Origin: Orbicella franksi
Lineage: Eukaryota
Direction of reading: 5' to 3'
Assembly: GCA_964199315.1 (NCBI GenBank)
Contig: OZ116707.1
Span: 8,494,001 to 8,558,000, forward strand
Length of the DNA: 64,000 bases
Shown: one piece after another, positions 1 to 64,000 of the stretch
Numbering within the stretch: the first letter of the stretch is position 1
How the letters are laid out: the number at the start of each line of letters is the position of its first letter
Made by a program: the position numbers and the translations under genes
Notes under the pieces: generated by a model
What the model saw: only the letters and a program-made list of their open reading frames with translations
What the model was told of the DNA's origin: nothing
Databases searched by the model: none

Positions 1-25
1 TTCAAGTTCAGATGCCATTTGTAAA

Positions 26-3000
26 GTGAGAACTGGAAGAAAAGATGTGGTCATACCTAAGGATAGCACAGTTACTGTCAGTTGTTGTACAAATACAGGT
101 CCTGTGTACAGGCAAATGCCAATGTTGTTTGAGCCAGACAAACTAGTACAATTGTTGCCAGAGGGCTTGGAAGTTAATGAGACTTTGTTAAACATCAAGC
201 CAGGAAAATCATCCCGTGTACAAGTTGCTGTGTACAATGGTACAGATCATGACATCACAGTTAAGAGCTGCACCTCATTAGGAGTTCTTCAGGTAGTGAA
301 ATCAGTGACTGCGGCAGACGTGAGGCTGAGTGAATGCAGTATCCGGACCGACCAACAACATCTAAGGGAGCACGAGCCTCAAAGGCCAACAAGACCAACT
401 CCTTCTGGGCAACAAGATGGAGAAAGCAAAAACCATCTCCCAGCAGTTGACCTTAGAGGCTTAAACCAAGATCAGCAAATTGTAGCTGAGACAATGCTGA
501 GGGAAGAGTGTGAGTCATTCTCCTATAGTGAAGGGGATATTGGTTGCATCCCTGATCTGGAAATGGAGATTAACTTGAAGGATAGCCAGCCAGTGCAGAA
601 GAAGTACATGTCAATCCCTCGACCATTGTACCCAGAGGTGAAACAGTACATTGAAGACCTTCTGAACCAGAATTTCATCACTGAATCTAAGTCTCCATAT
701 TCCTCTTCAGTTGTCTGTGTCTGAAAGAAAGATGGGTCTCTGAGACTATGCATCGACTACCGAGAACTTAACCACAGGACTATTGCTGACAGACATCCTA
801 TCCCTAGAGTCCAAAAAACCCTGGATAGTCTTGGTGGAAATAGTTGGTTCAGTGTTCTCGATCAGGGCAAGGCATACCACCAGGGGTTTGCGAGCAAGGA
901 GAGCAGAGCAGCCACAGCATTCATTACACCATGGCGGCTGTATGAATGGATAAGGATCCCATTTGGATTGATGAATGCGCCTGCCAATTTCCAGCGGTGT
1001 ATGGAACGGTGCTTGGGTGAACTGAGGGACAAAGTGGCCATACCATACCTTGATGACATCATAGTATTTAGCAGGACATTTGAAGAACATGTTGAGCACC
1101 TGAGAACGGTGTTAAGAGAGTTGCATGAACATGGAGTGAAGCTGAAGCCGTGTAAATGTAGTTTGTTTAAACGTGAGGTTCAGTTTCAAGGAAGAGTTGT
1201 GTCAGGTGATGGTTACCGGATGGACCCAGGGTGTGTTAAGGCTATCGCGAAGTTAAAGGAAGTGTCACCTAGAACTGTTGGTGAAGTCAGACAGCTTGCT
1301 GGAATATTAAGTTACTACCAAAGGTACATTAAGAACTTTGCCAGAATTGCAAAACCAATTTATGATCTCCTAACTAGCACTGGAATGGATGGTCAACCAC
1401 CCTCAAAGACACCAACCTGTTGGGGTAGGGAACAGCAACTTGCCCTTCAAGAGTTAGTGAGGCAGCTTAGTCATCCACCTGTTATGGCTTACCCAGATTT
1501 CTCAAAACCATTCACTCTACACACTGATGCAATTAAAGACGGTCTTGGGGCAGTGTTGTACCAAAACCAGGATGGGGTCATGAGAGTAATTGCTTATGCT
1601 TCATGAACACTGTCACCAGCTGAAAAGAAGTACCACCTTCATGCAGGCAAGCTTGAGTTTCTGGCTCTAAAATGGGCAGTAACTGACCATTTTCATGATT
1701 ACCTTTATTACTCTCCAAAGTTTACTGTTTTCACGGATAACAACCCCTTGACATACATTCCTGGTCATTCTTTGTGGTGGGTTAAAGAATTGGCCGATTT
1801 CTACTTTGAAATCAAGTATCGACCAGGAAAAGTCAATGCGGATGCTGACACCCTGTCCCGAATGCCAATCAGCTTTGAGAACTATATGGAAAGTTGTTCA
1901 GAAGTAGCTAGTCAAGATGTTCTGGATGCTGTCACTTCCTCAATCCATGAAACTAACACTGTTCAGACCACTTGGTTGTCATCACTTACAGCAGTGCCTG
2001 ATATCTTAATGGAACTATGCCACATAGTGAGCTTATCACAGCTCAACAAGAAGATCCCACAATCGGTCGTGTTTTGCACTTTATGCAAGTTGGAAGCCAT
2101 CTGACCTATCAGGAGAGACAGAAAGAGTCAGCTATTGTATGACAGCTCTTACATGAATGGAACAAACTGTTCATTGCTGAAGATGGAATTCTTTGCCACA
2201 ATTCTGGATCTAGAGACTGAATGGTCTTACCCAAGAAATACCACAAAAGGGTGTATGAAGAACTACACAAAAACATGGGGCACCTGGGTGCAGACAGAGT
2301 AGTGGAACTAGCTACAGAATGTTTCTATTGGCCGTTTATGAGGGCAGACATTACCCATTATGTCATGAAAGTGTGCCATTGCCTAAAGCAACGAAAACCT
2401 GCGACTCACGTTAATGCACCACTTCAACCTATTGTTTCTACAGCACCTTTCCAACTTGTTTCCACGATTTTGTTCATCTCGAACCAAGCTCGGGCGGATA
2501 CCAGTATATATTGGTGATCATGGATCACTACACCAGATTTGCTCAAGCGTATGCTACCCGTGATAAGTCTGTGAAGACTGCTGCTGATAAATTATATAAT
2601 GACTTTATCATGAGATTTGGATTCCCAGAAACCATCCATCATGACCAGGGTGGAGAATTTGAAAACAAGCTCTTCTACAACCTTGAGAAACTGAGTAGGA
2701 TTAAACATTAACGGACAACACCCTATCACCCGCAGGGTAATGGGCAGGTCGAAAGGTTCAACCGGACGCTTTTATCCATGCTGAGAGCCTTACCGGAGAA
2801 ACAAATCCCACTGGTGTGACCATCTCAATAAGGTAGTTCATGCATACAACTGTACCTGTCATGACTCTACTGGATTTTCACCTTTCTATCTACTGTTTGG
2901 TAGAAACCCGAGACTACCTATTGACTTAATGTTTGGCTTGAAACCTCCAGAGGGATTTTCTACATATCCTGAATATGTCAGAAATTGGCAACGAGTAATG

Positions 3001-3562
3001 CAAGAAGCTTGATTTGGCTTCTGCCCATGCAAAGAAAAGTGCAGACGTGGGGAAACAACAGTATGACAAGAAAGTCAGACACACTGCGCTGTGTGAAGGA
3101 GATCATGTTCTTGTACCAAACATGACTGAGCGTGGTGGCCCGGGAAAGCTACAACCTTACTGGGAGCAAGAAATCTATCTTGTAACTCAGAAGAGGAAGG
3201 ATATGCCAGTTTATGAAGTAAAGCCAGAGAGTGGAAATGGAAGGTCGAAAGTTCTCCATCGCAACATGTTTTTACCATGTTCTTACTTGCCAGTTGAGAC
3301 CCCACTAAAGTCATCAAAGAGTTGCCGTACAGTATCTAGGAGGGCCAAGAGACAGCAGGCTTCACAAGAAGAGACAACCGGAACTACTGATGAGGACATT
3401 CTTAGCCTCACACCTGATAAGCTCCAAGAACTTTATGAGTCTACAAGAAATCAGTGTGAGGATCATTGTGGCATTGTTCCAGAGTTACATGTAGTTGAAG
3501 AGGACATTGCCCCTTGTCGAGTTGATAGCCCAGACTCAGAGGGAGAAGAAGACCCAGAGTAA
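26..3562 (+). pseudogene. pol: Gypsy pol (RT-RNase H-integrase) with stops and frameshifts
   Basis: RT: [43 protein letters not shown]. RNase H: LHTDA..GLGAVL. Integrase zinc finger: HKNMGH...CHC. Core: DHYTRF and [13 protein letters not shown]-like motif: GPGKLQPYW. Confidence 0.93.
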
Positions 3563-4267
3563 CCAGTTGGTACAATAGATCATGAGGCTGCAGATAGCTT
3601 ACCCCTTAGACAGTCACAACGTATGAGCAGACCACCTCTTAGGATGACCTATGATGTAATGGGACAACCCTCCTTTCAAACCAGTTCTACAGCAGGAGCT
3701 CAAGGTGTCACAGTATCATACCCACAGCAGTTGTGGCTACCTGTCACAGTATCATGGATGCTACAACCTGTTCTGCAGCCCTATAGCTATTTTGCACCTT
3801 TTCCAGTATCATCACAGCCGATGTACCCTGTGCCTATGTGGTGTTACTAGCAGGCCCTTAGAAATTAACGTGAGAAGAAAGAAGCTGATTTGCACCTATT
3901 GAAGCTACGTTCATCCTAGATAAGACTGTTAAATGTTTCCTTTTGGTGTTGTATAATGTCGTACAATGTTTTGTGTGTAGAGGTTCAATCTCCTTTCATT
4001 AAGACAATTTTTTTTCTCTATTTCTGAATATTCTTTGTACAAGGAAGTCAAATTGTGTTATAGATAAAGGCATTAGGTATTGGAAAGTAATACTGCCGCA
4101 AAGACAGAACAGTGACATCTGAGTGCAACATACGCTGTTTTTCTGGCCTGATCAACCAGAATACTTTCACCCCAGGATGAGATACCAGTGTACAAAGAAC
4201 TGTTATATGAGATAACCTAGAAGAGACTATTGTCTATTCGTTCATGTTGAGGACAACATCTTTTTTC

Positions 4268-4280
4268 AGAAAGGGAGAAA
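4268..4280 (+). promoter_or_regulatory. Polypurine tract (PPT) of the Gypsy element
   Basis: AGAAAGGGAGAAA lies immediately before TGTT at 4281, downstream of the integrase. Confidence 0.7.
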
Positions 4281-4414
4281 TGTTGAGAACTGGAAGTAGT
4301 TATTATAGAACGATAGGGGCCTGGCACTAGAAAAAGAAGAATGTAATCCAAGATAGTGTTAAAAAGTTAGATGCTCTGTTGTAATTTGTGGTTTGTTGGG
4401 CGTGTGGACTAACA
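4281..4414 (+). repeat. Candidate 3' LTR (~134 bp)
   Basis: Begins TGTT directly after the PPT and ends AACA; unrelated coding sequence resumes at 4415. The 5' LTR is not in the window for confirmation. Confidence 0.55.
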
Positions 4415-4790
4415 TGTCCGCTCAAAAGAGGAAACTTGTCCAATCCGATGATCTACCTGACCCGTCTGGTGAAGTAGGCACTTCTGACTCAGAGGAAGAC
4501 GAGTCATTGGCCTTTGCAAAGTCCTTATTCTTCAAGAACAAAGGCAAACAGGGAAAGTGCATAAATACACCAAAGAGTGCTCCAAAGGATACACCAAAGA
4601 GTCGAAAAGATGGAAAGAAAGCAGCCAGAAAGAAGACCAAAGCAACAGCAATAGCAGATGAACTTACAGTGCTGTAGTTTATGGAAAGAGCGCGGAGAGA
4701 TGAGGCGTTTATGGAGCGAATGGCAGAAGTTGAGAGGGAAAGCAGAAGAGAACAACAAAAGTTTTCAATGGATGCGTTAAAGACCTTAAC
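4415..4790 (+). pseudogene. C-terminal part of a probable Harbinger accessory (Myb/SANT-type) protein
   Basis: Acidic/basic low-complexity stretch, then a coiled coil (*FMERARRDEAFMERMAEVERESRREQQKFSMDALK), convergent with the Harbinger transposase. The Myb domain itself is not seen. Confidence 0.5.
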
Positions 4791-5298
4791 TTGTTTTATA
4801 AGAACATTTTATTCGTTTCAGTTCATTGACCATGATTTCATGTGTTATGATTAATTTCAAGATCAAGATAACTATGTAGCAGGACAATGATTCCAGAAAT
4901 GAAGAATATAAAGAAGGTAAAATTACCGTTTATGCCAAAACATAATATATACCTGAGCAATTATTTAAAATTGATTTTGAAAAATACAATTGTTTGGTGA
5001 TTAATTTTTTGAAATGAAATTAATATACACATACCAGAGAAAAGCGTAAGGCAACTTATACGAGTTTTTAAATACAAGAATAATTTGTTTTCAATGATTG
5101 AAAAAAAAATCTTACTCTGAACATCGGAAAGCTTTTATAACATTTTTAATTGTACCTGTAACAAATGGAAAGGGACAAAATTTCAGTCTATTTACATTGA
5201 TCTCCAGTCAATCCACCTGTATGTTTTAAATTTAAACCAGAACATTCCAATAAAAATAATAAATTTGGTTCAATGTTTGTACTATGACAAATGGTCCG

Positions 5299-5985
5299 TT
5301 ATATCATCTCCAATGTTCCTTGCGCAAAGCTGCTCGTCTCCATTGAAAAACTTTGATCCATTTCATCATCATCCTCAACGGGGTCTATAGCGCTCGGATC
5401 TCCAACATCTATACAAATATTGTGAAGGACACAACAAGCCATGATAGTGGTGGGGACTCTGCTTGTTTTTTCCTCCAACAGTTTATAGAGACACCTCCAA
5501 CGACCTTTCAAAATTCCAAAGGCTTGTTCTATAACAACCCAGGCCTGACTGAGGGCACAATTGAAACGTAATTGGCTCTCAGTTAATGTTGGTGTTTGCT
5601 TAAACGGCTTCATCAGCTAGAGACAAAGGATACACTGAGTCCCCTACCAGAAGAGGTCCAACTTCAGAACCCCCAATTCTCTTTGAAGGTGCGTTTAGCC
5701 AGGTACCTTGATCAATTTCTCTCTGCAGTTTGCTGAAACGGAGAATACGGACGTTGTGAATGCTACTGGGGTAGCCCGTACTCACATCAAGAAATTTAAA
5801 AGATGCATCAGCAACACCTTGGATCACAATAGAATAATCTTGCTTTCGATTGAAGTATTCAATCCGTTTGTTGACAGGCACTGTTTTTAATGCAATATGA
5901 CTACCATCAATTGCTCCTACCACTTGCAGGAACAGGGACTTGTTTGTGAACAAGCGAGTGCTTTGCAGCACCTCTTGCTCACCGC
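5299..5985 (-). pseudogene. PIF/Harbinger DDE transposase (HARBI1-like), C-terminal two thirds, frameshifted
   Basis: Motifs VVGAIDGSHI, YFNRKQDYSIVIQGV, LLVGDSVYPL, FNCALSQAWVVIEQAFGILKGRWRCL and ACCVLHNIC. Confidence 0.92.
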
Positions 5986-6196
5986 TTGCCGCCTTGTTTT
6001 GCGACACCTGCAGGTTGTTCATTAAAACAGCGTTATCCTTATCGCCCCATACCAGATCAGCATAATCAAAGATTGGTAGAACAAGGCTATTGTAATAAAG
6101 AAGGCGTGCGTTATACGGCAGCAAGTGCTTAATCCTACGCAAAAGACCTAGTCTCTGGTTCACTTTAGATGTCACATGTTCCACATGTTTGGTCAA
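5986..6196 (-). mobile_element. Non-LTR retrotransposon fragment (post-RT region, L2/CR1-group-like)
   Basis: KHVEHVTSKVNQRLGLLRRIKHLLP..ARLLYYNSLVLPIFDYADLVWG..LQVSQNKAA is a typical LINE ORF2 C-terminal segment. Confidence 0.8.
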
Positions 6197-6510
6197 GGTA
6201 AAGTTAGATGGAATTCCTGGTCGAGGTCTACTTACTCGACTATGTTGATCATGAGAATAGCGGCTCCATTTTAGATTAAACGTTACTTTTAGACCTTATT
6301 TGAAATTATCACCAATACTTCTTTACCTTAGCTCTTTCATATCGTTACAGACAGCAACATCTCTAACGTTACCATGCACTCTTGACCAAAATAAAGCAAC
6401 TTGCCAATTTAATTACAAAGTGTCTTAATTGATCCATCTTAGTGTACCGGACTCTATCAAAGCCGCACAACTTTATTCTCCTCTTACTTTACTCAGCCAA
6501 CACATCTTAA
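6197..6510 (-). pseudogene. Possible degenerate Tc1-like transposase N-terminus
   Basis: Decayed reading ends RPRPGIPSNFT, resembling the Tc1 GRPRKLT motif. It lies downstream of a pentamer tract, as does the Tc1 at 27370. Many stops. Confidence 0.3.
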
Positions 6511-6554
6511 CATGACCAACGTGTATGTGATCCACTGGGAAATTTCTTTAAAAC

Positions 6555-7330
6555 CACACAACTCAACTCTACTCTGTTTACCAGATGAACAAACTCTAAA
6601 TCCACTCACCTTAAACCTTCCAAGCCAATCCTATCTTCTGACTCGACTCGACTCTCTACTCAAAATGGACTGTGCTCTTATGACTCGATTCTGCTCGACA
6701 GGACTCTCTAATCTACTGTACCCCAATGGACTTAAATGCACTCTTCTTGACTTGACTTGACTAGAGTCGTTTCTGCTCGACTGAACTTGACTCTACGCGA
6801 CTCTACTCTACTCTTCTCTACTCAACTGGACTCCACTCCACTCCACTCGACTCTACCTGACCCGACCCTTTCTGATCCAACTCAACTCTACTCTCTACTC
6901 AAAATGGACTTGAGTGTGCTCTTTTGACCCGATTCTACTCGACATGACTCTCTAATCTACTGTAGCCCAATGGACTTTAATGCACTCTTCTTGACTCAAC
7001 TCGACTAGAGTCGTCTCTACTTGACTCAACTCGACTCTACACGACTCTACTCTACTCTTCTCTACTCAACTGGACTCAACTGGACTCGACTCGACTCTAC
7101 CTGACCCGACCCTTTCTGATCCAATTCGACTCTACTCTCTACTCAAAATGGACTTTAGTGTGCTCTTTTGACCCGATTCTACTCCACGACTCTCTAATCT
7201 ACTGTAGCCCAATGGACTTTAATGCACTCTTCTCGACTCGACTCGACTAGAGTTGTCTCTACTCAACTTAACTCGACTCTACACGACTCTACTCTACTCT
7301 ACTCTTCTCTGCTCAACTCGACTCGACTCA
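6555..7330. repeat. (ACTCT/ACTCG)n pentamer microsatellite organised as a ~240-bp higher-order repeat (~3 copies)
   Basis: The anchor AAAATGGACT recurs at ~6662, ~6901 and ~7145; units share CTCTAATCTACTGTA.CCCAATGGACT and CCGACCCTTTCTGATCCAA. Confidence 0.9.
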
Positions 7331-7961
7331 ACTCGCACAAATCACAAAAATTACTTCTAAGTAAACAGATCTTAGTCTCCTAGGCTAAACTGTACGTAAC
7401 TCATGCGTCTGCGGTACGCTTCCTGTTTTTTACAAATTTCGTGAGGAGTAACCTTTCAAAGCTTTCCCAGATTCTTTTAATTTTGAGCATCGATTCTCTT
7501 AAGCGCGTCACGGATATCGTGGGATGATGGAATGGTATTAAGATCTACATTTCATGGGCACGGTTTCAGCACAGGGAGGCCATACAAGCAGCATGTCTGA
7601 TTGTATGTTCAAAATATAAAGAAATGTATGGAATATTGAAGAGTCTTAATATCGTAGACTTATATCAATTAATGTCTTTGTTAAAGCTCAAAATAAACGT
7701 AAATTTACCTCAGTTGTGTATTGTCGTTTCTGCGGCTCTAAATGACGAATTAATTTGAGCGATTTGGTGGGTTTTGCGTTGACTGTTACTACACGTAAAA
7801 AGAAGGAGACAAGCTTGTCTCCTTTTTGAGTGTCTAAGTTTTCAACTCTATGAGCACACTAGATTAATATCAATATAACGTAGTGGTAAAGCATAACCAT
7901 TTCTTTTCGTCACGTTAAAAAGAAATCAGTCTTTTATACAATAATTGTTAGAAGATTTTGG

Positions 7962-8075
7962 TCAGGTCATAAATAGGGTAGAGAAAATTGCAGATTTTGG
8001 TCTTAAATAGGGTAAGGGTTTTGGGAGGCAGGCCGCACACCCCCACCTAATTTTTCTGGGACTACCCCCTCCCCA
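7962..8075 (-). repeat. Fragment of a dispersed repeat, same family as 22050-22452
   Basis: The reverse complement matches CCGCTTCC.AAAACCCTTACCC.ATTTATGACCAAAATCTGC.ATTTTC..TACCCTATTTATGACCTGACCAAAA at ~22070-22145. Confidence 0.8.
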
Positions 8076-9387
8076 AGGGTAAACGTTCGCTCTTCCTTTT
8101 AAAAGCTTGTTTTGAAATTTCCTTCCAGTTGTACCAAAGCGCACTGTTCTCCCGCATAAACTCATTGAATTCTATATCAATGGAGAAAACTTGGACTCAA
8201 AATTGTAGGTTTTGTCGCTTCTGCAGACCTCGACATCCCAAGTCAATAATGTTTACGACAGGGTGCGCTTGACAAAGAACTTTTATTGAGAAATATATTC
8301 TCATTAAATTTCTTTTTTTTACGGTTTTTACGGTTTGGTTGTTACTGTTTGTGAATACATACATAACAAGACGCCTGTTGGGCGTACACTCCGGCCATTT
8401 TAGGGGTATGTAGGTTTCGCGTTTGAGATTGATGTTGGGGGGTTGATTTATGCCAAAATGATATGTATGTATGCTTTAGAATAAACAATGGGCTGTTGGG
8501 CATTCAGTTGGGCTATTTTAGGATTTGGGTTGGAATTGGAAGATAACTTTTTTTTTCTTGTTGGGCTCTTATATTTGGCTCTTCCTGTTCTGGATTATAA
8601 ATGGGTGGGTGGGGCGGGGGTTTACCTGTGATGAACTGGTGTGGTACAGATAGCTGAGCAAAGTGCTGGCTTTATGATACACGTATAATTGCATTTTGAG
8701 TTTTCAATATGGTAAAGGAAATGTTTGGTTTGGACTAATTATAATATGTGATTACTGAAGTACATCTGACTAGGGGTTTTTCAATCCATAAATCTAATGA
8801 GGGTGCACATGCCCCGAACCATGAACCACTCTGTTTTAGGTTTAGGTTGTGAAGGTAATTACAAAAGCTGCATAATTGTTAGTGTTTCTTTCCCTGCATT
8901 CCCCTAATAAAATACAAATGTTTTCTTATTATTAACTAACAGTTTTATTTTCCTTATAGAAAATAAGTTAACATGGTGATAAGTAGAAGGCAGGAAACTA
9001 CGTAAAATTGTCCGGGAACAACAACAAAACAGATTCTACGAAAACTAAGAACGGTATAATAAGAATAATATTAGGAAGGCTAATATTGTTCTTGTATGGT
9101 GGAAATAAAATGGGCTTATTTTCCACTTTAAATCTCTTGTACAACATTAACTAAAACATGATAAAACGTAGTCAAGCATTTACCAAAATATTAATATTAA
9201 AACACTAACTAGTACATGGTAGTACTGTGTTTTGGCAATGTTTGAAAATGATTTTGTGACTGTATTTGGAACAACAATTATTAAGACCAGTATTGTAAAT
9301 GTCATAATGTGTGGTCCAACATTATCTAAAGCATGCTAAACATTAACTACAACATGGTGGTACTTTTCAAAGTGATCTTGTGACTGT

Positions 9388-9563
9388 GTGAAGGTTCCAC
9401 CATCAGAGTTTTAAATTTCTGACACAGCAAGAACTAAAACATGGCAAAACATTAACTTGAACATGGTAGTGCTTTGGTGAAGGTTCCACCATCAGAGTTT
9501 TAAATTTCTGACACAGCAAGAACTAAAACATGGTAAAACATTAACTAGAACACGGTAGTACTT
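9388..9563. repeat. 89-bp tandem duplication (2 copies) within a region of AACATGGTAGTACT-like motifs
   Basis: GTGAAGGTTCCACCATCAGAGTTTTAAATTTCTGACACAGCAAGAACTAAAACATGG occurs at 9388 and 9477. Confidence 0.9.
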
Positions 9564-9676
9564 TGTCTTTGCAAAAATTTTTCAAAGTGATTTTGTCATT
9601 TTTGTGAAGGTTGTATCACTTAAGACAACAATAAAGAGTTTATGAGGCCACTAAGTGTCTTGTCACTCCAAGTCTT

Positions 9677-9874
9677 TTACTGTGTTTTTACTTTCTTTGA
9701 TGGTGACTCTTGTTCTTGGGAATCACCTTGTGTTTCTTTAGCTGGTGTAGCATGTTCAATTACTTTTCTGTCCAGATCCAGTCGTAAGATGTACTTTGTA
9801 TTGAGAAGGTTGATGACATCTTGCTCTGTGGGCTTTATTTTGGGAGTTTGCCAATTAAAGAGATGCTGAATGAC
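9677..9874 (-). other. Candidate orphan terminal coding exon (65 codons plus stop), product unknown
   Basis: Acceptor TTTTATTAATTTTCAG, then open frame VIQHLFNWQTPKIKPTEQDVINLLNTKYILRLDLDRKVIEH...KKVKTQ*. Confidence 0.35.
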
Positions 9875-11856
9875 CTGAAAATTAATAAAATGTTGGGATT
9901 GAGGAATGAACTGAAATGGTTCTTGTTATATATCATAATCTGGTGACTTACTGAAAGGTATTTCTAAAATGTTAGGTAGCATTTTTGTTGTTGTTGTTTT
10001 GATGTCTATGAAATCATTCACAGCTGATGAATGAGTGTCTGTAAACTAAATCTAAGTGGGTAGAGTAGAAACGAAACAAACTAAACAAAGGAAAACAATA
10101 GTGTAGCCATGGTACAGCTGATGTCTAAATTCAACAATTATGCAACGCGCCCGAGTTTTCCATGAACGCCAGAAAAAGTCAACGAGGTGCAGCCGAGCTG
10201 GTTACATATACACATAAAGCCTTTACTTATAAACTATTAAAAAATGTTAAAGCTAAAAGCTTGTGGGGTTGTGTACAGAATTAAAATGCAAGTTTAAACG
10301 ATAAATATGCTAAGAATAACCAAAAGCTACAAATAAAAGGAGAAAAATCATCCACATTAAAAAGATCACTGATAAATAGAGACAATAGTTAAGAATAGAT
10401 TAAATTCTCAGACCTTTGTTGATTATCTGCGTATCTTAGACGAAAGAATTAAGATCCTTAAAAGTGTAACAATTAAAGACATTTTTCAAACATGATTTCA
10501 TGTCTGTGCATTGTAGTATCGATCAACTCAATCGTCCTACCGCGTTCCAGAGGACAATGGAGTTTAAAACATATTTCACGACAAAACTTGTAGCTATCGG
10601 CCCATGCTTGAGTCTATCGGCCATAGAAAACGAAGTCGAGTAGTCTAATTGTTATGGTAGAGACTCTAAAGGATTACATTCCAAAAACTGCCGTTTCATG
10701 TGCTTCAATCTAAAAAAGAAAGGTCTTCTCTTCAAAAAGCAACCTGCGCATGATCGTTTTCTATATGGGCGATTATATTTCACCACATTTTCTTTGATTC
10801 TGATTGGTTTACTTTGATCACGCAACGTGGTAGTGTTCAGATGCGGAGGCACCACCAGCCCATAGTGCCCATCTGAGGAAAATGCCCATATGGCTAGTCC
10901 CCGTCCGTTTTTTTCAGTAAACTAGTGGGTACAACATAGTGGATTTTTGCATTTGGTTGGTTTATCCTGTTTTGTTACGAAAATATATCATATTTTGATT
11001 TTCATACCTTACATGTAGATTTCAGATTAGTGCTTAAGATCTTTACTTAATTGACAGCGGATTCCACCCCAGTTTCTGTGCATTTACATTGTTCATTTTC
11101 TTGGCGTTAGCCGAGAAATATCACCATTTGCCATAATTTATTGTTGTACTTGGTTATGGCACCAACATAACCTGGTTTAAAACCTGATGGTAAACAATTT
11201 TGCAAGGTCTGAAGAGATTAGTTCTGTACTTGTAGTCCTTTGCCCTCTATAGAGTATTATTCACTAAAATGTTCAAGGGCTCATTAGGGCGATACTTTTT
11301 CTGGTTTGAAGAAGGGCTACAGTCCCGAGAGAAATTGAGGTTAACTAGTTGAGTTGATAAGGTCACGTATAATTTGCTGAATTAGCACTACTTCATGATG
11401 TGTACGTTGGATATATATTTTGACAAAGATTTTCTGTGGAGTTGTTTCAATCTGAAAAAGAATATTTTTCCAAGCTCTCCGCTTTAGTTTGTTGGGGAAT
11501 TGCAGAGATTTCAATGTCTAAAAAACGAGAATTTAATTTCCGTGTTGTAGTTCTTTTTAATACTTTCTGAAAAGGCGTTCAATCTCAAATAAACACCCTA
11601 TCTAAGGTTAAATTTTCTATATATGTATTTCTATTCTTAATATAGAGCAGGAAGGGTTAAAATGTGGGATCAATATCAGCAGCTGGGCAAAGTCCCTTAC
11701 GTAAAAAACTTATTTAAATTACTTAAAAGTCCCCTATGTAACTACAACAATTTAAACTGTTACAATTACTGTCAGGACCCCCTATACAGTTCTGTTGTCC
11801 TAAAAGTTCCAACTTCCCTAATAATTCTTAAAATTTTTCAAGATTCTTAAATGTCT

Positions 11857-12410
11857 TAGAGGTTCGAACTTTAAGAGTCCTTAAAGTTCGAATTTTAACA
11901 GTCCTTAAAGTTCGAACTTTTAGAGTCCTTAAAGTTCGAACTTTAAGAGTCCTAAAAGTTCGAATTTTTAGAGTCCTAAAAGTTCGAACTTTAACAGTCC
12001 TTAAAGTTCGAACTTTTAGAGTCCTTAAAGTTCGAACTTTAACAGTCCTTAAAGTTCGAACTTTTAGAGTCCTTAAAGTTCGAACTTTAAGAGTGCTAAA
12101 AGTTCGAACTTTAAGAGGCCTTAAAGTTCGAACTTTAACAGTCCTAAAAGTTCGAACTTTAAGAGGCCTTCAAGTTCGAACTTTAACAGTCCTAAAAGTT
12201 TGAACTTTTAGAGTCCTTAAAGTTCGAACTTTAAGAGTGCTAAAAGTTCGAACTTTTAGAGGCCTTAAAGTTCGAACTTTAACAGTCCTAAAAGTTCGAA
12301 CTTTAACAGTCCTAAAAGTTCGAACTTTTAGAGGCCTTAAATTTCGAACTTTAAGAGTCCTTTAATTTCGAACTTTAAGAGTAATAAAAGTTTGCACTTT
12401 AAGAGGACTA
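11857..12410. repeat. 24-bp minisatellite (~23 copies), each an 18-bp palindrome TTAAAGTTCGAACTTTAA plus a 6-bp linker
   Basis: Units are in exact register from 11881 to ~12385. Linkers are GAGTCC, CAGTCC, GAGTGC or GAGGCC. Confidence 0.97.
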
Positions 12411-13142
12411 AAAGGACTAAACTTGTTCTATATCAGCACCGCTAGGACTCTTTAAAGTTGTGGAAGGCATCCGGCATAGCAACTAAAAATGGCTCGTAAA
12501 GATCTGATTCAGGCAAGTGTTCTGAAGTCAATCGGTGTAGTTGAATATCTGACTCAGTTAAATCTGACTGGCGGGTTCAATCACAAACGTATGCTTCCTT
12601 TCTCCCTCACCTCCCCCCGGCACCACCTGTCCTCGCCCGAAATAAAAAATTGACTTCTAATAGTGGGTCATTTTGTAATTCAGGCACTCCGTTTGTGTTA
12701 AACTAAGTCAATATGGTGGTGTATCAGCAAAGCGTGTAACAGGAGGTGAAACTGTTTATTTAACTCAGCAATAAACAACATATATATCAATGATTACAAG
12801 TTTATTCTTTCGCCGATTTACACAGCAATGATTCAATGTTTTTGAAATACAGATGCAATGATTGCAATGGCCAACCTGTTAAACTATCAACTTCATACAA
12901 CTTTAAAAGTTTCTTAATGCAATACTTGTAACAAAACTAAATCGACTGTCTTTAACTCCTACATGGATTCGCATTTTGGTAAAAATATTGACCCATTAAT
13001 CATCTACATATCATTGATAACTAAGGTAACTAAGGTAATTGTGTAGTAATAAAGTAGTTTCAAAAAGGTCAAAAAAGATTCTTTTCATTCAGTGGTGAAA
13101 TGCTAAAAGTTCTATTTGTTTTATTTTTATTTGTTCATTTAT

Positions 13143-16100
13143 TTATTTAACCAGCATTGGCTCTAAAATTTCCATTTTGACCATTATTTGTTCCAAGCTG
13201 CGGGTTAGCAGGCGTTGGCTTATTTCCAACTGTTTCCCCTCAGCCAGTTTAGCGTTGTGTACAACGTGGATGGACTGGTTACCGTTTGCTGTTTCCATGA
13301 TGAAGCTATGATAATAAAGCAGTGTTCTCAGAAAAAATGTGTTTAGTAGCAAGACATTGAGCTTAGTTTTTCTTATCAAATATGATTGTATCGTATGTAA
13401 CACCCATAATGAAATGGCAGCTATACCCATAATGTATAAAATATCGAGCTCATAATTTTCAGTAGAATTCCGACTACATTTCCGTTAGAAAACGATTTCC
13501 AATAATCTTCAAGCCGCAGCAAAATCCCGCGGACTGAAATGGTTTTTGAATCTTACAGTTGTTCTCCCGGGCTCATTGTTTCAGTGGTAAAGATTTAGGT
13601 TTTAAGTCGCATAATGGTTTGGTAACTTTATTTATTAGTAGTGTTTGCAATCAATTTATCGAGTGGTAACTTAATAATTACATCTTCTTCCAAGCATTAG
13701 AAAAACCAGAAAACTTTATTATGTGGACTCCTTCCATTCACTGCACGCTTACAGAACGGCTGTTAGAAAACGTGTTCAGCCAGTTGGATTGTAGCATTTG
13801 GAAGTATACTATAAGAATTCTATTAATAACCAATGGTGCATACCTTAAATCAAGGTGGATGGATTCGACGCCTTGAACATATTGCAGGGCAAGGAAGTCG
13901 TCTTTGGCAAACAGTCTCCATTTTCGTTCCCACTTCTCAAAGAGGGGTGAACAAATAATTTGGCTGCGCAATGGAGTGGGTAATCGCCACTTAAATACGC
14001 CAATGACTCCAGTCCCTTTACTTTTAATGTTGAGGGACATCTAAAGGAAGATGACATTGCGTTAAAGATTATTACTTTCCATTCCAAACCACTACTTATA
14101 TTAAACGGTTACTCGGACATTAAATCCAAGCAGGATAAGATCAAGCTAAGAAACTGAATCCCAAGGTGATCCTCTTTCTTTTTTGGAAATCGTACCCGCG
14201 TGTTTGTTTTCTTGTAGTATTTGATGTTTGGTTGGCCTATAGCCTAGTTACGTCCCCGATATCAAGAATTCGTTGATATTTCATCTGAGAACACTTTGAT
14301 ATTATAATAATTAAAAAGTGCAAGTCATAAAGGGTATTGTTATTAGTCTTAATAATGTTTTAGCAGAGAAAATCAGTTACCTTTTCCAAGGATTCCCAGA
14401 GCAAGTTCGCCCGATCTTTCTCCAAAAGGGAAAAGTGGCGCATTTGGTTGTTGGCGAATATGGTCATGTAATTGCCCTCTTCTTAGCGCTTGACCACATC
14501 CTTTGACTTGGCAGATCGTCATCACGGCATCGCAAGTCATGGTGTGAGAAGGTATCAGACAACTTCAGGAAAGAAACAGAAGTATGTTGCTCTATCAATT
14601 ATTGGAGCTTAGAATGCTTCGAGGTAACTGTAAAACTCGTAATCGAGTACCATTTGCGCTACGCAAATTATTTTTGGCCTGCATAATATATTACGTTTTA
14701 CCATTTATTATTTTTTGGGTATCCTTTAAAATTAACATTCTAACGCGCGACAGTTTCAGTAACACTCCAACTAGCGCGAGACAAGACGGGGACAAGAGCG
14801 CGCGCACGAAGCGTGAGAACGAGCGCCAAGCGCGAGGTGTACTGCAGGCTATACTCCAACAAACTATATATGAGTAAAAAATTTAATAAATGACGTTTAC
14901 GACAGAAATATAATCCTGGATATAATGCTAGGAATTATCAGGAGCCGGTACCGAATGACGCGGAAAGAGCACCTTTTCGATCACATGCGTGAGCGGTAGC
15001 GAGCAAAGCGATCAGGCAGGAATGAGTCTGGTGAAGAGGCACCCAAAAAGTTACTGTCTCGCCTCGCGGCTTCCTCTCTAGATTTCGCGCTGCGTAAATG
15101 CTAAAACATGGAATTATCTAAATCCACCTACAACCACCTACTGAACTGAAAAGTCCACTAGAATTTTGCTTTTTACGTAGTGTCAATGTTTCTCCATCTG
15201 GAAATTATGTTGTTATGTTGTTATTGTTAAGTTGTTTCCATGGGTGTCTCGTCTCATGTAGACTGCAATGCAGTCGTGTTTTCTTTCCTGTTCGGAAGGC
15301 GCGAAGCGCCGTGACTGTAGTCCTCGCGTGTGAAGCGCGCGAGCCTCACACGGGCATGTGAGGCGAAAAAACGACTGTCGGCTTTTCATACAACGAATTC
15401 GTTCTGACCGGTGGTTCAAATGATGTCACTAAGGTGTCAAAAATTCCTTGACACCTTCACTGAATGATTCGATACTTTCGAGAGTGTCTAAACTTTGTAA
15501 TTTTTTAATCTCAAGAAACAGTAAATAAACTGTCTGCATTCGCGCACCGAATCTCTGCAATTTTCATTCCAAACGTTGTCAAAACTCGTTCAATGTTATT
15601 TGCTCTTGTGCGGACAAATGACAATAATTGTTCCACTGAAGGACCTGAAGCTGCATGTGGTGAGGTGGAAGCTAACCTTATATCAACTTATTTTAAAACT
15701 GCATCCGGATTTGAGGCAATTTCAGATGGTTTAATTAAAGCCTTGCTTCGTTTTCGCAGCAGTGAAATTCACACCTTTAGCAAAGGGCCAAAGGTTATAT
15801 TACGTAACCTCATCAAAATTTCTGCGTCCCGTTGACCTCATGGATAGTTCAACGATAATCTAACAGAAAGCAAAAAAAAACAGAAACATTTTCAAACAGG
15901 ATTGAAACTCCCTGTTTGCTAATACTGATGGTTTTCTGACTTTTGTTTTATGCCTGGATTTACGCCGCGAGAGCGAAAAACAATATTCGGAAATCTGCTC
16001 CACTAGGGTGAGAGCTATGAAACAAGCGCGATTCCAGATTGCGCGAGACAGTAAGGGAAAATCATAAAACAAAATAGTAGGATAATATACCATGAAAAAA

Positions 16101-16659
16101 AAAATGAGCACTGTATTGCCCTTATTACACATCTTTCCCTGGAGAAAGTCATGTCATGAAATTGTTTGCGATTTGAGACCAAGTCATCAACATGTAAGTG
16201 AGAATGAAAAGTTGCAGACTGATAGCTCGTTTTAGTAAAAACAATGAAAATGATGAATTACGCTTAGTACTCAACGTACCTCTTAACCATTTCACCGCAC
16301 TTTAAGGGACAAGCAATTTCCCTAAGTGCGCACTCGGAGTCCTTATGAACAGCCTGTTCTCTTCTCTGTAGCTTCTCGCCGCATTCGCAATCAGTGCAGC
16401 GTCCAGTGGGAACTTTTCCGAGCAGGCGCTGCATTCCCCCTCTTTTGTACTGAGCACGTTCAATGCGAAATGGTTCTTACAGAAAGTACGGACGGGCTGT
16501 CGACACAACTGACAGAGCACAGGGCCGCTCGCCTCTTGTATAATTTTTTTTACGCAGCATCCACAAAATGTGTGCCCACAGGGTGTTGCGATTTGCGCAT
16601 CGATTATTGGGTTATAACTGCAATATAAATCAGAAGGGCCACATTGTGAAATCTTCAAA
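13143..16659 (-). pseudogene. TRAF-like RING / TRAF-zinc-finger / MATH-like E3 ligase gene, frameshifted
   Basis: Exons 16659-16280 (PCGHTFCGCC...CQLCR RING; CECGEKLQRREQAVHKDSECALREIACPLKCG), 14562-14381 (CQVKGCGQALRRGQLHDH), possible mini-exon 14284-14252, 14040-13844 (GVFKWRL...SPLFEKWERKWRLF, MATH-like) and 13305-13143 (stop). Junctions are GT-AG and phases match once a 1-nt insertion in exon 2 is allowed. Confidence 0.72.
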
Positions 16660-16857
16660 CTGGTAGAAATGGACAAAGAAAAGAAATTATGTTACGACAT
16701 TATAGCAATGGTATGTTTTCCTACCAAACATTACAAAGCAATTCCTGTGGAAGATCTTCGCTAAACCATACATAATCGAACACTTGCTTGGATGGCGTGG
16801 TAAAGCTCATCATGGCCCATCCTGTCTCCGACAACTTGTATGCGACTGACTTGTGTG

Positions 16858-16924
16858 TAGCCTGCGAAGGCTGTCTTCGGCGGAGACAAGCGACAGCCGG
16901 AAATAGGTCTACGTTTGCAGGCTA
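16858..16924. mobile_element. Short MITE with TAGCCTGC...GCAGGCTA termini
   Basis: Terminal inverted repeat TAGCCTGC/GCAGGCTA; no TSD recognisable. Confidence 0.65.
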
Positions 16925-17402
16925 ATGACGTTGCACGAGCCGATCTCGGTTCCAGTCGCCTGCGCCAAAAAATGAATCAAAATTTAAACCACGGGTCCTT
17001 TGGATGGAACGCACTAGAGAAGGGATTTATGAAATAATTTACAAGTATATTGGTGACATGTCAATGGGCCAAAATCCCGACAAAGACTATAGCTTCCTAC
17101 AGAGATTCTCTTTGGGCTCGTCACAAATTTCTCCATCTCACTCCCTGAGAAAAAAGGAATGGGAATCAAAGAGCCCCTCCCAGGGGTTTTAGGGAACAAG
17201 AGAACTGGGACAGTTATTTTTTGGGAACAGGGGATATTTTCAAATTATTTTCAGGGAACAAGGGAACTCTTGAGTAGATTGTTGGGAACAAGGGAACACC
17301 GATCTACTTTCAATAAAATATTCTTTTTAACTTTCCGAGCCCCTAAAATATAAAATATCTTACGTTCTTGAGTGTCAGGCGAAATTATTTTCGAGATGAT
17401 TA

Positions 17403-18963
17403 TTGTTACGAGCTCGTGAGAATGTTTGTTTCAACATTCACGGGCGCAGTCTATGTCGCACAGCTTCATTTCAACTTCATCAGCGTAAAGGGTCTTCTAT
17501 ACAGTTAAGTTCTACGCTTCTTTATGGGATACTGTCATTGAACAATGTGGTCTATGTGTCTGCACACGACGATAATGGAGGGATATACAAACTTACCTTT
17601 AACTGATCATGACAAAAGGTGGCTCGGCTGAGAAGATAGTGAGTAATGGTGGTTTACTCTGCAAGAACGCACACAGTTTATCCACCTTCAATGACAACTC
17701 CTTTGAATTAAGTGACACTGGAGACTCGTATATCAAGGCTTATAAACCTACAGCAGAGCAATGTTCTGTTGTAGTTGGCAATAGAAAAGACAAGAGATGG
17801 AAGTAAAGCCCAGTTTTCCCAGCCAATAGGCATCTGCTTTGATTATGACACTCTCAGTTTACCGTCGACACCTCAACAGGTACCCTCCGCATGACAAGCA
17901 GGGTCACTAGTTTGGAAGACTATTGGAAGCATTTGCATCTGTTTGGAGAGACATTTGGACTTCACACAAAGACTAGCACCTCGGTCATAGTGGAAATCCC
18001 CCAGGCAATCGAGAGGCTACAGCAAGTTTACTCCTTTGACAAAAATTGTGTTGATGCAGTTATGATCCTTATTGGTACCACAGCTGTGACACAAGGCCCT
18101 CAACGAACAACTGTTTCGTCTGTTGTCATGGAAGATGAAAGAAGGATCCTGAAGTCTCTGCGTGACATCAAGGACCTGCTTAATCATTTTACTCCAAGCC
18201 TTACCACCAAATTTAGCATCAAAAGTCTTCTAACGCTTGTGCCCCTACAGCTTGAATTCGATTACAGATTAAACAGGGCAATCAAAGAACGGTTTAAGAG
18301 GCAAAGTTTTACACCATTTGGTTACTTCACAGCTCCCAAGTCCAGGTTTTCACCACCACATATTACAATGATTTACCCAAGTTATGCCCTCCAAAGGCAC
18401 ACAAACTATCTGAAAAGCAGGTGAAATGAGGAACTGGAGAGCAATGTATGGTCAGAGTGTCCTCCAGAAAACAGTGCAAAAAATGACAACAAAGGACAAT
18501 CCAGAAACTCTGCCCATAAATTTGTATGCAGCTGACTCTCTGACTGTACAGCCCCTAGATTTCATAGTGCTGAGAGGAGCAGCAGCAGTTCCAGTGCTGC
18601 ATAGGGACACAACAGAGACTTTTTACAAACTAAGGCAGATTGTCGGTGTTAATTAAAGCTGATTCCATCAATACTCGTCAATTGTTCATAATGGCTTGTC
18701 TGCAAGAGAATGTGAGTGTTGGCATGAAAAGGGTGAAAGCTAAAGTGTTTATACAAGATCCTTTCAATCCAATGCTTTTCACGGAAGATGCAGAGAGATA
18801 TGTCGATGTGAGCAACATTGTTTGTGCCCTAACCTGCTATAACTACCGTAAAGATGCCTTAGAGGTTGAAGAAGATGATCTTATCCTTCTCCTTGATGCG
18901 CCTCACCACACCAATGAAGTCTCACTGTTACAGAAGGAAGGGATTTTTTTCTCAAAGGATTAG
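17403..18963 (+). pseudogene. Decayed gene with a beta-propeller (NHL-like) segment and a helical C-terminal region, probably transposon-derived
   Basis: Consecutive same-strand ORFs: VVYVSAHDDNGGIYKL, LSDTGDSYIKAY...SVVVGN (NHL-like), GPQRTTVSS, SIKSLLTLV, GQSVLQKTVQKMTTKDNPETLPINLY. No introns evident. Confidence 0.45.
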
Positions 18964-19647
18964 TTTAAAATGCTAAAACGAATGCTATTTGAGACTAAAT
19001 GACCAAAACGTTATCGGATGAAACCACACATACCTATACGAGTAGTCTCTGGGCTATTTTTACAGTTTGAAAGCCACTAATTAACAATTATCCTGCGAAA
19101 TCGCGCAGAATATCGCCTGATACTTAGCCGACGAGGCCGTAGCAATTTTATCCGGGCAGGAAAAAAACTCTTTTATTTACAGTTTTTTTGCTTGTTGCGG
19201 CGTACAAAATTACGTATATCGCAGGATATCTGTTATCTACGGATGACAGATATTGAGAGAATCATGACCATATTTGGACAGTTTTCCATTTTTTTGAATA
19301 ATAATATAGGATAAACGCAAAGACAAAACATGGCTGCCCTTTACTTTGGTAATTCATAGCCTATCTACAACATCGCGCCCTCAGTTAGAGAGGGTGTAGG
19401 ACTGGCAAGACAAAATAAATAAACTAAGTTAGGCATTTCTTGCTCACAAAAAGACATCTACAAGTGGTCATATTGACTGTTTCAAAAAAAAAATAGTATA
19501 AAATATTATTCAATATATTCTTTGGCGTTCGCAGATATATGGGATGTTCAGGTACGCCCATTCTGTGTTAAGAGGTCAAGGGTCTTTCTCACAGCCCTGG
19601 GAGTGCTTAGTTTTGTGTACAGTACTTTCAGGATACCCGTTAAGACA

Positions 19648-19810
19648 GAGGACGCCCTATCTCCAGCACCAAATTATGACTATTGCACAACGCTGTTTAA
19701 AAATCACGTGTAACATCTGAACAATGACAAATCCTCCGTGAAGAAACACATTTCAAAGTGCCAAAACAAAGTTCACAAAGACATCGAAATCAAGACCATT
19801 GTACCAGATG
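19648..19810 (+). mobile_element. Penelope-like element GIY-YIG endonuclease fragment, internally deleted
   Basis: PISSTKL*LLHNAV / KITCN followed by HLNNDKSSVKKHISKCQNK..DIEIKTIV, matching the Penelope GIY-YIG region as I recall it. Confidence 0.55.
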
Positions 19811-20431
19811 ACACTCACTCATTAGATCATATCATCCATTTTAATTCATATTTGTACCTTATTAATATTCTCATGGATTTTTTTAACGATTTTATATCAT
19901 TATACAGTAGTGTAAGGCCACAATTGAACTTTTGCCACTTTCCTTTGAAATGCTACTGAAAGAGAACTTCCAACGATTATACAAATTTCCTTCTTTAACC
20001 ATTTTACAGTAGTCACTTATATTACTTTTAGCCCCCACCCCTCTTCCTTCTTCTTCAACACTATCCGTTTCTATGATTGACTTTCATTTCCTACTCACTA
20101 AAAACGGCTAATCATTCTTGATTAAAGTTCCTCTCAAAAGGGCATGGAAGCGAGCCAGAACTTCAAGACCACGCGCAACCGCACCACTTGCTCGATCAAT
20201 TAAATTATGGCATGGGCCACCGATAAAACGAAAAAAACTGGTGAATTCAAGCAATTCAAGTTGAAACGAGACTGACAGCCAAATGAACAAATATCGTTGA
20301 GCACACATTTACCAAACATACAGTGAGCCGGGTACGCTCTAACACAATCTTATCTCATTAAAAAATGTTCCTTCCTCAGGGTGTTATTAATCCTCAGCAT
20401 TTACACATTTGGTGTTTTTTGGATCAGCAGT

Positions 20432-22655
20432 CTAAAGTTGATAATATCGTGGAATGATTAGAATCAAATTAGTGAACACAGAATTTAGTCCCCTCCATTG
20501 CCTCCACATTTCTTCATTCAGAAAATCTTGAAGGTCCAACTGACGGATGCCCCTCTCCCGTTTAATGTGGTACTTCAGTTGACTCCATGCCGATTCCACC
20601 TCTTGCGTGTGAATGCCTGTGAGAGGATCCACAAAATGATTTCGGTGAACAACAACCCTATGCAAAGAAACGTTAGGTACGTGAAGCGGCAAGTTCCTAT
20701 AGGCAGCCCAGTCATCTGAGTGAACCTCTGACCTCGGAAGAAGAACCCTTTGCAATATTTGAGTTAATGTCGCTCTATCTCGTCGTGGAACCACCTGGAA
20801 ATAACCGCGGCATGGGTTATACTCCGTTGAGATAACTCCAAAAACCCATATGTCGTCCCTTGGTCTTCGCCCTCGTTGATACTACAGGGAAACAATTAAT
20901 ACTCAAGATTATACGTGGGAAGTAGCACTTCTTTTGTCAACTTCACTGGGCATTACTGTAATGCTTAAAATTATTTATTAAATGATTAAAGGTTTAACTG
21001 GAAATACTGGTTTCAGTTGTGTTAAGGTTACATATGTAGCATGTACAAGACCCTGACTTACCTTGGATTTATGTTTAAACTGGCTTTCGTCGCATTTTAC
21101 AATGTACACTCTACCCCCGAATGGAATAACGGGTCTATCTTGTAGATCTCTTCCACAATAATGCCGAAGTAATGCGTAGATGTTCCCGACAGTATTCTTC
21201 GACAGAGTGAGCATATTTGCAACAGTCGTACGTAGCTCACGAACGCTCCAGAAATACATACACAAGAGAATTTTTCCCAACGGGACTCTTGACAGCTCTC
21301 CAAAGAAACTTCCAGTTCGGAGAGATTTCTTACGTCGGCAGGTAGAGCACCTCCTATGTGAAAAAGAAGCAACACATGCATTTTAAAAATAAATGTCTGT
21401 TCTTTCAGGCCCTGATTACAACCATGGTGCTAGGGTACCTTAGGACTCCCGCCTTTCTTTTTCTCCTTTGGGGGAGGGTAGCTAGGGTAACCTTAGCTGC
21501 GCACCAGGTAGCCTGCGTAGCAGACGTTTTCAAAAAACGCACAACATTATTTTGTGCCATAAAAAGCAAGGTGACAATTCGCAATTCAAGATTATTTCAG
21601 TTTGGCTTTGGATAGAACATTGTCAAAATTTTCTTCGTAAAGTTTGTCGATCGTCACTGTCGCATTGGAGAATTGTTGATAGTTTTCAGTCAAATTTATG
21701 CCAAACTAAGGAAAATTAATTGTTTTGGAATCGTGACATCTTTGAAGTAATTCAGAGCTCTTTGAGTTTTAATGCCATAGCATGCAAGTGGTCAGGAGGT
21801 GGTCATTTATGATGGCATTACTTTCGAGTAATAATTTAACTTTTATTTCCGGAAGAGCGTTACAATCAGAGTGGGACTCCCATCTCGATTACTAGTTTAC
21901 TCTATGACACCCTCAAAAATAATCACGAATCGGGGATTGATGTATCATCAAAAAGTCTCACCCGAATTCACAAAGCGAGGAGGAGACTCCCTGTTGTAAG
22001 CTCGATTAACAGCCGCTGTTCGGGAAAGGAGCCCGCGCTCCTCCCCCGAAGGTACGTGTGGCCCGCTTCCGAAAACCCTTACCCATTTATGACCAAAATC
22101 TGCGATTTTCCATACCTTATTTATTTTTGACCTGACCAAAAATTTGATACCCTATTTATGATCTGACTCTTACGTAATTAGGGAAATGGCTTTATCTATC
22201 ATGCGTAGCAGGCGTTAAATGGGGTAGAGGGCAAAGCGCAGATGGGAGAAGAAGGGCGTGATGAAGAAGTAGCTTCTTCTAAAAAAACCGAATTGAAAAC
22301 GAGTGCAAAAATCGATACCCTACTTATTAGCAAAATGGCGGCAAAATGGCTAAAATCGATACCCAATTTACGACCAAAACGGCTGAAAAACCGTACCCTT
22401 TGGGGCCGCACATACCTATATAGCCCATGTAAGGAAGTAGCCCCCCCCCCCCGGGGCTTTAGTACTGCAATTTTTTAAATAGAATACTAACCATAGATAC
22501 CCATCCATGTGATCTTCATTCCTCTCAGTCAACTCCATTGCTCGATTGCATGGCCTGCATCTTAGTGGATTGGCCAGCAAATTGTGACCCTGCAACCATC
22601 GAATCAACTCTAAAATAGGACCGTTTGAAAGGGTCGTAATATCAATGAGGTTCAT
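20432..22655 (-). CDS. Merlin (IS1016/ISXO2-like) DDE transposase, 3 exons, 301 aa, apparently intact
   Basis: Exons 22655-22492 (164 nt, TG|GTTAGT), 21353-21062 (292 nt, AAG|GTAAGT) and 20881-20432 (450 nt) join in frame with no stop. Zinc finger CRPC...WRCSTC; SLRTGSFF; catalytic VKCDES, IWVFG, HSDDWAAY, VDPLTGIHTQEVESAW. Confidence 0.9.
22050..22452 (+). repeat. Dispersed repeat inserted in Merlin intron 1
   Basis: Contains internal ACCCTATTTATGACC-type repeats, ends in a C-run, and is homologous to 7962-8075. Confidence 0.75.
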
Positions 22656-22846
22656 TGTTTGCCCAGTGCTGCGATATTGACAGTCTCGACGAATGGTCTC
22701 TAACACGGTACTTCCTGTAAAATCTCCAAATATGGTAATGATTCCAAACAACTCTGCACTGAAACATGAGTACCGTGGACCACGCGGCACATCGTATTGT
22801 CTTCCTTCGAATCGTTTAGTGTGGTGTACGCAGAAATTCCATAAGA

Positions 22847-25800
22847 ATGTCGGACAAAGGTGGTCGAAAACCAAGAGCCAGGAATCTCTCCAGAACTTTT
22901 ATACTTCTGAGATCAGATGATTCGAATAGTCGCGTTCCTAGATCAGCAACGCTTAAGACACTCAAGGCAAGTGGACGAATAAAGGAGATTGAATTTAGCA
23001 ATAATGCGACATCGCAGCACATCACTGAGTTGGTCATGAATGCCTTTGGTCAACTTAACCAATCAAACATTTCCAGGTACTAGAACTGAAGCTATAACAT
23101 AAATATCACTTTTGGTCTTTACAACAAAGACTTAATCCTGAGATTTGTGTTGTATTGTTATCAATATCTTCTTTTTTAGGCTTGTCTTGTATAAGACTGT
23201 TGGAAACACATCCGTTTTAAGCCGGGCTGGTAGAGCTGGAAACATCTGCGGAGACACCCTCAAGTGTATTTATAAATCTCGCGCAAAGGTGTTCCTTCGC
23301 TTAGAGGACGGTAAGAACATCTAAATCGTAAGCGACGTAACATTGAGCATAAGAACTCGGTATCCTGTTCGGCTGTTAATGTAGCTGTCAAATCACACTT
23401 TTATTTTACAAGGTAGCATTATTGGTGATCATATTTGAACGCAGCTAAACGCTTTGACGAACGAGCCATCGATAAGATAATTGGTGTATCTATCATAGAA
23501 ACTAATAAATGTAAATCATTAATAATTTACTGTCTTGCAACAGAGGAATTGTCCGAGTCAGTGCAGGGAGGGGCTGTTACCTGGGATGAAGATGACAATG
23601 GTAAGTACAATTTCAACACTGACTTAAAGCATCAAAATCATTCCCTTCGCGCTAAAGGACTGTTTGGCTAGAAAAGTGTGAAAATTTCAGCTTTCGCCAT
23701 ACAAAGGTTTGTTATGTTATACTTTTTATTATCAATAACGGCATCGCCGGTCAACACAGTAAGACGAATCGAGCAATAATTCTGTATTTACCTTTTGCAT
23801 GTCTTTGCTTCAGCGAAGATCATTCGATGAAATGTGCCAATGTGCAGAAAAGGTTTTACTTTATTAAAAGTGGTTGAACTGATTACACTTTTGCGTTCAA
23901 GATTCAGTCATGAATGACTCTCCTGGAGGAAGCAGAGTAAGGCAAGCAGAAAGGGAAATCTTGACGAAAGCAAGTAAGTAATAAAAATTTCAAAAATATT
24001 TAGAATGGCAAATGAAAGGAAATGCATGTTAACATAACTCACTGGGGAATACTTCATGAATGTAATAATCTACTTACAACAGGTGAATCATCCAAGTCAG
24101 TGGAGGAAGAGGCTGTTGACCAGGATGAAGATGAAAATGGTAAGTGCACGTTCAACAACTCAAACCTTAACTGACAAGTAAAATCATTTCCGTCGCCCTT
24201 AAGGTCTGTTTTGCTAGATAAGTGTAAAAATTTCGGCTTTCGCATACAGAAAGGTTTGCTTTGTTATACCTTTATTATCGATAACGGCATTGTCAACGCA
24301 GTGAGACAACTCGAGCAATAATTTTGTCTTTACCTTTTGGGAGCAAAGATCATTCGATTAAATGTGCCAATGTGCAAAAAAGTTTGACTTTACCAAAAGT
24401 GGTTGAACTGATTACACTTTTGTCTTCAAGACTCAGTCATGAATGGCTCTCCTGGAGGAAGCAGAGTAAGGCGAGCACTGGAAAGGGAAATCTTGAAGAA
24501 ATCAGGTAAGCAATAAAAATTTCAAAGATATTTAGAATGGCAAATGAAAGGGAATGCGTGTTAACATAACCCGCTGTGGAATACATGTGCTTGATGAATG
24601 TAAATAATTTACTTGCAACAGGTGAATCATCCAAGTCAGTGGAGGGAGATGCTGTTGACCAGGATGAAGATGAATGGTAAGTGCACGTTCAAAAAGAAAA
24701 TAACCAAATGACATCTAGAAAGATTCTTTATAAGAAGCAAGTAAAACAATAACAGCATGTGGCACAACGTTTTGTTTCAAGGCGATGCCACAACAAACGA
24801 TAGTAAGTGCTTCTCAAGATGGAGGGGGAATGTGGCTATAACAAAAAGTCTTAACGGTTGCAAGCACACTGGTCGTAACCAAATTTTTGATTAATATTGT
24901 TACATTTCTTCCTTAAAGCCTCAATCATGAATGATTCCCCTGGAGGAGGTAGACAAGGGGAAGCAGACGGAAATCTCAAGGAAAAAATTGAGTGAGTTGA
25001 GTTTAAAATATTTAACTGAAAATGGTATTGATAAAGATTGTATCTACCAAAAGCCGCTGCTCAAAAATTATTTAATATTTTTACCACCAAGTGAAGAAGA
25101 GTCCCAAGCCAGAATATTTGGACAATTTACATGTTTCCTTCTACTCCAACATTGTAAGTGGGGGAAGGAGGTATTTTAAAGGTGCCCACGCAAAGTGTCC
25201 CGATTACTTATATACGCGATTGTAGGTTTAAAACTGATTAACAAAGCAAACAGCCGACAATTATCATACAAAATGGCACGGAATAACGCCTGATACTTAG
25301 CTGACGAGGTGATATTCCGAAAGATTGAGCAGGATAATTGTTTCCATATTCAACAAAATAATTGTCAATGAAGCTCATTTTTCTTTGCCCATGTGGCGTT
25401 TTAAAAGATTTCGGATGAATCCTCGTAACTGAAGTATACCACATAGCAGCATCTGTTACGGATAAATGGGGCTTCATAGCCATATATGGAAAATGTTACA
25501 ATTTGTTAAATAGTGAACATTGATTTCTGCAAGATTATTAGGTGGTAGAGACGTTCATCTTAAAAGGCATTGCTATCTTTCCCTTCTGCCCTGCTAAGAA
25601 GCCCTAAAGGAACTTTTAACATTTCAAAAAGAGGGAACAGTTACGATAATTTTGACAAAAATAAATTAATAATTAAACTAACAAACAAATACATAAATAA
25701 ATAAATAAATAAGTAAGTAAATAAATAATTAAATTCACACCGGTTGTGAGCTAAATTTTTTATAGATTTAGTTTTTTTTTTCTTGAAGGTACAAACGTGG

Positions 25801-26664
25801 ATGATTCAACAAACGGAAAAAAAGAAGAAAAGAAAGCAGTCGAGATCACGTAAGTAAAAAAATAAAAATACCCATTACCCTGGAGATGTAATAACTTGCT
25901 TGCAACAACAGTCACCAGAATTCATTACTGAGGCCTAATGAGATGATAGTACGCACTTAGACTGTAACAGGAGTGATCTCTAGATCTCGGGGAAACGAAA
26001 TACAAATACTTAATGAAATGGCATTTCTACTAAAAAGGTAAAAGATGTTTATTTCTGCTCATGTCCGCTGGAAAATCCCGGTCTAGATAAGCAGCTGAAA
26101 CATGAGGAGCTAACTCTATCTGTTTAGCTACTTTTATGTTTTAACGTTAGTTTTCCGTAGGTTTTCGTGTTGTTGCTGTAATTACCTGTGATTAAGCACT
26201 TTAGTTAGCTTTTCTTTGGTACACTGTTTGTGTGCGCATTATTCGATTGCTTGTACTTAGTACTATTGTAATTTAAAATTCTAACGGCAATGTATTAGTG
26301 TAAGTTGAACTTGTAATATTGACATAAATTCAAATTCGCACTGTAACGAACACTTGCAACTGAAGATGATCGATGATTGATCGAAACATGTCTTGCAAAC
26401 TCAAAGTTGTCCATTTTTTATGTTTATTTTTCCACAGATCTTCCATTTAGAGTCATAGTCAGCTCTGAAATTCCAACTAAAAAAGGCCGCAAAAGTGAAG
26501 ACTCACTAGACGTGTGCAACATCTGTCGAAGCAAGAAGAAAACGGGCCACATATGTTGCACCAATTGCAAGCAGTGGCAACATTTCAAATGTGCCAAAAT
26601 TAACCTTCAGGAAGCAAAAGAAATCGGAGGGCATATCAAATGCAACAAATGCAAAAACCAGTGA
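22847..26664 (+). CDS. Multi-exon gene: unidentified N-terminal domain, acidic repeated linker, basic NLS-like stretch and C-terminal PHD finger
   Basis: GT-AG exons 22847-23076, 23180-23310, 23544-23600, 23902-23973, 24083-24139, 24431-24505, 24622-24676, 24919-~24991, 25092-25153, 25789-25849 and 26438-26664. Phases are consistent except exon 7 (-2 nt) and exon 8 (-1 nt); skipping both gives an open frame. PHD: CNIC...CCTNCKQWQHFKC...CNKC. Confidence 0.7.
23480..24995. repeat. ~540-bp tandem duplication (~3 copies) carrying an exon pair
   Basis: AAGTCAGTGGAG..GCTGTTGACCAGGATGAAGATG and TCATGAATG.CTCTCCTGGAGGA recur together with the flanking intron sequence. Confidence 0.88.
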
Positions 26665-27039
26665 CAAAGACTACAACAACTACACTTAGCGAACTTTTGT
26701 TAAATACATACCGACTCGCAAAAGCTCCTAACACAATAGTGATTACTGCGAACACCTAGATAAGGCTATAATGAAGTGATTTGAGTGACATCAGTTTGAG
26801 TTGATAGAAGAAGAAAAAGGAATGCCTTAGTTCGACGGAATTTTAAAAATCTTCTGGGCCGGTCATGGCTAATATTTTTTCCTTGCAAGATATGGTAACT
26901 TTCATTCAGAAACATTAAAAGTTCATTCAAGTTTCGCAAGTAGAGTATTGTCTGTTTATGGAAACATATTAGTGGAGGTATATCACAATTCTTATAGAAT
27001 TTGATGGGAGGCAGTGCGTTATTTTGTTGCCGCGACCGG

Positions 27040-27240
27040 TGAGTGGAGTAGAGTCAAGTTGCGTGATAAATATGTAGTAGAGTCAATACAGGTTGAGAAG
27101 AGTCTAGATGCATGTGTTTGGTAGAGTAGAGGGTCGAGTAGAGCTGCGTGATTTAGTACAGTCGAGAAAGGTAGGTTTGTGATGAGTAGAGATGCATAAG
27201 GTAATGCGATTTTCGAGTAGATGCAAGAACTCTACTACTG
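27040..27240. repeat. Degenerate (GTAGA/GTCGA)n pentamer tract upstream of the Tc1 ORF
   Basis: GAGTAGAG and GTCGAGTAGAG motifs; reverse complement of the pentamer type at 6555-7330. Confidence 0.6.
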
Positions 27241-27369
27241 TTTGAGTTCAGCGATTTTATAAATATTTCGTTTTCCAGAATCATGAAAAAAAGGAAGACA
27301 ATCTTTTTAATAACATGTTCTTACGCTAGAGGGACTTGACTATTATGTTGATCAAACGACGTTGAGTGG

Positions 27370-28287
27370 ATGAGTCGAAGTTTCGAAACTACACCTAGAG
27401 AAGTTGATCAAAAATGGCGACACATTTTAAGTATACTAGAATTGAGGGACGAAGAGGGCTCATTTTCCTCACGACATCTGATGGAGCGTACAGGAATTCA
27501 TCATGTCACCAACCGAACTGTTAGGCATTTACTAAATAGAAATGGTTACCCCTTCTGTCAGGCATGCAAAAAGGGGCTAATGAGTCAGACAGACAAAGAC
27601 CAGAAAGTGGAGTTTGCCCGAAAAATGCAAGCAGAATACCCCCCAAGTGTTTGGACAGATTCTGTCGCTTTCTATTTGGATGGTGTCTCATTCGTGTACA
27701 AGATTAATCCGCTGAACTAAGCTCGTGCCCCAAAAGGAAGAGTATGGAGGAAAAGATCTGAAGGCCTGACACGAAGGTGTTTGGCAAAAGGCAGTAAATC
27801 CGGAACAGGAGGAAAAGTGGCCAAGCTCATGATAGCAAAAAGTCACAGCAAAGGAGTGCTGGTTTGCGAAAGATACGAGAAAATAGATGGAAACTGTTTC
27901 GCATCTTTTATTGACCAGCATTTCAACACTATGTTTGAATGATCATGCAAAGGATTAAGTCGACTTTGCCTGCAAGACAGTGATCCTTCACAAAACAGCA
28001 AAGCAGCCCGTGAGGCTATGGTTCTTTGCCATTGTGAACTTTTAAAAATCCTGCCGCGAAGTCCAGACTTGAATCCAATAGAGAACATTTTTCACATTGT
28101 CACTAAGAAGTTGGCAAAAGATGCGCTTGAAAGAGGCATAACAAGAGAGTCATATGAACAGTTTTGTGAAAGGGCACAAAGAATGATCCGTGGTATTTCA
28201 CAACAACTGATAGATAGAACTATACAGTCTATGAGTGTTTGTGTGGCCGGCATAATATGAAATCGTGGCGAAAGACTGAAATATTGA
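27370..28287 (+). pseudogene. Tc1/mariner DD34E transposase with in-frame stops
   Basis: RTVRHLLNRNGY, FYLDGVSF (D1), QDSDPSQNS (D2) and RSPDLNPIENIF (E), with 34 residues between D2 and E. Three internal stops. Confidence 0.92.
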
Positions 28288-28893
28288 ATTTTAAGATATG
28301 TGGGTACTTGAATTATGTTTCAATGACATTTGGACATTTTGGTGATGGTTTACAATATATTCTACGAGATTTAAGCCTCCTTGTGATGGTTTTTTGACGA
28401 TTTATTACAGTTTCAGGCTAATTTAAATAAAATATGAATTAATGTTTGTTATTTACTTTTTAAAAGTCGAAATCGTCGAAAATCATGTAAAATCACTAGA
28501 ACAGTTGAAATATCACAAGCAATGAGGGTTCATCTATCGCGCTCGCCTAGTTCCTTTGGTTTTTTTTCTTTTTCTTTTTCTGTTCGTATCTTATTTAGGG
28601 AAATTTGTTCTCTTAAACAGTTTGTTCAAGCCAAACTTATTTTTTATTGTTCCTATTCTCTTTTATTATTGGGACTTTTCGTAAAGAAGTGGTGTAATGT
28701 AGTTTACCTTGGACTTGATAACTTAACAATTACTTTATTTCATTCAAGATTCTATTCTATATGAATATCTTTTACAATGCAATAGTAAAATTGCTTTTTT
28801 ACTGATAACTTACATTGGGAAATTGACAAATGAATACACAAATCGCAAGCGATTACTTTCTGACTAGTTCATAGAAAAAATTGATTGATTCAT

Positions 28894-30074
28894 TTATTGC
28901 CGTAAAATGAATTCAGCAAAAACATGTAGCATACGGTTGAATGGACAATTGTTCGTTCTGCAGAATCTGCCTCTGAAACTGAAAAGCCTTCCATTGTACT
29001 GCCATCATTTCTGTCTCCACCTGGTCGATGACCCCTCCCTTGACGTATATGAAATCGTGCTTTGTGGTGCAAAAAATCGGGGTGTCATTGTGAAATTCGA
29101 GATCTTTAGAAAAATGTGATTATGGAGCCAGGAGATGCACCTGCTGACCCTCGAGCATCAATAGCAAATTGTGCCACTGGATAATCTGTGTATTTCATCT
29201 GAAGTCATTTAAGAAAATGACTTCTGCCTTTTTTGCCCCTACCCAGGCGAAAGTGCAGTGGCGGGATTAGTGAAAGACTTGTAAACAATGTTTAACGGAT
29301 TAAGTAAAAATATCTTGCCTGTATTTGCAGGGCCCTTGATTAAAATGTTGCAAAATTTTCCCCTCCCCTGTTCTAGGAGATTTTTCACAGCCTTGGTAAA
29401 AACTTCAATTGGCATGTGGTTCCATATAAGTAGCTGTTGAGCACATTCCGCTTTATCAATGTGTTACTGATGTTTCTCCCCATCATCGGAGAGTAGCCAT
29501 CTTCTTGATCTCTTTTTTTACTTCGTTCGCTTTCTCTGCCACTTGTGGTATCTGATGCCAAATCATGAAAATCTGTGGTCAGTTGCCGTGGCTTTGCCTG
29601 CACTTGACTTGCGGCCATTGTTCTAGGTTGACCTGAGTTGCCTAAATCTGGATGGCCAGCAGACTGGAAATCTGTGGTAGAAATGGACTGTGGACTGAAA
29701 TCTTCATCTTCTTTGGTGGTGTACAACCATGCCGAATAGTAGTTGGTGTGCCGGTGAGAAAAGTGAACGTAAACATTCCACTTGTTCTTTAAATATTGCC
29801 ATATCGGCAGCCACCTCTTAATCTTGTTTAGTTTAATGACCATGTGATAATGCTTCCCTTGCTTTTTATGGTTTTCCTGGCTACAAGTCCATTGAATTAC
29901 TTTCAATTTCGGTCCCTCACAATTCAAAATCGCCTCAAACACCATCTGCGAACGACTGTCTGTCCAGGAAAATGCTGAGATCAACTTGGCTGTAGGTTAT
30001 TAAGTACACGCTTCTCGATTTGGCTTGCTGCAGTTCGTTATCGGAACTTTTGGATTGTGAACTACTACATACAT
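28894..30074 (-). pseudogene. rep: Rolling-circle Rep: HUH endonuclease plus SF3 helicase, decayed
   Basis: Motif I YLITYS (29989-30006), HUH HYHM (29841-29852), motif III YTTK (~29712-29723), Walker A GPANTGKI (29311-29334), Walker B VIFLNDFR (~29198-29221) and a TPIFCTT motif-C-like segment. Several frameshifts and stops. Confidence 0.85.
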
Positions 30075-30600
30075 AGTAAGAGTAACTCCATCATGACGTG
30101 CTGACGAACTTCTTTGACAAGTATAAGCAGAAATATGGAACCGTTACGCTACTTTCAATTTCCCGTGCAAGACTATTCCAAAAGCATTCTTCAAACAAAA
30201 TAGAAAGCTGACTAAGTTAAGGCATGAACTTGACAATTTCACTCTGAATATTGCATGCATTTATGCATCTTTTGTTTTAAAGTATGTAAAATGCTTAAAA
30301 TAGCACTTGATTAAGTGTCACAGAAATCACTGTCTCAATCTTGACTGGGTATGCCTCCACCGTAAGGTTTGCATTCTGATATACAGTGAATCTTGTAAGC
30401 GTTCAACTGCTACAATAGTCCTGCCATTACCATAAATAACACACCTAGTCACACCAGTATGAATCTCGGACAATCTTGGAGAAAATAAAAAGGAACAATT
30501 AACCCCCTTCCCCATCAAAGCAATGATGAAGGCACGAAGGAGCAAAAACACGCCATTTTGGCATCATTGAAATGGGAGAGGGGTGGTCCAGGTGTTCCAT

Positions 30601-31914
30601 TTATTTTGTCCAAGATTGTAGGTACACAAAGGATTCCACATCTTCCACCTCCTCTCCTTCTATCCTGATGTAGTCCGTGCATCTGTGGTTCATCCTAAGC
30701 GTCTTTGTTTTGCGCAGGTTGATCTTAAGCCCAACAATGTCAGCAGTGGCTGCTAGCCTATCGCTCTTCTCCTGGAGATCAGCAAATCTGCTTGAGATTA
30801 GAGCAACATCATCAGCATAGTCCAGGTCTTCAAGGACTGATGTGAATTTCCATCTCAAGCCGCGTTTCCTATCATTTGTGTGCCGCATGACCCAGTCCAT
30901 GATCAAGACAAAGAGGAAGCCAGACAACACACACCCTTGCCGCATGCCGCTCTTCACTTCGAACCAGCTAGAATACCTTCTGCCTTCTATGACACAGCTT
31001 GAGCTCTGATATAGTGCCTTAAAAGTCCTGATAAAGATGTCAGGGATGCCATACTGCCCCATAATCTCCTTAAGTCTCTCAATGATAATGCAGTCGAAAG
31101 CCTTCGAAAAGTAAACAAAGTTAATGTACACTGGTGCTTGCCATTCCCGGCACTGCTCAAGGATGTTCTGAAGAGCAGAGATTTGCTCAGAGGTTCCCCT
31201 TCCAGATCGAAATCGTGCCTTCTCCTGCCTAATCACCTTGTCCATGTCACTGTTCAATCTGTCAATGAGGACCCTGCATAGGATTTTGCTTGGTACAGAG
31301 AGTAGGGATATACCACAATAGTTATCACTCTGAGTGAGGTCACCCTTCTTCAGCACCTTCACTATGAGTGACTTCTGCCAGTCCTCTGGTATACATTGTT
31401 CTTTCCAGATAGTGTTAATAAGTAAGTGGAGTTGTTTCACAGCATCCTTCTCCGAGCACTTGAGCAACTCAGCACTGATGCCACCAATCCCTGGACTCTT
31501 GCCATTCTTCAGACGGTAGATCACTCTCTTAATTTCAGCAACTGAGATGTCACCAGTGTCGATGCTTGTGATGACCCCAGGTGCTTGATCTGTCACTGGC
31601 AGGGGTATGTCAGGTCGTACATTCAAAACTTCGTCGAAGTGTTCCCTCCACCTTTCTAAGACTTCTTCTTCATTTACAAGTCACTTGCCCTCTTTATCTT
31701 TGATGGTAGTCATATTCCTTCCTTGTCCAGCTATCTTTCTAGTGAGCTGGTACAGGTCACCACTGCAGTTGTTCCTGGCTGCTGTCTCAGCTTCCTCTGC
31801 TAAGGTGTTCAGCCATCTATGCTTGTCTGCCCGGGTGCTGGCTTTCACCTCCTTGTCCTCCGTATGGTTTTGGTTTAATCTAAGGTCAAAATCAATTAGG
31901 CACATCACAGACAA
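30601..31914 (-). mobile_element. RTE-clade LINE reverse transcriptase fragment
   Basis: LKNGKSPG, NYCGISLLSVPSKIL, FSKAFD, GMRQGCVLS and LEDLDYADD. Confidence 0.92.
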
Positions 31915-32146
31915 TCAGTGACATTCACGACTTGCCTGAGCAAATGAGCAGTTACATGTACTTGCCTGGAAGGACCAGAGAGCACTTTTATCAAGCCCTG
32001 ACCACATGGTTGTGTTTCAAATTTTACCTCATTTTGATTAAGGCATTGTATGCTACTATTTGGGTCAGTGTTACTTACATGTAGTGACGTGTTAGTGTTT
32101 CTGTCATTACATTAAGGAATGTTTGTTGATGTTTCTGTTATTACAT

Positions 32147-32620
32147 TTAGGAGTGTCTGCAGATACATTTTCTGTAATTACATGTGGTAAGGACCTTGAA
32201 AGAGTTACAATAAGGGACTGTAAGATCAACTTTACACTCCGTGTAGTTCAAAATGTAACATACACTGGCACTTGTAATCAAGTAACCATTGTCAGTAACC
32301 CCTGCAACTGTATCATGACAAGACTTCCTGATGTAATGACTGTTCCAGTGATCTCTTACTTTATCAAGTTCATTTTGAGTTACTTTGGAGAAACAAAACC
32401 ATAAACATTCCATGTGAAAAACTACATTTTCAGTGCCACAATCAGATCGTACAATTCTTGGGCAAACTCCTACATTCTGGACAGCATCTAAAAAAATGTG
32501 GCAAGATCTTTGGATTATTGTTAGATTTGTCTACTTCCAACCAAATTTTTCTTCTGTTGTACCCACAGATGCAGCCATGGGTTGGGAAGCCATATGATTT
32601 TAGTTTGTCATACCCTGGGA
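32147..32620 (-). pseudogene. IS3EU/IS481-like eukaryotic integrase-core fragment, internally deleted
   Basis: GYDKLKSYGFPTHGCI.GY.RRKIWLEV, CPRIVRSDCGTEN and ECLWFCFS...ELDKVRDHWNSHYIRKS. Confidence 0.7.
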
Positions 32621-33874
32621 GTCAAAAATATACATAACTTAATTTGAACTTCATATCCTAAGTATGCAAAATCTTATACCATGTCTTGATATCACCCTTC
32701 AAGGCTAAGCCCTCCTTTCCCACCTCTTTTTATTGATTAGAGTTCTTTTGTAAGTGATGAATCACTCTCAAAATGAATGAAAGACAAAAAGGAGTGATGG
32801 GCTCAGGGGGAGGGGTTGGGTGGAGGTGGGCTTATAAAGAAGAGTAAACAATTTTGGTCAGTCGCTGGGGCTTCCAGCCTTTCACAGAACTGTGGGATAA
32901 TTCAACTTCCAACCTAATTTACACATGCCAAGCTAGAGACTCGATATTATTGCTCACACTAGGAGACCTCTTTTCCATGACAACCAGCGGCTTTGCGGTC
33001 ACGTGCCAATATGCTGTAATAAGTTTTCACACATTCCTTTGCATACCTCGAGTGTTGGCAATCACTGAGCTGTCGATTGCAGTGTACAAAAGGAAACAGA
33101 CTTACTAAGTTATCTAGCAAAGATAATTGTATCAGGCTATTTTTGGAAAAAACTTAAAATCGCACCAAATATGATTTTGGATACCTTCAGCGGGACTTCG
33201 TCACTTTGGCTAGCGAGCGTTCACAATGCTGTATTGCCCTGCGACGATCCTTGTAGATGCCATGATATTTCATGTTTTTTCGAGACCGCTCGACCAAGGA
33301 AAGTCACGGTACGCATTAAATGATTGTTTATGTGCTAAGGTACCATGAAGATTCAATGAGTGTCATTTGGTCCAGCTATTCCCTGATGATGTTCGCCAAA
33401 TAAATATTGCTGATCTGCAGGATGCAAATGGCCCAGTCTTAAGTCAGTGGTTCAATAAGTTAGATGCAAAGAAATCTATGGAGCAGGTTTATGTGGGCAG
33501 TACATTTGCTGTAGTTGCTGGGAATTTGGCTCTTAAAAACCCATCAGCATCGGAGTTTCTACGATCAGAAGCCTTTCTATCCCTGAAGTCTGCCATAAAC
33601 AAGCACAAATTGAAAATCACTGACTCGAATCAAGACAGTCAACACTCCGGAGATTCTTTAAACTGTTTTGACAAAGGTCCTGATGATAAAGGAGGAGAAA
33701 TGCTGCAACAGCAAGAATCAAAAATGTCAAAATCCCGGGAAAGTTCAGAAAGCCCGCTAAATTGCTCCACTCCAAGAAGAGAAAGTCCACCAAACTTTGA
33801 AAGTGTCTTTTGCAATTCTTGTGACAATTCTGCAGAATCCGACCAATCGGGCCTGTCAGTCTCTCCACTGTTAA

Positions 33875-36827
33875 CCCTTTAAGACCCAATCGTACATATA
33901 TGTATGATTCGTCATGTGCTCTTAAAAATGTGGGCTTACTTCAACAGGCATTCTGGGATTGAAGTAGAACACTATTATGGGATACCCAGAAATGCCTTGC
34001 TCACATCAATTCAGTTTTTGTCAAATTCTTGATTTCAAGAGGCACTTTTTCTTCGATATTTTCTTGCCCAAGTTTTACTGGCGATTGAAAAATGGCCGCA
34101 CGGTATTTCACTTTGGAAAAGGTTCTGGAGAGAGAGCTAAACGATGAAGAAGTCAGTGATTTTAATGACCAAAGTGAATAAGACTTGCTGGATGTGTCAT
34201 CAGAAGCGAAAACAATGGCGATTCAAGCAAAAATGAGGCTGAACTCATGGAAAATACTGACGACTCTGGTAACTTCATGCGCACTGTTTACATTTGGAAT
34301 CGAACATTTTTCATTTATGAACAGTATCGCTTTGTTTCCTAGTATTTTTTTATGGGAATTTCTTTTTATAAACATTCAGATGTTAGCAACGAAGAACCCA
34401 ACAGCAATGGCAGCTGTGATGGTGGTGCAAGTGCACGTGGTCGAACAACAGGCTCGCATGGAAGTCGAGGATAACTACTGCACTTCAGAGGAGGTCATCA
34501 AGCACCTTGCCGTGGTGCTCCGCGGCATGGTCGAGCAAATGGAAGACAACCACGAAATGCTGATCCAGAATTACAGTGGTCTAGAGATGTAGGAGTACAC
34601 ACGGTACCCCAACAGTTCACTGAGGCAGCACCAGGACCTTCTAGACGATTTGTAAACCCGGAGGAAAATTCAGCTAAGTTTTATTTTGATCTTCTTTTCA
34701 CTGATAACATCTGGGAAATGCTGGTTCAAGAAACCAACAATAATTATAATTTTATGGTCAGAACTGACCCAAACAAACATAAACAGTCATGGAGCCCAGT
34801 GGCAAGGGATGAAATGGAAACCTTTGTGGGTATTATGATTTTGATGGGCATTATCAAGTTGCCACGTTTTCGTATGTACTGGAGAGATTATCTTGTTCAC
34901 CAAGAAGGTATCAGTGCGGTTATGTCACGCACCAGGTTTTTACAAATCTGGCTTTATTTTCATCTGGCTGATAATTCAGTTGCGGTCCCAGTTGGTTCTG
35001 ATGGATATGATAAACTCTACAGAGTCAGCGAATTTCTTAACATCATTTCGTTGAACATCAGCAGGGAGTATAAACTTTCAAGGGACATTGTGATTGACAA
35101 AATCATGGTCCCTCACAAGGGCAGATTTTCATTCAAACAATACATCAAGAATAAACCAACCCAATGGGGTATAAAACTCTGGGTGTTATCAGAGTCCAAA
35201 ACTGGCTATGTTTATAAATTTCAAGTTTATCTTGGTAAAGAGGGGGGCAACCCAGAACAAAATTTGGCACAACGTGTTGTCCAAGACCTCACTGCACCAA
35301 TTGAAGGGAACAACCATCATTTGTATATGGACAACTTCTACTGTGACCCTCACTTGTTTATTGAACGCATGAACTCTGGCATTTATTGCTGTGGCATGGT
35401 CAGATCTGGGAGGAAAGGATTTCCAAAAGATATTCTTATTGCAAAAGCTGATGAAAAGCGGCTGCCCTGGGGACACTACCAGTTCAGAACCCATGACCAG
35501 CTTGTTGCTATGAGCTGGTTTGATAAGTGTGGGGTTTACTTGTTTTCAACAATTCATCCACCTAAAAATCCTGATGGCACCCTTCCAACTGTACCATGTA
35601 AAAATGGGCGAGAGCAAGTGGATGTTCCTTGTCCTCCTGCCCAGGTAGACTACCAAAAGTACATGGGTGGGGTGGACCTATCGGATCAGCTTATCAAGAC
35701 ATTTTCTGTGGTCAGAAAATCAAGGAAAGCTTGGAAGCTATTAGGGTATGGCCTGGAGGTTTGCCTTCTTGATTATCTTGTTGTAATGAGGAAAGCAAAT
35801 CCCCAGTCCTCCCAGGAGTTTATCGACTTCCGGCTGAAAGTGGCTCACCAGCTGATTGGAGAAAGGTCATTTCGCCGAAAAGCTGGCCAACCTCCCAGCC
35901 TCCCTCTATCTGCGACGGATGAAAAGAGGCTAAATGACAAAAGGCATGTCCTGGGGGTGACTGGCACAAGAAAAGACTGTGCTCTTTGTGCAAAGAAAGC
36001 CATCATCAAGAAGCTGGGAAAAAATTTTCGGTACAAGTCATATATTGTCTGTGTCACATGTAATAGCACCACGCTATGCATCAAGCAGGCTAGAAACTGT
36101 TGGGAAAAGTGGCACACATCATGTGTTTATTGGTAGTAGTAAAGACTTGTGGACAAGTTTCAAAGTACTCTGTGTTTTCTCAAACATTGTTTTCTGCTGA
36201 AAGTACTTTGTATTTTCACAAACAACATTGTTTTCTGCTGAAGGTTTGAAATTTAGAGTTTAGCCCTCATTACTTTCAGCAACAAGTGACTGCAACTCAC
36301 TTTTGTACCAAGAGTATTTCATTTTATTCAGATATACTGTTTTGTGCTTTCAGAATACCTTTCGAGCAAATAAAAGGGTATTTTCCAACTCTTTTATGTA
36401 ATTAGATTTTAGATCAGTTTGTTTACTGACAATGCTAAACATTTCTAGCGCGATCGAACAAACAAAAACTTCTGTTCTATTTATGATATTCACAAGCAGT
36501 TTTTTGCATTCTGTTCCTATGAAAATGTACAATCTGGTTATTATAGATATAAACCAGGCAGGGGTCTTTTCCATGGTGAAATATGACGGTATTTTCATAT
36601 TTTTGGGTTCATCGCAAACAGTGAGGATGTCATTCACTTACCCTGAAAGGCGTAAATTGATATTTAGTACATTAAAACACCTTTTGTTGGAAAGAGAATT
36701 TCATAAGGAATAACAAAATATATAGTTGTATGGCATTAAATTGGAATCTTGATGATCTGTGAGTCAAAATGTTGTCACGGTTTGGGGAAAATAATTTGCT
36801 CTGAAAAAAATTTTGGGTCTTAAAGGG
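33875..36827 (+). mobile_element. Full-length piggyBac DNA transposon (2953 bp)
   Basis: TTAA at 33871-33874 and 36828-36831. Perfect 15-bp TIR CCCTTTAAGACCCAA / TTGGGTCTTAAAGGG. Confidence 0.97.
34718..36136 (+). CDS. piggyBac (PGBD-type) transposase core, 472-aa open frame; N-terminal extension has a premature stop
   Basis: DDD triad VIDKIMV, YMDNFY and GGVDLSDQ; KNKPTQWGIKLWVL; C-terminal cysteine-rich domain CALC...CVTC...LC...C...H. Confidence 0.93.
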   Translation: MLVQETNNNYNFMVRTDPNKHKQSWSPVARDEMETFVGIMILMGIIKLPRFRMYWRDYLVHQEGISAVMSRTRFLQIWLYFHLADNSVAVPVGSDGYDKLYRVSEFLNIISLNISREYKLSRDIVIDKIMVPHKGRFSFKQYIKNKPTQWGIKLWVLSESKTGYVYKFQVYLGKEGGNPEQNLAQRVVQDLTAPIEGNNHHLYMDNFYCDPHLFIERMNSGIYCCGMVRSGRKGFPKDILIAKADEKRLPWGHYQFRTHDQLVAMSWFDKCGVYLFSTIHPPKNPDGTLPTVPCKNGREQVDVPCPPAQVDYQKYMGGVDLSDQLIKTFSVVRKSRKAWKLLGYGLEVCLLDYLVVMRKANPQSSQEFIDFRLKVAHQLIGERSFRRKAGQPPSLPLSATDEKRLNDKRHVLGVTGTRKDCALCAKKAIIKKLGKNFRYKSYIVCVTCNSTTLCIKQARNCWEKWHTSCVYW

Positions 36828-37930
36828 TTAAATGGCAGCTACAGTACATCTTATAAAAAAAGATCTGACAAAAGGTGGATGCTCTCATGGAAAGCATTGA
36901 GACTATTTGCTCAGAGCAAGGAGAAACACTGGGGGATCTTGTCGCCCAAAGCTGCTTATATCAACGTAAAACTCAAACGATCTTTGATGGAAAGGATCTC
37001 ATTTGTCAGGTTTTTAGTGAAGTCTCACAGGAGGTCGGGGTTTGAAAGGCATTTGACAAGTTGATCCCAGAGGAGCTGTGGGACCAAAGAGTACAAGTGA
37101 ATACAGTTCCTGATTGGATGTTGCTTCTTTGTAAGTTAAAATCCAAAATATCTGACAATTCCTGGCAGATGATTCTCAGTGGAACTAAGCTTGGAAAAAG
37201 TGGGGTGAGTGTAGCCACTGCATGAAATAAGTTTTATTAATGTTCTTTTAGCAATGGGCTGTTGTGATTTATTGTGAAATTAGGGATCAGGGGGAGGAGA
37301 CCTTGAGAGGTATATAAAGTGTTTTGCAAAACCTTGAGGCAGTTACTCTAAATTTTGGAAACCCTGAGGGTGGTGAGGGTTGCACTGTTGAGTCAGGATA
37401 GGATGTGATATTTTTTTCCTCAATAAAAGAAGAATTTTACATCTTCCTACCCCTGCACCCCCTCCCTCCCCCCACCTTCCACAAACACACCTCCCTACCC
37501 TGGGTAAGTTTTTTACATCTTCATTTAATCATCCAGAGATGATGTACCTATTTTGATGTATTGATGTATTTAAAAAGCAACCTGCTGGTACCAGTGTTTT
37601 AAATATACCCTGTGTTACCATTTTAAGTAGGAAAATTAAATTTTGCTTGTATTTTTGTTCAACCTATAGCAGATCAGCACCACTACAAAGAATTTATTAT
37701 TACCCTATCTGACTAAGCTTCTTAATAGTGCCATGGCCAGGCTTCCCAAATGAAATTTGTTAACCCCTTTTTCACTCAGTTGAAGGTCTTCAGATGTATC
37801 TTATCATGCAGGCATTCCAAAGTAATCTATTTGAACATGTTATTTACACTGACGTTTGTACAATCATTATATCATAAAGCATTTTGAACTCTTCCAGGCA
37901 GCTATTTGCTGTTTGAATTAAGCTACTTAA

Positions 37931-38925
37931 GAGTGCCTGCCTGTAAAAATCAGACAAATTCTTAATTTCGCAGCAAGAGTTGAAAATTCGATTTCGCTTA
38001 TATTCTTATGGTAGATAGGCTAGGGTATGACAAAAACTACTGGATAGTTTTTTTGGTAAAATATCCTTTTATTTCAAAGAAATATGCAAATTACCAAATT
38101 CCGTTAAAATCGTCATTTGACGCGCCATTTTATTAAACAAGTTTGAAAGCCTCGCATGCCAAACCACATTATTCTTCCGTCTTTAAAACACTCGAATAGT
38201 TTTGTGCAATGTTTAAATGTGTACTGGGTTGATTTGGGGAAATGCTGCGTTATTTTTTGGACGCAAAATAATTAAATTTCGAAGACAAGTATTTCTTTCA
38301 CTTAAAAGTACTTCGTGAATATAATTAATTTTCACTATGTGCGAAACCTTCAAATGGATTAAGCTTCTGGTGGTTGAATCGCAGGATGGTCTACAGATTC
38401 CTGTAAAAATTTCTTTGGGCAAATGATTGTGAGCGACGTGACAGCCTTTCAAAGTACATTAAAAATGCAAATATTTCACCTTCCGTCGTCAAATTTCAAT
38501 TTACGGGTCAGACATATTTTAGCATGCGCCACATGTCTTGAACTACATTAAGTTGAAATAGACACAGAGCTGATAATTTCAAAATGTTCTAACCTTATTT
38601 GCTGTAAAAGGCAGGTCCAAGAGCCGATTTAATGTGTTTCTCTCGCCATTCGTCGCATATGAAGCAGCAGAGTTTCCTTCTGTTTACACAATGTCCGATG
38701 AACATCACCAGCTGTCATCGTATTTATGGTCGAATACCATGAATCTTTCACCATCTTTCGGCACATATGATCACCACTGCATCTAAGTCAACAACGACTA
38801 AGTCATTTGTGGATAGTTGCTTACCTTGCGCTACAACAAAATAATATTACATTTGAACGATTGCTGCTTGAATCCTTGAATCCTCGTAGCGGTCCGTTAT
38901 TTGTTCATCACGCAATGCTGTCGGT
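37931..38925 (+). repeat. Left TIR of Sola3 (~1 kb)
   Basis: Colinear with the reverse complement of 46410-47418 through CACGCAATGCTGTC; divergence is visible, especially at the inner end. Confidence 0.88.
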
Positions 38926-39214
38926 CCATTTTAGGGGGTAGGGGTAGGACAATTTCTATCCTGATACGTAACCACTTTGGAGCACACAATCTTGTTGAGT
39001 AGGAAGAGAGTAAATAAAGGAATAGAAATAATGACTAGTTTACCTTTGTCTCCTGAGTTGTCTCCTGTTGTCATCTCTTACCTGTGTTGCGTAACACTGA
39101 GGCGCTAAACTCGTATCTAGGTCTTTTCGCGCCGTTACTTTTCTCAAACATTTTGAACACAATCCGAAAACTCATCCGAGTCTCTAAATTTCGCCACTTC
39201 CACAAAACCAAACA

Positions 39215-39473
39215 ATTCTCTATTTTCCAATTGCCCATAATCCACTCTGTTTGACCCCCAAATTTTGCAAAAACTATTGTTGTGAAATGCTCTTGGGAGG
39301 TCTGCATATTCCCTAGTCTCCTCCGCAACCGTTTTATGGCATGTCACGCAACGCTCCCCCAAAAAACGGCTGTAGAGGAAACTACATATTCCCAAGAGCA
39401 TTTCACAACAATAGCTTATGCAAAATTTGGGGGGCAAACAGAGTGGATTATGGGCAATTGGAAAATAGAGAAT
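39215..39473. mobile_element. Palindromic MITE with a nested 71-bp MITE (39314-39384)
   Basis: Outer arms ATTCTCTATTTTCCAATTGCCCATAATCCACTCTGTTTG... are inverted. The inner TAGTCTCCT...AGAGGAAACTA element is flanked by a direct repeat CATATTCCC. Confidence 0.85.
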
Positions 39474-40273
39474 GCAAACACAAAACGTAGTTGTAAGATT
39501 TTTTTACATCTTGGCTGAATTTCTCTTTGAATACTTTAGCGACAGTTGGAGAATTTTATCGCCTTTGGCAAAGTTTTTTCTCAAATTGCTTTTCGCAACA
39601 TGATCTTACCGTTACCCCGGTCTTACACGTGCTCGTGCTCCCCTTCCACTCCCACACGTTTTTTTGACACGACAAATCTTTACAACCCCGCTCCGGTTCG
39701 CGGTTTTTCTTGCGCGTCCGATTCCGATCTTCGCATGGAAACATAATGTCACAAACAGGTCGCAAATTAATGCCTGAACCGTTTTGTGAGATTCTGCCGT
39801 AACAACAAAGAGCTGAGGAAGGACTGCCACTGACGAAAGTCAAAGGAGATATTGGACTAGACCGGGAAGAACTAGCACGTTGTGGGACTACTTTGTGAGT
39901 GACGTGGTATTACGTGAACATTTATTTCACACATGCACAATCCCAGGTCCAACTCGTTTTTATCGTTTTCGAACGTTTTAGTTTGGACAGGCGAAACAAA
40001 TTGGAAAATTAAACACTAGTATGGGCGAAAATAATTTGCTTCGTTTTGTTCGAGATGAAAATGCATTAGTGTGGCCTATGCCTGAGTTACAGCTCTTTCG
40101 GGGGTCTTCGTCTCATTATCTAAGCAACTCTCTCCCGTATTAAACACAAAGGAGATTCTCTATTCCTGAGTGATAATGGGGGTTCCTCAAGGAAAACTTG
40201 TCGCTGCATTGTGGATGAAGCCTGTAGGCCTCAACTGTTTATCTTAATTGAAGACAGTATTTGAGTTTGCGTT

Positions 40274-43200
40274 TCAAAGTGACGCGTTACAGCTACAGCT
40301 ACCAACTAATTTCGTCAGAAGATCTATGTAGGGCTTCTTTTGTTTAACGTTGATTGTTGAGATGTCAAGCTGATAAAAATTACATGTCTTGAAGCATCTG
40401 CACAGAAAACTTTGCGAGTTTAGAGCAAGCTGCGATTTCACAAATGTTATGCGTATCGTACATGATCGGATGCTGAGGTGATATTTCTGCCATGACTTCG
40501 TTACTCAAGTCTTGTATGTTCTGTTCACGAATTTTATTCAGTTCTTCGGTGTGTTCATCTTCTTCGTCCTCAGATTCCTCAACTTGAACAACTTTCTTTG
40601 AAGCAAGGCGTGAGAAAAAACTTGCAACTTGCTGAGAAGTTAAATAACTTGAAGCATCAAATCTAGAAGAGCCATCTGCGTTTCTGACTTTTCTCATTGA
40701 CTTGGAAACATTGGAGGGATCAGCTTTCTTTCCAGTCTGTTCGCCGATTTTGAATACTTCTGTAAGGTATTGTTTCTGGTTTTCAGTCAGTCGTGTTCTT
40801 TGAGTACCAGAGGATTTCAATGCCCAGCCCATTGACAACGATGAACGGGAATCTGCTGCATTAGCTGTACCAGTATCCTCTACAGGATTATCAACAGTGG
40901 CCACACCCTGTTCTAGCTTTGATGCATAGGACATCATTGCCTTATCGAGAAGCGTTAGGCTCTCAAGAGCATACTTGTGCCTTCCAATGTCAAGATGACG
41001 TTCAAGGGACGAAAATCTTTGAAATGATTTTACGCATCCCTCTTCAGGACATGTAAACAGTTTACAGTGACACTCCATGTCGTCCCCACTTTGTTCATGC
41101 GAAGCTTCCCCAACACCAGATGCCAATTGCTCCTCTCCTTGCTGGGTTTGGGGTGATTTTCTCCTTGCTGTAATCGCAGTAAATGTAGCCTTTGGATCTC
41201 TGGCCTCCTTTAATGTGGTTAGCACTCGTACAGAGTAGTGTTCTGGGAAATCAAACTGACTCCATGGCAGGAATTTACCTGGGCCAACCGCATATGACCT
41301 CCAAACTCTCATTCCCTCATTGCCATATTCAATGTTATTGATAAAGCTAACACCTTCCCATTTCACAGGGACTGACTTGGGAATATTCTGTGTGTCGCAT
41401 AGCATAACCCTTACTCCAGGTATGCCACCCGAGGACTCTACGGCATTCTTCATTTGCTCTGGAGTCTCGACATCTTGGCCAGAATTTAGACATATTCTCG
41501 TATGATTCTTAATTGCGGCTGCTTTGCAGTCGCAAGACCCTTTGCCCCCTTGTGGATCCGAGAAATCTAGTCTGACGTTGATGTCGTACTTAGCTACCTG
41601 CTGAATTGCCAGTAGTGTGAAAGCACTGTGGTAGCATCCGGCATTGTCCTGTCTGAAATGAACACTATTTACATTGGGCATTGTACTCTTGAGTTGTTTC
41701 AGGACATCATCGATGATGGCCAAAACTGTGATGCTGTCTTGGTTACAGCTTTGAAAAACGTGAACAAATGACAGCATTTGACGTTGACCTTCGACTATTC
41801 TCGTAGCAGTGGTTATGTGCCATGAAATACCTCGCTTTTCAAACCAATCAGTTTGACTTTCGCGATATTTTCTTGGGAGGTATTTCATGGCCCAATCCAA
41901 GACCAAAAGCACCGAATAAGCATCTAGATTCTTTACGACATCCAGTCATGCTTCATCTTGGTTGATTGATCTGAGTAAATGAGCTTTCCATTCTTCGATT
42001 CTTTTCTTAGCTAGAGAAACTACATATTTCATCTCATCTTTCTCATCGCTTGAGATTTCAGCATTTTCCAAGGCAGACTCAACTTCGTGGATTACATTTG
42101 GAAACACCTCACATCGATCACATGCCAGGTCGTGCTCATGATCACAGGGGCTGATGTAATCAGGATCAGCCTGACAGCTAAGGGCGTAGGCCCTACAATG
42201 ATCTGGAACTCTGGAACTTGGCGATACATGCACCTACAAACAAACCATATCGAAGGAATATTTATTCTACTTATTTCCACTGATGAAACAAGTATGTTTC
42301 TTTGTTTTTTCTTTTTTTCTTTTCAACTTACTAATATGTTGCAGCACAATATTAGCCAGTTTCATTTACAGTACTTACAGGGATTAACCCTCGAAGGAAA
42401 TCGAAAAGAGGGATGATTATGAAACACATTTGGCTCTCCATTGTCACGAGACATGCCGAAACTATATCATGTCTTTGTAGCTCTACAAGATACAATGTTT
42501 ATTTGTTGCTTGTGGCCTGAGGTCATGAAAAAAAAAAGTCTTCAATCCTCCATTTTAATTTCACTTTAATTATTTCATGACGTCTAATTTGACTAATTCT
42601 TTGCGTCAAAACACGGTTATTTATGGCAGTATTAAGAATCACAGATTAACAGTGATGTCAAATTGTCCTTGGGTGACAAATGAAAGTTAAAGAAATTTTA
42701 AGCACCTCGTAATGATCTGTTCCTTTTAAAAATGTAGAAAAAAACCTTGGAAGGGTTTGTTCTGCACCGCCTCCATCTCCTATACTGCCAACCCCTTCTG
42801 CTTCTCCAAGGGTAAAAACTGGCGTCTTAGTCCTAAAGGTTTGCTTTTAGTTGAACGTTGTATGTTGATATTATATGTTGGTGTCATCCATAACATGTAC
42901 AACCGAAACGACTCATAAACTTTCATTATATGCGATGTGTTTAGCTTAATAATGTATCATATTTTTAGCAGTCCTACCTTAAAATCGCCTTTAAGATAGC
43001 GTTTTGTCTGCTTTAATTTTTCACATTGGCTTTTTGCCCAGGAGAGACCTTTTCCATAGTCGCCCAGATTCTCAATGACAGCTGCCAATTCATCAAAAGC
43101 CTTTGCACCCTCAGCTGAGACATAGTCAAGTCCTTGCAAAGACTTGCGCACAGAAGCAGAACATACTTTAAGAATCCTACACAGCGTAGAGCGGCTCATC

Positions 43201-45410
43201 GGGACAAAGCCAGTCTCATGGCAGTAACTCTGGTACTGTTGGACAATCTGCTCCGGAATCATTGTTCTCACCACGTTTGGGATTTTTATCTCCGTGTTCG
43301 ATGACAACTTTAGGGTTTTCTCACCGAATGGCAAATCTTGCATCACATATGAACTAGTGATGAATGCTAAGAAGTGATCAAGTTGTGGTGGCAATACTTT
43401 CATCCTTGTGTTTTCAGCTAGAGGAACGGTGGCGCCTCTACCATGAAGTAGGATATGATGCCGAGCGATGTTGAATCTGTATCTAGACAGATTTGGTAGC
43501 CACGTTTTCAGTACTTTGAAACTGACCTTATCAGCCATAATCGACAATAACTGCCTGCGCGTACTCCAGTGCCCTGCGCTCTGATAGCATTCGACAAGGA
43601 CCCCAAACAACGTGGAGTCAATGTCACCCGCGTCTTCGTTAGGCGATTTTAAGCAATCAAGTAACATCTCTGCACTATTAGGCGCAATTTCTTCTAAAGC
43701 TGCAAACACGACCTGCCTCGCTTTGCGCCTGTGGAACCGTTTTGTTCTTTCTGCAGCTTCTTCCCAAGGTGTAACCATTACATGACGGATGGGACTAATG
43801 TCTCTGGAGGCCAAAAACAAATTAAGTTTCTCTCTTGATGAACTCATCTCAAAATTATCTCTAGATGGAGTTGTAAAACTTTCAGATGGCTGATAGAAAC
43901 TTGTTGGTGTTTCAGCATCTCTCATTGCACCTTGAGGTGTATGTAATATTGGACTTACGTTCTCAGGGTTGAAGGTTACCTCATCATCATCCTACAAATA
44001 GAAAATAACTTACTTTTATTACCTTCACAATTACAGCAAGGGAGACATTGAGGCATAGTTTGGAACCACAAAGCACAACGGGAACATGGTGCAAACTTAA
44101 GGGGCACGAACGCAAACAATATATCAGCAAGTATTTTATATATATGTAAGTATATGACACAAACCCTGCACTGCGATTGGCTAACAGAGTGGGCAAGATA
44201 CAGTTATCTTACCCGATCAGCCCGGGATTACCCGCTGTGTCCCGCAATAAAACGTTGGTCTTAGCAAGGAAAACAAAGGGTTCAGCCAAAAAAAATACTG
44301 AATATTTCTTAATAACCCCGCCTAAATTTTCTTAATTCCTAAATATCTCGAAAACTTCTAAATATCCCAAAAAATATCCCGATATTTGTGCGAAGGCTCA
44401 TTTGGATGGCTGGATATTGGCCTCGCTTTGTTTTGTTTTTTTTGCTTGTTTGTAGACCTCGACTCCGTCTCGGTCCATAAATACTCAAAAAAAAAAACGA
44501 AAAAAAGAAGTTGGCCATCATTCAGCCATCTTGAAGTCTGGCCTCGCTCTAGCCGTATACATAAATGTTTCAGTCATTTTGGCCATGTATCAGTGATTAA
44601 CATAAGGAAAACTAAAACAACACGGAGACCCCTTTTAGACATGCGACGTGTGCAGTGTCACGTGATGTATGCACTATCGTTAAAAGGTCCTTACAAAAAG
44701 GAGAGACGACAGATTCATCACACAGCACGTAGCCAATTAATGCTAATGCTAAGTAGTTGACAATTTAACTCACGAAAAGCGTGGTATACTCACTTAAGTC
44801 ATTCTTTCCATTTGGTCAGTTATAGTGGAATCAACTCCCATTTCTGCAAAGACTGGAGGATCATGCATTTTGGTGTCTGTTATCTCTTTTAATCTCTGTC
44901 GACATGTTCTGCACACACCTGAATTAGGAAGTTGAAGAAACACAGTTAGGCTGGGATGCAACCTATTATTAACTCACAAAATGAAAACCAAGACTTACCT
45001 GACGCAACTTGTACAAACAAACCAGTTTTACGTAGGACTGCCTCTGACTCATTCGTTCCTAACCCTCTTTCACCTTTTGGCCACGGTCCTTTGCCTTTAC
45101 CGTGGCCGGAAATTTCTTCCAGAACCCTGCATCTGGTGCTCGATCCTCTGCTCCAGCCCAACCCAAGTTTTGTGCGATGGTTAGGACATATCGTCATGGT
45201 GCACAAACTTTCACTTTTGCTGAATTTTGCCACTCGGCATAAAATCAGCTCCACTTCATCTTCAGGTCCGTAAATTTATAAGTAGACTTATGACTTGATA
45301 TTCTTCTTGCACGAAAGTAACGGAACAATTTCAGAATTACGCTTTCGATCTTTAGGGTTATAACCACAAACTCCACCAACAATAGCTTTAAAAGAAAAGC
45401 AACCCTCCAT
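40274..45410 (-). pseudogene. Sola3 transposase, multi-exon, with stops and frameshifts
   Basis: DDD motifs VLDWAMKYLP...ESQTDWFEKRGISWH, FRQDNAGCYHS and DPQGGKGSCD. N-terminal Cys-rich exons at 44946-45410; segments at 42957-43925 and 41946-42233; frameshifted end ...GSCSCNASL*. Confidence 0.88.
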
Positions 45411-45779
45411 TTTTTGTTACAAAACTAAACTAAGAAACGTACGAATATCCCGCAACTAAGCAAACAAAAGACGCCGAATATTGTGGAAAGGCCAGGATTT
45501 GTTTACTCAGGTAACTACTAATTAAATTAAGTTTTTTCCCCACGAACTTGTCACGTAGTGATTTCGTATTTTTATTTCAGGTAGGTCTTGTTTCTTTGAT
45601 CTATAATTTGTTCATAGCGATTTTTTAAAATTGTAGTGAGTACAGGCAATTTATCAGCTATTGTATAAAAACCTCATAAAGTGCTACAAACGTGATCTTG
45701 CCACATATATCTATATTCATATTATATTATCAGATATATTTGAGCGATTTCATATACAAAGATATAAATATATCATATA

Positions 45780-46200
45780 TGTATATCTGAGCGATTTCGC
45801 AAAAACATGCCCCCTCGGTTTTCTCCTGGACCCAGGCCTAGTCAGTGGCTCTAAACCTATGATGGTGGGGAGGGAGAGGCTCCTTCAAGGTCGGGCTGGG
45901 GTCATGGCCCAAGCTCTGGTCTATCTGCTGGTGGTTTGCTGGTGGCCAGCTGTGGAAGGGAGGGTGTCTTTTACTGACACGTTCACTTAGCTAGACTTTG
46001 AGTTTCCAGTGCCAAATAACCTTGATATTGACTGTTTTGCTGTGGGTTCTGCGTTGACATGGCGCCCTGCTGGAGAGGCCTATGCCACATGGATGGGTGA
46101 CGGGCCAATCTGCTAGTTAGGGGGTGGTCAGAACACTTCTGGCCGCTGGGTCTGTCTTTGAGCTGCTTGCGGGCGTGGTTTTTGCGAATATGGTCAGATG
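45780..46200. mobile_element. Small non-coding element with imperfect inverted ends (possibly DIRS-like non-autonomous)
   Basis: TTCGCAAAAACATGCCC (~45797) is inverted relative to GGGCGTGGTTTTGCGAA (~46171); interior is GC-richer than the surroundings. Confidence 0.4.
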
Positions 46201-46409
46201 TATAAATGGATAAACATTGAATAAATTGTTTTACTTATCCTAAGATTGCTCCATACAAAATATGCAGAGCAAAATAAGAATATAACAACAAATATTTATA
46301 TTTGTTTAATATAAAAATCATTATCATTATCATTATCATGATTATCATTATTATTATTATTTATCATGTTTTTTTATTAAATACCCCTACCCGCGTGAAT
46401 GAGATGCCA

Positions 46410-47418
46410 TGACAGCATTGCGTGACGAGCAAATGACGTAGACAGTAAGATTGTGCTGCGAGCGCCGACACGCTTGGGAGTGATGGTCAGCAACCAAATG
46501 TAATATTTTGGTGTAGCACGTACAAAGCAAGCAACTATCCACAAATGACAGCCGTTGTTGACTTTGGTAGATGCAGTGGTGATCATATGCGCCGAAAGAT
46601 GATCACAGAGTCATGGTATTCGACCATTGAATACGTTGACAGTTGGCAATATACATCGGACGTTGTGTAAACAGAAGCAAACTTGACCGTTTAAAATGCG
46701 ACGAACGGTGAGAGAAACACGTTAAATCGGCCTTTGGACCTGCCTCTTACAGCAAATAAGGTTAGAACATTTCAAAATTATTAGCTCTGTGTCTATTTCA
46801 ACTTAATATAGTTCAAGACATGTGGCGCATGCTAAAATATATGTCTGACCTGTAAATTGAAATTTGACGACGGAAGGTGAAATATTTGCACTTTTAACGT
46901 ACTTTGAAGGCTGTCGCATCGCTCACAATCATTTGCCCAAAGAAATTTTTACAGGAATCTGTAGACCATCCTTCTACGATTCAACCACCAGAAGCTTAAT
47001 CCATTTGAAGGTTTTGCACATAGTGAAAATTAATTATATTAACGAAGTACTTTAAAGTGAAAGAAATACTTGTCTTCAAAATTTAATTATTTTGCATACA
47101 AAAAATAACGCACCATTCCCCCAAATCTACCCAATACACATTTAAACATTGCACAAAACTATTCGAGTGTTTTAAAGACGGAAGAATAATGTGGTTTTGC
47201 ATGCGAGGCTTTCAAACTTGTTTAATAAAATGGCGCGTCAAATGACGATTTTAACGGAATTTGGTAATTTGCATTTTTCTTTGAAATAAAAGGATATTTC
47301 GCCAAAAAAACTATCCAGTGACATTTGCCATGCCCTAGCCTATCTACCATAAAAATATGAGCGAAATCGAATTTTCGACCCTTGCCAAGTTATGTTTCAT
47401 TTTTAGGGGCAGGGACTC
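46410..47418 (-). repeat. Right TIR of Sola3 (~1 kb)
   Basis: Inverted copy of 37931-38925. Confidence 0.88.
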
Positions 47419-48019
47419 TTAAGAATGGCTGACTGTTAGGATCGAGAAACGCCGGTCAACGACCGATTTGGCAAATCGCTCATATTTTGCCCAAAGATAC
47501 CCTTAGGTGACCTTATTCTAAAAATCATATTAGAAGGTTTCAGCGAATTTTTATTTTTCAGAAATTTGTGAAAATTTGAAAGCACGGTCAAAGTGTGGTT
47601 TTTCGTGTAATAAAATGACCGAAATAAGGTGCGAGGACGAAGCGCTGCTTAAGTCTTAAAATAAATTCAATTGACTCCAAACTTCACATAAACGTGGAAC
47701 AACCACTCTAATTTATTTCTCGTTTTAAACTAATCTCAGATATGTTGATATAGTGGTTTTCCAAACCATTTTAAAAACACCTATGAAGCGTGTGGAAAAT
47801 AACAGCAAAATATAGGTCATGTTTAACAGCATAAAAAGGCATCTGGTACCTCACTTTCTGATTATTTTACTTTACAGCCTTAAAATATCATTATTAAACA
47901 TATACCATGCCAAGTCTCATGCTCGAACTCGCAGTATTTCCCTTTGAGAAAAATGAAAATCTATGTCAATGTTTTGGGCGCAAATAACACAATAATTATA
48001 CAAAAACAAGAGACAAAGC

Positions 48020-49700
48020 GAAACCATTATCCACTACCAGTAATCGACGACTTGCTCCCAGAATTATCAAAGGCAAAGGTCTTTAGTGTAGTTGACGCTA
48101 AGAATAGATTCTGGCACATCCAGTTGGATACTGAAAGCAGTTTCCTCACCACCTTTGGTACCCCGTGGGGAAGATATTGATGCACCAGAATGCCCTTCGG
48201 TATTTCTCCTGCGCCTGAAGAGTTTCAACGGCGCCTCGACAGTGCCTTAGGAGGTTTGAAAGGTGTCCTACCCATGTTTGATGACATCTTGATCTATGGG
48301 GTCGGAGAGACGAAAGCCACAGCTATTGCAGACCATGACCAGCAGCTCATAGCTCTGTTGGAACGCTGCCGCAGTAAAGGCATCAAGCTAAACAAAGAGA
48401 AGTGCAAGTTTCACCTTCCCGAAGTAACCTTTATGGGACATGTGATATCAGAAGAAGGGTTGAAACCCGATCCAGCCAAACTCCAAGGGGTTAAAGAGAT
48501 GCCTACCCCAACAAGCAAACAAGATGTGAAGAGACTCCTGGGTATGGTAAACTACCTCCAGAAGTTCGCACCTAATCTCTCTGCAGCCACTGCCCCTATA
48601 AGAGAACTTCTCAAAGAGCAAAATCAGTTCCTGTGGGACAATGACATTCAAGGCAGAAGCTTTGAGCAGGTGAAGCAGATCATCTCAGAAGCTCCAGTAC
48701 TGAAGTATTTTGACCCCAAAGCAGACACAGAATTACAGTGTGATGCATCGGACAAGGGACTTGGTGCCTGTCTCATGCAAGAAGGGCAGCCAGTGGCTTA
48801 TGCATCAAGAGCCATGACTGATGCTGAAGTTAATTACGCACAAATTGAAAAAGAACTACTTGTTATTGTGTTTGGAGTCGAACGGTTTGAGCAGTATGTA
48901 CATGGCCGGTCAGTCAAGATAGAGACTGATCACAAGCCCCTCGAGAGCATTTTCAAGAAGAGTTTGATCAGTGCACCAAAGCATCTACAGCGCATGATGT
49001 TACGACTGCAAAAGTACAATCTAACAGTCGTCTACAAAAAGGGATCAGAAATGTATCTTGCAGATACTCTCAGCAGAGCTTTCATCTAGTCATCAAGGGA
49101 TGAAGACATCATGAGAGGAGAGGTAGCGAAAGATACAGAAAGTATAAACATGGTCCAGTACCTTCCTGTCTCTGAGACAACACAGAACACCATTCGCTCA
49201 GCAATGGAATCAGACCCAGTTATGAAAGGACTGAAGACTACAATCAGAGAAGGTTGGCCAGAGACAAAGGACCACCTACCAGTCAAAATCAGAGATTACT
49301 TTCCCTTTAGAGAAGAGCTGACACTCCAAAACAGGTTGGTCTTCAAGGGCGAACGACTAGTTGTGCCTGCAAGTGCTAGAGAAGAAATGAAAGCCAAGAT
49401 CATGCAAGCCACATAGGGATTCAGGATTGCCTTTGCCGTGCAAGAGAAGTCCTCTATTGGCCTGGCATGACTAAGGAGATAGAGCAGCATATCTCTCTCT
49501 GTGCAATCTGCAACAGCCACCCAGCAGAGCAAGCGAAAGAACCGTTGATCTGCCATTCCATCCCTACCAGACCCTGGGAGAAGATTGCGGTTGACTTATT
49601 TGAGCTTGATGGGAAGAGCTTTATGGTGACTACTGACTACTATTCAAGCTACTTTGAAGTTGACAGACTCAACACCAAAACTGGAAAGGAAGTCGTCGGG
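48020..49700 (+). pseudogene. pol: Second Ty3/Gypsy pol fragment (RT-RNase H-integrase; Mag-like)
   Basis: HYPLPVIDDLL, MPFGISPAPEEFQRR, MFDDILIYG, LQCDASDKGLGA, YAQIEKELL, YWPGMTKEIEQHISLCAIC and PWEKIAVDLFE...DYYSSYFE. Confidence 0.93.
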
Positions 49701-49759
49701 AAGAGGTGGAGCGAATCGTCATGGCATGAAAAATTGGATTTGTTGCACATTTGATCTCG

Positions 49760-50095
49760 GTCAAAGGCGAAATAAAATATGCTAATAACTTTGACTTTGT
49801 CTTCACCTTTGTCGCTCGTCAAAGGCTAAGTCAGAGGTGGCTATAGCTTTGACTCTACCTTTGACACATGTCAAAGCCAAAGTCAAATATTTAACCCACT
49901 TTACTATACCTTTGATTTGTCAAAGGTGGGGTCAAACATGCTAAAATCTTTGACTTCACGTTTGACGTCCTTCAGAGGCAAGGCCAAAAATGCTAACATC
50001 TTTGATTTCACTTTTGCTGTCCATCAAAGGTGAAGTCAAAAAGGCGAGGCCAAACATGCTTTGTTTCACTTTTAACCTATAAAGTGAGGTCACCT
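49760..50095. repeat. Array of imperfect hairpins built from CTTTGAC / GTCAAAG motifs
   Basis: About five units of pattern CTTTGACTTCACCTTTGAC-n-GTCAAAGGTGAAGTCAAA. Confidence 0.7.
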
Positions 50096-50189
50096 TAAAT
50101 TCCGTCACTGCCGAGGTGAAGTGTCGTGTACAGATTTTTACAACCTTGTGTTTTTAAATTGTCTTTATCGTTAAAAAATTTCGGAACTA

Positions 50190-52450
50190 ATTCCCTAGGA
50201 ACTGAGGTAAACTTTGTATACTTCATCGAGTATTCATTTAAAATATCATCTATGTTTGATAAATTATCCCTGTGACATATTTTATAATCAAGCTCTTCCA
50301 ATTGTTTAGAAATTTCAGATTCCCGCTGAAAAGCATCTCTAGCTTTTCTTTTTGCGAAAGACAAGGTGTGGTCGCGAATTTCCATTTTAATTAATTCCCA
50401 TGCTAATCTTTTGTCCTTCAAAGACTCGTATTTCTCATGTATTCAAGGAATTAATTCACAGATTTCACCTGTGTAATTTTCTTCCTTCAAAAGAGTGTTA
50501 TTGATCTTCCAAAATCCTGGTCCCCTTGGCGAGTTGTTTGGCCATGATAAACAAAGATGAACTGTTTTGTGATCTGGAGCTATTGAGGCCTTAATTCTGG
50601 TGCTTTTGACATGTTTTGGAAGATTCTTTGCGATTAAAATAAAATCCAATCTAGACTTAACATTTAAGGCTTTGGACACGCAGGAATAAGTGTTCAAATT
50701 TGGGTAGCGAGCTCTTTGTATATCTATTAAATCAAAAATTTCCATGGTCATTAAAAGTAAATGCCTGAATTGTGTTGGTTTCCACGTTGTTCCACCTTTT
50801 TTATCTTTTTTTTGTTAATGTGCAGTTCCAATCACCTCCAACAATGAAGTTGGTCAATTCAGATTTATCAACGATGCAATTATTCAGTTCTTGGATAAAT
50901 TCTAATTGCTCCAATGGATTATTTGGTGCATAGATATTGTAGAATGAAACTTTCTGCCCATTTATATTGAGTGTAATGAGAACAATTCTCCCTGAATTGT
51001 TACTAAAAGAGTATTGCACATTATAGCTTATTGAAGGGTCTATCAATATGCAAGTGCCTTTGCTGTGTCGAGACCCATGGGAGAACTACATTTTGCCTCC
51101 CCATTCGTTTTGCCAAATTGTTTCGTCTTTTAGTTCAGAGTAAGTTTCCTGAAAAAAGTAAATGCTTGCCTTTTGATCTTTTAAATATGAAAAGATGCTC
51201 CTTGTCTTTGCCTGATCGCGTATTCCCCTTACGTTGGGTGAGATGACTTTGCACATTAAGTTATTTTGCATTGGAATGTAATTGTGTAGTTTGGAAAAAC
51301 AGACAAAAAAATAAAAATAACAACAAATGCTAGTTCCACTAAATAAACTAAAGAAAAATTAAAGAGATTAAGCTTTCTGCTACGCTTTCTTAGACCACCT
51401 TGAGACTTCCCTCATTTATTACATAGTTCCAGTACTGGTAGCAACTTACCAGCAATCTATATTAACCTAAAGATTATTTAAATCATCCTCTGTATTAATT
51501 CGGATCGGCTAACCCTCGGGTGAAGTCTTGACAAAGATTTTTCCATCTACAGTCCACACTCCTTTAAGTAATCTGTCTTCCTTCCTTCCGTTGGCAATCC
51601 ACACCAGGTTTCGCCCGTACGTTGTCAAATTCTCCTTAATAAATAGGCAGTTTGAAGAGGCCCTAGCTGCTGCAGATGTGCTCGGGAAGAGTTGCGAGAA
51701 ATTGACATTCCTTAGTTAAACTTGTTGCTTGTAGAGTGCCCTCTTAACTTTGTGGCTAATAAATCTTGCTATGGTAGGCTTTGTCTTTTTTCTTTTGATC
51801 CTGTGACAGATGTTGATATCTTCTTGCTTAACGTTGACGTTCAGGGCTTCTACGACTTTCAAAACTGCATCTTCATTGTTGCAAACATTTTCAGGAATGC
51901 CCTCAATCTCAAGGGAATTTTTTCTTGTATATTGTTCGAGTGTGTCCATATTTTTGTAAAGTTCGTCGATTTCTTCTTCCTGCTCTTTCACCTGTTTAGT
52001 CGCTTTCAATTCCAATTTGAGTTCATCGTTGTACTTGAGCGCTGCATTTAGTATTCTTTGGCAGTTCTCAGCTCAGATTCCTGTTGCTTGAAAGAGGTTT
52101 TTAGCTCCGCAACTTGATTAGAAAGTTTGTCCATTGATTTTAGAAGATCTTTCAGTATTGCATGGATATCGAAGAGGTCGGGTTGGTCATCTTCCCGCTC
52201 CACTGCATCTGCAGGCTGACATTCTGCGGACGCCATGTTGACACGTTCAGGATCTGCAATTTCATCGTCGGTGGACCCTCTTTCCCCTCACTTGTTTTTA
52301 CCACCTGTCCTTTTAGGGGGCATATTTTTTACACCACTTTCATGCTGTTGCTGGGTTTTTTCAACTGATTCTGAAGAGTTTTGAGGGAAGACGCCTTTCT
52401 TCACAAGAAAACATGGCCATCGTCGGCCAGCCCGCACATGCTCTCCCAGC
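50190..52450 (-). mobile_element. L1/Tx1-type LINE, 5' part only (5'UTR, ORF1, APE endonuclease), decayed
   Basis: ORF1 ~52323-51480 (LEQYTRKNSLEIEGIPE, ENLT, WTVDGKIFVK). ORF2 APE: NVRGIRD, FQETYS, NIYAPN, GGDWNC, SRLDFILI, PDHK, GPGFWKINN. No RT domain follows. Confidence 0.9.
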
Positions 52451-55400
52451 CTGCACATGCTTTCTCTCAATTGGCTATTCTAGCTAAAAAATTAGACACA
52501 AATGCCATAATCTGCAGTTCATGGTAAACAGTGATCTGCCAGTAAATTAATAATCACGGTGAAATCCCATCAGCTCCCAATATCAATGATAACTTTCAGT
52601 TAACTTAATGCTCAAACTGCCCCCCTCCACCTTTAATGTTTGTTGGTTTTTTTCATTCTTTTTTTGTGAAAGAAGCCCATCCCGTGACATGATGATTAGC
52701 ACTCTGTTTTTACACCAACCACTTTATTCAGAGACAACAACAGGTGTACAAGTTTTCTTCTACTGCGGCTGCTGCTATAACTAGTACTACACATACAACT
52801 TGTATTTCTACTATTTTAGCATTGACTCACTTGACATCAATAGGTGCATACAGCATGCTTGCCTAGATAAAAAGATTAAAGAAATAAAATTCCTATTAAG
52901 AATTCTTAAAAAAGAATGATAATACCCTCAAATGTAAGAAACTTTGAGAAAGCCTACAATAGGATTAATTCAATACTGATGAAATACACCTTATTTGAAG
53001 AAACGTCCATGCACAAAAACCAATTACGATGCAATTCAAATGCATGTGGAGAATGGTTGTCTATGATAGGTTGCATGCATTAAGTCATAAGCTCTCAAAG
53101 GAAACAGAATATCAATCTGGAATATCAATTATAATGGGATACGTCAAGCATACCAATGTTGTCTAACCAAAATCCCATTCAGTCTTATCGTTCATATCAT
53201 ATGCTTTGCACAATGACAGCATTTCTTCGATAAAGGCCAATGTGAAGAGGTTCTGGTGCACGGGAGAATAATTGGTCCTGGCCCCTAACTTTCCTTTAGC
53301 TGATCATTCCACTTCCCAAAACTTTACACTACACTAGGCATTACACTAACTTTATTGTTGACTGTGAAAATAGTTTACTAGCTAACCGCTTTTGTGAAGT
53401 TTATACGGAGTGCTAGATGTTGCTAAGTTATTAATGTTTTAAAAATACCAGTTTGTTCAAAAATTTTATGAACATCTAACTAGAACACGAAACAATTTTT
53501 ACCGACAATTTTCGATTTTATCTCTAAAAATGTTTATTTCTCTCCCAAATATCAAACATCAAACTCACATGTGATAATTGATATCTGTGTAATAATAAAA
53601 CAGCAGCTCCTCAATACGTGCCAGCAAACCTGACACAATAGTATTTCAAAGTCCAGGAGAATATTCCGGTCATTATTTTTGTCAGCAAGGCATGACTTAA
53701 CATTGAAAGGTGACTGGCATAGCAGAGGATAATACAAGGGTCTCTACAATAGCCCGCGCAAAATAAAAATTTCTGAGACACTTCGACCACCAAGTCGCCG
53801 AAAAATCAAACAGAAAATGACAAGTTCTTACAAGCTAAGGAACGAAAAAAATTAAAATAACACAACTTTTCTTTATAGGTTAATTTCTTACTATATCAGC
53901 TGATTGTATATTCTGACATTGGAAATCAACCAATGAAATTGCAGAGACAGAAAGAGTGAAACAGATTACAACACCCGATTCATACGGCGCATTCTGCCAC
54001 GTCACATCAATTAAACAAATTAAATTCGGTTGTCGAATTTCTGCACTTATTCCAGGCGCACTCATCCATGCCATAACTTTTCCAGCTTAAATGCGATTGC
54101 AATGAAACTTTAGGAAAACATTTAGCTAACATTCACTTATAACATCATTAAATTTGATTTCACTGTAAGAAAATATCCCTTAATTTATTGGCGTTCTACT
54201 AGACCCACTTTTAATATATCAGCAAAAAATTTTGCTGATATATATTTGCCAAATTTCTGGTACAAGCTTATATTAACCAAATACATATAGCCAAGTTTCA
54301 GAAAAATCGTCAAAGCAGAAATCGAGAAATATCAAGGTCATCTAAATTCAACTTTAACATTCTTTAAATATTTTCTTTGGTTCTCACTCTTCTACAAAAC
54401 AAGCTGGAAACCCAAACTTCTGCGAGAAGTATCTTCAATGCTTGCTTAACCAGTCTATGTTTGTAACACTTTCTGCAGACGCACATACACGGCAGTATTA
54501 ACTCTGAATTCCCAGAAAAATCTGTGTTCCCAGAATAATCCAGAATAATGACATCATGCTGTATTCACATTCCCATGTTTTTTGAAATAACAACCAAAAA
54601 TGGTTGCTGGTGGTGAAAAAAAGCTTTTACTGAAAAAGGAAAATAAAAAGCTTCAAAATATTTGTTAACAAGGAATATATTCTTATTCCAGAATAAGGCC
54701 AAAAGAACGCACCCTTAAAGTTTCTATTTCTCTGCTATCTTAAATCTACAAACAGTAAAATTAACAACTGCCTTAATACCATAAAACGTTCATCGTTAGC
54801 TATCAATCATACCATTGTGATTCCACATAATTGAAGAGCTTCTCTCAATGCCAGAGAAATGGAATAGGATCCTCTTTCTCTCCAAAACTGTTTGTTAATT
54901 TAAAGTCAGTAACACACCAACAAATTGAAGGCCTTGAAGCTGCTTGAGCCACATGCTGTTGAATAACTATCTGTGGAACATGAATTCAAGTAAATTCTAG
55001 TCAAAAACAATATTGCAAGGCCTAAAGAATATTTCTTTATATACTAGCAATCTATCAAGATCAAACTTGAGCTCTTAATCTGTTAACTATTTCTTAAGAA
55101 TGTTAATTTAAGTCATCCTAGTTGATACCTAGACAATCTTTGCTTGGTTAGACTGACCTACCAGTTAGGTCTACAGTAAACCTTGACCTTGAGGCAAGAA
55201 AGATCGTCCAGGAAGTAGGCCGAATTAAAGTTTTAATTGACTAGGCAAGAGTAATAAATCTCAATATTTTCTGAGATCCAATTATTGGAAGACTGAGGAC
55301 CCAGATTTTACTCCCTCTTTAGAGTTCCTAAAGACAGCAGTTCTACTGAGAGAAAGTACCACCATTGATGTTTCTCAAACAGTGCCACACTTAGGGTGAT

Positions 55401-55949
55401 CATTCCCTGTTAAGAGTATGGCAGTGCAATTTTCCTTTCTCGTCAAAATAGTGATTATTTCTCTTAAATCAGAGTACGATAATTTCCGGTAAGAGTGCTG
55501 TAGCGCAATTTTCTTCTACCATTCTTTTACCCATTCTCACAAGAGATGCTGTTCTGATCATAGTAAAAACCTCGAGTACATGCCAAAAAATTATTGTAGG
55601 CATTACATATTATGGGGCTTTTGACAGTAAATAACCCCGTTAGCTAGGGGCATGCAATAGACCTTCTTGGGGTGTTGGGTGCCATCTTACCTGGTAGGGA
55701 ACACCGACAGAATTACAGTGTTTGAAAGGGAACCACATGGGAAAAAACGTTTTAAAAAATTGAATTTTACACCGTTTGTGAATCACAACGATACGATATC
55801 TCTAGGTAGAATATACTTACCAAAGTTATAGGATTTTGGCTCAGAAGCCAGCATCCAGTTACGTTTTCGATTTTGCAGAATTCCCAGTAAAGTGTCTCTT
55901 CCAAATCCATTGCCAGAGTTTACTGTTTCAACTTTGCAAGACAGCTAGA

Positions 55950-58900
55950 GAAAGCCTGAAGAGTAACTAACAGTAGTTAACCACATTTTCCTGGTCATAG
56001 GACAGACAACAAGAACATCCTTACCATTAACTCTCTGAAATGCTGGCACAAATTTCGATTGAATCCTCTGGACTGGAGGGAAAGTTGCTGGGCCCAATTG
56101 TTCAAACAGATCTTTGCAACAAACTTGCAAGGGTTGGCCAAAGTAATCCTTATTGGGATGATTCTAATACCACATGAAATATGCTAATAAAAACGGTTTG
56201 TACACTCCGGCAACACAGACATTGTCTCAAATAAACTTAATGTAGTCTGCTCGTGGCTCCCACAAACTGGTATCAACAAGTCCGCCTGTTGAAACCCATG
56301 ACGCTAAAATGTAGGAGGAACAAATGGACCTAGACGTCCATGAGCCATACTGTTCGCCACCAACTTCCACGGCAGAAAACCTTTCAAAACTTTTGGTTAC
56401 AGTTTCCTCCTGCACAGCTACATTCAGCGTCTTGTACATTTCCGTGAGATAACTGACTCCAGGCTTGATGGTGGCAGGTAGTGGTAGACAGAAATTTCAT
56501 TCCACAGGTGGGTACTTTCAACTGAGCCATAGCACAAGGAGGCAAGAGGATGGAACGACTGAACAGGTTTAAATTCTGTCTCTCCAAGCCTTCCCAACTG
56601 GTTTGTGCATTGAAAAAGGGGTCCAAAATCACTCTGAAAAGAATCTGGAAAAGCTACTTCTTGAACAGTTTGGTCACGAAGAAATTTTCTCATAAACTGG
56701 AGCTCATTCGACCAATTATTTCTCTGAAAACTTCCCATTAAGCCGTTGTACCGTGTAACGGAAAAAAGCCAGAAAGCATAAGTGGGACTAAAGTCTAGCA
56801 CACTTTCACAAAGATGAGTATGCATGCACATGTTCAGTGTCACACTCTGCACCATAGAGCCTTTTGAACTTCACACAAAATGTCTTTAAAAGTGAGTCGA
56901 CTTTATTACGTCACTGATGGTAACAAATGTTCTGCAAAGTAGCTTGCATGCAATAACAAAAGCCCTCCACACTTCTAAGTGTTCATCTGGAAGTTCTCCT
57001 TTCAATGCCTAAATTGACATTACCAGAGTCCAGGTCTTCCACTGGTCTGCAGTGAATCCTCCAAAGCTAATGGATATTTTGTTTGGCAACCTTCCAAGAC
57101 TTAAGGGAAATCGGACATTGTCTACTTTATCTTGAATTTTCTTTAACTGACCATCATTTGGCAAGAAATTAGGACTGCTAAGCCAAATGTTTTGCATAAT
57201 GTGCTTTGCACTACCCAAGAATAGATTATGCATGAGATCTACGATAGTGAATCTAACACAATCGAAGTAAGGGAGGTGCATCAGTTCAGTATAACAGGTG
57301 CCATGTTTGCTTTCTACCTCCTGTCTTTCTCTTACGGTTGACAGGTTCACGGTTTCCTGCACTTCCTGCGGTGTTCTTGATTACATCTACTTTTGCATTT
57401 ATCGAAGCCGGAGTAATCCCTCTTCTCTCCAAAGGTACCATCGAAAACTTTCTTACACTTGCTGCAAGCTTTATGAGCTGCCATGCTGAGGAATTCACTC
57501 ACCTGAATTAACAGATAGTGTCAGTTAATGGGAGGTTTAGCATCTAACAAGCAAGGGGAGGGAGGCGGCCTAATAACCAAAATGATGGCTTAGTAAAGAG
57601 ACTGGCTCATTATAGTTTCCAGTATTTTGCAACCTTGATACTTTGATGAGTCGTAATACCACTGTAAATCAACTGTTGTTGTAAGTTGTGGCCATTTGCT
57701 TCACATAATTTGTAACCATAGCAAATGTATATCCATTAAAACACCCTTACTTTAGCTTACAGTGCCAAGAACTCAACTCAGTGTTTTTAATGGGTGATAG
57801 TTACAGCTTATCTTGTACCCTTTTGCCTAGCCATGGGAGACCTGGGTTCACCAATCATCAGATCATCAATCATCAATTGTCTCACAGCATTATTTTAACA
57901 TTGTAGACCCAAAACAAACTGGCATCAAATGGACTTGGGTCTGCATTTTTTAAAGTAACTGGGTGACAATAGACATAAGAGAGAAGGGGAAAAAGTTATA
58001 ATACCTACCTAGCTTCTGGTAGATCCAAGGCAATGCACAGAAGAGTGCCTTTAATAATTTTGTCACCAAAGTGCCAAATTGGTCCATAACTATAAAAGTT
58101 CGTCCACCATACGAGACAGATATGTGTTGATCGACTTAGAAGGTTCGTGTGGTCCCGGGATCACACCAACAAGGATGACACTTTCAACTTTGAAAGATTC
58201 ATGTCTAGGAAGGTTCATTATCACAAGGTAAAGAACTCCAACACTGTATCTAGCAAGCGTAAAAGGTTGGAACTAGTCTACGTTTAACATCATTGGAAGA
58301 GACCTGTCTCCAGCAAGGAAAGGTTCTCCCCCAACAAACAAAATGTCGCGCCACACCTTTCCATCTAACACATATGCCAGAATGTTGGAAGATGAACAGA
58401 AATCGCATCCCACCTTCCACGAGTTGCATTTTAACCAAAAATCCAAAAAGGTGTTAGCATGTCTAAAATACGCTTGTAACTGTATACTTTATGTGGGTAC
58501 AACTTAGTGTTACCATCTTTGAGTGTCACCTCCTTTAGAAGATAACCCCTGTTAAGTTCGCCACATGTTGCTTGGAACCTTCCTGTTTTGTGGTTTGGAA
58601 AAGGATGATGAGAACATTTCTTCTGGATTCGTCGGCTACCAAGGGTAGAGAAAAAGTGCGAGAAATTATACAAGGAGTGGCAGTTTGGGCAAACAACATA
58701 CTTCATAAACCTTTCTAGGCCAAGTCCAAGTCTCCTGTGCTAAAAGTAAACTGAGGTCGGCAGGAACATGACAACACCACCAAACCAAGGAGCATAGTGT
58801 TGGCAAATGGTGAACAAAGTATTAAAAAAACCTGAGCATAAGCTCTAACGCATTATCTGATATCTGGAATCTGGAAGTATGCCAGCTCACCAGTATTCTT
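55950..58900 (-). pseudogene. CACTA/EnSpm (Tnp2 / Transposase_21-like) transposase, spliced and decayed
   Basis: KYVVCPNCHSLY, DGKVWR, MLNVD*FQPF...VGVIPGPHEP, VDLMHNLFLGSAKH, GGFTADQWK and NMCMHTHL...FWLFSVTRYNG. Confidence 0.85.
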
Positions 58901-59597
58901 CTCTCCCGAATGAAAATTCCCGCCATTTTCAAATTCTCCCACAGTGCAATCTGTCAGAGCTGGATAAAATGTTTTATGCATGAACTCGAAAAGAATGTTT
59001 GGAAAAAGAAGTTTTAGCTCCCAATGTTATGATAAATACGAGTTAACGACACCAAAATCTTTTGTGAGGGACACATTGAGGCCAGATGAGTTGTGCAAGA
59101 TTGTAATTTATGAATACAGGTGCACAAGAAAATAATTAAATTAGAACTGAAATAATCATCTCTGAAGTGTAACACTACATGATCTGAGGTGTGCATATCA
59201 TTACCACAACATGTAATGAAATGTTTTTATCCAATGGAGGTAGAGGTTTTGAAAAAGTTGTCCTCTATGAAAACAAGTTTACAGTTAAGGACATCACATT
59301 AAAGTGTCCCTAAGGACATGTTTAAATTTCTGTTGCCTGACATATATATTTTACAATTTGTAGATTTCTTTAGTCATAAATAAAAAAAAATGCATAAAAA
59401 TGTTCAATAGCCCTTTTTATAGTTCCCAGCACCATATTGGAATAGTAACCTCACAAACACGATAACAAGGCTGAGGTTGACTCGTGTTGTAACTCAAAGA
59501 GAGATTTCAGGGTGTAAGGTTGTTTTCAACGATTTTACTCGCAAATGGACGGCACTAACAGCACTCAGAGTAGCTCTGCTGCTTCTACTAAAAGAAA

Positions 59598-61050
59598 AGG
59601 GAAGTAGTGTGCTGCTTTTGGATGTTTGAATGCATTTTATGGAGCAGATGGCTCACCAAGACATTTTCATTTCTTCCATTTTCCGAGGGACGCCAAGCAA
59701 AGGAGTCGATGGTGCAACAGTATCAAATGGCAGCATGGAAAAGATGGCTTTTTGTAACAAATTCAAGAAGAAAAAAAGAAGTATTTTTATAAAAACCTCT
59801 TTTGCTATTTTGTGTCTAGGTGCTGAACCCTCACAATTTTCACGGACAGACGAAAATTATTAAATACAAATGCAGATGTTGAAACTGAGGATTTGTATAG
59901 TGAAACTGCTTCATTAGATGGTGATGCACAAGCTACACCAGACTCTACACCAGAAGCTATTAAAAACACTACCAGTTGACCCAGAAGTGGACATGGTTAA
60001 ATCATTGCTTGAGAGGATTGCATTGTTAGAACAGCAAGTCTCCTCGTATGAGGAAAAAATTACCTGACTAGGAAAAGAAAATGCAGATTTGTTGGCACGT
60101 CAATTTTCTCCAGACAAGATAAAGGATGACAATGCAGCCATCATGTTTTACACTGGTTTTCCAAATTATGAGACTTAAATGAGCTTTCATCATTATGTAG
60201 AACCAAAACTTCAAAAAATGCAATATTAGAAAGGAGCAAAGCACTTGAAGGCAAATCAGTCTTACCAAGAAAAAGACATGAACAAACCTGGTCCTTCAAG
60301 GAAACTTTCACACCTTGATGAATTTCTTCTTCTTTTAATGAGACTGAAGGCAGGACTATTTGTCCAAGATCTTGAAGATAGATTTGGAATCAACATCAGC
60401 CTTGTGTCACACATTTGCATCACATGGATAAATTTGCTTTATTTAGAACTAAATGACATATTTCCTTTCCCATCTCAGGAACTTGTGCGCAAAAACATGC
60501 CTCAGGAGTTTGCTGAATACCCCACGACAAGAATTATTTGGGATTGTAGCAAAATATTTATTCAACAGCCATCTGCGATGCTTGTGCAATCTGAAACATG
60601 GTCAGAGTACAAACACCATAACACTTGAAAGTGTTAGTTGGAATTACCCCAAATGGTCAGGTATCTTACCTGTCACACTTGTGGGGTGGGAGGGTATCTG
60701 ACAAGCAAATTACTCGGGAGAGTGGTGTTCTGGACTTGTTGGATGCAGGGGACAATGTAATGGTTGACCGAGGTTTTGACATTTCAAACATTGTGCCTGA
60801 TGGTGTCACTGTTAACATGGCACCCTTTTTGGCTGGAAGGGACCAAATGACTGCGGCCAAGACAGAGGAAACCACGAGTATTGCTTCTGTCTGCATACAC
60901 GTTGAACGTGCAATTGGGAGAATGAAAACATACCACATATTAGATGGCACACTTCCGAACACATTAAGCCCATATGCTATGCAGATAGTCACAGTTTGTG
61001 GTTTATTGACAAACTTCCTTCCTCCATTATTAAAACCTGCTGACCCTTAG
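59598..61050 (+). pseudogene. ISL2EU-type (Harbinger-related) THAP plus DDE transposase, with stops and frameshifts
   Basis: THAP: CAAFGC...FHFPRD...RWC. HTH: EFLLLLMRLKAG...DRFGI. Catalytic core: IWDCSKIFIQQP, YKHHNT*KVLVGITPNG, GGRVSD, MVDRGF and IHVERAIGRMK. Confidence 0.9.
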
Positions 61051-61299
61051 GAATTTTCTTTTTGCACTGTAGATGAAAATATTTGATCATGATACTGGGA
61101 AAATTTATCTTTCATTTTTATTTTTTAACCATATGCTATAATTTGTCACCAAAGTAAAACTATTGTTCTTTTTGGCATGCAACATGTTCTGGATTGAAAT
61201 AGCACAGTTTTACAAGATCACTACAATTTGGCCCATTTATGATTGCATTTGTTAGTGGATAAGAGTTCATAGATTTCTTGTTTGAATGATGGGTGTTCT

Positions 61300-63810
61300 A
61301 AAGTTACCCAAGATCAATCTCAAAATAATAAGTAATTGAAGGCTGTATGCAAGAACGTCCCCTAGATTTTTCGGCCATTTTTGAAAGTGCTTAAAACTAG
61401 CTGAATTTTGGCATGTGGGATTCGTTTCACCTGAGAAACATTGCTCTGAAGTTTTTTTCGCTGGGTTGCTTTTCGTTCTCAAGAAATAACGTATGCAAAA
61501 AAGGCACACAGGTTGAAGAAACCGAGTGGTTTATTGCATATGCAATATCTCGAGAACGAAGCAAACTTTAGTGCGAAAACTACGGGATATTGCTTAACAT
61601 ACCTGAACGAAACTGCATGCGAAATTTGGAGCGTTTTCGACAAAGTTCACTTTTGATTAAAATACCTGACGCCCTTTTCTCATTGAGTCCTTCAAATAAA
61701 CGAAGCCGGGCCTTTGTTATGATAAACAGAGCTGATCCTTTGTTATAATAGCCAAGCCAAGCCTTTGTTATAAGTTGAAGTCTCGCCTCAGTTCATTATA
61801 ACAAAGGATCGGCCCGCCGCGACCGCAAGGACTTTGATTTTACTTAGAAACCAGCAAAATGTCAATTTCACGCAACTTATATAAGCTCAAATTTGTTGAT
61901 TTCAGGTGAAAAGTGCTTAAAATGTTGACTCATGTTAACGCGCGACGGCAAGGATGTTGATTTCTCTTAGAAAGCAGCAAAATGTCAATTTTACGCAACA
62001 GAAAAGCTCAAAAATGTCGATTTTAGGTCAAAAAAGGTTTAAATGCTGATTTCATGTTAACCCGTGACAGTAGGGATGTTGATTTCACTTAGAAAACAGC
62101 AAAATGTTAATTTCACGCAGCGTATAAGCTCAAAAGTGTTGATTTCAGGTCTAAATAGGTAAAAATGCTGATTTCACATTAACGCATGACGGCAAGGATG
62201 TTGATTTCACTTAGAAAACAGCAAAATGTTAATTTCACACAACTTATAAGCTAAAAATTGTTGATCTCAGGTCTAAATAGGTAAAAATGCTGATTTCACG
62301 TTAACGCGTGATGGCCAGGATGTTGATTTCACTTAGAAAACAGCAAAATGTTAATTTCACGCAACTTATAAGCTAAAAATTGTTAATTTCAGGTCTAAAT
62401 AGGTAAAAATGTTGATTTCACGTAACGTGTGACAGAAAGGATGTTGATTTCACTTAGAAAACAGCAAAATGTTAATTTCACGCAACGTATAAGCTCAAAA
62501 ATGTTGATTTCAGGTTTAAATAGGTAAAATATGGCGGCCGGTAAATAGTGTTAACATCTGGAACTTACTTTGGTTATCTGGGACAAGGATTATCTGCACT
62601 GAACAAATAAACATCAAATAAGCACTTTTCCAAATACAGCAACGTCTTAAATGGCTAAAAATCACGAGATAAGTACATATTTTTCGACAAACGCGATCGT
62701 AGCTTTATGTCACGCACCGCCTAACAGATTAACAAATTAACCCTTCTGCGCAATGTACGGGTCTCCATACATCTGCATGTCCGCTGATCCCAGAAGTTCA
62801 AAACACTACAAATCATGCCGATATGAAATAAAATCAACGCAACCTGGATCACAGATCTATGTTACAATCGATCACTACTTGTTGGCCATTATTATCTTTA
62901 AATGAAAAAAAGCCAAAACAATCTAGTTACCAGTTTGAGAAACGCGAGCAGAGCGTGATCGCAATGCATGCTGGGAAGGGTCTTTACACCTTGTGCGTGG
63001 GAAAACATGGCGGTCGATACAAGACAAATTTTATAAGTCAAAAACCAGTTCTCGCTTTCCAAACTTTGACACTAGCCATGCTTGGCAAATGAGCCACAAC
63101 TCACAAGAGGGTATTTTTCTTGGGCAAGAACTGCTGTTGGACTTTGCTGCCTGGCTCGATCTGACTTCGAACGCCAATAACACGATTACAGTATATCAGC
63201 TACCTTTGAAGTTTCAGAACACATTTTGATTCTTTAAAACGTGCTGATGACTTATGGGTAATTATCGAGGCTTTATGATGCCTCTCAACCACCAGGCAGG
63301 CACACAAGGTACTTTCACACAATGCTTAAGATATTAGTTGACAGAGCTCTAATGCGGCACATCTCTTTTTTGTTCAATGGTATTTCATTTGCCGCTTGAT
63401 TGATTCACGTGTTGTGTTTACGTCACAATAACTGATGTAAACAATCTGTTCCCAGATTTCCGTTCTATATACTATTTTCCTTTGACTTTAAGACAGCTAA
63501 GATTCAGTGGAATACACTATAAACAGTCTGCCTGTTTGCTGTTCAACAAACTAATAAGGTTTCTTTTGTTTTTTGTTCAACAAAAGATCTCCAAAAGATG
63601 CTGCTTGGAAAACTGAGCTTTTTGCATACGTTCTTTCTCGAGAACGAAGAGCGCCCCAGCCAAAAAAAATTCAGAGCAATGTTTCTCCGGTAAAACGAAG
63701 CCTACATGCCAAAATTCAGCTATTTTTGAACACTTTCAAAATGGCCAAAAAATCTAGGGCACATTCTTGCACGCAGCCTTTCAATTTTGTTAACATTAAT
63801 TATTTAGGAT
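61300..63810. repeat. Inverted pair of ~200-bp repeats (61300-61505 and 63615-63810) bracketing the satellite
   Basis: The reverse complement of 61330-61505 aligns with 63617-63785 (CAGAGCAATGTTTCTC.GGT.AAACGAA..C.ACATGCCAAAATTCAGCTA). Confidence 0.75.
61830..62530. repeat. 122-bp tandem satellite (~5.8 copies) with internal AAAATGYTGATTTCA subrepeats
   Basis: GGATGTTGATTTC recurs at 61952, 62074, 62196, 62318 and 62439. Confidence 0.95.
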
Positions 63811-64000
63811 TTCATCTTCCTTAAGCTTAGTAGTTTAATTCTGAAAAAAATCTAGTTTTCGGAGTATCACTTGTGTATTGAAACTGAAAAAAGGTGATTG
63901 GTAATTCTTGTGGAATAAGGCCCACTGGATTTGAGAGAACACAAATAATTAATTTTTTTTCCTCTATCGACTTGTGATTCTGGTTCTCTAAAACATTGCA

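Follow-up and report, generated by a model that had tools for sequence, protein, structure and literature searches.

Within the window, by which we mean the whole stretch of 64,000 nucleotides of Orbicella franksi DNA (contig OZ116707.1) analyzed here, we have identified a locus that is probably a copy of a scleractinian clade of two-gene Merlin (IS1595-like) elements, composed of a DDE transposase gene and a second gene, ORF2. In the organization that we propose, gene 1, made of three exons, would encode a DDE transposase that has a putative C2C2 zinc ribbon at its N-terminus and D143, D208 and E248 as catalytic residues. Gene 2, usually pointing away from the transposase, would encode a basic N-terminus, a ubiquitin-like domain of about 100 aa and, in relatives, a low-complexity tail. 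Its product may serve as an element-encoded helper, an adaptor that binds either the transposase itself or factors of the host, nuclear ones or those of the ubiquitin/SUMO type. That this stony-coral Merlin clade is a true two-component system, in which the transposase needs or is regulated by the ubiquitin-fold adaptor ORF2, is a more tentative proposal, possible rather than probable. A preliminary description of this DNA had suggested an undescribed two-component Merlin lineage with a PHD-finger protein as partner. What remains of that suggestion is a partner gene that is conserved, mostly head-to-head and co-diverging with the transposase; the identity of the partner as a PHD protein does not remain.

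Transposase gene on the minus strand

Three exons on the minus strand, joined by GT..AG introns, give an uninterrupted 301-aa product of the IS1595/Merlin DDE type that starts with the ATG at 22655. The spliced Merlin transposase claimed from this position is thus borne out, both by the intact reading frame and by its match to Pfam DDE_Tnp_IS1595. Exon 1 (22492..22655, minus strand) provides the start codon and the first CxxC of the putative zinc ribbon (CRPC, residues 33-36). Exon 2 (21062..21353, minus strand), of which the AG acceptor and the GTAAGT donor were read directly, provides the second CxxC (CSTC) and the first catalytic aspartate, D143, in the block KCDES. Exon 3 with the stop codon (20432..20881, minus strand) carries D208 (HSDDW) and E248 (QEVES) and scores 47 bits with PF12762, for which the cut-off is 27 (E 3.6e-12). 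The catalytic triad is therefore complete, and the same blocks recur in the lineage-B and Acropora copies. The CRPC…CSTC pair spans residues 33-60 with intron 1 in between, and the peptides of the separate exons gave no Pfam zinc-ribbon match. Intron 1 itself (21354..22491, minus strand) is enlarged by pieces of a very abundant repeat, its equivalent in the paralogue L003 measuring about 490 bp, and RNA contig depth reaches 10^3-10^4 at 21944-22540. RefSeq-style transposase models of 200 aa start within exon 2 and consequently miss the putative N-terminal zinc ribbon.

The divergent partner gene ORF2

The plus-strand ATG at 22847 was confirmed, and the spacer between the two start codons (22656..22846) has the claimed length of 191 bp. 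ORF2 exon 1 (22847..23076, plus strand; 76 codons and 2 nt) encodes the basic N-terminus and the first half of the predicted ubiquitin-like domain. The second half is supplied by exon 2 (23180..23310, plus strand), which has homologues in L003, L004 and L045. Only these two exons (22847-23310) make up the conserved part of the plus-strand gene, amounting to a complete domain of about 120 aa; if the donor of exon 2 is left unused, the frame stops four codons further, after …RLEDGKNI. A search with exon 1 returned 114 representative clusters at E<1e-3, and the Orbicella franksi genome has 17 loci of the family. Annotated coral proteins also belong to it, from Orbicella faveolata (XP_020618107), Acropora and Montipora. 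In most aligned members the phase-2 intron after exon 1 has the same position, the spliced exon 1-exon 2 product of a sister lineage is recorded in a 920-bp assembled contig (P0121), and the relatives end in a low-complexity tail, for the most part rich in Ser, Thr and Pro, that evolves fast.

Pfam searches of ORF2 and eight relatives up to E 10 returned nothing relevant, and an ESM Atlas feature search with ORF2 returned unnamed eukaryotic clusters only. Pfam CCDC106 (PF15794) did not match any of five ORF2 relatives even at E 10, and the PF15794-like loci of the genome (C8:159654, C5:14994390 and others) coincide with no ORF2 locus. The AlphaFold model of ORF2 (pLDDT 77, pTM 0.65) was used in three structure searches. 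Foldseek against the PDB (E about 1e-3), VIA (Z 5.5-7.2) and the AFDB clusters (E as low as 5e-7) all have top rows that consist almost wholly of ubiquitin-like/beta-grasp domains or their kin, and almost all listed PDB matches are UBL, RA, FERM-F0/F1, DCX or PB1 domains. With moderate confidence we thus predict a ubiquitin-like (beta-grasp) fold for the ORF2 domain, on matches that are of moderate strength and entail no function. The predicted topology, beta-alpha-beta-alpha-beta-beta-alpha-beta, is that of the beta-grasp domains of RING1B (RAWUL), USP7 (UBLs), talin (F0), RA/RBD domains and doublecortin. ORF2 nevertheless differs from these named domains by a lack of sequence similarity (5-19% identity in the match lists), by the missing Pfam match and by the limited Z scores given above. 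It has no evident conjugation motif, and we do not assign it to any named UBL family.

Co-occurrence of transposase and ORF2

The preliminary description had proposed to look for head-to-head co-occurrence of the two genes at multiple loci, and such loci were found in this genome. Fifteen of the 17 significant ORF2 loci have a Merlin transposase match no more than 30 kb away, 11 of the 15 in divergent orientation, where random placement would give an estimated 0.2 or so linked loci (about 100 transposase matches in 497 Mb). The linked loci represent at least six lineages, with transposases only 50-66% identical to that of the window. Two further coral assemblies contain the pair with the same three-exon transposase: L043, a contig that matches an Acropora gene, and L045, where the two genes are about 255 bp apart and the transposase is 78-80% identical to that of the window. 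Exon-1 homologues of the window transposase, at 44-80% identity, adjoin ORF2 in L031, L037/38, L041, L043 and L045.

Across seven pairs, the pairwise identities computed for exon 1 of the transposase are strongly correlated with those for exon 1 of ORF2 (Mantel r 0.91; 2 of 5040 permutations as high). Since any tightly linked DNA would co-diverge, this result speaks for co-inheritance and not for function. The loci L037 and L038, on different chromosomes, keep 98.7% identity without a break from transposase exon 1 through the spacer and ORF2, and in sister lineages 2-6 near-identical copies are spread over different chromosomes. The linkage has exceptions: two of the 17 ORF2 loci have no transposase nearby, and no ORF2 was found within 10 kb of an Oculina transposase copy. 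At the P0249 locus no IS1595 gene is annotated, but gene calls of the same kind also missed the transposase of L043, so that this absence is uninformative. L043 and L044 proved to be one locus (99.7% identity) and differ too little for a selection test.

Element boundaries in sister lineages

The clearest boundaries come from lineage B, in which terminal inverted repeats (TIRs) starting with GGATC… are flanked on both sides by a perfect 8-bp target site duplication (TSD), GAAAGGAA, in copy C13. This agrees with the published hallmarks of Merlin elements, 5'-GG TIRs and a TSD of 8 or 9 bp (PMC8101967). The full copies of lineage B contain ORF2, which is internal in three of the six copies and absent from the other three; these include deletion derivatives with different breakpoints, by which ORF2 was removed in different copies. 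In lineage B the second gene hence lies inside the TIRs and is copied with the element, and the data for lineage E are consistent with the same arrangement. One coral lineage attains a length above 21 kb, and its inverted ends measure about 1.2 kb, whereas Merlin TIRs are reported to span 24-462 bp (PMC8101967).

The window copy and its duplicate

In the window no TSD was detected, neither at 18960/23491 nor at the arms of the inverted repeat described below (flanks ATATTGAG vs AAACAACT). The earlier statement that bounding TIRs and a TSD could not be found therefore holds for the TSD and for any unambiguous TIR, but a candidate for a degraded TIR does exist. It is an inverted repeat of 26 nt (23/26 matching) with its left arm at 19259..19284 and its right arm at 22719..22744, in the spacer 64 bp upstream of the transposase ATG. 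One arm starts with GG and the other with AG, the right arm having 5'-GG if extended by one base. An estimated 2e-4 such repeats would be expected by chance. Only the transposase is enclosed by this repeat, of which the inner arm falls between the two start codons, and if the arms are true TIRs, ORF2 is located some 100 bp beyond the end of the element. We rejected the repeat as the end of a MITE or Merlin family, given that it occurs genome-wide only at this locus and its duplicate and comes without a TSD. A 19-nt inverted repeat bracketing the L045 transposase was also discarded, being at chance level by estimate.

The only near-identical twin (99%) of the window pair stems from a segmental duplication that measures 10 kb or more. 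Positions 13200..23491 are collinear with C10:8718116-8730438 at 96-99% identity, and the right breakpoint, 23491, falls in the intron after ORF2 exon 2. The duplication includes a 4.5-kb block in common with C10:8725902-8730438, the ends of which were considered as element ends and dismissed: they show neither TIR nor TSD, and the left 'end' is an indel in the longer duplication, copy 2 having 2.1 kb extra opposite window position 18960. The window copy is probably immobile, since it has no TSD and its twin arose by segmental duplication, and probably silent, since neither gene has polyA RNA.

The RNA data in question give zero polyA depth over 22541-23137, which comprises the intergenic stretch and ORF2 exon 1, and zero or near-zero depth over the transposase exons and ORF2 in three runs, with exon 2 reaching at most a trace in one run. 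A random-primed run, X1, covers transposase and ORF2 evenly, without splicing and with copy-2 alleles, and its coverage ends at the duplication breakpoint; we therefore regard X1 as DNA-like and uninformative on expression. In the raw-read run X23 almost nothing was placed outside the abundant repeat. The bidirectional promoter that had been postulated for the spacer finds no support in this distribution of polyA depth over spacer, exon 1 and transposase exons, nor is a shared promoter suggested by other lineages, where the two genes are 1 to 16 kb apart.

Downstream exons and the PHD finger

Downstream of ORF2 exon 2 the plus strand had been read as the continuation of one gene of 11 exons that starts at 22847 and ends in a C4HC3 PHD finger, the chromatin-targeting partner of the transposase. 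Its start codon, GT-AG splice sites and PHD exon were all recovered, whereas the exon number is 10 and the single-gene model is very unlikely. The chain of ten canonical exons has GT-AG borders throughout. Six mini-exons on the plus strand (23544-23600, 23902-23973, 24083-24139, 24431-24505, 24622-24676 and 24919-24991), traced by polyA RNA contig junctions and frame analysis, sit in three tandem units of about 540 bp that encode acidic repeats, the third unit being frame-shifted. They are followed by exon 9 (25789..25849, plus strand), whose donor is read through by RNA contigs of three runs, in one case up to 26133, and by the PHD exon (26438..26664, plus strand), which scores 29 bits with Pfam PHD against a cut-off of 24 and lies outside the Merlin/ORF2 unit. 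The stretch 23492-24640 is unique in the genome.

In favor of the single PHD gene, beyond its ten canonical borders, are the open frame over exons 1 to 7, low-depth RNA contigs over the end of exon 2, intron 2 and exon 3, and a hypothetical isoform without exons 7-9 that would be open. We nonetheless find this model hardly credible. PolyA RNA contigs support the junctions 23973>24083, 24139>24431, 24676>24919 and 24991>25789, and with these the frame from 22847 runs into three stops within exon 8, of which the one at 24932 comes first. Only a coincidence of length brings the PHD exon back into the frame of 22847, the summed exon length being a multiple of three. No exon 2>exon 3 junction is among the RNA junctions listed, and exon 1 has no polyA depth. 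Neither the PHD exon nor exons 3-9 have homologues beside other ORF2 loci or in ORF2 relatives. The duplicated copy at C10 stops before exon 3, and the PHD exon has a separate 89% copy at C5:15012166 without Merlin. The acidic tail exons (E3/E4) were also compared with the C-terminal motifs 'LLQSPF' and 'D.SP.G' of the family and rejected as homologues: the intron phase is equal, and the alignment scores lie within shuffled controls. Merlin copies without the PHD gene had been named beforehand as an observation against the pairing, and by this test the PHD part of the claim fails. The mini-exons and the PHD exon are instead probably local sequence that is transcribed separately, or at most was fused secondarily, outside the two-gene unit.

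Alternative explanations for the pair

Even without the PHD finger, ORF2 might belong to a host gene family, or to another transposable element, with this Merlin clade tending to reside or insert next to it and larger duplications or composite elements carrying both genes. Merlin proper would then be the 3.5-kb segment 19258-22745 within the 26-nt inverted repeat. Such an origin would account for an inverted repeat far beyond chance that encloses only the transposase and has 5'-GG at its right arm, for the copying of the window pair by segmental duplication rather than transposition, and for the occurrence of ORF2 loci without transposase as well as transposase loci without ORF2. It would also fit the fact that HECT-domain proteins and other proteins of the cell begin with a domain of the same predicted fold. 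We consider it unlikely, however, as the arms lack a TSD and their motif defines no repeat family, while lineage B has ORF2 well inside a TSD-bounded element and loses it by varied deletion breakpoints. Interchromosomal copies that are continuous over both genes, and co-divergence in seven pairs that include other coral assemblies, likewise argue for ORF2 as part of the element.

The preliminary description had offered co-domestication, that is, a transposase and partner kept as a host gene pair for a cellular function, as a second possibility. Both frames of the window pair are indeed intact despite the missing TSD and amid decayed neighboring elements, the decay of which was confirmed (broken ORFs at 17891-18963, a Tc1-like fragment at 27370), and a similarly tight pair exists in the assembly of L045. 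Yet the near absence of polyA depth over both genes in three runs does not fit a host function. Neither does the comparison of the two window-lineage copies, which differ by six non-synonymous and three synonymous changes in the transposase and by two and none in ORF2, without a sign of purifying selection. Moreover, the nearest paralogue is decayed, and the sister lineages look mobile, with their near-identical interchromosomal copies and, in one of them, TIRs and TSD. Domestication of the pair is thus very unlikely, and a copy of a two-gene Merlin element remains the preferred reading.

Relation to other transposons and implications

The window transposase resembles Merlin/IS1595 enzymes in its DDE_Tnp_IS1595 domain, its putative N-terminal zinc ribbon and the spacing of D..D..E by 64 and 39 residues; a sister lineage adds the 5'-GG TIRs and the 8-bp TSD. 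The Merlin superfamily and the related bacterial IS1595-IS1016 family (Feschotte, 2004, as summarised in PMC8101967) are described with a single transposase gene (PMC8101967), whereas the coral clade has a conserved second gene and a transposase with two conserved introns.

As a working analogy we use the PIF/Harbinger elements, two-gene transposons with a DDE transposase and a Myb/SANT-like protein. There too a cut-and-paste DDE element travels with a separately transcribed second gene, and ORF2 may by analogy have a helper role comparable to that of the second Harbinger protein. The transposase superfamily is a different one, and the partner is Myb/SANT-like there and of a predicted ubiquitin-like fold here. 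RAG1/RAG2, a transposase-derived recombinase with a PHD-bearing partner, shares with the present case only the idea of a DDE enzyme and a neighboring partner gene. RAG originated from Transib and not from Merlin, and the PHD finger is here not in the partner protein.

A conserved, co-diverging second gene would place Merlin among the few DDE superfamilies, Harbinger being one, that have accessory proteins, and would give a testable function to a family of 'uncharacterized proteins' found across corals, with annotated members in Orbicella, Acropora and Montipora. Were the two-component reading true, cnidarian Merlins could expand to a giant size exceeding 20 kb. For genome annotation, ORF2-type genes beside Merlin should be flagged as TE-associated, and the exons past ORF2 exon 2 at this locus should not be merged into one PHD protein.

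The Merlin Transposase of the Window

The window spans C10:8494001-8558000 in a coral assembly totalling 497 Mb. The transposase is encoded on the minus strand by three exons (22655-22492, 21353-21062 and 20881-20432) separated by GT..AG introns, and the joined exons translate without interruption into a 301-aa protein. Exon 3 matches Pfam DDE_Tnp_IS1595 (E 3.6e-12), the catalytic residues occupy the usual blocks (D143 in KCDES, D208 in HSDDW, E248 in QEVES) and residues 33-60 form a CxxC…CxxC zinc ribbon. The spliced Merlin transposase of the preliminary description is thus borne out, and its ATG is indeed separated by 191 bp from that of the plus-strand gene, at 22847. Intron 1 contains fragments of a highly abundant repeat (window 21944-22540), with an RNA contig depth of 10^3-10^4 and many chimeric joints.

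A Partner Protein With a Predicted Ubiquitin-Like Fold

The plus-strand gene facing the transposase, ORF2, has two exons (22847-23076 and 23180-23310) that encode about 120 aa; a spliced exon 1-exon 2 product of the sister lineage, 143 aa long (P0121), is known from an assembled contig of 920 bp. An exon-1 profile retrieved 114 representative clusters at E<1e-3, and the family includes proteins annotated as "uncharacterized" in Orbicella faveolata (XP_020618107, 273 aa), Acropora palmata, A. cervicornis and Montipora capricornis. In most aligned members exon 1 ends at the same Arg, at a phase-2 intron. ORF2 and eight relatives have no relevant Pfam match, even at E 10; five relatives gave none to CCDC106 (PF15794), whose matches in this genome lie elsewhere than at ORF2 loci. 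The tails of family members past exon 2 are of low complexity, mostly Ser/Thr/Pro-rich and different between lineages, and contain neither a PHD finger nor any likeness to window exons 3-9. A proposed resemblance of the window segment DSVMNDSPGG to tail motifs of relatives at the same intron phase was rejected, being no better than shuffled controls.

The AlphaFold model of the ORF2 domain (pLDDT 77, pTM 0.65) has the order beta-alpha-beta-alpha-beta-beta-alpha-beta, and almost all matches in structure searches are ubiquitin-like or beta-grasp domains. They include the RING1B RAWUL, TBCE UBL and FERM F1 domains among PDB entries (Foldseek, E about 1e-3), Ufm1, talin F0, the RalGDS RBD, the USP7 UBLs and doublecortin with VIA-align (Z 5.5-7.2), and N-terminal regions of HECT-domain proteins from sponges, cnidarians and fish among AFDB clusters (E down to 5e-7). 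We regard the case for a ubiquitin-like fold, predicted from this model, as moderately strong; the fold by itself gives no function. The partner had been taken for a PHD-finger chromatin reader, an identity that does not hold: ORF2 is predicted to have a ubiquitin-like fold and belongs to a family without a PHD finger.

Linkage of ORF2 and Merlin Across Loci and Corals

Seventeen loci were significant when the whole genome was searched with the ORF2 profile, and these were compared with the transposase matches. Eleven are head-to-head with a Merlin transposase at 2-30 kb, six on contig C10, which carries the window (8516847, 8729794, 23473226, 6989214, 8811609 and 7237979), and five elsewhere (C9:14159890, C7:5144640, C1:6183128, C4:23338795 and C2:27080735). 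Another four lie on the same strand as the transposase at 1-24 kb (C14:11475186, C1:35079885, C10:389409 and C10:5632278). By our own estimate, from about 100 transposase matches in 497 Mb, chance would place about 0.2 ORF2 loci that close. Co-occurrence, which the preliminary description proposed to test in its head-to-head form, is found at 15 of the 17 loci, head-to-head at 11; against it stand the two without a nearby transposase (C10:8431999 and C10:4838478), an Oculina transposase locus within 10 kb of which no ORF2 was found, and the lineage-B copies that lack ORF2. C10 alone (0.39-23.5 Mb) has ten of the 17 loci, eight within 4.8-8.8 Mb; such clustering points to local hopping or repeated segmental duplication.

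The linked transposases represent at least six lineages, only 50-66% identical to the window enzyme. In lineages A', E and F of this genome the first exons of both genes face each other with about 1 kb between them, and their distance ranges from 191 bp in the window to 15.7 kb in lineage B. The arrangement recurs in other coral assemblies. On ENA contig L043 three transposase exons are head-to-head with an ORF2-type gene whose first 89 residues are those of A. cervicornis KAK2562420, and at L045 a transposase 78-80% identical to that of the window lies about 255 bp from an ORF2 of 51-60% identity. The ORF2 exons of lineage B match a scaffold of Orbicella faveolata at 100% identity. Across seven pairs, first-exon identities of transposase and ORF2 correlate (Mantel r 0.91, 2 of 5040 permutations as high), indicating that both genes have long been inherited together and both kept open. 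The Acropora-matching stretch L043 8875-9039 has an in-frame stop in transposase exon 1, while the facing ORF2 is the annotated KAK2562420; here ORF2 may outlive its transposase.

One survey (PMC8101967) gives Merlin and IS1595 elements a transposase gene and no other, whereas this coral Merlin clade has a conserved partner gene besides, and no two-gene Merlin was found in the literature searched. We take the pairing as a form of Merlin not described there. Of the two-component system proposed earlier, the conserved partner gene stands and its identity as a PHD-type chromatin reader falls.

Mobility of Sister Lineages

Lineage B is a mobile element. Its six transposase copies, on six contigs, are 95-99% identical. 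All end alike on the right, internal deletions break at different points from copy to copy, and the inverted ends are imperfect and about 1.2 kb long. A 10.3-kb derivative on C13 has termini starting GGATC(T/A)CTCA… and a perfect 8-bp duplication, GAAAGGAA, on its flanks, in agreement with the published Merlin hallmarks of 5'-GG termini and an 8-9-bp TSD (PMC8101967). ORF2 lies inside full-length copies (>21 kb), three of the six, and is absent from the other half. In lineages C, D and E the ORF2 region occurs twice, the two copies of each lineage being 98.7-99.2% identical and on different chromosomes; in lineage E this identity is unbroken over transposase exon 1, spacer and ORF2.

The lineage-B Merlin is a giant element, with subterminal tandem AACGAGTCTCGTT repeats at its right end. 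It was studied at C9:14145001-14170000 (L011+L004+L005), where a second, internally deleted copy abuts tail-to-tail, at C7:5117001-5150000 (L023+L008-L010), where a C3HC4 RING-finger ORF lies between ORF2 and transposase (transposase-oriented index 16187-16675), and at C13:23034001-23054000 (L016/L017). In another Merlin lineage (transposase 62-63% identical), the intact gene is preceded, 4-8 kb upstream, by transposase-like fragments in inverted orientation at each of the copies noted (C1:35099234-35104002, C15:19073129-19077929, C14:11458032-11462837, C9:25952457-25960883, C8:360399-365120 and C173:7365-12178).

Status of the Window Copy

The sole close relative of the window copy, 213 kb away, differs from it by 45 changes over 4532 bp (99.0% identity). 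It belongs to a segmental duplication, collinear over at least window 13200-23491, so this pair was not made by transposition; one duplicate carries an indel of 2.1 kb where 18960 would fall, and the right end at 23491 falls inside the intron past ORF2 exon 2. The alternative of a co-domesticated pair finds no support, since the differences between the duplicates (non-synonymous/synonymous 6/3 in the transposase, 2/0 in ORF2) show no sign of constraint. A shared bidirectional promoter is likewise unsupported: polyA depth is zero across 22541-23137, that is, the intergenic stretch and ORF2 exon 1. It is zero or near zero at the transposase exons and reaches at most a trace, in one run, at ORF2 exon 2. 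The window copy looks immobile and silent.

Termini and a TSD were found in lineage B, and no TSD was found for the window copy. Its sole candidate termini are the arms of a 26-nt inverted repeat (19259-19284 and 22719-22744, 23/26 matches), a match far exceeding chance and confined to this locus and its duplicate. The right arm falls between the start codons of transposase and ORF2; if the arms are old TIRs, ORF2 lies just outside the element in the window lineage. It is mainly this possibility that keeps our confidence in a two-gene Merlin from being higher.

The duplicated segment also contains a C3HC4 RING-finger ORF near the window's Merlin (16302-16676, minus strand), which may be kin to the one in lineage B or simply another of the numerous RING genes of corals. 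Three consecutive broken ORFs at 17891-18963 (177, 76 and 107 aa, no Pfam match) belong to a repeat family of at least 10 copies with 84-89% identity on C7, C9, C10, C11 and C12. Window 11663-13158, with an internal repeat array at 11797-12414, recurs in inverted orientation and at 95.6% identity at C10:8737916-8739362, adjoining the duplicated Merlin copy.

The PHD Exon and Its Upstream Exons

The preliminary description had read an 11-exon gene from 22847 to a PHD finger. The finger is genuine (exon 26438-26664, C4HC3; Pfam PHD, 29 bits), the canonical exons that can be chained to it number ten, and a single open gene is not recovered. PolyA RNA contigs of two runs support junctions 23973>24083, 24139>24431, 24676>24919 and 24991>25789, with which the frame from 22847 is open to the end of exon 7; exon 8 has three in-frame stop codons, the first at 24932, and exons 9-10 return to frame only because the chain as a whole adds up to 1038 nt, by coincidence divisible by three. 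The exon 2>3 junction is absent among the RNA junctions listed, and in three runs RNA contigs continue past the exon-9 donor unspliced. Coverage in X1, a random-primed RNA run, is even and unspliced, shows the duplicate's alleles and goes no further than the duplication breakpoint; X1 thus behaves like DNA. PHD homologues without Merlin, named beforehand as evidence against the pairing, do occur for the PHD exon, which together with its 3' flank (26465-27382) recurs on another chromosome, at C5:15012166, 87-94% identical and without an adjoining Merlin. This shared stretch (0.9 kb of 3' flank; L006 5167-6577) ends where a Tc1/mariner-like ORF (HTH_Tnp_Tc3_2) starts, at window 27370. No other copy of segment 23492-24640 exists in the genome. 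Three tandem copies of a likewise unique unit, about 540 bp long and with two mini-exons, lie at 23540-25000, the third frame-shifted, and splicing at most of its mini-exon junctions is backed by polyA RNA contigs.
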